NCBI GenBank assembly: GCA_937877715.1 | Contig: CALEHW010000046.1 | Coordinates: 89,690 to 153,689, forward strand | Origin: an uncultured Methylophaga sp. | GTDB lineage: Bacteria; Pseudomonadota; Gammaproteobacteria; GCF-002020875 | Direction of reading: 5' to 3' | Length of the DNA: 64,000 bases | Shown here: piece after piece, positions 1-64,000 of the stretch | Layout: every line of letters starts with the position of its first letter | Numbering within the stretch: the stretch's first letter is position 1 | Position numbers and translations under genes: made by a program | The notes under the pieces: model-generated | What the model was told of the DNA's origin: nothing | What the model saw: only the letters and a program-made list of their open reading frames with translations | The model's database searches: none

Positions 1-345
1 CTCCAGCTCAACCTCAAGGATTAACTGATCCCCAGGCTCCACCGATTTACGGAATCGTGCCTTGTCAATGCCGACAAAATAGTAGAGAGAGCGGTCAGTT
101 GGAAGATTTCCCGTGGTCTTGAAGGAGAGAATGCCGGTTGCCTGTGCCAGTGCCTCCATAATCAATACCCCTGGCATCACCGGCACATGGGGAAAGTGGC
201 CCTGAAAAAAAGGCTCGTTGATGGTCACATTCTTCATCGCCCGCAGGCTCTTGCCAGGCTCGAACTCAAGCACTCGATCCACCAGCAGGAATGGGTAACG
301 GTGGGGGAGGTGTTTCATCACCTCATTGATATCCATCTGACTCAT
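1..345 (-). CDS. fabZ: 3-hydroxyacyl-[ACP] dehydratase FabZ (partial; C-terminus lies beyond the window edge)
   Basis: Reverse-strand translation from the ATG at 343-345 gives [28 protein letters not shown]...[11 protein letters not shown], the typical FabZ hot-dog N-terminus. It sits just downstream of lpxD in the conserved lpxD-fabZ order. It is absent from the ORF track because it runs off the window. Confidence 0.85.
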
Positions 346-360
346 TTTTTCTATTCCTTT

Positions 361-1410
361 TTAATCCGTATTACTGCCATCCAGCTGCTCACTGATCAAC
401 TCCACCCTCTTCTCCAGAGCTCTCAGTCTCTGTATAGATTCGTTCAGCTTTCTGAACTGTACAACATTTCTTCTCCATTTTCGGTTTGGATCTGCTGGAG
501 TTGCAGATGAGTAGAGTCCGGGTTTATTGATAGATCGAGTGATTAGTGTCCTGGCCGTACAGTGGGTACCATCCACAATCTCCAAGTGCCCCACAATCCC
601 CGCCTGCCCTCCAAAAGTACAGCCGGAACCAATAACTGTACTACCAGCAACTCCAACCATGGCAGCCATGGCACTATTCTCTCCAATCCGTACGTTGTGG
701 GCGATATGGACCAGATTATCGATCTTGACCCCGTCCTCAATCACCGTATCCTCCAGCGCCCCTCGATCAATTGTGGAGTTGGCGCCAATCTCTACCCGAT
801 CCCCAACTACAACCCGTCCCAGTTGCGGTATCTTGATCCAGCTCCCCTCTTCATTAGCAAAGCCAAAACCATCACTTCCCAGGACCGCCCCGGGGTGGAT
901 AATACAATCGTCCCCAATTACGGTATCTGGCATAAGCGAAACATTGGCCAGCAGGCGGGTTCCTCTACCAATCCTGCATCCGCTGCCAATTACTGAGCCG
1001 GCTCCAATAAAAACCGACTCACCAATCTCAACGCCCTCCATCACCACACAGTTGGGGCCAACCCATCCACCACCGGCTATGGAGGCAGTTTCATCAACCA
1101 CGGCTGAGGGATCTCCACCCTCACCCTTGAATGAGAATGGGTGTAGTATTGATGCAACCTTTGCATACCCCAGATAGGGGTCATCCATAAGCAGTCGATT
1201 TCCACTGAATCGGTCCCGCTGGTCAGGACGAAGAATCACTGCTGCAGCCCCAGTTGATGAGAGATTGGGGAGGAACCTGTCCGATGAGAGGAAAGAGATC
1301 TGCCGATTGGTTGCATTACTCAGGGGTGCAACTGCATCAACCAGACAGTCTGGGTCTCCGATAAGCTCTGCCCCTATCTGCCCTGCAACTTCTCCCAGAC
1401 TGATCCCCAT
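361..1410 (-). CDS. lpxD: UDP-3-O-(3-hydroxyacyl)glucosamine N-acyltransferase LpxD
   Basis: 349 aa with left-handed beta-helix hexapeptide repeats (many [LIV]G..xx[LIV] units). N-terminus MGISLGEVAGQIGAELIGD is typical of LpxD. Synteny skp-lpxD-fabZ. Confidence 0.9.
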   Translation of the reverse strand: MGISLGEVAGQIGAELIGDPDCLVDAVAPLSNATNRQISFLSSDRFLPNLSSTGAAAVILRPDQRDRFSGNRLLMDDPYLGYAKVASILHPFSFKGEGGDPSAVVDETASIAGGGWVGPNCVVMEGVEIGESVFIGAGSVIGSGCRIGRGTRLLANVSLMPDTVIGDDCIIHPGAVLGSDGFGFANEEGSWIKIPQLGRVVVGDRVEIGANSTIDRGALEDTVIEDGVKIDNLVHIAHNVRIGENSAMAAMVGVAGSTVIGSGCTFGGQAGIVGHLEIVDGTHCTARTLITRSINKPGLYSSATPADPNRKWRRNVVQFRKLNESIQRLRALEKRVELISEQLDGSNTD

Positions 1411-1422
1411 GGGATTTGGCTC

Positions 1423-1986
1423 CTATTTGGGGGATTCTGCTGCTGTTTCTTTATCCGGCTGTTCCGATACAACCTTCAGCGCATTCAGAACCTTGCGAGA
1501 TATATCAACACCAGGAGAAGCAAAAATAACAGCCTCATTTACAATCAGGTCAAACTGTTCCTGCTCCGCAATCTGATTTACAGCATCGTAGACCAGACGC
1601 TGTAGTTTCTGGAGCTCCTCAGCCTGAGCAATTCGTAGATCTTCGCCGTACTCCTCATCCATCAACTTCAGTTCACTGCCACAAGAACGGATCTTGCGAA
1701 TTTTTTTCTGCTTTTGCTGCTGGCTCAACGCCACACCCTCACGCTCCAATTCAACCTCCATCTCCTTGCAGCTCTTCTGGAAACTGAGAATTTCCGCTTT
1801 TCTCTCCCCAAATGCTTGCTCAAGTCGCCTAGTTGCTACATCTGCCTGTGGAACTTTCTGCAACAATAGATTGATATTTACAAAACCAATCTTGCTCCCC
1901 TCTGCATGCACCCCCGAGATTGCCAACAGCAATATGCTCGAAATAATTGCTTTTATTTTTTTCATATCCATCCCCTGAATCAACAT
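1423..1986 (-). CDS. skp: Periplasmic chaperone Skp (OmpH)
   Basis: About 180 aa, signal peptide (KKIKAIISSILLLAISGVHA), then a highly charged coiled-coil-rich body. Located between bamA and lpxD as in most Proteobacteria. The true start may be the internal MKKIK. Confidence 0.8.
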   Translation of the reverse strand: MLIQGMDMKKIKAIISSILLLAISGVHAEGSKIGFVNINLLLQKVPQADVATRRLEQAFGERKAEILSFQKSCKEMEVELEREGVALSQQQKQKKIRKIRSCGSELKLMDEEYGEDLRIAQAEELQKLQRLVYDAVNQIAEQEQFDLIVNEAVIFASPGVDISRKVLNALKVVSEQPDKETAAESPK

Positions 1987-4263
1987 CTAAAACATCTGTC
2001 CCATACTAAACTGGAAGGGCTCAAGGTCATCCTCAGACTTCTCCCTTAACGGTATTGCCCAACTAAATGTCAGTGGTCCTACCGGGGAGAACCATTTAGC
2101 TGTTACCCCTGCTGAGGCACGCAATTTATCACCTAATTCACCTCCATTATTGGCGACTGTACCCATATCGACAAAACCACTTACCCGTGTGGACTCCACA
2201 TCTTTAAGGAATGGGACTGGGAGAATCACCTCAGCATTAAGTATTCCTTTGATGTTTCCACCAACTGCATCACCAGATGAATCAACAGGCCCAATTGAAT
2301 TGCCCTTGAATCCACGGACTGAACCCTCTCCACCTGCATAGTATCGACTAAAAAATGGCAATGTGTTCTGATCGCCATAACCATCACCAACTCCAATATT
2401 CCCCTTCAACATCATAGTGTAATCATCGGCAATTGGATAGAAGAAGTCGTGTCGATAATCTATTTTATAATATTCAATACCACCCGGTGCACCCATCTCT
2501 GCTGTGAGGCGCTGATAGCTACCCTGATCCGGGAACACCGCACGGTTACGGCTATCCCTACTCCAGCTTGCCGACAGCTCCAACACATTGAAGGATCCCC
2601 CCTCAGCATCTAGGAAAGTATCACACTCACTATTTGTTGATGCAGTTCCGCAGGTAGTATCACTCATAAATTGCGGCTCAAAACCAACGAATAGTTTTTC
2701 ATACTCACTGGTGGGAATCCCCAAATCCAGATTAGCGCTGAGTGAATCATAACTATAAGCACTCTCACTTCCGTTAGAGTCCTGCTTCTTCCGGAAATGT
2801 ACCCCCCCCCCTAAACTAATCCCATCATCGGTAAAATAGGGGTCTCTGTATCCCAATCCATAAGCTGTCTCACTATCGCCACTGTTGAATTCAACATCCA
2901 CACTCTTCCCTGACCCCATAAAGTTATTCTGCTGAAGGTTAAGATTCATCATCATGCCACCGGTCTGTGAGTACCCCATACCAACCATCATGCTTCCGGT
3001 TGATTGCTCCTTGACCTGATAATTAAGTTCTACCTTATCAGTCGTTCCTGCAACCGGCAGTGTCTCTACCGAGACATCTTCAAAATATCCAAGCTTTCGT
3101 ATACGGGTCTGGGAACGCTCTACCTCCTTGTTTGAGAATCGGCTCCCCTCATACTGGCGCATCTCTCTACGAATCACCAGATCCTGGGTCTTGGTATTCC
3201 CCACAATATTGACCCGATCCACATAGACCCGATTTCCAGGGTCGACAAAAAATGTCAGGTCCACCACGCTGTTCTCTTCATCCAGATCAGGAATCACATT
3301 GATATTGGCAAAGGCGTAACCATCCTCTCCAAGACGATCGGTCAACGCCTCGTTGACGGCCGCAATCTCCTTACGCGAGAAGTCATCACCACTCTTCATG
3401 ATGATCTTCTCCTCTAGCTCCTCCTCTGAAACCACCATCTTGCCATCCAGCCTGATCTCTCCCAAAGTAAATTTGCTGCCCTCGTTCATGTTTATAGTTA
3501 TGTATATCTGCTGTCTATCCGGGGTAATCGACACCTGAGCAGATTCAATCTCAAAATTAATGAAACCCCGATCCAGATACCAGGAACGCAGTGTCTCCAA
3601 GTCACCCGCTAGTTTCTGCCTGGAGTACCGATCATTCTTGGTAAAGAATGAGAACCAGCCCCCAGTATTCAGTTGAAATAGGTCTCTCAGATCATCGGTC
3701 TCAAAGGCCTGGTTACCGATTAGAGTTATCCGGCGAATTCTCGCGCTCTCCCCCTCCTTTACCTGAACCCTTACCGCAGAGCGATTACGTTCCAGAGGTG
3801 TAATGGTGGCCTCAATTTCAACACCATAACGGCCCATCCCCAGATATTGGCGCCGCAGCTCGGCCTCAATTTTGTCCAGTAGCGCCCGGTCCAGCACCCT
3901 CCCCTCTGACAGCCCGATACCCTTGAGACCCTCTTTGAGATCCTCAGTCTTGATAACCTTGTTGCCATCAATGGTGATATCTGCAATTGCTGGTCGTTCA
4001 ATCACCGAAATCAAGAGAATATCCCCATCCTGCTCCAGACGAACATCCTTGAAAAAGCCGGTCTTGAATAGCGCCTTGATTGCATCTGCCGATCTGCGTG
4101 AAGTCAGCTCATCCCCAACCTTCAGGGGGAGGTAGTTGAAGATGGTACCAGCCGCAATCCGCTGTAGCCCCTCTACCTTGATATCCTCAATTACAAATGG
4201 CTCAAAGGCCCATGATGTGATGGAGGAGAAGAACAGAAAAAGAGAAAAAACAATGCGTTGCAT
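1987..4263 (-). CDS. bamA: Outer membrane protein assembly factor BamA
   Basis: 758 aa with signal peptide, POTRA-like N-terminal repeats and a C-terminal beta-barrel ending ...FQFSMGQMF (aromatic terminal residue). Conserved rseP-bamA-skp order. Confidence 0.9.
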   Translation of the reverse strand: MQRIVFSLFLFFSSITSWAFEPFVIEDIKVEGLQRIAAGTIFNYLPLKVGDELTSRRSADAIKALFKTGFFKDVRLEQDGDILLISVIERPAIADITIDGNKVIKTEDLKEGLKGIGLSEGRVLDRALLDKIEAELRRQYLGMGRYGVEIEATITPLERNRSAVRVQVKEGESARIRRITLIGNQAFETDDLRDLFQLNTGGWFSFFTKNDRYSRQKLAGDLETLRSWYLDRGFINFEIESAQVSITPDRQQIYITINMNEGSKFTLGEIRLDGKMVVSEEELEEKIIMKSGDDFSRKEIAAVNEALTDRLGEDGYAFANINVIPDLDEENSVVDLTFFVDPGNRVYVDRVNIVGNTKTQDLVIRREMRQYEGSRFSNKEVERSQTRIRKLGYFEDVSVETLPVAGTTDKVELNYQVKEQSTGSMMVGMGYSQTGGMMMNLNLQQNNFMGSGKSVDVEFNSGDSETAYGLGYRDPYFTDDGISLGGGVHFRKKQDSNGSESAYSYDSLSANLDLGIPTSEYEKLFVGFEPQFMSDTTCGTASTNSECDTFLDAEGGSFNVLELSASWSRDSRNRAVFPDQGSYQRLTAEMGAPGGIEYYKIDYRHDFFYPIADDYTMMLKGNIGVGDGYGDQNTLPFFSRYYAGGEGSVRGFKGNSIGPVDSSGDAVGGNIKGILNAEVILPVPFLKDVESTRVSGFVDMGTVANNGGELGDKLRASAGVTAKWFSPVGPLTFSWAIPLREKSEDDLEPFQFSMGQMF

Positions 4264-4298
4264 AATTATTAAGATTAACCGTATATCTAATGAGTTAG

Positions 4299-5681
4299 CT
4301 ACATCAATCGAAGAAGATCATTGTATAGTGCCAGTGACATCAATCCAACCAGAAATACAATACCAAGCCTCTGACCAAAGGCCATCGCACTCTCGGAGAG
4401 TGGCTCACCGCGTACCCACTCTACCAGGTAGTAGAAGAGATGCCCCCCATCCAGCAACGGCACAGGCAACAGATTCAATACCCCCAGACTGACACTGATC
4501 AACCCCAGAAAAGAGAGAAACGGCACCACTCCACTCTCCATGGATATGCCAGCATAACGGGCGATACTGATTGGCCCACTCAACCCATCTGTAGAGGTTG
4601 CGCCCACGACCATGCGCCCCATCACCTGCAGGGTCATGGATGCCATCTCCCAGCTCTTCTCGGTGCCACGAACCAGCGCCTCCAGTGGGCCATATTGGGC
4701 CTCACGATAGTGCTCCTTGCGATATTGGGTCAGATCAACCGCTACACCAATCCTGCCGATTACCTCTTTTCCACTCTCTCCAGCGGGTAGCTCAACCTCA
4801 ACCATGGCTGGGGTCAGCTGTAGCGGGAAGATCACCCCATCACGCTCTATGATCAGCGACAACTGCTGCTCCGGACTCTCTCGCACCCACTCCACCCACT
4901 CTCTCCAGGAGGTTATCTCCTCACCCTCAACACTCAATATCAGATCTCCATCCTCAAGCCCGGAGAGCTCCGCCGCCCCGCCCGACACCAACTCGCCAAG
5001 TCTGGGAGGAATAGGGGGGCGGCTCATAGTGAATCCCAACTGCTCCAGCAGCTCCATCCCCTCAGGAATATTCTCCCTGAACGGATTTTGCAGGAGCAGT
5101 TTCTGCGCCACCCCGGAACTGCTGACTATCTCCAGAGGAATTTCATCCCCCAACACAACCGACCCAAGGATTCCCTCCAGCGCCTGCTGCCATATCCTTA
5201 CAGGCCTGCCACCAACCGAGATGATCTCATCTCCGGAGTGCATGCCGGACAGTGCAGAGATAGAGCCCTCATGAACCTCGCCAACTACAGGTTTCATCCC
5301 GCTGACCCCAACCATCTGAATCGAGCTGAATGCAATAATCGCAAAGATAAAATTAAACAGTGGTCCTGCCGCTACAATGGCTGCCCTGGCAGAGAGTGGC
5401 TGGGAGTCAAATGAGCGCTCCCTATCGGCCTCGGGGACCTCATCGTCACCACTCTCACCCAGCATCTTCACATAGCCGCCTAGGGGGAGAGCTGCAATCA
5501 CATATTCAGTACCATCCTTCTGACCAATTCTGCGCCACAACGGGCGTCCAAAACCTACCGAAAAACGCAGAACCTTCACCCCCACACGACGTGCCACCCA
5601 GAAGTGGCCAAACTCATGGACTGTTACCAGAATTCCGATGGCAACAACAAACGCTAGTAGCGCGTAGAGACCCGACCCCAT
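4299..5681 (-). CDS. rseP: RIP zinc metalloprotease RseP (site-2 protease)
   Basis: 460 aa with an HEFGHF zincin motif near the N-terminus, a PDZ-like middle and multiple TM helices. Sits in the dxr-rseP-bamA context. Confidence 0.9.
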   Translation of the reverse strand: MGSGLYALLAFVVAIGILVTVHEFGHFWVARRVGVKVLRFSVGFGRPLWRRIGQKDGTEYVIAALPLGGYVKMLGESGDDEVPEADRERSFDSQPLSARAAIVAAGPLFNFIFAIIAFSSIQMVGVSGMKPVVGEVHEGSISALSGMHSGDEIISVGGRPVRIWQQALEGILGSVVLGDEIPLEIVSSSGVAQKLLLQNPFRENIPEGMELLEQLGFTMSRPPIPPRLGELVSGGAAELSGLEDGDLILSVEGEEITSWREWVEWVRESPEQQLSLIIERDGVIFPLQLTPAMVEVELPAGESGKEVIGRIGVAVDLTQYRKEHYREAQYGPLEALVRGTEKSWEMASMTLQVMGRMVVGATSTDGLSGPISIARYAGISMESGVVPFLSFLGLISVSLGVLNLLPVPLLDGGHLFYYLVEWVRGEPLSESAMAFGQRLGIVFLVGLMSLALYNDLLRLM

Positions 5682-6875
5682 CTACCCTCTCCCCTTGATC
5701 AAAGCGGTGGCCACAGCGCGTGCCTCCTCATCCTTCGAGAATACCAGATCAAGATCTGTCACCTCCTCCACAGCAACCTCACTCATAGTCTGCTCAATAA
5801 CCTCTGCAATCTCCATATAATCAATCTCACCATTCAGAAAAGCTGCTACCGCAACCTCATTGGCGCCATTCAGTACCGTTGTTGCACTCCCTCCATGTAC
5901 CATTGCATCGATAGAGAGGCGCAGACATGGGTAACGCCCGAAATCTGGCTGCTCGAAATCAAGCTTCGCCACCTCGAACAGATCCAGATTCCCAACCCCT
6001 GAATCAATTCTCTCCGGCCAGCTGAGCGCATGTGCAATCGGCGTCCTCATATCTGGATTGCCCATCTGTGCCAGTACAGAACCATCGCTGTACTGCACCA
6101 TAGAGTGAATAATGCTCTGCGGATGAATCACCACCTCAATCTGCTCCGGCGCGGCCCCAAACAACCAGCAGGCCTCAATAAACTCCAGCCCCTTGTTCAT
6201 CATGGTTGCAGAGTCAACCGAGATCTTCCTCCCCATACTCCAGTTGGGATGGGCAACTGCCTCATCAGGAGTAACCGTCCCCAGAGTCTCTACTGCCCGT
6301 TTGCGGAAGGGACCGCCAGACCCAGTTAGCAGGATCTTCTCCACCCCCGCAGGAAACTTACCCAGAACCCCATGCTGAGGCAGGCACTGAAAAATCGCGT
6401 TATGTTCACTGTCGATCGGCAACAACTGCGCCCCATTGGCCACCACCTCCTCCATGAAGAGGTGACCAGTCATCACCAGAGACTCCTTATTTGCCAGCAA
6501 TATCCGCTTGCCTGCACGTACCGCAGCCAGCGTTGGTCGCAGACCTGCGGCACCAACAATTGCCGCCATTACCTGATCGACCGCGGGGGCAGATGCAATC
6601 TGCTCCATCCCCTCCACACCTGATAGTACCGTAGTCTCTGGAGCTATATCCCGCAGCAACCTCTCCAGCTGCTCCGCACCATCTGCCTCTGTAACTACTG
6701 CAAAATCAGGATGAAACTGCCCGCACTGCTCAGCCAGCAACTCAATCTGACTATGTGCTGTAAGTGCAACAACCCGATATTTGTCGGAATGTCTGGAGAT
6801 CACATCCAGCGTACTTCTGCCGATAGATCCAGTTGCCCCCAGGATGGCAACGCCCTGTATACGTCCCTCCCCCAT
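5682..6875 (-). CDS. dxr: 1-deoxy-D-xylulose 5-phosphate reductoisomerase
   Basis: 397 aa with N-terminal NADPH-binding [13 protein letters not shown], the Dxr hallmark. Sits between cdsA and rseP. Confidence 0.9.
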
Positions 6876-7690
6876 CAGAGCCCTCCAGAGACAATCAGGA
6901 TGGAGAGAAATATCGGGGCAGCAGCAGTCAGACTATCCACCCGATCAAGTATCCCACCATGGCCAGGGATCAGATTGCCACTATCCTTCAGCCCTGCACT
7001 ACGTTTGTAACTGCTCTCCACAAGATCACCGACTACCGAGAATATGACTATGCCCACTACAGCTAACATGAACAGCGGCAGCCCCATACCTGACCACCCC
7101 ATATAGAGATAGGCGACGGATGCAAAAACAGCTGAGAAACCGATCCCCCCAAGCAGCCCCTCTATACTCTTGCCCGGGCTTACATTGGGAGCAAGTTTTC
7201 TGCTGCCAAAACTGCGCCCAACCAGGTAGGCACCGATGTCGGCGCTCCAGATCAACAGCAGCAGAAAAAATAGCAGCTCAACACCCTGCTCCTGGTGATG
7301 AATCACCTCCAGTGAGCGCCATGCTGGAATCAATACAAATATCCCGGCAATACGGCTTGTAACCGGGGCAAAGAGCCACCCTGTCCCCGCAGGAAAGTGG
7401 CGTAACCAGAGGAGCGCGCCCCACCACCAGAACAGAGCCGCCCCCAGCAGCCACTCCACCGAAATAAAACGACTTAAATAGAAGAGGAGAACCAACAACA
7501 CCGTATACCATAGGTGAGGCCAGAACATGGTCTGCCCGGAGAGTCGTCCCCACTCCCATGCAGCCGGAATCAGCAGTAGCGCAAGCAAAATCGAGAAATT
7601 ATCTCCACGCAGATAGAGCAGAGCTAGCAGTAGTAGAGGTCCCAACACCAACGTACTGATTGTGCGCTGCGCAAAGGAGGATAGTTTCAC
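6875..7690 (-). CDS. cdsA: Phosphatidate cytidylyltransferase CdsA
   Basis: 271-aa polytopic membrane protein with the C-terminal CTP-transferase signature region (SxxKRxxGxKDxGxxIPGHGGxLDRxDS). uppS-cdsA synteny. Confidence 0.85.
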
Positions 7691-8427
7691 TATTTGATAC
7701 CTCCACCTAACTGCTCACTTGTGCGCCCAAAACGGCGCTGCCGCCCCCCAAAGGAGGAGACCGCATCCTCTAGGGCAGAGCGATCAAATTCGGGCCAGAA
7801 AAGATCAGAGAAATAGAATTCACAATAGGCCATCTGCCACAAAAGGAAATTGCTGACCCGCTTCTCTCCCCCAGTACGGATAAAGAGCTCCGGCTCCGGG
7901 AGATCACTCAGAGTTATCTTCTGCTGCACCATCTCCTGCGTGATCTGCTCTGGATCCACTCTGCCTGCAGCCACCTCCACACAAAGCTGCCGTGTCGCTT
8001 CTGTTATATCCCAGCGCCCACCGTAGTTTGCTGCAATATTCAGCGACAACGTGCGATTATTCTTGGTCAACTCCTCAGACTCGGCAATGGCACTCTGCAG
8101 TTTTTCGGGGAACCTGCTGCGATCCCCAATAATGCGGAGACGAATCCCGTTCTTGTGAAGACGCTTGACCTCTCGTTTCAGGGATGACATGAAGAGATCC
8201 ATCAGAAAAGAGACCTCCTCCTGTGGCCGCTTCCAGTTTTCCGTACTGAAGGCAAACAGGGTAAGCGCCTCAACTCCCATATCAATACAGGCCTCAACAG
8301 AGGAGCGTACTCTCTCCACCCCGCGCTTGTGGCCCCAGAAACGCAGTCTATTTTGCTGACGCGCCCAGCGTCCATTGCCATCCATGACAATGGCTATGTG
8401 GCGTGGAACTTGCTGACCTGAAGACAC
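7690..8427 (-). CDS. uppS: Ditrans,polycis-undecaprenyl-diphosphate synthase UppS
   Basis: 245 aa with the conserved IAIVMDGNGRWA cis-prenyltransferase motif. Confidence 0.9.
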   Translation of the reverse strand: MSSGQQVPRHIAIVMDGNGRWARQQNRLRFWGHKRGVERVRSSVEACIDMGVEALTLFAFSTENWKRPQEEVSFLMDLFMSSLKREVKRLHKNGIRLRIIGDRSRFPEKLQSAIAESEELTKNNRTLSLNIAANYGGRWDITEATRQLCVEVAAGRVDPEQITQEMVQQKITLSDLPEPELFIRTGGEKRVSNFLLWQMAYCEFYFSDLFWPEFDRSALEDAVSSFGGRQRRFGRTSEQLGGGIK

Positions 8428-8449
8428 AATAGGAAGATGGTGGCAGAGA

Positions 8450-9007
8450 TCAGATCTCCATCAGATCGGCCTCTTTGGCCTGAATGGTCTGATCAACCTC
8501 AGCCACATAACGGTCTGTCAGACTCTGTACATCATCAATGGCACCATGCTCCTCATCCTCCGATATCTCTTTCTCTTTGAGCAACTCCTTGAAGTCACTA
8601 TTTGCATCACGGCGAATATTGCGGATTGCAACCTTGGCTGACTCCCCCTCATGCTTGACAACCCGAACCAAGTCGCGGCGACGCTCCTCAGTCAATGGCG
8701 GCAAGGGAATACGAATTATAGTTCCTGCAGTTGCTGGATTAAGCCCCAGATCGGCCTCCATGATAGCCTTCTCTATCGGCTGAACCATGCTCTTCTCCCA
8801 AGGAACAACCGTCAAGGTGCGAGAATCAGTTGCATTAACGTTAGCAACCTGATTCAGCGGGGTAAGGTTCCCATAGTAGTCCACGCTCACCTGCTCCAGC
8901 AGATTTGGATGGGCACGCCCCGCCCTTAGCTTGGAGAGTTCCCCCCTCAGTGACTCAACACTCTTTCCCATGCGCTCTTCCGCATCCTGTTTTATCTCAT
9001 TAATCAT
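8450..9007 (-). CDS. frr: Ribosome recycling factor
   Basis: 185 aa with the conserved RRF sequence pattern. pyrH-frr synteny. Confidence 0.9.
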
Positions 9008-9733
9008 TCACAACTCCTTTGTGACCAATGTGCCTTCATCTTCGTTCAACAGGGCGACACGCAGCCCTCCAGGACGCATCATATTGAATACTCTAAGCGG
9101 CATATTATGCTCTCGACAGAGAACAATTGCAGTCAAATCCATCACCCCAAGCCGCTTTTCAAGCACCTCTTCATAACTGATACGGCTAATCAAAGTAGCA
9201 GTTGGATCCTTCACCGGATCGGCACTGTAAACCCCATCCACTTTGGTTGCCTTCATCACTACATCCGCCCCCACCTCAATCCCCCTGAGGCAGGCTGCAG
9301 TATCGGTGGTAAAGAATGGATTCCCCGTCCCCGCCGCAAACAGCACCACCTCCCCCCTCTTCAGGGCAGCAACTGCCACGTGGGTACTGTATTCATCACA
9401 AACTTTGGATATCTTGAAGGCTGACATGGTACGTGCCGCCACTCCCGCCTGGTTCAGGGCATCACGCACGGCAATGGCATTCATCACCGTAGCCAGCATC
9501 CCCATCTGGTCACCGGTTACCCGACTGACGCCAACCTCTTCCAGACTAGCTCCGCGACAGTAGTTTCCTCCGCCAATCACTATGGCAACCTGAACCCCAA
9601 GCTCGGTAATAGCCGTTATCTCCTCTACCATCTGCGCCAGAACAACAGGATCGACACCCTGACAACCCTCCCCCATCAGCGCCTCACCACTGAGTTTTAG
9701 TAGAATTCGACGATATATTGACTGCTCTGACAT
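9008..9733 (-). CDS. pyrH: UMP kinase PyrH
   Basis: 241 aa with the [13 protein letters not shown]... amino-acid-kinase fold N-terminus typical of PyrH. Sits between tsf and frr. Confidence 0.9.
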
Positions 9734-9802
9734 CTCAATTTCCCTCTCTTTCCGGAGCTGTAATTGGCTATGTTCACAAACCCAAGATTATACCTATAAC
9801 CC

Positions 9803-9835
9803 AAAAAAAAGCCCTCCATCAGGAAGGCTTTTTAA
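9803..9835 (-). terminator. Putative rho-independent terminator downstream of tsf
   Basis: GC-rich inverted repeat (agccctcc ... ggaaggct, one G-U wobble) flanked by A/T runs on both sides. It lies 20 bp past the tsf stop codon on the transcribed (minus) strand. Confidence 0.5.
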
Positions 9836-9857
9836 CCGACTACAGATGACAGATAAC

Positions 9858-10739
9858 CTACCCTTGAACCTGGGCCATCACCTCATCTGCAAAATTTTCC
9901 TCTTTCTTCTCAATACCCTCACCAACCTCGAAACGGTCAAATGAGACAATGGTTGCACCATTGGCATCCATCAGTTTGGCAACAGTCTGATCCGGGTCCT
10001 TCACAAAAGGCTGGCCCAACAAGGTCACCTCATTAACAAACTTCTTCATCCTGCCTATTACCATCTTCTCGATAATATTTTCAGGCTTGCCACTCTCGGC
10101 CGCCTGGGCAGAGAATATCTCTCTCTCCTTATCCAAAACCTCGACAGGAATATCCGCCTCGGAAAGAGCTACTGGACGACTTGCAGCGACATGCATGGAG
10201 ACATCCTTAGCCAACACGGCATCACCGCCCTGTAGCGCAGTCATTACTCCGATACGACCACCATGCGAGTAGAATCCGATCACACCATCATCTGAGTCGA
10301 TGATGGAGAAACGACGTACAGTCATATTCTCACCGAGCTTTGCAATCAACTCCTGACGACGCACCTCAACAGTGGTCGATCCACCGGAGAGATCCATATC
10401 ATTAAGAGCGGCCACATCAGCTGGCGACCCAGAGAGAACTGTTGCTGCGATCTGGTTGGCAAACTCGATAAACTCATCACCTTTTGCGACAAAATCGGTC
10501 TCACAGTTAACCTCAACCATAACCCCGCAGGAGCCATCATCACTAACACCAATCGCCACAATACCATCTGCCGCAACCCGTGACGCCTTCTTGTCAGCCT
10601 TGGCCAGACCAGACTTTCTCAGGTTCTCAATTGCCGTATCTATATCGCCATCAGTCTCTACCAGAGCCCTCTTGCACTCCATCATTCCGGCACCGGTACG
10701 CTCACGCAGTTCCTTTACCTGACTCGCTGTAATTGCCAT
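9858..10739 (-). CDS. tsf: Elongation factor Ts
   Basis: 293 aa with N-terminus [26 protein letters not shown] (UBA-like EF-Ts signature). rpsB-tsf synteny. Confidence 0.9.
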
Positions 10740-10795
10740 GCGTTTCTCTCCTTAATCCTTAATATAACTGTAGCTACCTAGTGGTAGCCGCAGCG

Positions 10796-11632
10796 TTATT
10801 CTGCCTCTGTCGTCTTCTCGGCGGCTACGGTCTCAGTCACCTCATCAACTGCTGCGACCTCAGGCTCAGCTGGGGCAGCCTCTGCCTCTACGGCAGGTTT
10901 CTCTGCGGCCTTCTCTGGCTGCGGCTCTGCCTTTGCTACAGGTGCTGTAGCAGATGCACCTCTTGCATCAATGATTGCGTCTGCTGCGGCACGAACATAG
11001 AGCTGAATCGCCCGTATTGCATCGTCATTTCCGGGAATGACATAGTCAACAACCTCAGGGTTGTTGTTGGTATCGACCACACCAATCACAGGGATTCCAA
11101 GTTTTCTTGCCTCGTTGATGGCAATACCTTCATGTCCGGTATCGATAACAATTACCGCAGATGGCAATCCGCCCATGTCCTGAATTCCACCAAGCGTACG
11201 CTCCAGCTTCTCCAGTTCACGGGTCATCATCAAACCCTCTTTCTTGGTGAGGCGTTCAAGACGACCATCCTCCCTCATCGCCTGAATATCCTTGAGGCGA
11301 CGAATGGACTGTTTGACTGTCTTGAAGTTGGTGAGCATTCCACCCAGCCAGCGGTGGTTGACATAGGGCATGCCGGCACGCTCAGCCTCTTCACGAATAT
11401 TCTTCTGCGCTGCACGCTTGGTTCCCACAAACAGGACCTTGCCATTCTTTGCAGCCACCCCACCGATGAAGTTCATTGCATCCTGAAACATCGGCAATGT
11501 CTTCTCGAGGTTAATGATATGAATCTTGTTACGATCACCAAAGATGTAAGGTGCCATCTTGGGATTCCAAAAACGTGTTTGGTGGCCAAAGTGAACACCA
11601 GCTTCCAACATCTGTCTCATAGAAATGGACAT
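10796..11632 (-). CDS. rpsB: 30S ribosomal protein S2 with an acidic Ala/Glu/Pro-rich C-terminal extension
   Basis: The conserved S2 start [26 protein letters not shown] lies at the ATG at 11630-11632. The track ORF adds 17 upstream codons that precede the conserved start and are probably not translated. The C-terminal roughly 45 aa are a low-complexity AEP-rich tail. Confidence 0.9.
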
Positions 11633-11821
11633 AATAATATCTCTCCAGTTTGGGTTTTGCCTCCGTATACCCCATAACCCCAATCCCTTATTAAGGACAC
11701 CCGAGCTTATGGTGGTGGCATACGTGTGAAATTAAATTACACTTTCTCTCACAGAAAATGCGCGCGAAGTATACTACGTACTTTCAATGCAGACAAACAG
11801 ACTTTCCTTGCTACCCTGCCT

Positions 11822-12595
11822 ATGAGCATCACCATCAAAACTGCCGAAGAGATTGAGAAGATGCGCACAGCCGGCCGCCTTGCTGCTGATGTGCTAATGA
11901 TGGTTGAACCATACGTTGTGGCAGGGGTTACAACCGAGGAGCTGAACCGGATCTGCCACGACTATATTGTCGAGACCCAGGAGGCAATCCCCGCCCCTCT
12001 CGACTATCATGGCTTCCCCAAATCCATCTGCACATCAATCAACAATGTTATCTGCCATGGAATCCCCAGCCAGAAAAGGCTGAAAAAGGGAGATATAATC
12101 AATATTGACATAACTGTCATCAAGGATGGTTACCATGGCGATACCAGCAAGATGTTTGCCATCGGCAAGCCATCCATCCGGGCCCAGCGCCTGCTGCAGA
12201 TCTCCAGGGAGTGTCTACTCAAGGGAATTGAACTGGTAAGGCCAGGGACTCACCTTGGTGATATTGGATATGCTATCCAAAAACATGCGGAGAGATACCA
12301 TTTTTCCGTGGTCCACGAATATTGCGGCCACGGCATCGGCAGGGATTTCCATGAAGAGCCCCAAGTTCTCCATTATGGTGACAAGGGCACCGGTCCAGTT
12401 CTGCAGAGCGGGATGACCTTTACAATTGAGCCGATGATCAATGCCGGCAAGCGCCACAGCAAACTGAACCCCAAGGATGGCTGGACCGTAACCACCAAGG
12501 ACCGCAGCCTCTCCTCACAATGGGAGCACACCCTGCTGGTCACAGATGACGGTGTGGAGGTTCTGACCCGTAGAGAGGAAGAGGATGATCTCTGA
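11822..12595 (+). CDS. map: Methionine aminopeptidase (type I)
   Basis: The conserved MAP start MSITIKTAEEIEKMRTAGRLAA lies at the ATG at 11822. The pita-bread fold metal ligands are visible (D..D..H..E..E pattern). It is divergent from rpsB, the classic map/rpsB arrangement. Confidence 0.9.
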   Translation: MSITIKTAEEIEKMRTAGRLAADVLMMVEPYVVAGVTTEELNRICHDYIVETQEAIPAPLDYHGFPKSICTSINNVICHGIPSQKRLKKGDIINIDITVIKDGYHGDTSKMFAIGKPSIRAQRLLQISRECLLKGIELVRPGTHLGDIGYAIQKHAERYHFSVVHEYCGHGIGRDFHEEPQVLHYGDKGTGPVLQSGMTFTIEPMINAGKRHSKLNPKDGWTVTTKDRSLSSQWEHTLLVTDDGVEVLTRREEEDDL

Positions 12596-15239
12596 CCCCC
12601 TGCTCGCCTCTCTCACCAGTATATTTGAGAGCAGTCCTCTCAAGCCAGAGAAGCTCAGGGAGGTTCTGCAGAGTGGTCGGGAAGAGATTACCCGGCAATT
12701 TCATGACGGGGTCTCTGCACGGCAATTGCTCAGGGCACGTAGTGATCTTATCGACTCCACCCTGCAGGGAATCTGGCAGCTTATAGGCCCCAACAGCCCG
12801 CAAACCGCTCTGGTCGCTGTAGGTGGATATGGCCGCAGGGAACTCCACCCCTTCTCCGATATCGATCTCCTGATCCTGGCAGAAGATAGTGACGACCCTG
12901 CCACCAGCAGCGCCATCAGCACCTTTGTCACCATATTATGGGATCTGGGGCTGGAAATTGGCCACAGCGTTCGCTCAATCGCCCAGTGCGTCGACGAGGG
13001 CCGTGCAGATATTACAATAACTACCAATCTGCTTGAGGCGCGGCTGCTCTCCGGCTCAGCAGAATTCTTCAATCAGCTGCAGCACAGCATTTCAGATGAC
13101 TCCATCTGGCCCAGCGGCCCCTTCTTCATCGCCAAGCGCAATGAACAGCACGCTCGTCTGGAAAAATACAATGATACCGCCTACAACCTGGAGCCAAACA
13201 TCAAGGAGGGACCAGGGGGACTGCGAGATATCCAGAATATTCTCTGGGTTACCAGACGCCATTTCGGCGCAACCAACCTGGATCGGGAATCAGGGACTCT
13301 ACGTGAACTGGTCGATCACCACTTCCTCACCACGACCGAATGTGCCGATCTGGAGGCTGGACAGGAGCGACTCTGGGAGATCCGTTTCGCCCTCCACCTG
13401 ATTGCCGGGCGTGCAGAGGAGCGGCTGCTGTTTGAGTACCAACCGGAGCTGGCACAATATTTTGGCCATCTGGACAGTGGGCATAATAGAAGTGTTGAGT
13501 CATTCATGCACAGCTACTTCAGGATTATACGCGAGCTCTCACTGCTCAACGAGATCCTGCTGCAGCTGTTTGAAGAGCAGCTGCTGACCCCAGACAGTGA
13601 AAAACAGCCTCTTCCTGTAGATGACAATTTTGGTAGCAGCGGAGGCTATCTCACCCTGCTGGACCAACACGGACTGGAGAGAGAGCCCTCCCTGATTCTC
13701 TCCCTGTTTCTGATACTACGCGACCACCCGGAGATCAAGGGAGTTGCTGCAGAGACCATCCGGCAGGTCCGCGCGGCGCGCCACACCATTGACCCCAAAT
13801 TTCGTAACAATCCCAGGCATCAACAGCACTTCCTGCAGCTCTTCTACCAACCAGAGGGGTTGACCCACCAGCTACGACGGATGAACCGCTACGGTGTTCT
13901 CGGCGCATATCTACCTGACTTCGAGAAGATTATAGGGCTGATGCAGTATGATCTATTTCACGCATATACCGTGGATGAACACACCCTGTTTGTAGTACGC
14001 AATCTGAGGCGGCTGACAATCCCCGAATTTCATCACGAGGCTCCTCAGCTTAGTAAGCTGATTGCAGAACTACAACACCCTGAACAGATCTATCTGGCAG
14101 CCCTCTTCCACGACATTGCCAAAGGCAGAGGTGGAGACCACTCAAAACTGGGAGTGGAGGTTGCCAAGAATTTCTGCAAACAACACCAGGTAGACAGTGA
14201 AACCACTACAGAAATCAGCTGGCTGATTGAGAACCATCTGATCATGTCCGCCTTTGCGCAGCGCAACGATATTGATGATCCGGCTGAGATCCACACCTTT
14301 GCCAATATGGTCAAACAGCAGTCCAGACTGGATATGCTCTATCTGCTCACCGTTGCCGATATCAGGGCAACCAACAGCACCCTCTGGAATCATTTCAAGG
14401 ATTCACTGCTGTCACATCTCTATAACTCAACCTCAGAGGCGCTGGAACGTGGCCTCAGCCAACCCGAAGACAGTGATGAGAGAGGGGTGGAGAACCGCAA
14501 ACAGGCCCTAGAGCTTCTTGATGGTGATGGAATCAATAACAAACAGGCTGAATCACTCTGGGAAGAACTGGATGACGAGTATTTCCAAAAACATGACGCC
14601 AGAGAGATCAGCTGGCACACTAGGTCCATTCTGGGAAATCAGCAATATCCCCTGATCAGGTTTCATAGAAAAAGTCATCATGGAGGCAGTGAGATCCTGA
14701 TCTACAGCAGAGATCAACAGTTTCTCTTTCCCATTCTGGTCCATGCCATGGAGTCTCTTGGGCTCAATATTCAGACAGCAAAAATCAATACAACCCTGAA
14801 TAGTTATGCCCTCAACATCTTTACTGTACTGGACAGAGATGGCAAAACAGTCCAGGATGAAAAATCCATATCCAGGATCAAACAGACTCTACACAACGAG
14901 ATCGAGCACCCAACCCTGCTGGCCCAGCCAGTCACTTTCCGCAAAACCCGCCACCAGAAACATTTCCATGAAGAGAGTGAGGTGCAATTTCAGCAAGATG
15001 AATCGAAACAGCAGACCATTCTGGAGATCCATGCCACAGACCGTCCGGGGCTATTATCCACTATCTGCCGCATCCTGATGAATTGTAATATTCGGATCCA
15101 CGGCGCCAAGATTGCCACCCTGGGAGAGAAGGTCGAGGATCTGTTCTGGGTGACACATCAAGACAATACCCCTCTGACCAGGCAGAAAGAAAATGACCGC
15201 CTCAGTGAGCAATTAAAACAGGCGCTTGATCCACAGTGA
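12585..15239 (+). CDS. glnD: Bifunctional [protein-PII] uridylyltransferase/uridylyl-removing enzyme GlnD
   Basis: 884 aa with an N-terminal nucleotidyltransferase domain (GGYGRRELHPFSDIDLLIL), a central HD domain and two C-terminal ACT domains. The map-glnD order is conserved and the gene overlaps map by 11 nt. Confidence 0.9.
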   Translation: MISDPLLASLTSIFESSPLKPEKLREVLQSGREEITRQFHDGVSARQLLRARSDLIDSTLQGIWQLIGPNSPQTALVAVGGYGRRELHPFSDIDLLILAEDSDDPATSSAISTFVTILWDLGLEIGHSVRSIAQCVDEGRADITITTNLLEARLLSGSAEFFNQLQHSISDDSIWPSGPFFIAKRNEQHARLEKYNDTAYNLEPNIKEGPGGLRDIQNILWVTRRHFGATNLDRESGTLRELVDHHFLTTTECADLEAGQERLWEIRFALHLIAGRAEERLLFEYQPELAQYFGHLDSGHNRSVESFMHSYFRIIRELSLLNEILLQLFEEQLLTPDSEKQPLPVDDNFGSSGGYLTLLDQHGLEREPSLILSLFLILRDHPEIKGVAAETIRQVRAARHTIDPKFRNNPRHQQHFLQLFYQPEGLTHQLRRMNRYGVLGAYLPDFEKIIGLMQYDLFHAYTVDEHTLFVVRNLRRLTIPEFHHEAPQLSKLIAELQHPEQIYLAALFHDIAKGRGGDHSKLGVEVAKNFCKQHQVDSETTTEISWLIENHLIMSAFAQRNDIDDPAEIHTFANMVKQQSRLDMLYLLTVADIRATNSTLWNHFKDSLLSHLYNSTSEALERGLSQPEDSDERGVENRKQALELLDGDGINNKQAESLWEELDDEYFQKHDAREISWHTRSILGNQQYPLIRFHRKSHHGGSEILIYSRDQQFLFPILVHAMESLGLNIQTAKINTTLNSYALNIFTVLDRDGKTVQDEKSISRIKQTLHNEIEHPTLLAQPVTFRKTRHQKHFHEESEVQFQQDESKQQTILEIHATDRPGLLSTICRILMNCNIRIHGAKIATLGEKVEDLFWVTHQDNTPLTRQKENDRLSEQLKQALDPQ

Positions 15240-15583
15240 GCCATAAAGAAGATAATCCATTTATGGCCACTTGGTCGAAACAGGGGCACACCATCTGCCT
15301 GGGACATTGGGAGATCAGCTATCATGGTCAACCGATAGAGTTGCCGCCCACTAAACGTGACGAGGAGATGGGCACCTTTGGAATCTACAGTTACCTCTAT
15401 CCCGACGACCCGGATTTTGCCGAGGGTCTTGAGGAGGATGAGTGGATCCTGGAAAACATGGAGTGGATCGCCCCTCTGTTTGAAGAAAGTGGTATCCCCC
15501 TAGATGAGAAGCACCTTGGGTGGTTCTATCAGGCAATAAACATGGAGGATTGGCGCTGTGGAAGTTGTGGCGGTTGTATATAA
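15236..15583 (+). CDS. Hypothetical small acidic protein, translationally coupled to glnD, ending in a Cys cluster (CGSCGGCI)
   Basis: 115-aa ORF whose ATG overlaps the glnD stop (ATGA). The composition is protein-like (acidic, Trp-rich). I recognise no family. Confidence 0.45.
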   Translation: MSHKEDNPFMATWSKQGHTICLGHWEISYHGQPIELPPTKRDEEMGTFGIYSYLYPDDPDFAEGLEEDEWILENMEWIAPLFEESGIPLDEKHLGWFYQAINMEDWRCGSCGGCI

Positions 15584-15666
15584 TCCTCATCCCCAGTCAT
15601 AATCCATACAAAATAAAATAACGTGACTGATATCTGAACGATTACTTCAAAACAGGATCAAGAAAC

Positions 15667-16905
15667 ATGGAAAGTTACATTCAGGAGCTATTCGCAGAAC
15701 GCATTGGCGGCAACCAGTTTGGTAAAGACACCAATATCTACAAGTTCGAGAAGATCAAACGTGCCAAGCGGGCAGCAATGGAGGCCAACCCCACCACCGA
15801 GATGATCGACATGGGGGTTGGGGAGCCAGACTGGATGGCTGAGCCCGAGGTTATTGAGGTTCTCTACCAAGAGGCCAAAAACTGGGAAAACCGTGGCTAC
15901 ACCGACAATGGGATACAGGCCTTTAAGGATGCTGCTGCCGTATATATGGATAGTGTATTTGGGGCAAACGGGCTGGATCCAAACAGTGAGATTAACCATG
16001 GAATTGGCAGCAAACCGGTGCTTGCCCTGTTGCCCATGGCCTTCATCAATCCTGGTGACATCACCATAATGACCACCCCTGGATACCCTCTGCTTGGGAC
16101 AACAACTCAGGGACTTGGTGGCGAGGTGGTAAACCTTCCACTCCTTGAAGAGAATGGCTTTCTGCCAGATCTTGATCAACTGACTGATGCACAGAAAAAA
16201 CGGACAAAACTCCTCTATCTGAACTACCCAAACAACCCCACCGGTGCAGTTGCCAGCGAAGAGTTCTACAAAAAAGCAATCCAGTTTGCCAAAGAGAACG
16301 ACATAATGATTGTCTCCGATGAGGCATATGCTGCATTGATGTTTGACGGGGAGAAACCACTCTCATTCCTCAGTGTTGAGGGGGCAAAAGAGGTAGGTGT
16401 CGCCATTCAATCACTCTCCAAAGCCTACAACATGACTGGCTGGCGTCTGGCATTTATTGCTGGCAATGAGCTAATGGTGAAGGCATTTGCAGCTGTTAAA
16501 GACAATAATGACTCTGGTCAATTTGCAGCAATCCAGTATGCCGGAATCTACTGCCTGCAACACCCGGGGATTACCGAAAAGACAAGTGCCAAATACTCCA
16601 GAAGACATGATTTATTGGTAGATGCACTCACCAATGCAGGATTCGAAATCAAGAAGCCAAAAGCCACTTTCTATCTCTACGTCAAGGCACCAACCGCCAC
16701 CAGGGATGGGATCACTTTTGACAGTGGTGAAGCGTTCTCACAATACCTGATCAAGGAGAAGATGATATCCACCGTCCCCTGGGATGATGCCGGAAATTAT
16801 GTCCGCTTCTCCGTCACCTTTGTTGCCAAGGATGAGGCTGATGAAGATAGGGTGATTGGAGAGATCAAAAAGAGACTTGGAAATGGAGAGTTTGTTTTTG
16901 ACTAA
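15667..16905 (+). CDS. dapL: LL-diaminopimelate aminotransferase-like PLP-dependent aminotransferase (class I fold, DapL family)
   Basis: 412 aa. Blocks NYPNNPTGAVAS, DEAYAAL and SLSKAYNMTGWRLAF (the PLP-lysine region) align well with DapL-type LL-DAP aminotransferases as I remember them. It occupies the slot after map-glnD where dapD/dapC normally sit. Confidence 0.6.
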   Translation: MESYIQELFAERIGGNQFGKDTNIYKFEKIKRAKRAAMEANPTTEMIDMGVGEPDWMAEPEVIEVLYQEAKNWENRGYTDNGIQAFKDAAAVYMDSVFGANGLDPNSEINHGIGSKPVLALLPMAFINPGDITIMTTPGYPLLGTTTQGLGGEVVNLPLLEENGFLPDLDQLTDAQKKRTKLLYLNYPNNPTGAVASEEFYKKAIQFAKENDIMIVSDEAYAALMFDGEKPLSFLSVEGAKEVGVAIQSLSKAYNMTGWRLAFIAGNELMVKAFAAVKDNNDSGQFAAIQYAGIYCLQHPGITEKTSAKYSRRHDLLVDALTNAGFEIKKPKATFYLYVKAPTATRDGITFDSGEAFSQYLIKEKMISTVPWDDAGNYVRFSVTFVAKDEADEDRVIGEIKKRLGNGEFVFD

Positions 16906-16928
16906 TTCCTAAGCCAATACAATAGTAA

Positions 16929-16965
16929 AAAGCCCCATGAATAAGCACCATGGGGCTTTTTTTGT
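16929..16965 (+). terminator. Rho-independent terminator after the aminotransferase gene
   Basis: aaaaagccccatg-aataagcac-catggggcttttttt is a perfect GC-rich stem followed by a 7-T run. It sits in a convergent intergenic region, so it also works for tsaB on the other strand. Confidence 0.65.
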
Positions 16966-17141
16966 AATGGCTGTTATCGCCCCTCTTCTGCTGTTTAGTC
17001 TGGTTATGAATTGCAGGCAGGACTTAGTCGGTTACACTAATGATCATTGAAGAAAATAAGGGGACGCAATACTTAATTCAATAGGTTCAACGGTAAAAGC
17101 AGAATACAAATTGAATTACTGACTCAATTGAAGCCACCAAT

Positions 17142-17825
17142 CTAACTCTTCTGGTGAACCACTTGGTTCCTCAAATAAACTGGTTGTGCCTCTTCTGAGC
17201 TTAACACTCTCCCCTGCTCAAACTCATGAAGAGCCAATCGAGCAATATCTTTTGCATGAGGAAGTGCATTACCATCTATATGAATCAGATTCTCCCTAAG
17301 GCATTCCTTGAGCTCTTCCCTATAACTCTCGAACCCACTACCTGCTCCAGCCCATGGACCTTGCTGTTTTATGATCTTGTTGGGTAAAAGTACAGACTCC
17401 TCACCAACCAATGCAGGAAGGCCCCGATCATTGATCCGATAGTAACCGCAATATACCTCGCCCATTCTGGCATCAATGGCCGCTAGGATATTTCTGTTTT
17501 GGTTTTCCCTATACAAAGCAAAGGCAAGAGCTGCAAGTGATGAGACTGGAATTACAGGAAGACCAGCTCCATAAGCCAACCCCTGTACAACACCTGCTGT
17601 AATTCTCAACCCGGTAAAACTGCCAGGCCCCCTGTCAAAGGCGATGGCATCCAGCTCCGCGAGTGTAAGATCGGCCTCCGATAGCAGCTCGTCTACCATT
17701 GGCAGTATCCTCTGGGTGTGACCACGTGGTGTTATCTCAAACCTCTCCACCACCTCATCCCCTATCAGCAGTGCAGCCGAGCACCCCTCAGTAACTGTAT
17801 CGATGGCAAGTATCTTGCTACTCAT
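17142..17825 (-). CDS. tsaB: tRNA threonylcarbamoyladenosine biosynthesis protein TsaB (YeaZ)
   Basis: 227 aa with N-terminus MSSKILAIDTVTEGCSAALL, the typical inactive Kae1/YgjD-like ASKHA fold. Confidence 0.85.
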   Translation of the reverse strand: MSSKILAIDTVTEGCSAALLIGDEVVERFEITPRGHTQRILPMVDELLSEADLTLAELDAIAFDRGPGSFTGLRITAGVVQGLAYGAGLPVIPVSSLAALAFALYRENQNRNILAAIDARMGEVYCGYYRINDRGLPALVGEESVLLPNKIIKQQGPWAGAGSGFESYREELKECLRENLIHIDGNALPHAKDIARLALHEFEQGRVLSSEEAQPVYLRNQVVHQKS

Positions 17826-19759
17826 GCTGCCGCCTCCCTGTGATCCCTACCAAAAAACTCCCTTACATCCTCAATATCCCTAGTTCTTGCCATATCCGGA
17901 AGGCTGTTTAGAAAGGTGCGCCCATAACTCTTCTTCAGTAGACGGGGATCACAGACAACAAAAACACCTCGATCATCCACATCCCGAATCAACCTCCCTG
18001 CCCCCTGGCGCAGCGCAATTACCGCTCTGGGCAGTTGCAGCTCCATAAATGCATTCCTTCCATCACTATTGATGGCCTCAATTTTTGCCTGTAGCACAGG
18101 GTCACCAGGGGAGGCGAAAGGGAACTTGTCAATAATTACACAGGAGAGCGCCTCCCCACGGACATCAACGCCCTCCCAGAAGCTGGAGGCCCCAAGTAGT
18201 AGTGCGTTGCCCAGTCGACGGAAGCGGTCGAGCAGTCTGCTTCGTGGTGCCTCCCCCTGAACCAGAAGGGGAAACTCTATATCTCTCTCACGCAGGTATT
18301 CTGCCGCATGACGCAAGGCACGGTGGCTGGTAAAGAGCAGGAAGGTGCGTCCCTGACTAGCCTCAATAATAGGCAGCACAGCTTCCATTACTTTTTCGCC
18401 ATAGTCGGGGATGTTTGGTTGTGGAAGCCCCTGTGGATGGAAAAACAGTGATTGGTTTTGAAAATCAAACGGGCTTTCCCAGTGAAATGTATCCGCCTCA
18501 TCAATCCCGAACTCACGCAAGAAATGGTCGAAGCTCCCACCCACAGTAAGAGTGGCCGAGGTAAAAATCCATCCGCAGTTTCGGCTCGACATATGCTCCT
18601 GAAATGTGTCACTTATCTCCAGTGGGGTGTGGTGTATCGAGAAACCACTCTTGCGCAGCTCCATCCAGTGAATCTGTCCCGCCGTCGCCACTCCGGTCAG
18701 ACTAATAAAGCTATCCAGCAGCTCCTTTCCACGCTGCGCACACCCCTCCAATCCCTTGCCACGATCTGCAACCTTTTCCAGTTCAAGAGCAATCTGTCTA
18801 ATCGCCTGCTGGAGAATCTCGGCCTCTTCATGAAATCCTGGTCTTGTAGAGAGTTGAGACCATGGATAACGCCCCACTCTGTCACCCATTACGAAACGAA
18901 AATCAGCTACTGCCTTTTTCAGATCATCCGCACACTGCTGAAGTGGCTTATGGTCTGGCGCATCTGTCAGGTATTCCGCAATGGTATCTTCTGCCAGCTC
19001 TTGAAGTTGACGGTGGCTTATACGCTGCCCAAAGAAGCTGGTTGCCGTCTCTGCCAACTGATGGGCCTCGTCAAAAATAACTGTATTGGCTCCCGGCAAC
19101 AGCTCCCCGAAACCCTCATCCCTCAATGCCATATCAGCAAAGAAGAGGTGGTGGTTGACCACTACCAGATCAGCCTCCTGCGCCCTGCGTCTTGCATTAA
19201 CCACATGACAGTCGTCCCACTCCGGACACTCCTGTCCCAGACAGTTATCAGCAGTTGAAGTAACCCGTAACCAGAGCAGATCACCCTCTTCAACGTCGCT
19301 CATCTCGGAGATATCGCCACTACTGGTCTCACTGGCCCAGCGCCTGATCTTTACAAATTTTGCCGACTCCTGTCTGGAGTAGAAACGCCCCTGATCCTCG
19401 GCCAGGGCCAGACGATGCAGACATAGATAGTTGGATCGCCCCTTCAGCAGTGCAGTTACCGAGGATACCCCTAGTAGTTTACGAACCACAGGAAGATCAC
19501 GATGGTAGAGTTGATCCTGCAGATTCTTGGTGCCTGTAGAGATTATGATCCGCTCCCCGGAGAGCAGTGCCGGTACCAGATAGGCATATGTCTTCCCCGT
19601 ACCTGTGCCAGCCTCAGCCACCAGAATTGATTCACTCTCCAGTGCAGCTGCTACCGCATCTGCCATCTCCATCTGTGACTGGCGCGGCCTGAATCCATCT
19701 ATCGCATCTGCAAACGGGCCGTGATCACCCAGAACATCTGAAGATCTGCTCCATTCCAT
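17822..19759 (-). CDS. ATP-dependent DNA helicase, DinG/YoaA family (Rad3-like, Fe-S)
   Basis: Walker A AGTGTGKTYAYL, a DEAH-like box (VIFDEAHQL) and a Cys cluster (DNCLGQECPEWDDCH) typical of the Fe-S domain. I chose the start at the Met that aligns with the YoaA N-terminus and abuts the upstream gene's stop. The track ORF extends 25 codons further. Confidence 0.8.
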   Translation of the reverse strand: MEWSRSSDVLGDHGPFADAIDGFRPRQSQMEMADAVAAALESESILVAEAGTGTGKTYAYLVPALLSGERIIISTGTKNLQDQLYHRDLPVVRKLLGVSSVTALLKGRSNYLCLHRLALAEDQGRFYSRQESAKFVKIRRWASETSSGDISEMSDVEEGDLLWLRVTSTADNCLGQECPEWDDCHVVNARRRAQEADLVVVNHHLFFADMALRDEGFGELLPGANTVIFDEAHQLAETATSFFGQRISHRQLQELAEDTIAEYLTDAPDHKPLQQCADDLKKAVADFRFVMGDRVGRYPWSQLSTRPGFHEEAEILQQAIRQIALELEKVADRGKGLEGCAQRGKELLDSFISLTGVATAGQIHWMELRKSGFSIHHTPLEISDTFQEHMSSRNCGWIFTSATLTVGGSFDHFLREFGIDEADTFHWESPFDFQNQSLFFHPQGLPQPNIPDYGEKVMEAVLPIIEASQGRTFLLFTSHRALRHAAEYLRERDIEFPLLVQGEAPRSRLLDRFRRLGNALLLGASSFWEGVDVRGEALSCVIIDKFPFASPGDPVLQAKIEAINSDGRNAFMELQLPRAVIALRQGAGRLIRDVDDRGVFVVCDPRLLKKSYGRTFLNSLPDMARTRDIEDVREFFGRDHREAAA

Positions 19760-19760
19760 A

Positions 19761-20312
19761 TCAGTGCTGCCCAGCCCTACCCCATGCCAGCTCTGCTCCA
19801 GCATGGTCACCCAGCGCCTCTCTTGACCCTGCAATAAGAGACCAGTTTTGCTCCTGCAGTGCAGGCATGCCGACCGAGAGGGTGTTGGAGCGTTTGGCTA
19901 GAGTAATTGATTCGCGATAAGAGCCCTGTAGGTGGTGCACCTGAGCCAGGTCGTGCCACAGGCCAGCACGCTGGGAATCAATCCTTAACGCCCTCTCCAA
20001 CAACACTTCTGCTTTTTCAAGCTGCCCCTGTTGCAGTGCATACTCAATCTTCTCTATCAGATCATGAAGAGGATCAAGATCATCCGTTGGTTCGAGTTCA
20101 GGCTTGGGCTCGGATCCAGGTTCAGATATAACTCTATCCGTAACCACCCTGTGCACAGCTTTTGCAACAACCACCGGACTTCTCTCCACTCCATGCGATT
20201 GTGACCCTGTTGAATGCTCCTCCACAGGAATTCTTGATGTTGTGGTGGCACAACCATGCAGTAACAGCAGAGAGAATATTACAAGAGAGGTTAAGAGTTT
20301 CGAGCTATCCAT
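19761..20312 (-). CDS. TPR-like outer-membrane lipoprotein, candidate PBP1b activator (LpoP-like)
   Basis: Signal peptide with a lipobox-like LLLHGC, a disordered Pro/Glu-rich linker, and a C-terminal TPR-like helical segment (LEKAEVLLERALRIDSQRAGLWHDLAQVHHLQGSYRESITLA). It lies immediately downstream of, and overlaps, mrcB. Confidence 0.45.
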   Translation of the reverse strand: MDSSKLLTSLVIFSLLLLHGCATTTSRIPVEEHSTGSQSHGVERSPVVVAKAVHRVVTDRVISEPGSEPKPELEPTDDLDPLHDLIEKIEYALQQGQLEKAEVLLERALRIDSQRAGLWHDLAQVHHLQGSYRESITLAKRSNTLSVGMPALQEQNWSLIAGSREALGDHAGAELAWGRAGQH

Positions 20313-22605
20313 TTGAGCCACATTGTACCGTGCTCTCCGGCTCACTGCCCTCGATAAAGGGGATCTCACGCGCATCGGAACATCCATATATGGTTTTTAA
20401 ACCATCCGGATTAATCCATGATTTGGTGACACCCTCCGGATAGATGGCAGCAAGCGGTTCCAGTGGCAGGGCAGACATAACCCTGCCCCATGCCCGCAAT
20501 GCTCCAGATGAACCTGTCAGCCCTGCCGGTTTATTGTCATCCCTCCCCATCCAGACTACTGCCAGACGATCACCACTAAAACCGGCAAACCAGCTATCCC
20601 TGAGATCATTGGTAGTGCCTGTCTTTCCCGCCACTCTTATTGATTGTGCCAACATGGTATTGAGATAACGTGCAGTTCCGGAACGTACCACCTCCTCCAT
20701 TCCCCACTGCAGAAGGGCTATCGCTTTTGATGAGGCCACCTCCTCAACTCGGAGTGGATAACGATTAAGAGGCTCTCCGTTACGACCCATCACTGCACGA
20801 ATTGAGCGTAGCGGAGAACGCACCCCGCCAGCGGCAATAGGTTGATAGAACTGCGCAACCTCAAGCGGAGTCAGCTCCAGTGCCCCAAGGAAGAGTGACG
20901 GATAGCGATGGATATCACGCTCTACCCCCAGACGCTTCAATGTATTGGCTACCCGACCAATACCCAACTCCACCCCCAACCTGGCAGTTGAGATGTTATA
21001 GGAGTGGCTCAGGGCTCTATAGAGAGGAACATCCCCATGGGATCTCATGTCATAATTTCTGGGACGCCAACGGTTCTCCCCCTGACCAACCTCAAAGGGG
21101 CGATCTCTCAGCTTGGTGACAAGGGTATAACGCTCTGGCTGCTCCAGGGCAGCAAGAAAAAGTGCCGGCTTTACCAGGGAACCAATTTGACGAACCGCAT
21201 TCATGGCACGATTAAAACCTGTGGCACGAGGATCTCGACCACCAACAACCGCCTCTACCTCTCCACTATCGGGACGAACAACAACAACTGCCCCTTGAAG
21301 ATCCTCTTTTCCACTTCTGTCAAGTTCACGGATACGCTGCTGTAACCCACGCTCTGCAGCCGACTGTACCAGCGGATCCAGGGTGGTGAAAATTTGCAGC
21401 CCCTCGGAGGTAAGGTCCTCTTTGGCATAGTCACGCAGAATCTGGCGGCGTACCAGATCGAGAAAGGCGGGGGAATGCGAGCGTCCGGATGGTGGTCTTT
21501 CCAATATCCCGAGTGGTGTACGCCTGGCCTCTGCAGCCTCACTCTCGGAGATCTCCCCCTGCTGCGCCATAAGATCGAGAATCATGTTCCTTCTCTCCAT
21601 GGCCCGCTTCGGGTTCTTTCTTGGGTTATACCATGATGGCCCCTTCAACATCCCGACCAGCAGGGCAGATTTAGCAAGAGTCAACTGACTGGCATCATGA
21701 CCAAAGAAAAAGTGGCTCGCCATCCCTACCCCATGTATGGCTCGCCTCTGATCCTGTCCAAAATAGACCTCATTGATGTAGGCCTCAAGAATTTCATCCT
21801 TCTGATAGTGAAACTCCAGAATCAGCGTAATCAATGCCTCACGGGCCTTGCGCCAAAGAGTGCGCTGCCGGGTCAGAAAGAGGTTCTTTGCCAGCTGCTG
21901 AGTAAGGGTGCTCCCCCCCTGAACTGCACGACCCGCACGCAGATTGGCGACTAGCGCCCGGGCAATTCCCAGAGGGCTGATCCCGAAATGGTCATAAAAG
22001 GAACGATCCTCGACAGTGAGCAAGGTACGGACCAAAACGTCTGGAAGCTGATCCAGCTGCACCAGTATCCGGTCTTCTCCATGTAATGGGTAGAAACTCC
22101 CGATCGGCAGAGGATCAAGACGAACAACCCCAACCCCATCACCACTCTTCAGGTCGGTGATTCTGGAGATTTTTCCATCACGAAAAGAGAGCTTGAGCTC
22201 TCTGGATGGCTCTACCCCATCCCAGAAGCGGAATGGTCTAGTATGGATGGTAATGCGGTTGTTGGAGAGATAGTAACTACCCTCCTCCTCACTTCCAGAA
22301 CGGCTACGATACCCCAACTGCTGCAGAGAACTGACAATCTGGTCTGGGCGGATAGCCCTCTCCCCGTAAAGCTCCAGTGGGGACGCATATACCCGTGCCG
22401 GCAACTCCCAGCGCCTGCCCTCGAACTGATCTCGAACAGTAAAGTCCAGCCAGAGAGTATAGAACAGAGAGAGCGGAAGCAGTGTGAACAGCAGTAGGCG
22501 TAGAGCCCGACGCAAAAGAGAGGAGGTTGCGCTATGGCGAGTACGGGTGGATCTCCTGGCTGATCTCTTGGTCGCTCTGCTGGTAGATTTCCTGTTCGGA
22601 CTCAC
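20305..22605 (-). CDS. mrcB: Penicillin-binding protein 1B (bifunctional glycosyltransferase/transpeptidase)
   Basis: 766 aa with a basic cytoplasmic tail, TM helix, UB2H-like segment, GT51 motifs (EDRSFYDHFGI, RQRTLWRKAREA) and a transpeptidase domain (SxxK ... KTGT). Confidence 0.85.
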   Translation of the reverse strand: MSPNRKSTSRATKRSARRSTRTRHSATSSLLRRALRLLLFTLLPLSLFYTLWLDFTVRDQFEGRRWELPARVYASPLELYGERAIRPDQIVSSLQQLGYRSRSGSEEEGSYYLSNNRITIHTRPFRFWDGVEPSRELKLSFRDGKISRITDLKSGDGVGVVRLDPLPIGSFYPLHGEDRILVQLDQLPDVLVRTLLTVEDRSFYDHFGISPLGIARALVANLRAGRAVQGGSTLTQQLAKNLFLTRQRTLWRKAREALITLILEFHYQKDEILEAYINEVYFGQDQRRAIHGVGMASHFFFGHDASQLTLAKSALLVGMLKGPSWYNPRKNPKRAMERRNMILDLMAQQGEISESEAAEARRTPLGILERPPSGRSHSPAFLDLVRRQILRDYAKEDLTSEGLQIFTTLDPLVQSAAERGLQQRIRELDRSGKEDLQGAVVVVRPDSGEVEAVVGGRDPRATGFNRAMNAVRQIGSLVKPALFLAALEQPERYTLVTKLRDRPFEVGQGENRWRPRNYDMRSHGDVPLYRALSHSYNISTARLGVELGIGRVANTLKRLGVERDIHRYPSLFLGALELTPLEVAQFYQPIAAGGVRSPLRSIRAVMGRNGEPLNRYPLRVEEVASSKAIALLQWGMEEVVRSGTARYLNTMLAQSIRVAGKTGTTNDLRDSWFAGFSGDRLAVVWMGRDDNKPAGLTGSSGALRAWGRVMSALPLEPLAAIYPEGVTKSWINPDGLKTIYGCSDAREIPFIEGSEPESTVQCGSNG

Positions 22606-23183
22606 TTCAGGGAGCGAATCATGGACTTGACTTTGTCAGCCTTGAAATCAAGATCAATTTTCCTCTTCATCTCCCGAGCTGTCTTCATTGACGGCAGTGG
22701 CTGGGTAGTGATGCGCAGACTTCTTTTCCCCTTGCGGGTCCCCTCATCCAACTTCACCTGGTACCCCTTGGACTCCATTCTCTGCAGAAAGCGCTCTGCG
22801 CGCTTGCGACTCTTTACACTATAGCTAACCACCTGCACCTCATAGCGGCCGTCAGCACTCTCTGCGGCGGGGGTGTCGGGGGTGATTGCGGTAGATGGGG
22901 CGGCGGCAGTTGATAGATCAACAATCGGCTTGGTCACAGTGCTGCTATCTGCCGCTGTAGTAGGTCTGGACGAGGCTACGGGTTGTGGTGCCGGAGAGAA
23001 CCCCTCCTCATTGATCTCGATTGTGGTCAATGGCAGATTATCCGGCCACGCCGGAACATTACTCTCGAGCAAGCGTACCTCCTGGCGTGGATCATCCATC
23101 AGAAATGGAACCAGAATGGCGGCCAGTGAAATCAGCACAATACCGCCAATAATGCGTTGTTTCAGTTCAACCTTTTGCAGCAC
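22602..23183 (-). CDS. SPOR-domain cell-division protein (DedD-like)
   Basis: 193 aa with an N-terminal TM helix, a Pro/Ala/Thr-rich linker and a C-terminal SPOR-like domain (YEVQVVSYSVKSRKRAERFLQRMESKGYQVKLDEG). It lies downstream of folC, as dedD does in E. coli. Confidence 0.7.
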   Translation of the reverse strand: MLQKVELKQRIIGGIVLISLAAILVPFLMDDPRQEVRLLESNVPAWPDNLPLTTIEINEEGFSPAPQPVASSRPTTAADSSTVTKPIVDLSTAAAPSTAITPDTPAAESADGRYEVQVVSYSVKSRKRAERFLQRMESKGYQVKLDEGTRKGKRSLRITTQPLPSMKTAREMKRKIDLDFKADKVKSMIRSLK

Positions 23184-23236
23184 AATCGACTCCTATCTAT
23201 AGAATGGTTAATGGTACGGTGGTTGGTGAGGCAAGT

Positions 23237-24493
23237 CTATGGGGTGTTGAGAACTGCTGCAACTGTATGGAATGATCCAAATACAATGATCCTGTCATTA
23301 CGCTTTGCACCCTCCAGTACAGCCTCATATGCCAGCTTCACGTTCGCAAACGAGTCAACCACCGAATCTTTGACCTCTGACTCCACCACCTTCAACATAT
23401 CTTCTGATGATACACCTCTTGTCCCCTGCAGGCCTCCCACTATCCAGTGGTCAACCTCCGGTGCAAGCAGCGCCACCACGGTAGCCATCTCCTTGTCCCT
23501 GAGCATGGCAACCACAGCTATGGTTTCGCCATTACCCGCGGTTGAGGCAAGATTCTGCGCCAGCACCCTGGCTGCCTGTGGATTATGCGCAACATCCATA
23601 ATAACTTCAGGTTCCTGACGGATGGTCTGGAAACGCCCTGGTACTGTTGCATCCGCCACCCCTCTGGCTATCTGAGCCTCCCCCACCCTCTCCATCCACC
23701 CCAACAGATGGATCACCTCCAGCACCGCTGCACTATTTGCTATCTGCACCTCTCCCCTCAGTGCCGGTAGGGGCAGATGGTAGAGCTCTCTGCCATTGGA
23801 CTCCCGCCACGACCAGCTGCTCTCCTCAACCACGAAAGAGAAATCGCACCCCACCTTGAACAGAGGGGTTCCCAGCTCTCTGGCATACTGCACCACTGTT
23901 GAGGGTGGATCGTACTCCCCGATCACAGCCGGTCGTCCGGGCCGCAAGATTCCCGCCTTCTCCAGACCAATCTCCTCACGGCTCTCCCCAAGCCAGGATT
24001 GATGATCCAGATCAACCGTTGTAATCAACGCCACATCAGCATCCACAATATTGGTTGCATCGAGTCGGCCACCCAATCCAACCTCAAGCACAATCAGATC
24101 GAGGGGGTGACGCCGAAAGAGCTCCAGTGCAGCCAGGGTTCCAAACTCAAAGTAGGTTAGTGATTCACCGTTACGGGCTCTGTCGATACATTCAAAAGCA
24201 TCACACAGATCTGCATCAGAGGCCTCTTTACCATTGATACGAATCCGTTCGTTGTAACGCAGCAGATGGGGTGAGGTGTAGACCCCGACACTCAAACCAG
24301 CAGTACAAACGATGGATTCCAGAATAGCAATAGATGAGCCCTTGCCGTTGGTTCCCGCAACCGTGACCACCTTTGCCTGCGGAGATAACAGATTCAGGCG
24401 CGCACCAACCTGGCCAATACGCTCCAGCCCCAGCTCAATCTCCTCTGGATGAAGCCTCTCCTGCCAAGAGAGCCACTCATCAAGCGTCATCAA
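23237..24493 (-). CDS. folC: Bifunctional folylpolyglutamate synthase/dihydrofolate synthase
   Basis: 418 aa with a Mur-ligase-family P-loop ([12 protein letters not shown]). accD-folC synteny. Confidence 0.9.
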
Positions 24494-25356
24494 GCCAGAG
24501 ATCTGTTCTGGTTATTTTCCATCATGATGGATAGCAGTGAGGAGAGTTTCTCTCGCATCTCACGACGATCGATAATCATATCGATGGCACCATGCTCAAC
24601 CAGGAATTCACTGCGCTGAAAACCCTCCGGGAGCTTCTCACGAACCGTCTGCTCGATAACCCGAGGGCCTGCAAAGCCTATTAGCGCATTGGGCTCCGCA
24701 ATATTTAGATCACCCAGCATGGCAAAGCTGGCAGAGACACCGCCCATAGTTGGATCGGTCAATACCGAGATGAACGGAAGCCCACGATCTGCCAGTCTGG
24801 TCAGTGCCGCACTGGTCTTCGCCATCTGCATTAGAGAGAAAAGCGCCTCCTGCATGCGGGCACCACCACTGGCGCTAAAACATACCAGCGGCACATTCTG
24901 TTCCAAACTGGCATTTACTGCCCGCACAAAGCGCTCGCCCACTACCGAGCCCATTGAGCCCCCCATGAATTTGAATTCAAATGCAGCAGCAACCAAGGGG
25001 ACACCATCCACCTCACCCTGCATTACGATCAACGCATCTTTCTCACCAGTACTTTTCTGAGCCTGGGCAATCCGATCTCTGTATTTTTTCAGATCCTTGA
25101 AGTTGAGTTTGTCTACCGGAGCCAGATTGGCTGCAATCTCCCGGGTGCTATCCTGGTCGAAAAATAACTCCAGACGGCGCCGTGCCCCAATCCTCATATG
25201 GTGGCTGCACTTTGGGCAGACATCCTGGTTGCGCTCCAGTTCCGCACGGTAGAGAATTGACTCACAGGAGGGGCACTTTATCCAGACTCCCTCTGGTACC
25301 GCCTTCTTGCTCCCCTCCGTTCTAATCTTTGGAAGAATTTTCTCAAACCAGGTCAT
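24490..25356 (-). CDS. accD: Acetyl-CoA carboxylase carboxyltransferase subunit beta
   Basis: 288 aa with an N-terminal C4 zinc ribbon (CPSC...CPKC) and a crotonase-like CT domain. Confidence 0.9.
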
Positions 25357-25371
25357 CTCTTGCTCCCTTCT

Positions 25372-26178
25372 CTAAACCTTGTCAAGCGCGCTCCGCATCT
25401 CTGAGAGGATACCACCAATCGCCGCTGGAATCCGGTCTGGAGTCTCACCTAGTGCCTCCATTTTTGAGACCAGCACACTTCCAACTACAACCGCATCTGC
25501 CACTGCACCAATTGCAGCAGCCGATGCTGCATCCCTGATTCCAAACCCAACTCCTACGGGAAGATCCGTCTGTTGACGAATTGAGTCAACCTTATTCTCA
25601 ACCTCGGAGAGATCCGGGGCCTGTGAACCGGTCACCCCTTTTACTGAAACATAGTAGATAAAACCTCGGGCAGAACTGGTAATCATGCCGATTCGCTTCG
25701 CAGTGCTAGTTGGAGCCAACAGATAGATAGGATCAAGCCCATGTGTCTCACAGATCTGTTCAAACTCTGCGCCCTCCTCTGGTGGCATATCCACCGTAAG
25801 CACACCATCCACACCAGCTGCCTCTGCCGCTGTAGCGAATTGCTCCACACCCATATTCTCAATCGGATTGAGATACCCCATCAATACCACTGGTGTAGTC
25901 TCATTCTCTCTTCGAAATGTAGCAACCATCTCCAGCACATGGTGGATACTGGTATTCTCCTCCAGCGCGCGCTCACTGGAACGCTGGATAGTTGGTCCAT
26001 CCGCCATTGGATCGGAGAATGGTACCCCCAGCTCAATAATATCGGCACCTGCATCCACCATTGAGTGCATAACCGGTACCGTAACCGAGCGATCGGGATC
26101 ACCTGCAGTCACAAAGGGGATTAGTGCGGTACGCCCCGATGCCTTGCACTGCTCAAAACAGGATTGAATTCGGCTCAT
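25372..26178 (-). CDS. trpA: Tryptophan synthase alpha chain
   Basis: 268-aa TIM-barrel TrpA pattern, directly downstream of trpB. Confidence 0.9.
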
Positions 26179-27392
26179 ACCTCAACCCCTTCAATATCAG
26201 CAACAGTATGAATATCCTTATCCCCCCTCCCAGAGAGGTTGACGATAATAATCTGGTCCTTACTCATGGTTGGTGCCAGCTTTGTTATATAGGCCAGTGC
26301 ATGGCTTGATTCCAGTGCTGGCAGAATCCCCTCAATACGGGTCAGGTCATGAAACCCTTGCAGCGCCTCCTGGTCATCGATCGCTACATATTCGGCTCTC
26401 CCACGGTCCTTAAGCCAGGAGTGTTCCGGACCTACTCCAGGGTAATCAAGTCCAGCAGAGATTGAGTGGGTCTCAATAATCTGACCATTCTCATCCTCGA
26501 TGATATAAGTGCGGTTACCATGCAGTACCCCCGGCTTTCCTGCATTTAGTGTTGCAGCATGCTTGTCTGTGTCCAGCCCCAGACCTGCTGCCTCAACTCC
26601 ATATATTTTTATCTGCTCGTCCACAAGGAATGGGTGAAAAAGGCCAATTGCATTGGACCCACCGCCCACACAGGCTACCAGCGCATCGGGAAGTTTTCCC
26701 GCCTGCTGCTGAATCTGCTCTCTCGCCTCCCGTCCAATAATGGTCTGGAAATCACGTACCAGCATTGGATAGGGGTGAGGACCAGCGACTGTGCCGATAA
26801 TATAGAAGGTATCATCCACATTGGTGACCCAGTCCCGCATCGCCTCATTGAGCGCGTCTTTAAGAGTTTTAGAGCCGGAACTGACAGGAACCACCTTGGC
26901 CCCCAACAATTTCATACGGTAGACATTGAGCTTCTGGCGCTCCACATCCACCTCGCCCATATAGACCACACACTCCAGACCCAGGCGTGCCGCAACTGTC
27001 GCCGTAGCAACCCCATGCTGACCCGCACCAGTCTCTGCAATAATTCTGCTCTTTCCCATGCGCTGAGCAAGCAGGGCCTGACCAATAGTGTTGTTTACCT
27101 TATGGGCACCAGTATGGTTGAGATCCTCACGCTTAAGCCAGATCTGCGCCCCTCCCAGATGATCACTCCAGCGCTGGGCGTGGTATAGCGGACTGGGGCG
27201 GCCAACGTAGTGCTGCAGATCCTCATCCAGCTCACGCAGAAAATCCTCATCCTTCATATAGCGCGTGTAGGCCTCTGACAGCTCCTCCAGTGGAGCCATC
27301 AGGGTCTCCGAGGCAAAAATACCTCCATAGACCCCAAAATGTCCCTTGCTATCCGGCTGATCGGTCCATCGATTACTCACATCCTGCTCCAT
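26175..27392 (-). CDS. trpB: Tryptophan synthase beta chain
   Basis: 405 aa with the PLP-lysine motif HTGAHKVNN and the GGGSNAIG loop. Confidence 0.9.
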
Positions 27393-27554
27393 TCGTCTTA
27401 TTGTCTAACTTCCTGATATCAGTTGCACCAAAAGTATTGGCAGTTTTGTTCATGCAGCTCGCTCAAGCACATCCATGTGTCACTCGATTGCGGACATCCT
27501 ATCCGCAAACGGCTGCCTGCTCAAAACTACCAATACTCATGAAACAATTCACAT

Positions 27555-28181
27555 CTAATCTTTGACACGTTTTACATTGTCTATGAAACGATAAACCTTG
27601 AGATGATCCTTGACCCCTCTCTCCCGCTCCACACCACCACTCACATCTACAGCCCATGGCTGAACCTTTCTGATTGCCGACTCAATATTGTCAGCGTTGA
27701 GGCCACCGGCAAGCACCAACGGCTTGTCCAGATCTACAGGAATTCTCTCCCAGTCAAAGGTCTCACCCGTACCACCCGGAACCCCAGGTTGGTAGGCATC
27801 TACCAGCAAGGCCCTGGCTGTTGCATATCTTGTAGACTCTTGTTGCAGATCAACCCCTTCCCTCATCCTGATCGCCTTCATGTATGGGCGCACAAATGAG
27901 GCACAATAATCTTGGGATTCATCTCCGTGAAACTGCAACAGATCCAGAGGGACAGCTGCCAATACCTCATTTACAAAATCGGGCTCTGCATCAACAAATA
28001 GCCCCACTGTAGTTATGAATGGTGGCAGTGCAGCGACAATCTCACCTGCCTGCTCCACAGTTACCGCCCTCGGGCTTGGATCATAGAAGACCAGGCCAAT
28101 GGCATCTGCACCACTCTCGGCGGCATAAATCGCATCCTCGACCGAGGTTATTCCACAGATTTTCAGACGGGTTTGCATCAC
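27555..28181 (-). CDS. trpF: N-(5'-phosphoribosyl)anthranilate isomerase
   Basis: 208 aa, [11 protein letters not shown]... TIM-barrel PRAI pattern. Lies in the truA-trpF-trpBA neighbourhood. Confidence 0.85.
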
Positions 28182-28190
28182 GCAATATTA

Positions 28191-28952
28191 TCACACTGAG
28201 GGGATATCAAAACGGTCCGGATATTCTACCGACACCATAGACAATCCCTCTGGTGGGGCAGTAATTCCGCCCCGGGTCCGATCTCTCAGATCCAGCACCG
28301 CTTTTGCCCACTCTGGCTCATTGAGTCCACTACCGATAGAGATTAATACCCCCGCAATATTCCTTACCATGTGGTGGAGAAAGGCATTGGCTCTCACCTC
28401 AATCCAGACCTCTTCCCCATGACGTGTTACATCTAGATTGTGAATTGTACGTACAGGGCTATGGGCCTGGCAGGCAACTGCCCGATATGAGCTGAAGTCG
28501 TGTTCGCCCAGAAGGTGGTCTGCCCCTAGTTGCATAAAATTTTCATCAAGATGCCTATAGATCCAGGTACGTTCATCAGCAGATATAGCTGTACGAACAG
28601 GACGATTAAATATGACGTAACGGTAGGAGCGGGAGAGGGCCGAAAATCTGGCGTGAAATTTATCATCCACCTGTTTTACCCAGGCAATGGAGACATCCCT
28701 GTCGAGGTTTGCGTTAGCACCATAAACCCATGCTCGCACACTACGCTCGGAGTCGCTCTCAAAATGGATCACCTGTCCCAGAGCATGAACCCCAGCATCA
28801 GTACGTCCTGCCGTTGTTACCCGTACAAAGTGGTTGGCAACCCTGGAGAGTGCCTTCTCTACCTCACCCTGAACAGTACGAACATCCGGTTGCTGCACCT
28901 CCCAGCCATGGAAGTTGGTCCCACTATACTCAATACCGGCCGCATACTTCAT
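28191..28952 (-). CDS. truA: tRNA pseudouridine(38-40) synthase TruA
   Basis: 253 aa with the catalytic-Asp region RTDAGVHA. Confidence 0.9.
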   Translation of the reverse strand: MKYAAGIEYSGTNFHGWEVQQPDVRTVQGEVEKALSRVANHFVRVTTAGRTDAGVHALGQVIHFESDSERSVRAWVYGANANLDRDVSIAWVKQVDDKFHARFSALSRSYRYVIFNRPVRTAISADERTWIYRHLDENFMQLGADHLLGEHDFSSYRAVACQAHSPVRTIHNLDVTRHGEEVWIEVRANAFLHHMVRNIAGVLISIGSGLNEPEWAKAVLDLRDRTRGGITAPPEGLSMVSVEYPDRFDIPSV

Positions 28953-29677
28953 ACCCCCCCATCTCCAGGGGTTTTGGGGCGAATCTTTCGCTCGATCTGC
29001 TCAACTCCACGCCTGAAATCACCCCAAATATCAGCATCTTCAGTCTCTGTTCTTACACCAGATTGCAGTAGATCTGCATCTGTTACCGGCTCCGCAAAAC
29101 GCCACCAACGGATCAGTAGCAGGGCGATTCCCCCACCCAGCAGCAGGAATATTGTCCAGCTTGAGAAGATCTGGTAGGTCGGCACCGAAAACAGCTCCCT
29201 AGCCCTGTAGAGCCAGTGGCTTCTGCTCTCTTGCTGCTGCGCTGCCATCTCCCCACTCTGTTGCAGTGCCATGTTTCTCTCGTTCAGCAATTGCACAAGA
29301 TAGGCAGAGCTGGAGTCTGGCGGCACGGGAACAAGAAACAGTGTTAGCTGCCGGCGTGTCTTCCCTGCCCCCTCTCCTGACAACAGTCCCAATGTCAGAA
29401 TTGGCTGCTCTATCGGCTGATCAGAGAGCAACAGTAGAGTTCCTCTCTCTCCAACTCTCTCAACCTTAAATTGAGAGGCTGACTCACTCTTGACCTCAAT
29501 GGAAAATTCGCTCTTCTGCCCTTCATCTGGCAGCAACTGGACCTCCGCAATCAACGGATCACCCAGTGCAGAGAAGATCTTGATGTTGCCACTGGCATAG
29601 AGCTCCCCAATAGTCAGGCTACAAAGGAGAATGGCAATCAGATATTTCACAGCAGAATGCCTATAACTCCAGGGCAA
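28949..29677 (-). CDS. Hypothetical bitopic protein (signal peptide plus C-terminal TM anchor) in the position of fimV between asd and truA
   Basis: 242 aa with an N-terminal hydrophobic leader, a periplasmic-looking body and a TM helix ([17 protein letters not shown]) near the C-terminus. It overlaps asd and truA by a few nt, giving an operon-like arrangement. Confidence 0.5.
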
Positions 29678-30782
29678 TCCCCATCAGGCGACGTAGTGGC
29701 TCTGCGGCACCCCACAACAACTGATCACCAACGGTAAATGCAGAGATATACTCCGGTCCCATAGTTAGCTTGCGCACTCTACCAACAGGCACAGTAAGGG
29801 TTCCAGTAACCTTGGCTGGGGTCAACTCGGTCATACTCAGGTCACGATCATTTGGGACCACCTTCACCCAGTCATTGGCCTGGGCCATGATAGATTCGAT
29901 CTCTGCAACCGGAATATCACGTTTCATCTTGATGGTCAGCGCCTGACTATGGGAACGCATTGCACCGATACGGACACAGAGTCCATCAATAGGTACCGGG
30001 TTATCATTGCGGCCCAGAATCTTGTTGGTCTCTGCCTCTGCCTTCCACTCCTCTCGACTTTGTCCACTTGGCAGCTGGGTATCAATCCATGGGATCAGAC
30101 TACCGGCCAATGGCACCCCAAAATTATCTGTTGGGTAGCCATCACTGTTCATGTGAGAAGAGATAGTACGATCAATCTCGAGGATTGCGCTGGCAGGATC
30201 ATCAAGCAGTCCCCCAACACTATCTCTGATACTTCCCATTTGGGAGATCAATTCACGCATGTTTCGTGCACCGGCACCAGATGCGGCCTGATAGGTCATG
30301 GGGCTAATCCACTCCACCAGATCTTTCTGGAAAAGTCCCCCTATTGCCATAAGCATCAGACTTACAGTGCAGTTTCCTCCCACAAAGGTATTTGTTCCGT
30401 CACTCAGAGCATTATCTATTACATTACGGTTGACCGGATCCAGCACCAGCACTGCCTCATCATTCATACGAAGAGAGGATGCCGCATCAATCCAGTACCC
30501 ACTCCAGCCTGACTCGCGTAGCAGGCCGATTACCGCTTTGGTATAGCTACCACCCTGACAGCTGATGATGGCATCCATTTCCACCAACTCGGAGATATCA
30601 TTGGCATCCTTAAGTGGTGGCACCTTCTTGCCCACATCAGGACCTGGCTGCCCAAACTGCGAGGTGGTAAAGAAGACTGGATCAATCTTCTCAAAATCAT
30701 TCTCTTCACGCATTCGCCCCATCAAGACCGAACCAACCATGCCACGCCAACCTACAAAACCTACCTTTTTCATCTCAATCAA
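29661..30782 (-). CDS. asd: Aspartate-semialdehyde dehydrogenase
   Basis: 373 aa with N-terminus [17 protein letters not shown] (Rossmann) and an active-site Cys region. Confidence 0.9.
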
Positions 30783-30979
30783 GCTCTTAGTAAAACAGAA
30801 AAACCGCCTGCAAACGGGCCAATATCCATCATCAACCCAGTGACAGAGCGATGATGACGAAAGACAGCTATGATAATCCTTTCAGCAACATAGCACTACG
30901 AGAAAATGGAAGATCCGTGCAGAAGCACACTAATACCGGCACCTGCTCAGTAATGGAGTTATTGTGTATCATATAACGC

Positions 30980-31225
30980 ATGGATACTCCCCCTGCAACG
31001 GACCCTCTGGACAAGCTCCCAGCTATTCTTAAAGAAGATCTGGATCGTAACCTGTGTACCTGCAATGAGGTGGTAAAGATGGATGTGATCAATGCCATTG
31101 CGGATGGAGCCATCTCAGTAAAGGCGGTTAAAGAGCAGACCCTTGCCACTGATGGGAACGGCTGTTGCAGACGCCAGGTCGAACGCTTGATTGAGTGCAT
31201 CTGCGCCCCTGAATTGGAGAAATAG
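30980..31225 (+). CDS. Small BFD-like [2Fe-2S]-binding-domain protein (putative)
   Basis: 81 aa with CTCNEV near the N-terminus and GNGCCRRQVERLIECIC near the C-terminus, which resembles the CxC...CxxC spacing of bacterioferritin-associated-ferredoxin-like domains. It lies alone on the plus strand between minus-strand asd and leuB. Confidence 0.35.
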   Translation: MDTPPATDPLDKLPAILKEDLDRNLCTCNEVVKMDVINAIADGAISVKAVKEQTLATDGNGCCRRQVERLIECICAPELEK

Positions 31226-31275
31226 AAGGTTCTCCAATTGACTGGAGCACTAAATTACCCTCTTCTAGGATTCCA

Positions 31276-32355
31276 TCAACTACACAGCGCAGCCACCACT
31301 GCATCACCCATTGCCGAACAGCTCACCTCCTGCATTCCATCTGAGTGGATATCACGGGTACGCAATCCACCATCCAGCACACTATCAACTGCACGATCAA
31401 TACGGTCTGCCATCTCTGCCTCATCCAGGCTATAGCGCAACATCATTGAGACCGAGAGAATTGTTGCTAGTGGATTAGCTATATTCTGACCGGCAATATC
31501 TGGGGCAGAACCATGAATTGGCTCATACATACCCTTGCCATTTGCATCCAGTGAGGCGGACGGCAGCATTCCAATGGAGCCTGTCAACATTGCGGCACAG
31601 TCAGAGAGGATATCACCAAACATATTTGTAGTAACCATCACATCAAACTGCTTGGGTGCACGAACCAGCTGCATGGCTGCATTATCCACATACATATGGG
31701 AGAGCTCCACCTCAGGATAATCCTTAGCAACACGTTCCATTACCTCACGCCACAGCTCTGTAGATTCCAGTACATTGGCTTTATCGACAGAGGTGATACG
31801 CTTGTCTCGCTTCATTGCGATCTCAAATGCGGACCGCCCAATACGCTCAATTTCATGTTCCGCATAGACTAGGGTATTGAATCCCTGACGCTCACCACCC
31901 TCCAGTGTACGGATACCTCGTGGCTGGCCAAAATAGATGCCGCCAGTCAACTCACGGACAATCATCAGATCCAGACCAGAGACAACATCCTCTCTCAGAG
32001 TGGATGCGCTCGCCAACTGAGGATAGAGAATTGCGGGACGAAGGTTGGAAAAAAGCCCCAGACCAGCTCTGATGCCAAGCAGCCCTTTCTCTGGACGCAC
32101 AGCAATATCCAGAGACTCCCACTGATAACCACCTACAGCACCCAACAGAACTGCATCAGCCTCTCTGGCAATATCCATAGTCTGATCCGGTAGAGGAGTT
32201 CCATGAGCATCATAAGCGGCACCACCGATTAATCCATTCTCGGTCTCGACCGATAACCCGAAATCACTCTGCAGGACATTCAGCACCTTGATTGCCTCTG
32301 CAACAATCTCCTGACCAATCCCGTCACCGGGCAACACTGCAACTTTTTTACTCAT
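31276..32355 (-). CDS. leuB: 3-isopropylmalate dehydrogenase
   Basis: 359 aa with N-terminus [18 protein letters not shown], typical of IMDH. Confidence 0.9.
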
Positions 32356-32416
32356 TAACTTGTACTCTTAAAAACTGAAAATTAATAAACCAAAAATCGT
32401 TATCTCGACAATCCAT

Positions 32417-33055
32417 CTACCTGAACAACCATGGAGCCTCAGAGCTTCGATGTGCCTCATATGCCCTGATGGAATCCTCATGCTGTAGAGTCAGACCAAT
32501 ATCATCCAGCCCATTTAAAAGCCGATATTTGCGAAACTCATCAATCTCGAAGGAGAAGGAGCCACCTTCCGGAACAGTTACCGTCTGCGCCTCCAGATCA
32601 ATCTGTAACTGATATCCGCTACCCTCTGCCTCCTCCTGAAAGAGCTGCTCAACCTCATTCTCGCTAAGGGTGATAGGCAACAGTCCATTCTTGAAGCTGT
32701 TATTAAAGAAGATATCAGCAAAACTGGGGGCTATAACCGCTCTGATACCGTAATCTGTCAATGCCCACACCGCATGCTCACGGGAAGAGCCGCAGCCAAA
32801 ATTCTCACGCCCCAACAGCACGGTAGCGCCCTCATACTGGCTGTTATTGAGTACGAAATCTGGGTTGATACGACGTGTTGCATTATCAATTGATGGATCA
32901 CCCGGATCCAGATAGCGCCAATCATCAAAAAGATTGGGGCCAAATCCTGCGCGCTTGACTGACTTAAGGTACTGCTTGGGAATTATTGCATCGGTATCTA
33001 CATTAGGTCGGTCCATTGGTACAACCAACCCCTTATGTTGAGTGAATTTTTCCAT
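32417..33055 (-). CDS. leuD: 3-isopropylmalate dehydratase small subunit
   Basis: 212 aa with an aconitase swivel domain. leuC-leuD-leuB order. Confidence 0.9.
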
Positions 33056-34473
33056 TAGTCACCTCCCCCAACAAGCTCCCTAACATCAATAAAGTGACCA
33101 GTTACTGCGGCAGCCACTGCCATGGCTGGACTTACCAGATGAGTACGGCTGTTCAGCCCCTGTCTACTCTCAAAGTTCCGGTTTGAGGTTGAGGCACAAC
33201 GCTCTCTCTCCTCCAGACGATCAGCATTCATTGCCAGACACATTGAACAGCCAGGATCGCGCCACTCAAAACCGGCATCCACAAAAACCCTGTCCAGCCC
33301 CTCACTCTCTGCCTGCTCCTTGATAAGACCAGAACCGGGGACAATCAATACCTGCTTTACATTTGAGGCAATCTTTCTACCTTTGACCACCTCGGCGGCT
33401 TCACGCAGATCCTCAATTCTCGAGTTGGTACATGAGCCAACAAAAACCTTATCAACGGCAATGGAATCAATCGGGGTATCTGCATCCAACCCCATATAGG
33501 CCAGTGCCTTCTCCATGCCTCTACGTTTCACATCGTCTATCTCACTATCCGGGTTTGGGACCTTATCCTCAATCGACACCACCATCTCAGGTGATGTTCC
33601 CCAAGTGACCTGTGGTGCTATTGTCGCCCCATCAAACTCAACCACGTAGTCAAATAGCGCATCGGCATCGCTATGAAGTTCCTGCCACGCCTCCACTGCC
33701 TGTGGCCACTGCTCCTCGCTTGGTGCGTAAGGCCGACCCTTTACATACTCAATGGTCTTTTGATCAACCGCCACCATACCGGCACGGGCACCAGCCTCAA
33801 TTGCCATGTTGCAGACTGTCATCCTCCCCTCAACCGAAAGCTCCTCTATTGCCTCGCCGGCAAATTCGATTGCATACCCGGTACCACCAGCCGTACCGAT
33901 CTTGCCAATAATGGAGAGCACAATATCTTTGCCAGTTACCCCCGTACCAACCGAACCATTGATCCGAACCAGCATGCTTTTTGATTTTTTCTGTACCAGG
34001 CACTGGGTCGCCAGCACATGCTCTACCTCAGAGGTGCCGATACCGAAGGCCAGGGCACCCAAGGCACCATGAGTTGAGGTGTGGGAATCCCCGCAGACAA
34101 TGGTCATTCCCGGAAGGGTTGCCCCCTGCTCAGGGCCAATAACATGAACGATTCCCTGACGGATGTCCCCCATCTTGAACTCTGTGATTCCGAATTCATC
34201 CGCATTCCTGTCCAGAGTCTCGACTTGGGTACGTGCCACCGGATCGACAATTCCCAGCTCCCGCTCTGTGGTAGGAACATTATGGTCAGGTACAGCCAGG
34301 CTGGCGCTCACCCGCCACGGTTTACGCCCTGCCAATCGCAGCCCCTCAAATGCCTGGGGAGAAGTCACCTCGTGCAGTAGCTGCCGATCAATATAGAGGA
34401 GTGAGCTTCCATCCTCCTCGGATCTAACCACGTGCGCATCCCAAAGCTTGTCGTATAAGGTCTTTCCGGCCAT
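33055..34473 (-). CDS. leuC: 3-isopropylmalate dehydratase large subunit
   Basis: 472 aa with aconitase-family Fe-S ligand motifs ([19 protein letters not shown]). Confidence 0.9.
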
Positions 34474-34563
34474 GGCTTCTGTTATCTGTCCCTGAATAAG
34501 TGGATAGCGTGAAAGCGGCCCATTTTACTCCCTGCTGTCCCCGCTGTAAAAGTGTTGATGTTG

Positions 34564-35748
34564 CTAGCGAATCCAGCGCCAGGTCACTACAAATGCAAAC
34601 GCTGTAAGCAGGGCTGAAAAGAGAAAGATTGATGAGGAACCTGTAGTGGTCCAGACCACGCCGCCCAACATACTCCCAACTACACCACCTGCCCCAAAAC
34701 TGATGCTGGAGTAGAGGGCCTGCCCTCTTCCCTGGAGCTTGCCACGGAACAGGTCATGCACCATATGGATGGAGACCGCATGGATAATTCCAAAACTGGC
34801 TGCATGAAAACTCTGCGCCACAAACATAAGCCACAAACTTTCAGGGAAAAGTGCGATAACAATCCAGCGGACCGCAGCCAGAAAGAGACTTGCCAGCAAC
34901 AGGTTGCGCTCACCAAACCTGGCCATCCAACAGGACATCACTATAAAGACACCCACCTCAACCCCTACTCCAACAGCCCAGAGCATCCCAATCAACCCCT
35001 TTCCGTAACCGAATGACTCCATGTAGAGGGTATAGAAAGTGTAGTAAGTTCCATGTGCCGCCTGATTGAGAAAAGCAACAACAAGCAACGCCACCACCAC
35101 TGGGTTGCGCAATACACTCTTCATTGAGATATGGGGGTGATCATGCTCCGGATCCGGTACTGTAGGAATAGAGAGACTGCTAATCCATATACCAACCATC
35201 AATACCATCAATGCAATCGGCACCAACTCTACGCTATACCACTCCAGCATCGACCCCAATATCGCCACTGTAACGATGAAGCCAACTGAGCCCCAAAGCC
35301 TGATTGAGGAGTAGCGCTCCACCCTCTCCCCCAGGTGGTTGAGGGTTACCGCCTCAAACTGTGGCAGTGAGGCATTCCAGAAAAAACTAAACAGGGCGAT
35401 TATCAGTGCCAGCCACCAGTAACCACTGCCAATAAAGACCCCAGCAAATGCGATAATGGATGCCAGCGATGCAAAACGGACAATCGAAAGATGCTCTCCC
35501 CTACGATCTGCCCACCACCCCCAGATATTGGGGGCAACAATCTTGGTTGCCGCCAGAATTGCCGTCAGCTCACCAATCTCACGAATGGAGAAACCAAGGT
35601 GCTCAAGGTATGGCCCCCAATAGGGGATCAGCACACCGAGGGTGGCGAAATAGAAAAGATAGAAACTGGAGAGGCGAAAGTATGGAAATGGGCTAGTCAC
35701 ACAAGGGCACCTCTGGGAGCCTGTCCAGGAGCATAAACAGTAGCACAA
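34564..35748 (-). CDS. MFS transporter (HcaT/MFS_1-like subfamily)
   Basis: 394 aa, about 12 TM helices, with an N-terminal motif RLSSFYLFYFATLGVLIPYW and a mid-protein RLWGSVGF block that resemble the HcaT-like family. Confidence 0.7.
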   Translation of the reverse strand: MCYCLCSWTGSQRCPCVTSPFPYFRLSSFYLFYFATLGVLIPYWGPYLEHLGFSIREIGELTAILAATKIVAPNIWGWWADRRGEHLSIVRFASLASIIAFAGVFIGSGYWWLALIIALFSFFWNASLPQFEAVTLNHLGERVERYSSIRLWGSVGFIVTVAILGSMLEWYSVELVPIALMVLMVGIWISSLSIPTVPDPEHDHPHISMKSVLRNPVVVALLVVAFLNQAAHGTYYTFYTLYMESFGYGKGLIGMLWAVGVGVEVGVFIVMSCWMARFGERNLLLASLFLAAVRWIVIALFPESLWLMFVAQSFHAASFGIIHAVSIHMVHDLFRGKLQGRGQALYSSISFGAGGVVGSMLGGVVWTTTGSSSIFLFSALLTAFAFVVTWRWIR

Positions 35749-35780
35749 ATCACAGAGAGACCCTCCGCAGGCAGATCAGA

Positions 35781-36866
35781 TCAGATCACAGGTGTAGTTG
35801 AGTGTGCAGCACCATTCTGACTCCGCTGACGTAGGGCATGATCCAGCAATATAATAGCAAGCATAGCCTCGGCAATTGGTGTAGCACGAATCCCCACACA
35901 TGGATCGTGTCGCCCCTCTGTCAATATCTCAACCGGATCCCCATCTACATTTATGGTATCAGCAGGCAGACGAAGACTAGATGTTGGTTTGAGAGCCATG
36001 GAGACCAGAATATCCTGGCCAGAAGATATTCCACCCAGTATCCCTCCTGCATTATTACTCTTGAACCCTTCGGGGGTCATCTCATCCCGATGCTCTGTCC
36101 CCTTTTGCTCAACAGAGTCAAAGCCGGCACCAATCTCCACCCCTTTTACCGCGTTGATGCTCATCATTGCATGGGCTATATCGGCATCAAGACGGTCAAA
36201 CACGGGCTCACCCCAACCTGGAGGCATGCCGGTGGCAACTACATTGATTCGCGCGCCGATGGAGTTCCCCTCTTTGCGCAACTCATCCATATAGGCCTCC
36301 ATTTCGGAGACCTTGCTACTATCGGGAGAGAAAAACGGATTCTGGTGAACCTGATTCCAATCCAGATTTTCAACCTTGATGGGGCCAATCTGTGCAAGAT
36401 AACCATGAATCTCAACCCCAAATTGTACCTTCAGTACGGCCTTTGCTACCCCACCAGCCGCAACCCGCATTGCGGTTTCACGGGCAGATGAACGCCCACC
36501 ACCACGGTAGTCTCGAAAGCCATATTTCTGATTATAGGTATAGTCTGCATGCCCAGGACGAAAACGGTCCGCAATATTGGAGTAGTCTCTGGAGCGTTGA
36601 TCCTCATTACTAATCAGCAGTCCAATAGGGGTTCCGGTGGTTTTTCCCTCAAATACCCCGGAGAGAATCTCCACCTGGTCAGACTCCCGGCGCTGGGTAG
36701 TGTGGCGAGAGGTTCCAGGCTTTCTTAGATCGAGATCCTTTTGCAGGGCCTCCTCTGAAATCTCAACCCCCGGAGGGCAGCCATCGACAATGCAGCCCAG
36801 AGCTGCGCCATGACTCTCGCCAAAGGTGGTGACCGTAAATAGTTTGCCAATTGAATTTCCAGACAT
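35781..36866 (-). CDS. aroC: Chorismate synthase
   Basis: The conserved start [20 protein letters not shown] lies at the ATG at 36864-36866. The track ORF adds 24 upstream codons that precede the conserved start and are probably not translated. Confidence 0.9.
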
Positions 36867-36904
36867 GTTCTGAATTATACATGGTTCATGAGTATAATTT
36901 ACCC

Positions 36905-37603
36905 ATGAAAAAATCACGCCTATCAACCAGCATCTCAATTCTATTGCTTGGTCTATCCCTCTCTATTTCCTCCCCATCAAGTGCTGATCTGAACTCGGCA
37001 AAACATGCCATTACCAAAGGGAATGGAGAACTTGCGATGATGGAGATGAGTCGACTAGCCGGCGAGGGAAACAGTGAGGCACAGTATGAACTTGGAAAAC
37101 TCTACGCGGAGGGCAGACTGACTGACCCCGACCCCAGCCGCGCCATGCTGGCACTCACCCTAGCAGTTGAAAATGGCTATCACCATGCTGAACAACTACG
37201 TAAAGAACAGCAGAAAAAAATTAATCTGATACAGCTAGCTGCCCTGCAGGAACAGTTGGGCATTCTGTTCCAGGATGGTGGAGCAGTTGCCATAGACCCA
37301 GCTCGTGCCACTGATTGGCTTGGAAAACGAACCCTGAACCCTGTCCCATTCACAAATGAGGAGCGCGGGGAGATGGCACGTAAAATTGGCAAAATATTTG
37401 AAGAGAAAATCTTCAGTTTTACCGCTGCGCACACCTGGTACACTCTGGCTGAGGCCTTTGGAACCGAGCGTGCAGCAAAAGATAGAAAACGGATGGAACT
37501 GTTCCTGCAGGACCAGAGCATCTCCCAATCCAGAAATGATGCTATTAGCAAATACAAAAGTTACCTAAAAAGTCGCAAGAAAATGGTGGATGGGAAGCTA
37601 TAG
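36905..37603 (+). CDS. Secreted Sel1-like/TPR repeat protein
   Basis: Signal peptide ([27 protein letters not shown]), then Sel1-like repeats ([18 protein letters not shown]...). The start is taken at the internal ATG, which has signal-peptide logic. Confidence 0.6.
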
Positions 37604-40600
37604 GGAAACCTCTCGCGTTATCTGGTGCATTGGGAAATAGAGTACAAGCTTCTGAGGGCGATCCTCCATCTGCCGCAGCACCTCACCGTAACGCTGTAGC
37701 TGCGGAGTATAACGAGCCACCTCCTCATCGAGAAACCCCTCTAGATCGCCACCGCTATGGCTACTGGTCTTCCAATCCACAATCCAACGAGTACCTCTAT
37801 CATCCACAAATGTTCTATCGATGGTGACATCAAGCGCTCTACCCTTTGTTCGCGTTGAGAGGCTCCACTCACTCCTCGCCTCCGCATGTTCAGAGAGCAA
37901 ATAGCGGCCAGTCTCATCCTCCAGCACCAGGCGGAGTGCCTCTATCACCCTGTCTGTTGCTCTCCCCAGGGTGTCTGATGCCACTCCAAGCTGTCTCAAT
38001 TGATTTTCCGCCCTACCACGAATCGACATCAGATCAGATTCAAGCCATTTACCGACACCATCTTCTGTGATCTGCTGCAGAATTGCGTGCACCACAGTCC
38101 CGACATGTGCTGCACTGGCAGCCGCCCACTGATAGATCACCCTCTCATCACCGGTCGACGGCTTACCTGTCTGGATCGGTTCCGGAGGTTGCGGACAGCT
38201 CCAGATATCTGCGGTACGCTGTGGATGAGCACTACCACGAAGAGTTCTCTTACCACCCCTAACAGATTCCACCTCAACCTCTCCAGAGTCAAACAGCCTC
38301 TGATAATCAACCTTCACAACAGGCCATAACTGCTCAAGCAGAGAACCTGACTGCGGCTTACCAAGCTCTCCTGCAGAGTTGATGTTTACAGCACCAAACA
38401 AATGCAGTTTGCGTTCAGCTCGGGTAGCCGCTACATACAGCAGCCGCGACAGCTCATTACGCCCACGTGACTGTTCGATCTTTCTAATATATCTTCCCAA
38501 CCTGTCACCATCACTGCCCTGCTCTGCGTGACGAACCGGAGAGAGCAGCAGCTGCATACTCTCCTCAGACTCATCCGACACCCCCGGAACCTCCATCCAG
38601 TGCAGCAGTTTTTGCTGCTCTCCTCTCGGCTTTCTGCCCAGACCAGGCAGGATTACCGTATCAAACTGCAGCCCCTTAGATTTATGGATAGTCATAACCT
38701 CAACCGTGGTAGAGGGGACATCTGCATCACTCTCCTCTGCTCTGCCGGAACGTACATTCTGCTTCTCCAACTGTTCCCGCAGCCTGTTGAAGTCAATAAG
38801 CTCCCCCCCTTGCCCCATCTTTCTCAACAATTCAAGGAATGAGTCCGCCTCTCTCTGAGACCGGCCAGCCACCCCAAGCCTCTGATGTATGGCTGCCCCT
38901 CCAAGCCTGATCCAGGCGTGCTCTACCCATGACTCCAATACAGTTTCGCCGCGTTCATCAAAAATGGAATTCAACCTCTCGCACAACCACTGGACCCTCT
39001 CAACCCCAATCGGTGAGAGCTCTGCCAGACGAGACTCATCATGCATCAACTCCCAAAGTGTACGATCCTCAGCATCAGCAGTTAGATGCAGAAGATCCTC
39101 CAGAGAGAGGCCACTCCAGGGAGCCCGCAACAGAGCCAACCACGCCTCTCTGTCAGCCTGGTGCAACAGGGCACGGGTCAATGCCAACATATCACGTACC
39201 AGTGGGCGCTCCCCAAGTGACTCAATCTCAACCGCACGGTAGCTAATCCCGTTACTGTAAAGCTCTCTGGCAATCTCGCTCAGATGGCTACGGGAACGTA
39301 TCAGGATGGCAATTTTCCCTCCCCTGTCACCTATCTCAGCAATTTCCATCCTGATCAGCTCAACCACTCTAGCCGCCTCCACCTCATAATCAGCCATCAA
39401 CGCAGGGTGAACCGTTACCGACTGTACTGTGGTTTGGGGTTTTGTGGAGATTGATTCGGAGTAGTGAATCGCCCCACTAAAGCGGTCAGATCGTAATGGA
39501 AATATAGAGTTGAAACTATCATTAAACCAGCTTACAACCCCTTCCTCAGAACGGAAATTTGCTGCCAGCTTCCTGTATTCTAGGTGCAGGCCGCCAACCC
39601 CCTCGTTTATCGCTTTTATAAACAGCCCCACCTCAGCATGGCGAAAACGGTAGATAGACTGCATGGGGTCTCCCACCAGAAAGAGGGTGCGACCAGAGCC
39701 ATCATTTGCCCACTCTGCAGTCAGGCGACTCATAAGGTCGAATTGACCATGGGATGTATCCTGAAACTCATCAACCAGAATATGGGAGATCTGATGGTCC
39801 AGACGGAGCGCCAGATTGGTAGGCCGCTCCTCACTCCCAAGCGCCTGAAGAGCCCGTCTGGCAATCTCGTTGTGATCCACCACACCCTTCTCTTCAAACC
39901 ACCCCATCAACTCAATTTGTGCCATCAACAGCACCTGAAACAGGGAGGTGATGGTGTCCCACTGTGCATCCTCATACTGCACCGGCGGCAACAAGGGAAC
40001 CTGCTGGATTGCTGTAGCCGCCTCATGGTCTGACTCAACTCTCTGCAACAGAGAGAACATCCGCTGTTTTAGAACCTTGCCCTCTGCCCCCGGTGGAAAA
40101 CCGCTATTCTTGTTCCAGCTATTCTCTGACGCCCTGAACACCCCATCTTTTTTTAGAAATAGCGAGGCAATCCCCTGCCACTGCAGAATGAAAGATGGCT
40201 CTCCAGATGGTAGCTGACCAATCCCGCTACATGCAGCGACCTCGGCACTTTTTCCAATACTGTTCACAACCTCTGCTGCAGAAGATGCCAGCTCCACCAG
40301 TTGAGAGACACCATCCCTGCCTAACGCTTGCAGCAGTCCATCCCTGGCATTCTGTAGAGATTTCTCTACTGCCGAGCAGAGTGTTGCCTCCAGTGATTCC
40401 CGATCAATACCACCACCTGCACCTCTCGCCACATGAGGCAGCCACTGATCACGGTGGCCAAGCATCTCTGTCAGCATTCTCTCAAGTTGAGAGACATCGT
40501 TGTCGAGCCATGCCAGCAGTTGTGCTACTGCCTCACCATCCCTGCTCTCAAGTCGCTGAATAGTGCGTCGTGCCGCCCCAACAAATGCCTCCTCTGCATC

Positions 40601-41044
40601 ATCACTAATTCCCGGAACTCCCCCAAATGCAGCCATAACCGGCATCTGCCGAACCAGCTTTGCATTCAGACTATCCATGGTGCGAATCTCCAGCCTGCCC
40701 GGATTGGTCAACAGATTCCAGTTCAGGTTACGATCCTGTTGCAACACCTTGTTGGCCAACCCCCAAGTTGTAGCCAGATACGGCTCTTTCGGTTTCTGTT
40801 TACTGGCAGCCATCATCAATGACTCAAGCAGTCTGGTACGCATCTCACCAGCCGCCTTGCGGGTAAAAGTAATAGCCAGAATCTCCTCCGGATGGTTAAC
40901 CCCTGCCAACAGCGAGAGGAAGCGCTGTATCAGCAACTCGGTCTTTCCAGAACCTGCCGGGGCCTGAACAATTACCGAGAGCCGAGGGTCCAGCACCTCT
41001 TCACGAACTGCTCTGTCCTCACTCATAAGCCTGGAGTTACTCAT
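37598..41044 (-). CDS. addA: AddA-type helicase-nuclease (UvrD-like helicase with a C-terminal RecB-family nuclease)
   Basis: About 1149 aa. N-terminal UvrD/Rep Walker A (VQAPAGSGKT) and helicase motifs, then a C-terminal PD-(D/E)XK nuclease signature (RWIVDWKTS). The start is chosen 2 nt after the addB stop. Confidence 0.75.
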   Translation of the reverse strand: MSNSRLMSEDRAVREEVLDPRLSVIVQAPAGSGKTELLIQRFLSLLAGVNHPEEILAITFTRKAAGEMRTRLLESLMMAASKQKPKEPYLATTWGLANKVLQQDRNLNWNLLTNPGRLEIRTMDSLNAKLVRQMPVMAAFGGVPGISDDAEEAFVGAARRTIQRLESRDGEAVAQLLAWLDNDVSQLERMLTEMLGHRDQWLPHVARGAGGGIDRESLEATLCSAVEKSLQNARDGLLQALGRDGVSQLVELASSAAEVVNSIGKSAEVAACSGIGQLPSGEPSFILQWQGIASLFLKKDGVFRASENSWNKNSGFPPGAEGKVLKQRMFSLLQRVESDHEAATAIQQVPLLPPVQYEDAQWDTITSLFQVLLMAQIELMGWFEEKGVVDHNEIARRALQALGSEERPTNLALRLDHQISHILVDEFQDTSHGQFDLMSRLTAEWANDGSGRTLFLVGDPMQSIYRFRHAEVGLFIKAINEGVGGLHLEYRKLAANFRSEEGVVSWFNDSFNSIFPLRSDRFSGAIHYSESISTKPQTTVQSVTVHPALMADYEVEAARVVELIRMEIAEIGDRGGKIAILIRSRSHLSEIARELYSNGISYRAVEIESLGERPLVRDMLALTRALLHQADREAWLALLRAPWSGLSLEDLLHLTADAEDRTLWELMHDESRLAELSPIGVERVQWLCERLNSIFDERGETVLESWVEHAWIRLGGAAIHQRLGVAGRSQREADSFLELLRKMGQGGELIDFNRLREQLEKQNVRSGRAEESDADVPSTTVEVMTIHKSKGLQFDTVILPGLGRKPRGEQQKLLHWMEVPGVSDESEESMQLLLSPVRHAEQGSDGDRLGRYIRKIEQSRGRNELSRLLYVAATRAERKLHLFGAVNINSAGELGKPQSGSLLEQLWPVVKVDYQRLFDSGEVEVESVRGGKRTLRGSAHPQRTADIWSCPQPPEPIQTGKPSTGDERVIYQWAAASAAHVGTVVHAILQQITEDGVGKWLESDLMSIRGRAENQLRQLGVASDTLGRATDRVIEALRLVLEDETGRYLLSEHAEARSEWSLSTRTKGRALDVTIDRTFVDDRGTRWIVDWKTSSHSGGDLEGFLDEEVARYTPQLQRYGEVLRQMEDRPQKLVLYFPMHQITREVSL

Positions 41045-43688
41045 CTCTCTCAACCTCGTACTCCACACGACACAATGGCTCCAGTCCACAGTACTGACAA
41101 CTGCTCTTCCCTTTTAGAGGGTCAACCACAGCAATTCCCTCTCTGAACTCTCCTGCCAGCTCTGTTACAACTCTCTCCCACTGACTTATTTGCTGCTCCC
41201 ACCCCTCACTGACAACCACCTTTCTCTTGCCACCCCAGCCCTTGCCATCGGCCCCCTCAAGCAGACTCTCCTCCTGCTGCTCACCTTTATATGCAACCTC
41301 ACTAACCTGAATCTGCCCAAACAGTACTGCCGCAACATCATCCAGCAGAGTGGTATAGAGTGGTAACTGGGGCTCCTCCGGGCGCTCCCCCTGCCATCCT
41401 GATCTACTGACCTTGCCACTTTTGTAATCAATCAGAATCCGCCTTCCATCATCCAGTCGATCAACTCGATCCATCTTCACAGAGATAGAGAGCCCATCCA
41501 GAATAACTTTGTGCAGACGCTCCATCTCCTCAACCCTGAAGCTGGTTACACGCCCCCGATCAAGCTCCAGAAAACGCATTGCAAGCTGAGCCAAACGGGC
41601 CGATTCATTAACTGCAAAACCATCCCCCATACGGTCCTGACGAGAGAGACGGAACTTCTCGACTGTCTCCTCTGCTGCTGCTGCAACCAGAGCGGTCAAC
41701 TCCTGCTCACTCAGTTGATTCAGCCGGTCTGACGAGAGCCCCAACCTCTCCCAGCACCGCTCAAGCAACCCATGTATCAGTGTGCCTCTCTCGCGTGGAT
41801 CAAGTCCCAACTGCTCGCTTTCCATGCTATCTGCCTGCAGTCGGTGGCGCACAAAAGCTCTGAATGGACACTGTGACTGGTTTGCAAGAATCGAGCTGCC
41901 TCCGCGCACCCTGCTTCCACGCCCCACAGATAGTGTCCCCTCACTAATTTCCTCCAGCACCAGACTATTGCCATCAAGCCACCACTTTTCAACTGTGGTT
42001 TTCAACCCTAGGCTTCTGTAATCCATCTGAGGAATATCATCGACTAAGGGGGTCTCCCGTAGCCCCTCCTCAGCCCCATCCTCACTACTCTCAGATAGAG
42101 TGAAGAAAACTTGGTCTGCTGCAATTGCGAATCCAGCCACCATCTCTTCTGCAATCTTCAGACTATTGGCCCTGTCTACTGCAGGCACCTGTCTGCGCTG
42201 CCACTCCAGTGGCAAAAATGGCGACAGCTCCGCAGTTGATGGCCAATTCCGATCCTCCATCCCCATTACCCAAAGTGCATCGTAATGTACTCCACACGCC
42301 TCTTCCGGAGTCAGAATATCTACAACTGCACTCTCCCCTTGTGGGGGCATATCCATTCTGGAGAGAATCTGTCTTAATCCAGAGAGGGCCTCCGCAAGGG
42401 AGAGGATTCCAGTAAAGTCTCCAACTGCAGAAAAACGGTCGAGACCATCTCTCCAGCCATCATAGGCAGATAGCGAGATATCACTCTTCTCCCCGTTCTC
42501 CGCCCACTCAAAAAATGAGAGTAGATGGCTAAAACGTTCAGCCCACTCTGTGGTGGTCAACCGTGACTCATTTAACTCAAGCTCCTCCACCGCATGCAAG
42601 GCACCAAGAAAGCGTGGAGCCTGAAGACCAGACTCTCCATCATCCTTATCAAAGAGCCGGACCAGGGTAGCAGTATAGACATCAGGGTTACGCCAACGCC
42701 TTAGCTGAAGATCAAATGTTGATCTTGCCCCCATCTCTGTCCCCTGTAGCAACCAGGGTGAACGCAACAGCGCAGACGCCTCCGCCAGAGGCAGCCCTCT
42801 CTGTACCATCCTTATCAACTGCAGTGCAGTATGGATACGTGGATCCTGCAGCAGAGCCGTACCTCTATTAAACCGATATGGAAGTTCCATGCCAGATTTT
42901 GCCTGGAGCAGAGTTGCAGGAGCGAGAATGGTTCTGAACAGTTTCTCAATACGGTGCCGTCTTCCATACAGGCCGGGTACTACCACAGCCAACCTGTGGT
43001 CCGGACAGTCCTGCAGGTACTCTCTTAACCAGTAGGCAACCGCTATCTCCTCCTCACTCTCACTAGGCAGAATCGTCTTTACTGCCACACTGCTTGTAGC
43101 TACACCCTCCTCACTTCTCAACTCACTACCAAGCTTATTGAGTGTCTGCAGAATCTGTCGTTCAGCTCTACTCCATTGGGACTCACCATATGTATAGACA
43201 GTCTCAGGAGTGGCAATATCTCCAGAGAGCAGCAGTTTTACCGCCCATTCAGCAAGACTGGCACGCTCCAATAGCCCTCTCTGTTGGCACTGCTCCGCAA
43301 ACCTTGATTGCCACTGCTGAAACAGATCCAGCTCCTGCAGATGTGAGTCCTTAACCAGACTCTGGCCATCCTCTCTCCACTGATGAAATATTCTATTGGC
43401 AGATACCGCGTGGTCTACCAGCTCGCCCTTCCGCAAAAATGAACCATCGTCTAAACTTTCCTGCGGAATAGTCTGCTGCCATATGATCCTCTCCTGTTCT
43501 GGCGTCAACAGGTGCGAAAGTTCAGTTCCTCGCTGCAACTGTTCATTCCACTGCTGCTGAATCCAGGCCTGAATAGAAAAAACTGGGGGGGTCTCCCATA
43601 CAGCAACCCCTTTTTGCAACTGCTCATCACCCCACCGGTCCCTGAGATATCGAGCCTGTCTGGCAGTTGCAGTTAGAGTAAGATTCAT
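41037..43688 (-). CDS. addB: AddB-type nuclease subunit with a C-terminal Fe-S cysteine cluster
   Basis: About 883 aa with no full helicase motor. It has a C-terminal PD-(D/E)XK motif (ILIDYKSGK) and CQYCGLEPLC (CxxCx5C) as in AddB iron-staple domains. The start is taken at the conserved-looking MNLTLTATARQARYL. The track ORF continues 88 codons upstream through low-quality sequence. Confidence 0.7.
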   Translation of the reverse strand: MNLTLTATARQARYLRDRWGDEQLQKGVAVWETPPVFSIQAWIQQQWNEQLQRGTELSHLLTPEQERIIWQQTIPQESLDDGSFLRKGELVDHAVSANRIFHQWREDGQSLVKDSHLQELDLFQQWQSRFAEQCQQRGLLERASLAEWAVKLLLSGDIATPETVYTYGESQWSRAERQILQTLNKLGSELRSEEGVATSSVAVKTILPSESEEEIAVAYWLREYLQDCPDHRLAVVVPGLYGRRHRIEKLFRTILAPATLLQAKSGMELPYRFNRGTALLQDPRIHTALQLIRMVQRGLPLAEASALLRSPWLLQGTEMGARSTFDLQLRRWRNPDVYTATLVRLFDKDDGESGLQAPRFLGALHAVEELELNESRLTTTEWAERFSHLLSFFEWAENGEKSDISLSAYDGWRDGLDRFSAVGDFTGILSLAEALSGLRQILSRMDMPPQGESAVVDILTPEEACGVHYDALWVMGMEDRNWPSTAELSPFLPLEWQRRQVPAVDRANSLKIAEEMVAGFAIAADQVFFTLSESSEDGAEEGLRETPLVDDIPQMDYRSLGLKTTVEKWWLDGNSLVLEEISEGTLSVGRGSRVRGGSSILANQSQCPFRAFVRHRLQADSMESEQLGLDPRERGTLIHGLLERCWERLGLSSDRLNQLSEQELTALVAAAAEETVEKFRLSRQDRMGDGFAVNESARLAQLAMRFLELDRGRVTSFRVEEMERLHKVILDGLSISVKMDRVDRLDDGRRILIDYKSGKVSRSGWQGERPEEPQLPLYTTLLDDVAAVLFGQIQVSEVAYKGEQQEESLLEGADGKGWGGKRKVVVSEGWEQQISQWERVVTELAGEFREGIAVVDPLKGKSSCQYCGLEPLCRVEYEVERDE

Positions 43689-43782
43689 CCGACAGACCTT
43701 ATCACCATGGAAAAAATGGATCGACAGGAAATCACAAATCAGTCCATAATTAGAAACCCCTAATACAACGGAATGCAATACG

Positions 43783-44877
43783 ATGAGTACAACTCCAGAT
43801 GACAGAGGCCAGATTCGTGAAATCCGCATAAACCCTATTGTTCCCAGTGAATCTGTACTGGTGGCAACCGCCCGCAGTATGCGGCCGATCAAGGAGGAGC
43901 AGCAGGCCCCACGGGATACCCGTAGCCATGTGGAGAGCTGCCCTTTCTGCAAGGGAAATGAGGAGAAGACCCCACCTGCAATTGTTACTTATCCGGACGA
44001 TGAGTCATGGAAAATTCGTGTTGTAGAGAACCTCTTTCCTGTCCTTGGCAAGGCTAGTGATGAATCTCAGAAAAACTTGAATTTTGGTTTGCAGTCAGCA
44101 ATTGAGGGATATGGTCACCATGAGGTGATGATCGATCACAGCAACCATGGGGCTGTAGTCAATGAGATGAGTGAGGAGCATCTAACCTTACTGTTTGGTG
44201 CCTATCAGGAGAGGATGCGTAAGCTGTATGAGAGTGAGAGAATTCGCTTTGTCCTGGTTTTTAAAAATTACGGCCCTGCCGCTGGTGCCAGCATCCGCCA
44301 CACGCATAGCCAGATTATTGCCATGCCGGTGGTACCACAGAATGTCCATGACGAGGTAATAAACAGTGCTGCTCACTACCAAAAACATCATCAATGCATA
44401 TTCTGCACCCTGATTGACGAGGCCCTCACCTTCGAGACCACAATATATGATCGTCACTCAGGTGAGGTGCGCAGAAAAATAAATGTGGGGCAGTATGTAG
44501 TCGACAGATCAGACCACTTTATCGCTATCAAGCCATTTGCCAGTCGCTTTGAGTGGGAAGTGCATATTTTGCCACTGGTTCATCAAAGTGATTATCTGAA
44601 CTCCTCTGCAGAGGAGTTGGCAGACTTCGCAAAAATTGTAAAACGGACTATGCAGAGACTCGATGGGGTGCTTGGTGGAGTACAGTACAACTACTTCCTC
44701 CACTCAATCCCCCACAATGAGGATTGCGAAAGCTGTCACGCAAGTTTCCACTGGCACCTCGAGATCGTACCTCGCACCAGCATCCCTACAGGATTTGAAC
44801 TTGGGTCAGGCCTCTTTGTAAATACCATAAGCCCGGAACAGGCTGCTGAACAGCTACGTAATACAGTAGTGGGGTAA
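43783..44877 (+). CDS. GalT-family (HIT superfamily branch III) nucleotidyltransferase, a candidate APS:phosphate adenylyltransferase (ADP-sulfurylase) or Ap4A phosphorylase-like enzyme
   Basis: 364 aa with a CPFCKGNE zinc-knuckle motif in the first half, the GalT/Apa-type active site RHTHSQII (HxHxQ) and a degenerate second half-domain (HWHLEIVPR). Confidence 0.7.
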   Translation: MSTTPDDRGQIREIRINPIVPSESVLVATARSMRPIKEEQQAPRDTRSHVESCPFCKGNEEKTPPAIVTYPDDESWKIRVVENLFPVLGKASDESQKNLNFGLQSAIEGYGHHEVMIDHSNHGAVVNEMSEEHLTLLFGAYQERMRKLYESERIRFVLVFKNYGPAAGASIRHTHSQIIAMPVVPQNVHDEVINSAAHYQKHHQCIFCTLIDEALTFETTIYDRHSGEVRRKINVGQYVVDRSDHFIAIKPFASRFEWEVHILPLVHQSDYLNSSAEELADFAKIVKRTMQRLDGVLGGVQYNYFLHSIPHNEDCESCHASFHWHLEIVPRTSIPTGFELGSGLFVNTISPEQAAEQLRNTVVG

Positions 44878-44966
44878 GAAGCACACAAAGGAGTCTGCAG
44901 AGATTGCAAATCTTGTCTGATTCAAAGAGAATTACGCCACTCTAATATAGATCTGAAAATAATAAA

Positions 44967-45380
44967 ATGACTACAACAACCAAGATGAGTGATGAAGAGT
45001 GCCGCTTTTGTAATGCCAGCCCAAATCGACGGATTTTGATTGAAGGGAAGTACGGCTTTGCAGCACTGGATCGCCATCCAGTCAATGAGGGGCATTTCCT
45101 GGTGATCCCCTACCGCCATTTTCCAGATTACTTTGACATAGGTGATGAAGAACGTGAGGAGTTATGGTCACTTGTGGCTCAGGGGAAAAAATTAATCGAT
45201 GAGAAGCACAACCCAGACGGCTATAACATTGGCATCAATGTAGGCGAGTCTGCTGGCCAATCGGTACCCCACCTACATATCCACGTTATTCCACGCTATA
45301 AAGGTGACGTAGAAACCCCCAAAGGTGGGGTCCGTGGAGTTGTTCCAGAACAAAAACTCTATACCCTTCAACCAGATTAA
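44967..45380 (+). CDS. HIT-family (Hint-like) nucleotide hydrolase/transferase
   Basis: 137 aa with a canonical histidine triad PHLHIHVIPR and an N-terminal CRFC zinc motif. Lies directly downstream of the GalT-family gene. Confidence 0.75.
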   Translation: MTTTTKMSDEECRFCNASPNRRILIEGKYGFAALDRHPVNEGHFLVIPYRHFPDYFDIGDEEREELWSLVAQGKKLIDEKHNPDGYNIGINVGESAGQSVPHLHIHVIPRYKGDVETPKGGVRGVVPEQKLYTLQPD

Positions 45381-45429
45381 ATCGGAGATAGAGGTTACGC
45401 GAAAAACTGTCTTATTTTAGGCGCACGAA

Positions 45430-45464
45430 AAAAATCCCAGCTCACCACGAGCTGGGATTTTTTA
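45430..45464 (+). terminator. Rho-independent terminator (bidirectional) after the HIT gene
   Basis: aaaaaaatcccagctc-accacg-agctgggattttttatt is a perfect 9-bp GC-containing stem flanked by A-run and T-run. Confidence 0.65.
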
Positions 45465-45484
45465 TTACCCTACAGTAATCGAAA

Positions 45485-45643
45485 TTACGGTTTCTTGGGT
45501 GTAGTGTATGGAACCTCTTTCTGGAACGGTTCCCAGATTGTTTCATAACCAACAAAGCCCTGCTCAGTCGGCGCTTTCTGGCGGGTTGTCAGGAAACGAC
45601 TATGCCCTGTAGGGACCGTTGGTTTTGTGTTTTCTTCGCTCAT
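45485..45643 (-). CDS. Unannotated 52-aa ORF (MSEENTKPTVPTGHSRFLTTRQKAPTEQGFVGYETIWEPFQKEVPYTTPKKP)
   Basis: ATG preceded by a good Shine-Dalgarno (AGAGGTGA, 6 nt spacer). Below the ORF-track length cut-off. No recognisable family. Confidence 0.3.
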   Translation of the reverse strand: MSEENTKPTVPTGHSRFLTTRQKAPTEQGFVGYETIWEPFQKEVPYTTPKKP

Positions 45644-45796
45644 AAATCACCTCTTGCTAAAAAAATACAGGATGGCCACTACAAGTGGTTGCAGCTAAAA
45701 ACCATCTGATATCTACTATAAAAAATTCCTTTATCGTTGAATTGGTGCACTGTGTAACACATTAAATGTGCACCTCTATTACTCAGTTAATTCTAC

Positions 45797-46318
45797 TTAC
45801 TCCGTCAATTCTACCATGTTCTCAATTTCTGGCTCTGGTTCGATCGGTCCACCCTCTTTGATCTCCTCATCCGTTGCATCACGCACGGTGAGAATCTCGA
45901 GCTTGAACAGAAGGTCCCGACCACAAAGTGGGTTGTTGCCATCAATAGTCAGACTCTTCTCATCGATTCGGGTAACCAGAAAGTTCTTGGTATCACCTTT
46001 ATCATTCTCCATGACAATGGTGGTTCCAACCTCATGGTACTCCTCAGGAACATTCTCCAGGTAATCAGTGATCACTAGAGACTCATCACGCTCGCCGTAG
46101 AGCAGGCTCCCATCAATGGGAACCTCAATAACCTCGCCAATAGAGCATCCCTCCAGGGCCTCCATAATGGGCTCAGAGAGAACATCATTGTGGCCATGAA
46201 TGTAACCAATCGGGAATTCCACCGCTGCCAACACCGCCCCACTCTTCTGGTCTAGAACCTGGTAGGTCAGCTCAACAAGCTTGTTTTTCTGAATCGTCTC
46301 ACTCATAACAGTCTGCAC
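45797..46318 (-). CDS. slyD: FKBP-type peptidyl-prolyl cis-trans isomerase, SlyD-like (lacks the His-rich tail)
   Basis: 173 aa. YIHGHNDVLSEPIMEALEGCSIGEVI aligns with SlyD YLHGHGSLISGLETALEGHEVGDKF. The IF-domain insertion and DGNNPLCGRDLLFKLEILTVRDATDEEI align with SlyD DGNHMLAGQNLKFNVEVVAIREATEEEL. Confidence 0.75.
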   Translation of the reverse strand: MQTVMSETIQKNKLVELTYQVLDQKSGAVLAAVEFPIGYIHGHNDVLSEPIMEALEGCSIGEVIEVPIDGSLLYGERDESLVITDYLENVPEEYHEVGTTIVMENDKGDTKNFLVTRIDEKSLTIDGNNPLCGRDLLFKLEILTVRDATDEEIKEGGPIEPEPEIENMVELTE

Positions 46319-46320
46319 AA

Positions 46321-46671
46321 CTAGAAAATAGAGGCACTAAAGATCTTGACCCCATCCTTTTCATAGCCTAGTACCAATCTGCCAAGCCACTCACCCTTCT
46401 TCTCGGTACTTCGCACCCTAAACAGAACAGTGACATGCTCGTCACGACGAATCATTCCCAGATAGTCTGACTCCTCGGAGAGGTTTCGTGCCAGTTGACT
46501 TCTGGCAAACTGCTTTCCAACCTCCATCTCATTGAGACCAAACAAAAGATCCTGGGAGAAGTGACGGGTAAACATTCCATACTCACCCTCATTGGAATAC
46601 TTAATCAAGTCATTCCACATTGGAAGTCCAACTTCCAAAATCTCCTCATCACTATCGTCAATAATATTCAT
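46321..46671 (-). CDS. Hypothetical 116-aa acidic protein downstream of aprA, translationally coupled to the SlyD-like gene
   Basis: Protein-like composition. Its stop abuts the SlyD-like start. No family recognised. Confidence 0.5.
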   Translation of the reverse strand: MNIIDDSDEEILEVGLPMWNDLIKYSNEGEYGMFTRHFSQDLLFGLNEMEVGKQFARSQLARNLSEESDYLGMIRRDEHVTVLFRVRSTEKKGEWLGRLVLGYEKDGVKIFSASIF

Positions 46672-46722
46672 TCAAAAATCCTGAATTCCTAAACTTACAG
46701 CCATCACTATCCTCGGACAGCC

Positions 46723-46769
46723 CAATAAAAAGATCAACAAACGAGCATTACTACGATCGAATGTTGATC
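46723..46769 (-). terminator. Possible partial terminator/attenuator after aprA
   Basis: On the transcribed strand: 8-bp stem gatcaaca/tgttgatc with a 22-nt loop, followed by TTTTTATT, 27 bp after the aprA stop. Confidence 0.35.
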
Positions 46770-46795
46770 CCTTATTAAACTAGTCCATCAGAGGA

Positions 46796-48688
46796 TTAGG
46801 CTGCCTCGCCTTCCTGTCCCTCATGATCCTCATCGAACAGGTGATACAGTGGAGCCTTCTCCATAGTGTACTCACCAGTCTTTGGATCACGGCGAGAAAC
46901 TGTCAGAACATGCCAGTTCTTATCATCCAGCTTCATTGCGTCACCACGGTAGTAGTAACCAGGCCAGCGAGTTTCCTTACGGAACAGGGTGTGCTGCATT
47001 ACAGACTCGGAGGCAAGCAGACGATGCTTCAGCTCCCATGCGCGCAGCAGCTCATGAATATCAGAAGCAGCAATCTTCTCCATATCCTCTTCCAGAGTCT
47101 TCATCTTCTTCAGACCGATGTTCAGCAGCTTATCGTTAGTCATGTAGTTCACCGTTACACCACCAGCGTACTCGTCCATCATCTTCTGCATACGATCAAG
47201 ACCTTGACGTGGGTTGATGTAGTTAGGGTTAACAGTTCCAGCAACGATATCGTTACGGTAAACTTTATAGTGCTCCATTGGTTTGTAGATCTCTTCCTTG
47301 CGATCATTGATCTGCTTCTCAGAGATGGTAATTCCATTGGCCTTACCATCATCGATGTACTTGCAAGCAGCCTTGGCAGCCAAACGACCTTCGGTGAATG
47401 AACCAGAAGAGAACGCATGTGGTGTACCACCAACCGCATCACCAGCACCAAACAGACCTTCTACAGTAGTCATACGGTTGTAACCCCAGAAATACTCATC
47501 AGGAGAAACATCCTCAGGACCAGAACACCATGCACCACAACCGGTAGCGTGTGAACCCATTACATAAGGCTCAGACGTAGTCAGCTCAGGGTTCTCATAC
47601 TTTGGATTTACATCAGTTGCAGCCCAAAGTACAGCCTGACCAACTGTCATACCCAAGAAGTTGTGCCAGCCAATCTCCTCAAGGTGAGGATCCTGGAATG
47701 AGTGCATAGTAACCATGTGAATCGGGCCACGTCCTGCATTGACCTCGTTGATCAGAGCATGGTTACGCAAACATGTTGGGATTGGCTTATGAGACAAGTG
47801 CTGGTTTTCTGTATCCAGATATTCCTTACCAACCATCTCACTCAGAGCCGGGAACCACTTGGACTCATACTCCTCACCATTACAGTTCTGGGTGTAAGTC
47901 TTAAGGTGTAGGAAGTAAGCACCAACCGGGCCGTAACCATCCTTGAATCGAGCAAGTACGATACGGTTTTCCATCTGGGTCATCTTCGCACCAGCCTGAA
48001 TCATCAGACCATATGCAGATCCAGAAGACCACGGTGCATACCATACACGTCCAGCACCCTCACCAACGGAGCGAGGCTTGAATATGTTAGATGCACCACC
48101 AGCACCAACAATAACAGTCTTGGACTTGAATACGTGGTAGTTACCAGTACGTACGTTGAAACCAACAGCACCAGCAACACGATTCTCTTTGCTCTCATCC
48201 ATCAGCAGGTGAGTAACACAGATACGGTTGTAGACCTTGTCAGCAGACTTGGTAGCAGCCTCAGCCACAAGCGGCTTGTAGGACTCACCGTGAATCATGA
48301 TCTGCCAGCGACCCTCACGCAGATAGGCGCCAGTCTTCGAGTCACGCATGATAGGCATGCCCCACTCCTCGAACTGGTGTACTGCGGAGTCAACATGACG
48401 CGCCATGTCAAAAGCAAGATCCTCACGAACCATTCCCATCAGGTCCATACGTGCGTAGCGAACGTGATCTTCCGGATTATTCTCTCCGAAACGTGTTCCC
48501 ATGTAGCAGTTAATTGCATAAAGACCCTGTGCAACTGCACCGGAACGGTTGATATTTGCCTTCTCAGCAATAACGATTTTCTTGTCTTGGCCCCAGAAGC
48601 GCGCCTCCCAGGCTGCACCAGTACCGCCGAGCCCTGCGCCCGCGACTAGAACATCGATATTGTCTTCTACGATAGTTTTGTAAGCCAT
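46796..48688 (-). CDS. aprA: Adenylylsulfate (APS) reductase alpha subunit
   Basis: 630-aa FAD flavoprotein with a dinucleotide-binding N-terminus (VLVAGAGLGGTGAAWEA) and fumarate-reductase-family fold. Immediately preceded by aprB, so the stop and start are tightly coupled. Confidence 0.9.
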   Translation of the reverse strand: MAYKTIVEDNIDVLVAGAGLGGTGAAWEARFWGQDKKIVIAEKANINRSGAVAQGLYAINCYMGTRFGENNPEDHVRYARMDLMGMVREDLAFDMARHVDSAVHQFEEWGMPIMRDSKTGAYLREGRWQIMIHGESYKPLVAEAATKSADKVYNRICVTHLLMDESKENRVAGAVGFNVRTGNYHVFKSKTVIVGAGGASNIFKPRSVGEGAGRVWYAPWSSGSAYGLMIQAGAKMTQMENRIVLARFKDGYGPVGAYFLHLKTYTQNCNGEEYESKWFPALSEMVGKEYLDTENQHLSHKPIPTCLRNHALINEVNAGRGPIHMVTMHSFQDPHLEEIGWHNFLGMTVGQAVLWAATDVNPKYENPELTTSEPYVMGSHATGCGAWCSGPEDVSPDEYFWGYNRMTTVEGLFGAGDAVGGTPHAFSSGSFTEGRLAAKAACKYIDDGKANGITISEKQINDRKEEIYKPMEHYKVYRNDIVAGTVNPNYINPRQGLDRMQKMMDEYAGGVTVNYMTNDKLLNIGLKKMKTLEEDMEKIAASDIHELLRAWELKHRLLASESVMQHTLFRKETRWPGYYYRGDAMKLDDKNWHVLTVSRRDPKTGEYTMEKAPLYHLFDEDHEGQEGEAA

Positions 48689-49173
48689 TAGTGATATACC
48701 CCTTCTTTCATGATTAGGCCATTGGACTCAAGGGTGTGCAAACCACCTTCATCGAGACGAATGTATTTTGGTTCGTTAAACAGTAGCAGGTCATTATCAC
48801 GATGCTCCTGAGTTGGAGCAGGGACATCAGCAAGCTGTGGAATTTCCTGTCCCCATGGCTTTGTTGTAATAGGCGCCAGCAGATTCAGATCAGTCTCACC
48901 ATTGCGAGACTTGATGCGCCATGCGATAACACCCTTCTCCTCATCACGGTCCACACGTACAGAGTGACCCAGAGGGGCAAAGTCGGCATAACCACGAACA
49001 TCAATTGCATGGTGAGGACATGCCTTCACGCATGAGTAGCACTCCCAACACATATTAGGCTCAATATTGTAGGCACGACGATATTTATCATCGATATGCA
49101 TGATATCTGATGGACAGATATCAACACAGTGTCCACAACCGTCGCAACGGGTCATATATACAAAAGTAGGCAT
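48688..49173 (-). CDS. aprB: Adenylylsulfate reductase beta subunit (2x[4Fe-4S])
   Basis: 161 aa with two ferredoxin motifs (CDGCGHCVDICP and CWECYSCVKACP) and the AprB-specific C-terminal tail. Confidence 0.9.
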   Translation of the reverse strand: MPTFVYMTRCDGCGHCVDICPSDIMHIDDKYRRAYNIEPNMCWECYSCVKACPHHAIDVRGYADFAPLGHSVRVDRDEEKGVIAWRIKSRNGETDLNLLAPITTKPWGQEIPQLADVPAPTQEHRDNDLLLFNEPKYIRLDEGGLHTLESNGLIMKEGVYH

Positions 49174-49213
49174 AATCTTTCCTTTTTGTTTAGATTAATC
49201 TTGAATCTTAAAA

Positions 49214-50035
49214 TCAGTAGTGGCTAGGCTCTTCGCGCTTAATGCCAAGACCCATGTTGGATGGGTTTTTACCCATGTACTCAGGGATATCTGGAAATCT
49301 TGCATGCGTAGCAGCAGCAGACAGGTCAGGTATCTCAGGCAGATTCTCATTAGAACCATCAGCATGAACTGTACGCTTGTTATAAGCCGCAGCAGGCTTG
49401 AAGAACATATGGGAGAACTTAGACCAGTAAACGCCGCCGAATAGTGAAGCTGTAGAAATGATCACTAGGGCAAACCATGCTCCGGTGCCACCACCAGTTA
49501 GTGACCAACCTATAGCTGCTGTTGATGTAGCCATCAGCGAGAGGCTGAACATATCCCTTCTAAGCTTGATATTTGTCCATGTATTACCTTCTGCAGCCAC
49601 ATCAACCTTGAATACAAACCAGAACCACCAGCTACCTACGAACAAACTGATAGCACCCAGATGCCAGAACAAGTTCAATGTTGCATCGGCAGCATTATCA
49701 CCAAAAATCATCATTGCAGTTGCTGCATTAAATGAGATAAAACCATACATGGTCAACAGATGTACCAGCCTACGAGTCGGGTTACAGAACTCTCCAGACA
49801 GCGCCACATCAGTAACAACAGTCTTGACCAGAATTGAGGCAGCAGGAGCAGTTTTTGTTGCATTCTGCTTATCTTTTGCAGCTTTCTCGAAGAAGTACTG
49901 AGCACTCTTCTTGTGCATCATATCCAGCACAGTCATTACAATAACTAGCGCAATCATTACGATCACATACGTCTGCATAGACGCATATGTGATGCCGGCA
50001 TCCACTAATGACTGGATAGGGGTATTACTTAACAT
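49214..50035 (-). CDS. aprM: APS reductase membrane anchor AprM-like protein
   Basis: 273 aa with about 5 predicted TM helices and a hydrophilic C-terminal tail. It sits between sat and aprB, as aprM does in sat-aprMBA loci of purple sulfur bacteria. Confidence 0.65.
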   Translation of the reverse strand: MLSNTPIQSLVDAGITYASMQTYVIVMIALVIVMTVLDMMHKKSAQYFFEKAAKDKQNATKTAPAASILVKTVVTDVALSGEFCNPTRRLVHLLTMYGFISFNAATAMMIFGDNAADATLNLFWHLGAISLFVGSWWFWFVFKVDVAAEGNTWTNIKLRRDMFSLSLMATSTAAIGWSLTGGGTGAWFALVIISTASLFGGVYWSKFSHMFFKPAAAYNKRTVHADGSNENLPEIPDLSAAATHARFPDIPEYMGKNPSNMGLGIKREEPSHY

Positions 50036-50091
50036 AGTGTTTTCCTTTTAAAATTAAATAAAAATAAACATTAACAATAATCAAGAACGAC

Positions 50092-51309
50092 TTACTGGGC
50101 AGAGTGCCCCTTCATCTCAATCTTTACATTCTCATCATCACTAAGACTTGCATAGTAGTCCTGAAGCACCTTGGCAACCTCTGGACGACTGAAGGTAGCA
50201 GGAAGCTCCTCACCCTCAGACAACATCTTGCGTACCTTGGTACCAGACAACAGAATACGATCATCCTTGCCATGAGGACAGGTCTTCATAGAAGCCATTC
50301 CGTCACAGGCATTACACCAGAAGGTCCAGTCGATCTTCAGTGGCTTAGTCTCCAGTGCGCCCTCAGGGATTTCGTCAAAGATCGACTGTGCATCAAAGGG
50401 GCCATAAAAATCGCCGACACCAGCGTGGTCACGACCAACAATCAGGTGCGAACAGCCGTAGTTCTGGCGGAATACGGCGTGCAACAGCGCCTCACGGGGG
50501 CCTGCAAAACGCATATCCAGCGGATAACCTGCCTGTACAACACTGTTGGGAACAAAATAGTTATCAATCAGAGTCTGGATCGCCTCAGAGCGAACCTCTG
50601 CAGGGATATCACCCTTCTTCAGCTTACCCAGTGTGGAGTGAACCAGAACACCGTCCAGAGTCTCTACCGCAATTTTGGCAAGATACTCATGAGAGCGATG
50701 CATTGGGTTACGGGTCTGGAATGCCGCAATAGTATTCCAACCCTTTGACTCGAATAACGCACGGGTCTGCTCAGGTGTCATGAATTGCTCACCATAAGTC
50801 TCGGGGAATCCACCCAGAGAGAGGACCTTGATTGGACCGGCAAGATTCACCTCTCCCTGATCCATAACCATCTGCACACCTGGATGCTCCAGATCAGTGG
50901 TCTTGTATACAGACATGCACTCATGCTCTTTATCAATACCGTATTTCTCGGTAACTGTCATGGTTGCAACAATATTCCCGCTTTCCTCATCAAACAGAGC
51001 AACATCAGAACCCTCATGGGTGTTGTCGGCAGTGGCACTGTCAGTAGAGATGGTTACCGGAATTGGCCAGAACAGGCCGCTCTCCATCTTGTATGAGTCA
51101 CAAACACCCTTCCAGTCAGCGTGGTTCATGAAACCGTCAAGTGGGGTAAACCCACCGATACCCAGCATATAGATATCACCAGCCTCACGTGAGGTAATCG
51201 TTACCTTGGGCAGCGTCTCTGCGCGTGCCTTCTCATCCTCGAGGGCGATCCCCTCAAGCAGTAGCGGCTTCAACTCACCGCCACCATGTGGTTTAACTAA
51301 ATTTGACAT
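50092..51309 (-). CDS. sat: Sulfate adenylyltransferase (dissimilatory-type ATP sulfurylase)
   Basis: 405 aa with ATP-sulfurylase motifs [11 protein letters not shown] and GRDHAGVG. Heads the sat-aprM-aprB-aprA operon. Confidence 0.9.
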
Positions 51310-51762
51310 AGCTTCCCTTCTCTCTAAATCCCGTTAACCTATTAATCGGACCTTGATTGTCTACCAAAAAAACCAGCATCAATGCCGATTCTCCTGCCAC
51401 TTAACTCTTCTCAGCCCTACAACTTTATCTCCTCCACCACACCATTCAAGCAGGGAAATCTTCTTTTGATATAAGCTCGCCTTATTGGTTAAAGATAATT
51501 TAATGATGCACTAATGCTAGACGGCAGAGAATTCTTGCCGAAAATCATGGAATACATTATTTATCTTTACTCTTCATATAGTTACAAAGAGTGAATGAGA
51601 GAGCTAAAAACCTCTAACAGACCTAAGTAACCAACTTTTTTACTGGGAAATAACCACAAATCAAATGATAAAAAAACCAGGATACCCCCTCTTCAAAGAC
51701 TATTCTTAACTGGCAATCCGGTCGTCAGAAGGTTGTCTGGGAATAGAGGGGCCGGACCAAGA

Positions 51763-52149
51763 TCACTTATCCTGTTTGGATTGGTAATCCTCAACCGCAG
51801 CCTTGATGGCATCCTCCGCCAGCACAGAACAGTGCACCTTAACCGGTGGTAGAGCCAGCTCCTCAGCAATATCAGAATTCTTGATCTGCTGCGCCTCCTC
51901 AAGGGTTTTCCCCTTCACCCACTCTGTCACCAGTGAGCTTGAGGCGATAGCAGAACCACAACCATAAGTCTTGAACTTTGCATCCTCGATGACACCATTC
52001 TGATCTACCTGGATCTGCAGTTTCATCACATCACCGCAGGCGGGAGCACCTACCATACCAGTACCTACATCACCTGCATCCTTATCCATCACCCCAACGT
52101 TTCTTGGGTTCTCGTAATGGTCCATCACCTTGTCACTGTAAGCCATCAA
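51763..52149 (-). CDS. IscU/NifU-like Fe-S cluster scaffold protein (standalone)
   Basis: 128 aa with the three scaffold cysteines in APACGDVMKL, a YGCGSAIAS block and a C-terminal HCSVLAEDAIKAA, typical of IscU. Confidence 0.8.
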   Translation of the reverse strand: MMAYSDKVMDHYENPRNVGVMDKDAGDVGTGMVGAPACGDVMKLQIQVDQNGVIEDAKFKTYGCGSAIASSSLVTEWVKGKTLEEAQQIKNSDIAEELALPPVKVHCSVLAEDAIKAAVEDYQSKQDK

Positions 52150-52326
52150 ATTGCTCCTGAGAAAATACCTGACCTTTTCACTATATTATGAGCCAAGGCA
52201 ATTTTCATTAAAAATAAGTTCGCCATTATACGCCATATTCGCCTCCCTCCACCATAGACCACAAAAAAGGGGCCATCCAGAGGATTACTTGCGCCCATAT
52301 ACTGACTGCTTAAGTGACAAATTTCC

Positions 52327-53868
52327 TTGCAGAATCCGGCTGTTACTATGTACAGTCATCCAATGCACTCTAAACACCGCCTCTCTCTCCTCACTCAGAC
52401 AGGAATTATCATTGGGATAATCAGCCTGCTGGCAGTCATCGGCATTAGCAGCTCGGTTTTTATCACCCAGACCATTCAAGGTGCAGGAACCACCATCAAC
52501 ACCTCCGGCACCCTGCGCATGTTCGCCTACAAAATCGCCACCCAGATGATGCGGGATCAGCGTGAGGAGGATCCCACCTCAACTGACATACGCGAGCTGA
52601 TCAGTCGCTTTGAATCCCAACTCAACCACCCATCTCTGCAACACTCCATTCCGCAACCATCACAGAACCCGAAAGAATCAGACACTGTTGACTTACATCC
52701 GCTCTACACACTTTACAACTCTATCCAGTGGCGCTGGCATGAGGAGATTCAACCACTACTGCTAAGCTATGCAGCACTTCTGGATATGGAGAGCGGCGAG
52801 GAGTCCATGGGCAAGCTCAAGCACACCATCCACAACTCCTACCAGCAAAGCTACCTGTCGATAATTGATGATTTCGTATTTGACATCAACAACATGGTTA
52901 AACTGATCGAAGAGCAGACTGAGTCCAGAATTGAGCTACTACGCAACATTGCGTATGTATCACTACCCCTACTGCTACTCTCCATTCTGGCGGCACCATT
53001 TCTACTCTACTACAGGGTTCTGGTTCCATTAAAAGATCTACTTGAGATCTCGCAACATGTACGCCAACGCGACTTCTCCCGCCAGGCTAAATATACTCGT
53101 AAGGATGAACTGGGCGAACTAGCCAGAGCCTTCAACCTGATGAACTCAGACCTCTCTGCCACCTATGCCGAGCTGGAAGAGCGGATTATGGAGAAGACCC
53201 AAGCCCTGATTGATGAGTCCAACAGGATCACCCTTATGGAGGAGCGTAATATCATCGCCCAGGAGCTACACGACTCCCTAGCCCAATCCATCTTCTATAT
53301 CAACATTCAGATTAGCCGAATCAAGACCCTGATAAGAAGAGAAGCCCCGCCAAGCCAGCTACTCCCCATCATTTATGAGTTTGCGACAACCAATGATGAG
53401 GCCGATCGTCAGCTACGGGAGCTGATCTCCACCTTCAGAATCAAAATCAACCCCGAGGGGCTGACAGCCGCAATCAACGAAATTATAACCAAATATATGG
53501 GGAGAGAATCTGTAACACTAAAGTTTTACAACCATATTCCCGATTTCTCCTTCACCCACAGCGAGGAGGTCAACATGATTCAGATTACCCAAGAGGCGAT
53601 CTCCAACATCATCAAACATGCCAACGCAACCTCCGGCACCATTGTGCTTGACCACGATGGTGAGAACAACCTAGTGACACTGACTATTGATGATGACGGG
53701 GGCGGAATCCCCGAAAACCCTTACCGCCATAACCATTTTGGTCTCAAAAACATGGAGGAGCGCGCAGAAAACATCAATGGGAATATCTCAATTTACCAAC
53801 AAGCAGATGGCGGCACCAGGATAGAGCTTGATTTCAACCCAGCACTAACCCAGGAGAGCAGGCTGTAG
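52327..53868 (+). CDS. narX: Nitrate/nitrite sensor histidine kinase NarX-like
   Basis: Periplasmic sensor domain with a P-box-like TSGTLRMFAYKI, two TM helices, HAMP, an H-box ELHDSLAQ and a HATPase_c domain. Confidence 0.8.
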   Translation: MQNPAVTMYSHPMHSKHRLSLLTQTGIIIGIISLLAVIGISSSVFITQTIQGAGTTINTSGTLRMFAYKIATQMMRDQREEDPTSTDIRELISRFESQLNHPSLQHSIPQPSQNPKESDTVDLHPLYTLYNSIQWRWHEEIQPLLLSYAALLDMESGEESMGKLKHTIHNSYQQSYLSIIDDFVFDINNMVKLIEEQTESRIELLRNIAYVSLPLLLLSILAAPFLLYYRVLVPLKDLLEISQHVRQRDFSRQAKYTRKDELGELARAFNLMNSDLSATYAELEERIMEKTQALIDESNRITLMEERNIIAQELHDSLAQSIFYINIQISRIKTLIRREAPPSQLLPIIYEFATTNDEADRQLRELISTFRIKINPEGLTAAINEIITKYMGRESVTLKFYNHIPDFSFTHSEEVNMIQITQEAISNIIKHANATSGTIVLDHDGENNLVTLTIDDDGGGIPENPYRHNHFGLKNMEERAENINGNISIYQQADGGTRIELDFNPALTQESRL

Positions 53869-53982
53869 TTGGCTGCGGCAGGCATGGGTAACTAGCTAAA
53901 GTAATAGCGCAGGCAAGCCATATTCCTCTATACTCCAAAAGAATATTATAAAAAATACCCCTGACCAAAGGCTAAAAAGACA

Positions 53983-54633
53983 ATGAGTGAATTTGAATCA
54001 AAATCTATCTCTCTGCTACTGATTGATGACCACCCACTTATACGCAAGGGCATTATCCAACTACTGGAGCTCCACGAGGGGATTCAGCTAGCGGGCGAGG
54101 CAGATGGTGGTGCCGATGGGCTGAAACTGATCGAGAAAAAAGAGCCAGATATGGTGCTGCTTGATCTCAACATGAGCGAGATGGATGGCCTCACCACCCT
54201 GAAAAAAATCAAGAAGAGATGGCCGAATATTCGGGTGGTGATCCTTACAGTCTCCGACAACCCACAGAATATTATCCAGGCATTTCGTAACAAGGCAGAT
54301 GGCTACCTGCTGAAAAATGCAGATCCGGAGAAGATCGTGGACCATTTGATCCAGGTAATGCACGGGGTGACAATTGTCAGTCCTGAGATCGCCAAGATCC
54401 TTGCCCGGTCACGCACCGATAAAAATAATCTGCCGGAACTCAATCTAACCCGCCGCGAGGAGGAGGTGTTGCGCCTAATTGCCGAGGGGCTCTCCAACCA
54501 GGATGTTGGAAATCGTCTTGGTATTTCGGTCTGGACCGCCAAGGTACATGCCAAACACATCCTCAAGAAACTTGGTCTCAATAGCCGTAATGAACTGATC
54601 GTCTGGGCTATCCGAGAGGGGATGACCAGCTAA
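53983..54633 (+). CDS. narL: Nitrate/nitrite response regulator NarL-like (REC plus LuxR-type HTH)
   Basis: 216 aa with a receiver domain (LLIDDHPLIRKG ... DLNM) and a C-terminal LuxR/FixJ HTH (LTRREEEVLRLIAEGLSNQDVGNRLGISVWTAKVHAKHILKKL). Confidence 0.85.
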   Translation: MSEFESKSISLLLIDDHPLIRKGIIQLLELHEGIQLAGEADGGADGLKLIEKKEPDMVLLDLNMSEMDGLTTLKKIKKRWPNIRVVILTVSDNPQNIIQAFRNKADGYLLKNADPEKIVDHLIQVMHGVTIVSPEIAKILARSRTDKNNLPELNLTRREEEVLRLIAEGLSNQDVGNRLGISVWTAKVHAKHILKKLGLNSRNELIVWAIREGMTS

Positions 54634-54901
54634 TCAGGAGCCTGTCCGATAACAGGATCCCAAATCACCTAAACCTTCTGTGGATGCCCACCTGCATGAG
54701 CAGGGTACTACTGAGGAGTGCCGTCACCATCCCGAGAATCCAGATTGAGACGAGTGGCCCGAGCAGGAACAGTCCGATTATCAAGATCTAAGAGGCTCTT
54801 CTCAGGAGTAGCCACTTGTGTGAACGGAGCCACCCCTTCTCCTCTGCCGCTGCTGTGCCGACCGAGCGGTTTGTCACTCTGCCCATAACCCCTCCCCTCT
54901 T

Positions 54902-55474
54902 CTATGCATCACTCTGCCCAGCCGAATCCCGGTGCTGCAACGTTAACGCATCCACTGGACATGGTGCAATACAGGCCCCGCAGCCAGTACATTTGCCTGC
55001 ACTCATCTCCATCTGTACTGCACCACCCGCCCGTGGACGAAAACGGAATACACGTTCCAGACACTGGTCTCCACAGATCTGGCAGACTACCCCCTTTTGT
55101 GCAATACAGGTGTAGCTCACCCGCACCTCCAGACCCCAGGGATCACCATGCTCCTCCGTGGAGAGAAAGCGGAGTGCCCCAGGCTCACAATGGGCCACAC
55201 ACTCCTCACAGAAGGTGCACTCCCCACGCCTGAATTCAACCACCGGGAATTTGCCCCGCCCCTCTAGCAGAATCTGCTCTGGACAGTGCTTGATGCACTC
55301 CCCGCAACGACTGCAGGTCTCGGTAAACTCGAACTCCTCCAGTGCCCATGGTGGACGCATGGGGCGATTTTTGCCGCTCACATCACCGCGCAAAAATTGA
55401 GCACGGCTCACTCCATGGCTACTCGGCACCTTGCTCTCTCGACCATCTTTTCTCTTTTTCAGGAATTCAAACAT
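54902..55474 (-). CDS. napF: Ferredoxin-type protein NapF-like (4 Cys clusters)
   Basis: 190 aa with an N-terminal RPPWA motif and four CxxCxxCxxxC(P)-type clusters. It aligns along its length with E. coli NapF (RPPWS...CTRCDACINAC...). Confidence 0.7.
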   Translation of the reverse strand: MFEFLKKRKDGRESKVPSSHGVSRAQFLRGDVSGKNRPMRPPWALEEFEFTETCSRCGECIKHCPEQILLEGRGKFPVVEFRRGECTFCEECVAHCEPGALRFLSTEEHGDPWGLEVRVSYTCIAQKGVVCQICGDQCLERVFRFRPRAGGAVQMEMSAGKCTGCGACIAPCPVDALTLQHRDSAGQSDA

Positions 55475-55703
55475 CAGTCGTATTCTGCCCAGTGCATGTG
55501 ATTCTCCACTTTCTCTTCCCTCACATGGCCGCTTATTTCCTCTGTATCAGACCATTTTTTAGCGCTTATCCAAACTCACTTTACTCAAACACGGATAAGC
55601 TTCCTCTAAAAAAGGGCCAGAAGCAGAGCAGCGTCCAACTTCTGTCAGAGAAAACGCATAATTACGTTGTCTCTCTGTGCTCTCTTTCTACTCTTAACCA
55701 ATT

Positions 55704-55751
55704 GGTAACTATTCATCATTCCCGCGCAGGCGGGAATGATGAATAGTTACC
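55704..55751. repeat. Perfect 22-bp inverted repeat (hairpin) with a 4-nt loop, overlapping the stop codon of the radical SAM gene
   Basis: ggtaactattcatcattcccgc-gcag-gcgggaatgatgaatagttacc, read directly from the sequence. No U-tract follows on either strand. Confidence 0.85.
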
Positions 55752-56349
55752 CCACAATATCAAGTTTCCGCGCCCGAAACCCGACCCCGCACTCATCTGT
55801 AAGCCGCCGACACGCCTCAATATCAACCCCATCCAGCCCATCGATTGCTGTTGCGGTCACCAGCGGTATCCTCCCTGCGGCTGCCCGCAGAAAGTCGAGC
55901 ATCGCCTCAAAAGAACCCTCCAGCTGGGGCTGACAGTGGCGATTATATACCTCTTCGTTCTGCCCATTCATGGAGATAGAGAGCTCATCTATAAGCCCCA
56001 CCATCTCCGGCACCACATTGTGTTTATGGACCAGGTTGGCCAGTCCGTCAGTATTGATTCTGATGGTACCGCCCCTCTGTTTGATCCAGTGTGCAACCTC
56101 GAGCAGCACCTTCAGCCGCAGAGTCGGCTCTCCAAACCCGCAGAAGACGATCTGCGTATATTCTGCTGGATCACCAATTGACTCGACAATCTCGGTGAAT
56201 TCAGGACGATGGTCAACCGTCAGGTCAAAATCATGGACCTGCATCACCCCCTGAGTCTTGGGGCAAAACTCACAGACCAGCGTACAGTGGTCAGTGATAC
56301 TGAGATAGAGACGATCCTCAATTTGGTAGGAAATGGTTTGAGTAGACAC
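55747..56349 (-). CDS. Small radical SAM domain protein (uncharacterised family)
   Basis: 200 aa with a CxxxCxxC cluster (DHCTLVCEFC) near the N-terminus and a glycine-rich SAM-binding block (IVFCGFGEPTL). Confidence 0.6.
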   Translation of the reverse strand: MSTQTISYQIEDRLYLSITDHCTLVCEFCPKTQGVMQVHDFDLTVDHRPEFTEIVESIGDPAEYTQIVFCGFGEPTLRLKVLLEVAHWIKQRGGTIRINTDGLANLVHKHNVVPEMVGLIDELSISMNGQNEEVYNRHCQPQLEGSFEAMLDFLRAAAGRIPLVTATAIDGLDGVDIEACRRLTDECGVGFRARKLDIVG

Positions 56350-56779
56350 TATAATCTTGCTGACGACATTTTATCTGATTAACAAACCGCCATTCTCTCA
56401 CCCCGGAAGCTGAACCACAAAGCCCAATAAGACACTTTTACTCTGACGCTTCTCTTATTTTCCATTCACCGCCACAGCTACACTCAATGAGTGTTGGCAT
56501 GCCGCAAGTTAGGGGGAATGGAGGCGAGGCTGATGCAACCAGACATCTCAAAATGGTCAAACTGCCATCGAGATAGGGAGACATTTCGTTCACCAAAAAC
56601 ATAGCCGCACAGATAAAAAGTGAACAGACTGCTCAATGACTGAATCGGATAAAAAACTTAATCTCCAGTTATTGTTTGCCATAACATACTGTTAAAAAAT
56701 AGAAAAATATAATTAACCATATGGTGACACAAGAACTGCTAGTATTCTGCACTGATCCATCCAAATAGAACCAGAGATA

Positions 56780-57769
56780 ATGAAAAGAGCGCTCACAGAC
56801 CCTTTTGGCAGAAGAATCGATTACCTTCGTCTATCGGTAACCGATCGTTGCGATCTGCGCTGTGTCTACTGTATGCCACAGGGGTTTGATGATTATGAGG
56901 CCCCGGATGACTGGCTCACCTTCGATGAGATCGAACGTGTTGTAAAACTATTTGGCGAGATGGGTGTTAGCCGGGTGAGGCTGACTGGTGGGGAACCACT
57001 GGTGCGCAAAGGGATTACTGAACTGAGTGGGCGCCTCTCAAAACTTGAGGGGATTGATGATCTCTCACTGAGCACAAATTGTGTAAGCATGAAGAAGTTT
57101 GCACAGCCGCTCAAGGATGCCGGTATCAGCCGTATAAATGTAAGCCTGGACAGCCTTAACCCAACAAAATTCCAAGAGATTACTGGTGGCGGCAAATTAA
57201 ACAAGGTAATAGATGGTCTTATGGCCGCCAAGGCAGCAGGCTTCTCTCCCATCAAAATAAACGCTGTTGCGATGAAGGGGGTTAATGATGATGAGTTGGG
57301 AAATATGGTTGAATTCTGTATTAAACATGACTTCACCCTGCGCTTTATCGAAACTATGCCGATTGGTGACACTGGCTGTCGCGCCAAGGATTCACACTAT
57401 CTTGATCTTGAGGTAATTCGCGAGGAGCTGGAACAGCGTTTTGATCTAGCCCCCAGCGTTATGCCCGGAGCCGGGCCCGCCCGCTACTTTAAGGTGAGAG
57501 ACACTAACCTGCATTTCGGCTTCATCACCCCTATATCACAACACTTCTGTGAGACTTGCAACAGGATTCGTCTCTCTACCGATGGTACTCTGTATATGTG
57601 CCTGGGACAGGATGAGAAATTTGAGCTACGTCCACTACTACGTGGTGGAGCAACTGATGAAGAGCTGAGAGATGCCATCCATTACGCACTCACCCTAAAA
57701 CCAGAACGCCATGAATTCAATGAAGGGAAAGAGCAGACTGTCCGCTTCATGAACATGACCGGCGGTTAG
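56780..57769 (+). CDS. moaA: GTP 3',8-cyclase MoaA (molybdenum cofactor biosynthesis)
   Basis: 329 aa with an N-terminal radical SAM cluster (CDLRCVYCMP) and a C-terminal auxiliary cluster (CETCNRIRLSTDGTLYMC). Confidence 0.9.
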   Translation: MKRALTDPFGRRIDYLRLSVTDRCDLRCVYCMPQGFDDYEAPDDWLTFDEIERVVKLFGEMGVSRVRLTGGEPLVRKGITELSGRLSKLEGIDDLSLSTNCVSMKKFAQPLKDAGISRINVSLDSLNPTKFQEITGGGKLNKVIDGLMAAKAAGFSPIKINAVAMKGVNDDELGNMVEFCIKHDFTLRFIETMPIGDTGCRAKDSHYLDLEVIREELEQRFDLAPSVMPGAGPARYFKVRDTNLHFGFITPISQHFCETCNRIRLSTDGTLYMCLGQDEKFELRPLLRGGATDEELRDAIHYALTLKPERHEFNEGKEQTVRFMNMTGG

Positions 57770-57846
57770 AGAGTAGCCAGCCACAAAAAACCCCTGCCTC
57801 ACCATCTGGTGAGGCAGGGGTTTTGCTTTTGGTCTAGCCATTCTAC

Positions 57847-58161
57847 CTATTTGGCCGCCTTTGATCCTGTACCAGTTACACCCTTGTTGTCAGTCCAGGT
57901 AACAGTGATCTTGTCACCCTTCTCACCGGCAACCTTGATCCGCAGATATGGATTTTTCGAGATTGTGGTGTTGACATCAGCGTTCATGAATACAACACCG
58001 TTCTTCTCTGCAACCACGGTCTGAATGAAATGCTCAGGAATCTTCTCTCCTGTCTTCTTATCCTTTCTAAATCCGGTCTCCATAGGATGGGTCATCAAAC
58101 ATTTGATATCGATAATACCCTTCTTCGCCTTTGCTCTAAGCTTTACTGCACTCTTTGCCAT
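57847..58161 (-). CDS. soxZ: Thiosulfate-oxidation carrier complex protein SoxZ
   Basis: 104 aa. IKCLMTHPMETGFRKDKKTGEKIPEHFIQTV...NPYLRIKV aligns with SoxZ (ISHKMESGQRKDADGKLIPRSII...NPYFEF). Confidence 0.8.
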   Translation of the reverse strand: MAKSAVKLRAKAKKGIIDIKCLMTHPMETGFRKDKKTGEKIPEHFIQTVVAEKNGVVFMNADVNTTISKNPYLRIKVAGEKGDKITVTWTDNKGVTGTGSKAAK

Positions 58162-58207
58162 GTTCTTGTCCTCTATATTCTATTTATTGGATTCAGTCAA
58201 AATGAAT

Positions 58208-58645
58208 CTAAGCACATCCGCCGACAGTTACCTTAACCTGGGTCTTGGTGTTCAAGGTGCCTGATACGGTCTTGACCACGCCGTAGACATCACCAGTCTT
58301 ACTCATCTTGAGTCGGGTCGAGACGAATGGAATCGCACCCTCACCCATACGGTAGGTGGCAGCTAGGGGACGACTATTGGCAGCGGCCACAATGCTGATG
58401 CTCTCAACCCCGTCAACGCCTGTGGCATCAATCGTAATGGGAACTACTGCACCGTTCTCGGCAATCTCGGGGGCTTTGATCTTGACTGAGCCACTGGCAG
58501 TGCCAGTATCGCCGAAGCTGCTTGCCTCCATTACCGCCTTGGGCCATGCAGCAAGCGCAGCACGTGGCAGCAGTAGACCTGCGCCGAGAGCTGCTGTAAT
58601 AGCACTACCCGCAAGTGTCCCCTTCAGAAATAGTCGTCTTCTCAT
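58208..58645 (-). CDS. soxY: Sulfur carrier protein SoxY (Tat signal) with a non-canonical C-terminus VTVGGCA
   Basis: The start is taken at MRRRLFLKGTLAGS (a twin-arginine motif with a good AAGGAG Shine-Dalgarno upstream). IAENGAVVP is identical to the conserved SoxY block. The track ORF extends 55 codons upstream. Confidence 0.8.
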   Translation of the reverse strand: MRRRLFLKGTLAGSAITAALGAGLLLPRAALAAWPKAVMEASSFGDTGTASGSVKIKAPEIAENGAVVPITIDATGVDGVESISIVAAANSRPLAATYRMGEGAIPFVSTRLKMSKTGDVYGVVKTVSGTLNTKTQVKVTVGGCA

Positions 58646-58890
58646 GGATTTCTCCTTAGTTATTGTAGAAACAGTTCTCTCTTGCAGCCCCACTGGTGCA
58701 CCAAAGCGGATGCTGAAGATTGGACTGTAAACAAAACCACCGCCCCTGTCCACACACTGTTTGTCTCCAGAAACGCCTCGAAGAGTGTAACCACACAGGG
58801 CACTATTCAATGGTTCAATTGTTTGTTATATTCAGGAGGCTGACTTTGGTCAGTTTTTATAAAAAAGGTAAACACCAAAAAGGAGAAGTC

Positions 58891-59205
58891 ATGAAGAAGA
58901 CATTAATAGCATTAATTGCCACAACGTTTGTCGCATCCAGTGCCTCGGCATTTATGAGCGGAGATGACAACCAGTCTGGCGCTGGCACCGGTTCTGCCGA
59001 TGGTGCAGTCGATGCCAGTGGACGCGGCGCAGGCAAGGGATCTGGTGATGCTGAGGGTAACTTCAGCATGTCCATCAACGCATCAGGCAAGGGTTCTTCC
59101 AGCGCTGAAGCCGATATGGATGCTGCCGAAAATGCCCGCGTGCAAGGTAATACAGACCTTAGAACAGAGAGTTCATCAGGGTATCCTGTACCACCTGCGC
59201 AGTAG
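58891..59205 (+). CDS. Small secreted low-complexity Gly/Ser/Ala/Asp-rich protein
   Basis: Strong RBS (AAAGGAGAAG) before the ATG at 58891. Signal peptide MKKTLIALIATTFVASSASA, then a degenerate repeat body (SGAGTGSADGAVDASGRGAGKGSGDAEGNF...ASGKGSSSAEAD). A clean terminator follows. Confidence 0.5.
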   Translation: MKKTLIALIATTFVASSASAFMSGDDNQSGAGTGSADGAVDASGRGAGKGSGDAEGNFSMSINASGKGSSSAEADMDAAENARVQGNTDLRTESSSGYPVPPAQ

Positions 59206-59246
59206 ATAACCGGTATAACTGGCCTGCCTCTTTGGTGGACCATAAA

Positions 59247-59291
59247 AAGGGCACAATCACAGTGTGATGCTGGTTGTGCCCTTTTTTTTAT
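59247..59291 (+). terminator. Rho-independent terminator after the small secreted protein gene
   Basis: aaagggcacaa-tcacagtgtgatgctgg-ttgtgccc followed by a T8 run. Confidence 0.6.
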
Positions 59292-59519
59292 TGCAAACTT
59301 TCTTACCTGGCCAGTAGACAAACCCACTACTCCATTCTGGAAGACCATTTACACCCCATCCATTCCTTTATTGTCTTTTAGTGGAGTTACAAATAGAACA
59401 AACCGTGGGAAGAATGGATTGATGAGGTGACTTTTTATGCTTGACAACCACAACCACGTCCATACAACATGCGGAAGCTTTACAAAAAAACATAATAAAA
59501 TAGGAGGAGACACAATAAA

Positions 59520-59936
59520 ATGAATACAAATACTACCGCAGCACTGACACTACTTGCCGCGTCAACTATACCAACCACAATCTACGCCCATGGTGGCGAT
59601 GATCACACCAAGGCATGGAATGCGCCAGCTGGGGCTGCAGCACGCCCAAACCCAATGTCTTCTAGCTCGGAAAATATTGCAAGGGGAAAGATACTCTATG
59701 AAACTTTCTGCAAACAGTGCCACGGTGTGGATGCTACTGGTGTTGGCCCTGGATCTGGCCTGATAAGAGGCAAGTCCACCAATCTTACCTATTCTGCAGA
59801 CCACCACACTGCTGGGGATCTGTTCTGGAAAATCCGCACCGGCCGTAGCGCTATGCCTAGTTATAAACTGGTATTCAAGAAAAAACAGGTTTGGGAGATG
59901 GTGACCTATATCAAAACACTTGCGGCCAAAGAGTAG
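59520..59936 (+). CDS. Monoheme c-type cytochrome (class I), secreted
   Basis: 138 aa with a signal peptide, a single CKQCH haem-binding motif and a distal Met region (SAMPSY). Confidence 0.7.
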   Translation: MNTNTTAALTLLAASTIPTTIYAHGGDDHTKAWNAPAGAAARPNPMSSSSENIARGKILYETFCKQCHGVDATGVGPGSGLIRGKSTNLTYSADHHTAGDLFWKIRTGRSAMPSYKLVFKKKQVWEMVTYIKTLAAKE

Positions 59937-59951
59937 GTATCATAGGCCACT

Positions 59952-60536
59952 ATGGCCGCTCCAAAACTCCAGGTAATCCAGCTCTTTTCTAGGCTCTGCA
60001 ACAACCCTACCCCTCATACTCTGCTTGCCATTCTTCTCGCTGGCGGTATTGGAGGGGTAGTCTTCTGGGGTGGGTTCAACACCTTTATGGAGTACACTAA
60101 CACCATGGAGTTCTGCATCTCCTGTCACGAGATGGAGCAAAATGTCTACCATGAGTACAAGAAGACTGTTCACTACAAGAACAGAACCGGAGTCAGGGTA
60201 GTCTGCTCCGACTGTCACGTCCCCAAGGAATGGACAGCAAAATTGATGCGCAAGATTCACGCAACCAAAGAGCTCTACTACTGGATGACTGGTGAAATCA
60301 ACACGCCAGAGAAGTTTGAGGCAAAACGGATGGAGCTTGCAAGACGGGTCTGGGACTCTATGGAGAGCTCCAACTCACGCGAATGCCGTAACTGCCACGA
60401 TTATGGCGCCATGCGTTTCGACTGGCAGACAGAAAACTCCCAAGAATCTCATCCAGATGCAATGGATGAGGGAGACACCTGTATCGACTGCCACAGGGGG
60501 ATTGCACATCAGATGCCATATGACCCTGACGAGTAA
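59952..60536 (+). CDS. napC: Tetrahaem cytochrome c NapC (NapC/NirT family quinol dehydrogenase)
   Basis: 194 aa with an N-terminal TM helix and four CxxCH motifs (CISCH, CSDCH, CRNCH, CIDCH). Long near-identical stretches to E. coli NapC (GGIVFWGGFNT, EFCISCHEM, TCIDCH.GIAH). Confidence 0.8.
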   Translation: MAAPKLQVIQLFSRLCNNPTPHTLLAILLAGGIGGVVFWGGFNTFMEYTNTMEFCISCHEMEQNVYHEYKKTVHYKNRTGVRVVCSDCHVPKEWTAKLMRKIHATKELYYWMTGEINTPEKFEAKRMELARRVWDSMESSNSRECRNCHDYGAMRFDWQTENSQESHPDAMDEGDTCIDCHRGIAHQMPYDPDE

Positions 60537-60747
60537 TTCTCATTTGAATTGATCAAGATCAAATATTCTTACCGTATAGTTGTTGACGCAGTATATGATT
60601 TTTGAGATAAATGCCGCTCACATATGTTTATGTGGGAATAACTGACAGTATTTGTTGGTTATTCTCTGAAGAAGTCGGTAGTGGAGGGCCGACCATACGA
60701 CCTCTCCTGCCACAAATGTAAATGTAACAAAAAGAGGAGAAGTATCT

Positions 60748-63294
60748 ATGGGAATCTCTAGAAGGGACTTTATCAAGTCCAATGCTGTTGCTGCCACTGC
60801 TGCTGCAGTTGGTATCAGCGGCATCCCCGTCGTCTCTCAAGCCAAAGATGGCTATGACGCTGACGGTATCCGCTGGGACAAGGCACCATGTCGTTTCTGC
60901 GGCACCGGCTGCAGTATTCTGGTCGGTACCCGCGATGGTCGTGTAGTAGCCACCCAGGGTGACCCAGATGCACCAGTTAACCGTGGCCTCAACTGTATCA
61001 AGGGGTATTTCCTCTCCAAGATCATGTATGGCAAGGATCGTCTCGATACCCCGCTACTGCGCCAGACGGATGGCAAGTATGACAAGAATGGTAAATTCGA
61101 GCCTGTAAGCTGGGATGATGCATTCGACATCATGGCAGAGAAGTGGAAGGCTGCAATTGCCAATGACATTGCACGCAATGACAACAAATCTACTGTTGGT
61201 ATGTTTGGCTCTGGTCAGTGGACAGTCCTAGAGGGCTACGCTGCAGTTAAATTGATGAAGGCTGGCTTCCGCTCCAATAATATTGACCCTAATGCACGTC
61301 ACTGTATGGCCTCTGCGGTAGGAGCATTCATGCGCACCTTCGGCTCGGATGAGCCAATGGGCTGTTATGATGACTTCGAGCACGGTGAGAACTTTGTGCT
61401 CTGGGGTTCAAATATGGCAGAGATGCACCCAATTCTATGGTCACGTATCACCGATACTCGTCTATCCAAGAGTAATGCATCAGTTCACGTACTATCAACA
61501 TACACTCAACGTAGTTGTGATCTCGCAGACAATGTACTGATCTTTGAGCCACAGACTGACTTGGTGATTGGTAACTACATTGCCAACTATATTATCGAGA
61601 ATGGTGCAGTGGATCACGACTTCGTGAAAAACCACACCAATATCCGTCTTGCTAATACCGATATCGGTTATGGTCTGCGCCCATCTGACCCTCGCGAGAA
61701 GAATGCTAAGAACAGCTCTCCACGTAAGGCACAGGTTGGCTCCAAACCAATGAGCTTTGATGACTACAAGGCTTTTGTGTCCGAGTACACCCTGGAGAAG
61801 GCCTCCAAGATGTCTGGTGTTCCTGAGGAGAATCTACTCAAGCTCGCCAAGCTCTATGCTGACCCAAGCAAGAAGATCGTCTCTCTCTGGACCATGGGCA
61901 CCAACCAGCACACTCGTGGTGTCTGGATGAACCACTTGATGTATAACCTGCATCTACTGACTGGCAAGATCTCTGAGCCTGGTAATGGACCATTCTCACT
62001 GACCGGACAGCCTTCTGCATGTGGTACTGCACGTGAGGTTGGAACATTCTCACATCGTCTACCTGCAGATCTATTGGTTGGAAAAGCACCACACCGTAAG
62101 TTTGCAGAGAAGATCTGGAAGCTTCCTGAGGGCGCCATTGCTCCCAAGCCTGGCTACCATGCAGTATTGCAAAACCGTATGCTCAAGGATGGCAAGCTCA
62201 ACGCCTACTGGGTAATGTGTAACAACAACGTCCAGGCAGCACCAAACCTCAATGATGAGACCATGCCTGGATACCGTAATCCGAAGAACTTTATCGTAAC
62301 ATCGGATCCCTACCCCACAGTTACCGCAGTCGCATCAGATCTGATTCTGCCAACTGCAATGTGGATTGAGAAAGAGGGTATGTATGGTAATGCAGAGCGT
62401 CGTTCTCAGGCATGGCGTCAGCAGGTTCCTGCACCAGAGGGGGCAAAATCAGATCTCTGGCAGCTAATGGAATTCTCCAAGCGTTTCACCACTGAAGAGT
62501 GCTGGCCACAGGCAATTCTGGATGCCAACCCTGACTACAAGGGCAAGACCCTGTTTGATGTGCTTTACAAGAATGGCAATGTCGACAAATATGGCATGGA
62601 AGACCTGGAAGCTGGACATGACAACGAAGAGGCATTCCACTTTGGCTTCTACCCACAGAAGGGGCTCTACGAGGAGTACCGTCAGTTTGGTCTGAAGGGA
62701 CCAAAGAAGGGCCACGAACTTGGTGAATATGCAAAATATCACAAGACACGCGGTATGCGTTGGCCAGTAATTGATGGCAAAGAGACACTGTGGCGCTACC
62801 GTGAAGGATTTGATCCTCTTGTCAAAAAGTCTAACCCTGATGTTGCGAAGGGCGGTGTTTACTTCTACGGCAAACCAGATGGTAAGGCCAACATATTCTG
62901 CTGCCCTTACGAGCCACCCGCAGAGTCACCAGATGATGAATATCCATTCTGGATGTCCACCGGACGTGTACTCGAGCACTGGCACTCTGGAACCATGACT
63001 CAACGTGTTCCTGAGCTATACAAGGCGGTACCTGATGCAGTCATCTACATGCACCCCGCTGATGCGAAGAAGCTGAAGATGCATGATGGTTCCGTTGCCA
63101 AGGTAACCTCCCGTCGTGGCGATATCAAGGCGCGTATCTCAACTCGTGGCCGTAACAAACCGCCTCAGGGACTTATCTTCGTCCCCTGGTTTGATGCACG
63201 TCGACTGGTAAATAAACTGATTCTTGATGCAACCGATCCTCTCTCCAAAGAGACGGACTTCAAGAAAACCGCTGTTAAAATTACCAAGGCATAA
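60748..63294 (+). CDS. napA: Periplasmic nitrate reductase catalytic subunit NapA
   Basis: 848 aa with a Tat signal ([19 protein letters not shown]), an N-terminal [4Fe-4S] motif CRFCGTGCS and a molybdopterin oxidoreductase fold. N-terminus is highly similar to E. coli NapA. Confidence 0.9.
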
Positions 63295-63307
63295 GGAGGG
63301 CATACCA

Positions 63308-63754
63308 ATGAAAAATAGCAAAAGCATGATGTTCGTATTGGGTGCCTCACTGGCAGCACTTCTCGGTAGCAGCTCCGTTGCCATCGCCCACCATGATGTG
63401 GTCTCTCTACGTGGAGATCTCGATATTGGTAGTGATGCACAGATTCCTGCAAAACGGAGAATCTACAAGGATGTGGATCCCTTTGAGAGAACATGGAAGG
63501 AGCAACCTCCATCCATGCCTCACAAAGATTACTCCATAACCATGAAGGAGAATCGCTGCATGGAGTGTCACAGTGAGGAGACATATAAAGAGGAAGAGGC
63601 CACACTGATTGGTGAGAGCCACTACCTGGATCGAGATGGTAACAAGGTGAATCGTGTTACTGGATCCCGGTTCTTCTGTAATCAGTGCCACACCCCTCTG
63701 TTCAAGGTTGAGCCGTTGGTTGACAACAACTTCCAGACCACGTCTAGAAGGTAA
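63308..63754 (+). CDS. napB: Dihaem cytochrome c NapB
   Basis: Start at the ATG at 63308, 7 nt after an AAGGAGGG Shine-Dalgarno. Signal peptide, a SLRG motif and two CxxCH motifs (CMECH, CNQCH). The track ORF extends upstream into napA. Confidence 0.8.
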   Translation: MKNSKSMMFVLGASLAALLGSSSVAIAHHDVVSLRGDLDIGSDAQIPAKRRIYKDVDPFERTWKEQPPSMPHKDYSITMKENRCMECHSEETYKEEEATLIGESHYLDRDGNKVNRVTGSRFFCNQCHTPLFKVEPLVDNNFQTTSRR

Positions 63755-63771
63755 TTTGGTACTCTGACCAT

Positions 63772-63808
63772 AACCGTCTGGATCCATCCGGATCCAGACG
63801 GTTTTTTT
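63772..63808 (+). terminator. Terminator-like hairpin between napB and napD
   Basis: aaccgtctggatcc-atcc-ggatccagacggtt followed by T7: a perfect 14-bp stem and T-run 18 bp after the napB stop. Confidence 0.55.
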
Positions 63809-63870
63809 GTGCAGAGGCAAATGGTGAACTACACTACAGACAGAGTGTCCAACTAACTGTGGAGAGAACA

Positions 63871-64000
63871 AATGACAGATAAACCAATACAGATTTCAGG
63901 GGTTGCAATCAAACTAAAACCAGAAATGATGGAGTCGGTAAAAGCCAGTCTCAATGACATTGAGGGGCTGGAGATCCATGCCGAAGATGAGAGCGGAAAA
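63871..64000 (+). CDS. napD: NapA chaperone NapD (partial; continues beyond the window end)
   Basis: MTDKPIQISGVAIKLKPEMMESVKASLNDIEGLEIHAEDESGK aligns residue by residue with E. coli NapD WQVCSLVVQAKSERISDISTQLNAFPGCEVAVSDAPSGQ. Confidence 0.5.

What the first reader, a model, noticed from the sequence alone, without database searches (positions are those of the whole stretch)
58891..59205. Small secreted Gly/Ser/Ala/Asp-rich repetitive protein next to soxYZ: possible structural/sulfur-globule-type or novel periplasmic protein
It has a strong RBS, a clear Sec signal peptide, a mature part of about 80 aa built from degenerate G/S/A/D repeats, and its own terminator. It lies head to head with soxYZ. 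Sulfur globule envelope proteins of purple sulfur bacteria are likewise small, secreted, repetitive, glycine-rich structural proteins. This one lacks their Tyr richness, so it may be a different class, for example a disordered periplasmic carrier or matrix protein.
Basis: partly seen in the sequence, partly recalled or inferred. Interest (0 to 1): 0.55.

Follow-up and report, generated by a model that had tools for sequence, protein, structure and literature searches.

The report
Divergent, aromatic-poor sulfur globule protein
This small secreted glycine/serine-rich protein is real and is an unannotated, unusually aromatic-poor relative of the proteins that coat stored sulfur droplets in sulfur-oxidising bacteria; its position next to soxYZ is an accident of this genome, and relatives of it are also carried by phages next to sulfur-oxidation genes.

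Summary
The ORF at 58891-59205 (+) is real. It has an AAGGAG ribosome-binding site, a Sec-type signal peptide (…SSASA|F), an 84-residue acidic, cysteine-free Gly/Ser/Ala/Asp-rich mature part, and a strong terminator. It matches no Pfam or NCBIfam model above cutoff.

It belongs to a small, strongly conserved family (dN/dS about 0.17). That family is homologous to Pfam SGP (PF17228, "Sulphur globule protein"):
- Profile-profile probability is 98-99%.
- The mature protein scores 34.5 bits against a profile built from PF17228-positive proteins; the best of 20,000 shuffles scores 12.6.

The family occurs in about 15 marine low-oxygen gammaproteobacterial MAGs, with up to about 10 copies per genome, often in tandem. 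It also occurs on phage-like contigs, where it lies just upstream of dsrC and tusA.

None of 53 genomic loci from other genomes has soxYZ nearby, and the closest syntenic relatives lack soxYZ. The sox adjacency is therefore incidental.

The window copy belongs to an aromatic-poor clade (Phe+Trp+Tyr 3.6%, against 12-20% in recognised SGPs). The most likely role is a periplasmic sulfur-globule coat protein. This is inferred and has not been shown. I rate it a new variant of a known kind, of moderate interest.

The parts
58891..59205 (+). Coding sequence of the 104-aa SGP-like pre-protein, including the TAG stop at 59203-59205
   Evidence: ORF list and sequence; 21 or more protein homologues; 53 genomic and 8 viral loci; dN/dS about 0.1-0.17
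58891..58950 (+). Sec-type signal peptide (residues 1-20, MKKTLIALIATTFVASSASA); predicted cleavage before Phe21
   Evidence: Inspection of n/h/c regions and the A-x-A motif; conserved in family alignments A1 and A4. No predictor was run
58951..59202 (+). Mature 84-aa acidic, Cys-free Gly/Ser/Ala/Asp-rich protein. The conserved core EGNFSMSINASGKG is residues 55-68, nt 59053-59094
   Evidence: Composition. F58 and M60 are the only invariant columns among 54 family and SGP sequences. N63, A64, G66 and K67 are invariant in the close family. The HMM alignment to SGP-positive proteins covers residues 5-69 of the mature part
58880..58885 (+). Ribosome-binding site AAGGAG, 5 nt upstream of the ATG
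   Evidence: Sequence; also present in L021 and L048
58786..58853 (+). Conserved upstream block of this orthologue group: GTAACCA…CACTATTCAA…TTCAATTGTTTGTTATATT (a -10-like TATATT at 58827-58832) followed by the inverted repeat CTGAC-N4-GTCAG (58840-58853). Probable own promoter and operator
   Evidence: Aligned with the upstream regions of L021 and L048, which lack soxYZ, and partly with L029. Promoter function is inferred; the consensus scan did not call it
59245..59289 (+). Intrinsic terminator: hairpin (stem core 59249-59256 / 59274-59281) plus a T8 run (59282-59289)
   Evidence: RNA fold -23.2 kcal/mol, z = -4.1, 0 of 200 shuffles as stable
57847..58645 (-). Neighbouring soxZ (57847-58161) and soxY (58208-58645). 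These are divergently transcribed context, not a conserved partner
   Evidence: PF08770 and TIGR04490 for SoxZ; PF13501 for SoxY, with TIGR04488 below cutoff. Absent beside all homologues outside this genome

Best explanation
The gene encodes a divergent member of the sulfur globule protein (SGP, SgpA/SgpB-type) family. The pre-protein is exported by Sec and cleaved after ASA. The 8-kDa mature protein is intrinsically disordered in solution. I propose that it is one of several paralogous coat proteins that adsorb to the periplasmic elemental-sulfur/polysulfane globules this organism should form while oxidising sulfide or thiosulfate, since it carries soxYZ, sat and aprA. The proposed contact element is the only strongly conserved non-low-complexity segment, G-N-F-S-M-S-I-N-A-S-G-K-G. 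Its alternating pattern puts Phe, Met and Ile on one face of a beta-strand. The flanking acidic Gly/Ser/Asp-rich segments would stay hydrated and negatively charged, keeping the sulfur colloidally stable and accessible for later oxidation through the Dsr/Apr/Sat route. The window copy belongs to an aromatic-poor orthologue group with a shortened Tyr/Pro tail, so it may be a specialised coat component in the way SgpC differs from SgpA/B. Shown here: the gene is real, has export-signal features, is homologous to SGP, has a restricted multi-copy distribution, is under purifying selection, has its own promoter block and terminator, and its sox adjacency is not conserved. Inferred: globule localisation, the strand-contact model and the specialised role.
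For: Homology:
- Divergent family members found with the window family's profile pass the Pfam SGP PF17228 cutoff: P0038 30.5 bits, P0042 39.6, P0048 36.8, against a cutoff of 26.7.
- hhalign of the window family against PF17228-positive proteins gives 98.8% probability, E 1e-16. Without signal peptides it gives 98.0%, E 2e-13.
- A profile of PF17228-positive proteins retrieves the family members P0005, P0011 and P0004 at E 2e-14 to 4e-13 in a database of 5.8e9 sequences.
- The mature window protein scores 34.5 bits against an HMM built from mature PF17228-positive proteins. The best of 20,000 same-composition shuffles scores 12.6.
- Sources name relatives 'sulfur globule family protein' (Ca. 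Thiopontia autotrophica) and 'sulfur globule protein CV1' (Solemya velum symbiont).

Shared architecture: signal peptide, F/W + D/N-rich N-terminus, G-x-G region, FSM core, acidic stretch, Y/P tail.

Sgp-like genomics: there are multiple dispersed and tandem paralogues per genome. Published accounts report one to six sgp genes per organism, four putative in Ca. Thioglobus autotrophicus (PMC10386293, PMC6509183).

Sulfur context: the window carries soxYZ, sat and an aprA-like gene. dsrC lies beside homologues in L001 and in the phage-like loci L007-L011 and L066.

Constraint: dN/dS has a median of 0.17.
Against: - The window protein itself scores only 12.4 bits (E 0.29) against PF17228 (cutoff 26.7) and matches no NCBIfam model.
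- It has one Tyr and 3.6% aromatic residues, against 12-20% in PF17228-positive proteins, so the property usually linked to Sgp function is largely missing.
- No experimentally characterised Sgp sequence (A. vinosum SgpA/B/C) could be retrieved. The link to proven globule proteins therefore rests on Pfam and source names, not on a direct comparison.
- No expression, localisation or globule data exist for this organism.
- AF2 gives no structure, so the beta-strand contact model is unsupported by modelling.
- No paralogue lies within the 64-kb window.
Confidence: 0.6

Rival explanations
1. It is a generic disordered, acidic periplasmic protein, for example a cation-binding, hydration or stress protein, with no specific role at sulfur globules. 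On this view the resemblance to SGP reflects shared low-complexity composition, or ancient common descent without shared function.
For: Composition is strongly biased and the protein is predicted to be disordered. The direct Pfam SGP hit is sub-threshold. Weak sub-threshold hits to unrelated Gly-rich models (TrAA12, Big_6) show that the composition attracts spurious matches. Aromatic residues are depleted.
Against: Same-composition shuffles never exceed 12.6 bits, against 34.5 for the real sequence. The match centres on the specific FSMSINA core. The order of segments is shared with SGPs. Phage copies sit next to dsrC and tusA. Where gene content could be checked, carriers hold sulfur-oxidation genes: the window and L001.
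Confidence: 0.15
2. It is an accessory of periplasmic nitrate respiration or molybdoenzyme maturation, because the orthologue sits between moaA and the cytochrome-c/napC/napA/napB cluster.
For: The order moaA, then this gene, then the nap cluster is conserved in the window, L006, L021 and L048. narX/narL-like and napF-like genes lie nearby.
Against: The gene has its own conserved promoter block and its own terminator. Other members of the same aromatic-poor clade (L013, L053) and all other paralogues are not near moaA or nap. Between this gene and nap, L006 carries three other genes (TauE, HMA, unknown) that the window lacks. To my knowledge no known Nap accessory protein resembles it. The homology points to SGP.
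Confidence: 0.05
3. It is a phage-derived cargo gene whose role is phage-related, for example modifying the envelope or blocking superinfection, and which has spread to many chromosomal sites by prophages or recombination.
For: Homologues occur on 8 IMG/VR contigs and on further phage-like contigs, behind consensus sigma-70 promoters. The family is multi-copy and dispersed in host genomes. In L065 a porin gene follows it.
Against: Viral copies form a clade separate from all chromosomal copies. Viral loci have 32-38% GC and chromosomal loci 40-58%. The chromosomal orthologue has a stable syntenic position and a conserved promoter. No phage genes flank the window copy. Linkage to dsrC and tusA fits a sulfur-metabolism cargo better.
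Confidence: 0.06

Closest known systems
Sulfur globule proteins SgpA/SgpB (CV1/CV2) of Allochromatium vinosum and the Pfam family SGP (PF17228)
   Same: Both are small proteins (8-14 kDa mature) exported by Sec and rich in glycine. They share the order of segments: aromatic/acidic N-terminus, G-x-G region, G-x-F-S/T-M-S/T-I/F core, acidic stretch, Tyr/Pro tail. Both occur as several paralogues per genome in sulfur-oxidising Gammaproteobacteria. Profile-level homology was shown here. Published properties are in PMC10386293.
   Different: The window protein fails the Pfam cutoff (12.4 against 26.7 bits). It has 3.6% aromatic residues against 12-20%, a single Tyr, more Ser and Ala, and a truncated tail (…SSSGYPVPPAQ instead of …PYYGYAPVAPQAP…K). 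I could not compare it directly with the A. vinosum sequences. That PF17228 contains them is from my memory and the family name, not tested here.
'Sulfur globule family protein' of Candidatus Thiopontia autotrophica (P0026; MBC8519925.1) and its relatives P0055-P0069
   Same: This is the nearest named relative. The window family's profile hits it at E 2.8e-21. It has the same signal peptide, the same GRG…DMDGSFSMTINASGRAH core, and comes from marine low-oxygen sulfur oxidisers.
   Different: It is larger (about 13.5 kDa mature), has 13-17% aromatic residues, and carries an extra C-terminal charged tail NPTAGYEAHRK…EERRAA that is absent here.
Putative Sgp paralogues of Candidatus Thioglobus autotrophicus EF1 (SUP05 clade)
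   Same: This marine low-oxygen gammaproteobacterium forms periplasmic sulfur globules. It has four putative sgp paralogues, three of them detected in the proteome (PMC6509183). It offers the same ecological and physiological setting as proposed here.
   Different: Their sequences are not in the held text or supplements, so relatedness could not be tested. The motif scan of species-representative genomes listed no Ca. Thioglobus record among its hits.
SgpD (Alvin_2515) of A. vinosum
   Same: It is a Sec-exported protein associated with globules and has a somewhat repetitive sequence (PMC10386293).
   Different: SgpD has regularly spaced prolines and two long, confidently predicted alpha-helices, and is almost restricted to Chromatiaceae. 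The window protein is predicted to have no helices.
Phage auxiliary sulfur genes (dsrC/tusE, dsrA, soxYZ, soxC, soxD)
   Same: Phage-like contigs carry a homologue of this protein 0.5-0.9 kb upstream of dsrC, with tusA in L007-L011, the arrangement described for sulfur auxiliary metabolic genes (PMC8190135).
   Different: An sgp-type gene is not among the auxiliary genes discussed in that paper, and I found no paper reporting one. The window copy itself is chromosomal.

Membership tests
SGP / SgpA-SgpB-type sulfur globule proteins (Pfam PF17228) | Score above the Pfam PF17228 gathering cutoff (26.7 bits) | tested here: not met
   The window protein scores 12.4 bits, E 0.29. 18 of 22 close family members give only weak hits, best E 4.9e-4.
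SGP / SgpA-SgpB-type sulfur globule proteins (Pfam PF17228) | Demonstrable homology to PF17228-positive proteins | tested here: met
   hhalign gives 98.8% (E 1e-16), and 98.0% (E 2e-13) without signal peptides. The reciprocal profile search hits family members at E about 1e-13 to 1e-14. The mature protein scores 34.5 bits; the maximum of 20,000 shuffles is 12.6. Intermediate sequences pass the Pfam cutoff.
SGP / SgpA-SgpB-type sulfur globule proteins (Pfam PF17228) | Cleavable Sec signal peptide directing export to the periplasm | tested here: met
   MKK, a 12-residue hydrophobic core and SSASA|F; no Cys, no RR; conserved across the family. Judged by inspection only, without a predictor.
SGP / SgpA-SgpB-type sulfur globule proteins (Pfam PF17228) | Small mature size (about 7-14 kDa), glycine-rich | tested here: met
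   84 aa, 8.1 kDa, 18% Gly. PF17228-positive proteins are 7.6-14.4 kDa with 15-21% Gly.
SGP / SgpA-SgpB-type sulfur globule proteins (Pfam PF17228) | Abundant, regularly placed aromatic residues (Tyr/Phe/Trp) and a Tyr/Pro-rich C-terminal tail | tested here: not met
   The window protein has 3.6% F+W+Y, one Tyr, and the tail SSSGYPVPPAQ. The rest of the close family has 6-12% and PF17228-positive proteins 12-20%. The window's whole orthologue clade is depleted (2.5-6.6%).
SGP / SgpA-SgpB-type sulfur globule proteins (Pfam PF17228) | Several paralogues per genome | tested here: inconclusive
   Related MAGs carry 1-8 loci and up to about 10 copies, including tandem arrays. No second copy lies in this 64-kb window, and the rest of this genome was not available.
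SGP / SgpA-SgpB-type sulfur globule proteins (Pfam PF17228) | Host is a sulfur oxidiser that deposits intracellular sulfur (incomplete Sox, rDsr pathway) | tested here: inconclusive
   The window has soxYZ, sat and an aprA-like gene. dsrC lies next to homologues. The presence of rDsrAB, the absence of soxCD, and actual globule formation are unknown.
SGP / SgpA-SgpB-type sulfur globule proteins (Pfam PF17228) | Physical presence in the globule envelope; induction by sulfide or thiosulfate | not testable with these tools
   This needs proteomics of purified globules, fluorescent or immunogold localisation, or transcriptomics.
SgpD-type globule protein | Long, confidently predicted alpha-helices and regularly spaced prolines | tested here: not met
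   The AF2 model has no secondary structure, pLDDT 45, and only 3 Pro. SgpD features are from PMC10386293.
Periplasmic or cytoplasmic sulfur carriers (SoxY, DsrC, TusA type) | Conserved cysteine that carries sulfane sulfur | tested here: not met
   The mature protein has no Cys, and none is conserved in the family.
Double-glycine-leader secreted peptides (suggested by the C39 peptidase/ABC exporter near L003) | GG-type leader instead of a Sec signal; consistent linkage to a C39 exporter | tested here: not met
   It has a Sec-type signal with an A-x-A site. An exporter was annotated near only one homologue, L003-L005, among the loci whose neighbours were annotated.

The most novel reading that the evidence does not exclude
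The DDNQSG…GNFSMSINASGKG…ADMDAAENAR family, and especially the window's aromatic-poor clade, is a functionally distinct class of hydrophilic, acidic coat or dispersant proteins. These would set the size, surface charge and accessibility of periplasmic sulfur globules in marine low-oxygen sulfur oxidisers. Phages would have captured the gene and express it from consensus promoters together with dsrC and tusA, to remodel or mobilise the host's sulfur store during infection. That would make it a new kind of structural auxiliary metabolic gene.
Probability: 0.25. Interest if true: 0.6.

Novelty: new variant of a known kind. Interest (0 to 1): 0.35.

Why it matters
Sulfur globule proteins are poorly understood. 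There are no structures, only a handful of proteins characterised in one purple sulfur bacterium, and annotation is patchy. The sulfur oxidisers of marine oxygen-minimum zones and euxinic basins matter for ocean sulfur, nitrogen and carbon budgets, and stored sulfur changes their physiology (PMC6509183).

This work links an unannotated multi-copy family in those organisms to the SGP family. The family is labelled 'hypothetical protein' in NCBI records. The link gives a concrete marker for sulfur storage in metagenomes. It also supplies a natural series of variants, from aromatic-rich to aromatic-poor, for testing what makes a protein bind elemental sulfur.

The phage-borne copies next to dsrC and tusA suggest that phages manipulate not only sulfur-oxidation enzymes and carriers but also the storage compartment. 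For the window gene itself the outcome is modest: it is a divergent member of a known kind, and the sox adjacency that drew attention is incidental.

Tried and rejected
- **Direct family scans.** Pfam and NCBIfam gave nothing significant for the window protein. Sub-threshold hits to TrAA12 and Big_6, and profile hits to long Ig-repeat proteins (P0032, P0051, P0053), were set aside as matches driven by composition or a short motif.
- **AlphaFold2.** With a 54-sequence alignment it gave pLDDT 45 and no secondary structure, so I ran no fold search.
- **EF1 Sgp sequences.** I looked for the Ca. Thioglobus autotrophicus EF1 Sgp sequences in the paper's supplements. They are not held as text.
- **A. 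vinosum SgpA/B/C.** I tried to reach named sequences with a profile of PF17228-positive proteins. Only annotation-derived 'CV1' names from Solemya symbionts came back. Including the OmpA fusion P0080 also polluted that profile with OmpA hits.
- **GenBank phage collection.** Searches with the phage-type homologue, a whole phage-like locus and two large neighbouring proteins found no match.
- **Viral origin of soxYZ.** SoxZ has no viral relatives in IMG/VR.
- **Paralogue in the window.** None was found.
- **Terminator and promoter scan.** It found neither the terminator (its loop is too long for the rule) nor a promoter for this gene. The terminator was confirmed by folding.
- **Taxonomy of the window.** Exact-sequence look-up returned unnamed NCBI, Logan and ENA records only.
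- **Rejected ideas.** A sulfur carrier (no Cys); a GG-leader peptide (Sec signal; exporter linkage in one locus only); soxYZ as a functional partner (adjacency is unique to this genome).

Full report
**1. The observation**

The ATG is at 58891 and the TAG stop at 59203-59205, giving 104 codons. AAGGAG lies 5 nt upstream of the ATG.

The N-terminus MKKTLIALIATTFVASSASA|FMSG has the n, h and c regions and the A-x-A site of a Sec/signal-peptidase-I substrate. It has neither a lipobox Cys nor a twin arginine. I judged this by inspection, because no predictor was available, but the same signal is conserved in all full-length homologues.

The mature protein is 84 aa and 8.1 kDa, with pI 4.1. It is 18% Gly, 17% Ser, 15% Ala and 14% Asp+Glu, with one Tyr and no Cys.

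'Degenerate repeats' overstates the case. There is one weak internal duplication of a G-x-G-rich unit of about 20 residues. It scores 47 against 30 +/- 5 in shuffles, and 9 of 1000 shuffles reach that score.

Downstream lies a hairpin of -23.2 kcal/mol (z = -4.1) followed by eight T. The simple terminator scan missed it because its loop exceeds the rule.

soxY (58208-58645) and soxZ (57847-58161) are on the opposite strand, 245 bp away, and are confirmed by Pfam and NCBIfam.

**2. It is a real, constrained gene**

A protein search found 21 homologues at 55-100% identity. A motif scan of species-representative genomes found 53 loci, and a scan of IMG/VR found 8.

The alignment shows a well-defined family:
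- a signal peptide ending SASAF;
- then FGG-DDNQSGYGTG-ADGAFDG-GRGAGKG-DAEGNFSMSINASGKGSS-MEADMDAAENAR-NGTTD-RTE;
- then a Tyr/Pro tail.

Pairwise dN/dS has a median of 0.17. It is about 0.1 for the window gene against its nearest relatives, and synonymous sites are saturated. The sequence is therefore under purifying selection. It is not a drifting low-complexity ORF.

**3. What family it is**

The window protein has no significant Pfam or NCBIfam match. Against PF17228 it scores 12.4 bits, with a cutoff of 26.7.

A profile of the family searched against 1.84 billion representative proteins found only 37 hits at E <= 1e-3. Several of the more divergent hits pass the Pfam SGP ('Sulphur globule protein', PF17228) cutoff: P0038 at 30.5 bits, P0042 at 39.6 and P0048 at 36.8. 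Others fall just below it.

Three further tests support the link:
- hhalign between the family and 20 PF17228-positive proteins gives 98.8% probability (E 1e-16). After removing signal peptides it gives 98.0% (E 2e-13). The alignment centres on G-x-G…G-x-F-S-M-S/T-I/F-N-A-x-G…D-M.
- In the other direction, a profile of PF17228-positive proteins retrieves family members at E 2e-14 to 4e-13 in a 5.8-billion-sequence database.
- As a control for composition, the mature window protein scores 34.5 bits against an HMM built only from mature PF17228-positive proteins. None of 20,000 shuffles of its own sequence exceeds 12.6 bits.

Sources name relatives 'sulfur globule family protein' (Ca. Thiopontia autotrophica) and 'sulfur globule protein CV1' (Solemya velum symbiont). 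The order of segments is the same in recognised SGPs.

I conclude that the protein is a divergent homologue of the SGP family. One gap remains. I could not obtain the experimentally characterised A. vinosum SgpA/B/C sequences, so the last link to proven globule proteins rests on family and source names.

**4. Distribution and context**

The family occurs in about 15 species-level MAGs out of 185,579 species genomes. All come from marine low-oxygen waters and are labelled 'uncultured Piscirickettsiaceae', Thiotrichales or Gammaproteobacteria; they include Saanich Inlet bins. One locus sits in a probably mis-binned 3.9-kb contig.

The family is multi-copy: up to 8 loci per MAG, with tandem arrays of two or three copies. 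This fits published accounts of one to six sgp genes per organism, and of four putative genes in Ca. Thioglobus autotrophicus, which forms periplasmic sulfur globules (PMC10386293, PMC6509183).

soxY and soxZ are not near any of the 53 loci. They occur only beside the gene in the window's own genome (L073).

The nearest orthologues (L006, L021, L048) keep the order radical-SAM gene, moaA, this gene, then cytochrome c, napC, napA and napB, but without soxYZ. The conserved upstream block of the gene is present in those genomes too. It comprises CACTATTCAA…TTCAATTGTTTGTTAT, a -10-like hexamer, and a CTGAC-N4-7-GTCAG inverted repeat. The gene is therefore an independent transcription unit, and the soxYZ pair is a local insertion.

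The window does come from a sulfur oxidiser: it carries soxYZ, ATP sulfurylase and an AprA-like flavoprotein. dsrC lies beside homologues in L001.

**5. Paralogue structure**

A neighbour-joining tree of 51 distinct copies resolves several conserved clades. The window copy groups with L029, L048, L021, L006, L053 and L013. This clade is depleted in aromatic residues (2.5-6.6% F+W+Y) and has shortened tails. Other chromosomal clades have 6-13% aromatic residues, and PF17228-positive proteins have 12-20%.

The same MAGs hold both kinds. CAYFMF01, for example, has L021 together with the tandem array L036. This looks like division of labour among paralogues, as described for SgpA/B and SgpC.

**6. 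Phage copies**

Homologues lie on IMG/VR contigs (L065-L072) and on similar metagenome contigs (L007-L011). These contigs have 32-38% GC, against 40-58% for the MAG loci. Their genes are mostly without Pfam hits. They have PHROG matches to exonuclease, endonuclease, helicase, a split NAD-dependent ligase and ThyX.

In L007-L011 and L066 the gene lies 0.5-0.9 kb upstream of dsrC, and of tusA in L007-L011. The three upstream regions I read (L007, L065, L066) each carry a perfect TTGACA-17-TATAAT promoter. The viral copies form their own clade.

The main survey of phage sulfur auxiliary genes does not mention sgp, and I found no paper that does. The viral status rests on IMG/VR classification and gene content. 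No GenBank phage matched.

**7. Mechanism**

This is the best-supported reading, and it is partly inferred.
- Export by Sec and cleavage after ASA follow from the sequence.
- Homology places the protein among globule coat proteins.
- Across 54 family and SGP sequences the only invariant residues are F58 and M60.
- They lie in N-F-S-M-S-I-N-A, whose alternation puts Phe, Met and Ile on one face of an extended strand.
- I propose this amphipathic strand contacts the sulfur surface. The acidic Gly/Ser/Asp-rich flanks would form a hydrated, charged layer.
- The monomer is predicted to be disordered. That fits a protein that orders only at an interface, but it does not test the model.
- The aromatic-poor clade may be a more hydrophilic coat component.

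Confidence that the protein is an SGP homologue is about 0.8. Confidence that it works as a globule coat protein is about 0.6.

**8. Rivals**

- A generic disordered periplasmic protein whose similarity is driven by composition. The shuffle control, the shared segment order and the phage linkage to dsrC argue against this.
- A Nap or molybdenum-cofactor accessory. The synteny holds in four genomes only, and the gene has its own promoter and terminator.
- A phage-derived gene with a phage-specific role. The viral clade is separate, and the chromosomal position is stable.
- A sulfur carrier is rejected, because the mature protein has no cysteine.

**9. Verdict**

The sox adjacency used as the argument is incidental, and the 'different class or carrier' alternative is not supported. 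The protein is a new, unannotated variant of a known kind. Interest for the window gene is moderate to low. The aromatic-poor clade and the phage-borne copies raise it somewhat.

Noticed in passing
L007 8001-8345, L066 7992-8342, L065 7329-7655 (also L008-L011, L067-L072): Phage-like contigs (IMG/VR, 32-38% GC) carry SGP-like genes. The three upstream regions read (L007, L065, L066) have a perfect TTGACA-17-TATAAT promoter. In L007-L011 and L066 the gene lies 0.5-0.9 kb upstream of dsrC, with tusA in L007-L011. The viral copies form a clade of their own. The sulfur auxiliary-gene survey I read (PMC8190135) does not report this, and I found no paper that does.
   Followed up: partly
window 58208-58645 (-) and 57847-58161 (-): The soxYZ pair is an orphan: there is no other sox gene within several kb. 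It is absent from the same site in the syntenic relatives L006, L021 and L048, so it looks like a local insertion. SoxY ends …VTVGGCA rather than the canonical GGCGG and scores 111 bits, below the 125-bit cutoff of TIGR04488. SoxZ has no close relatives in IMG/VR.
   Followed up: partly
proteins P0080 (272 aa) and P0121 (292 aa): An SGP domain (PF17228) is fused to an OmpA-type peptidoglycan-binding domain (PF00691). This would tether a globule coat protein to the cell wall.
   Followed up: no
proteins P0042, P0048, P0068, P0076: These SGP proteins have two modules: the G-x-G…FSM…NA-x-G unit occurs twice in one polypeptide. This matches the weak internal duplication seen inside the window protein.
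   Followed up: no
proteins P0026, P0055-P0069, P0075: The 'Thiopontia-like' SGP branch carries a conserved, charged C-terminal extension, NPTAGYEAHRK…EERRAA…, that is absent from other branches. It may be a helical interaction module.
   Followed up: no
window 58786-58853; L021 about 5896-5965; L048 about 5074-5143: A conserved non-coding block lies upstream of the aromatic-poor orthologues. It contains TTCAATTGTTTGTTAT(A/G)(T/G)T and an inverted repeat CTGA(C)-N4-7-GTCAG. It is a candidate promoter plus operator or 5'-UTR hairpin, and its regulator is unknown.
   Followed up: partly
window 46796-51309 (-) and 52327-55474: Sulfite-oxidation genes (an aprA-like gene at 46796-48688 and sat at 50092-51309) lie next to a NarX/NarL-like two-component pair (52327-54633) and a napF-like ferredoxin (54902-55474). 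Sulfur oxidation and nitrate respiration genes are therefore clustered.
   Followed up: partly
L003 250-8573 (also L004, L005): One homologue sits beside a Crp/Fnr-family regulator, a 649-aa protein with no Pfam hit, and a C39-peptidase ABC exporter with HlyD and TolC-like partners. I saw this linkage in no other annotated locus, and its meaning is unclear.
   Followed up: no
L065 8210-9049: On a phage-like contig, a Gram-negative porin gene (PF13609) lies immediately downstream of the SGP-like gene. The contig also carries thyX and a split NAD-dependent DNA ligase.
   Followed up: no
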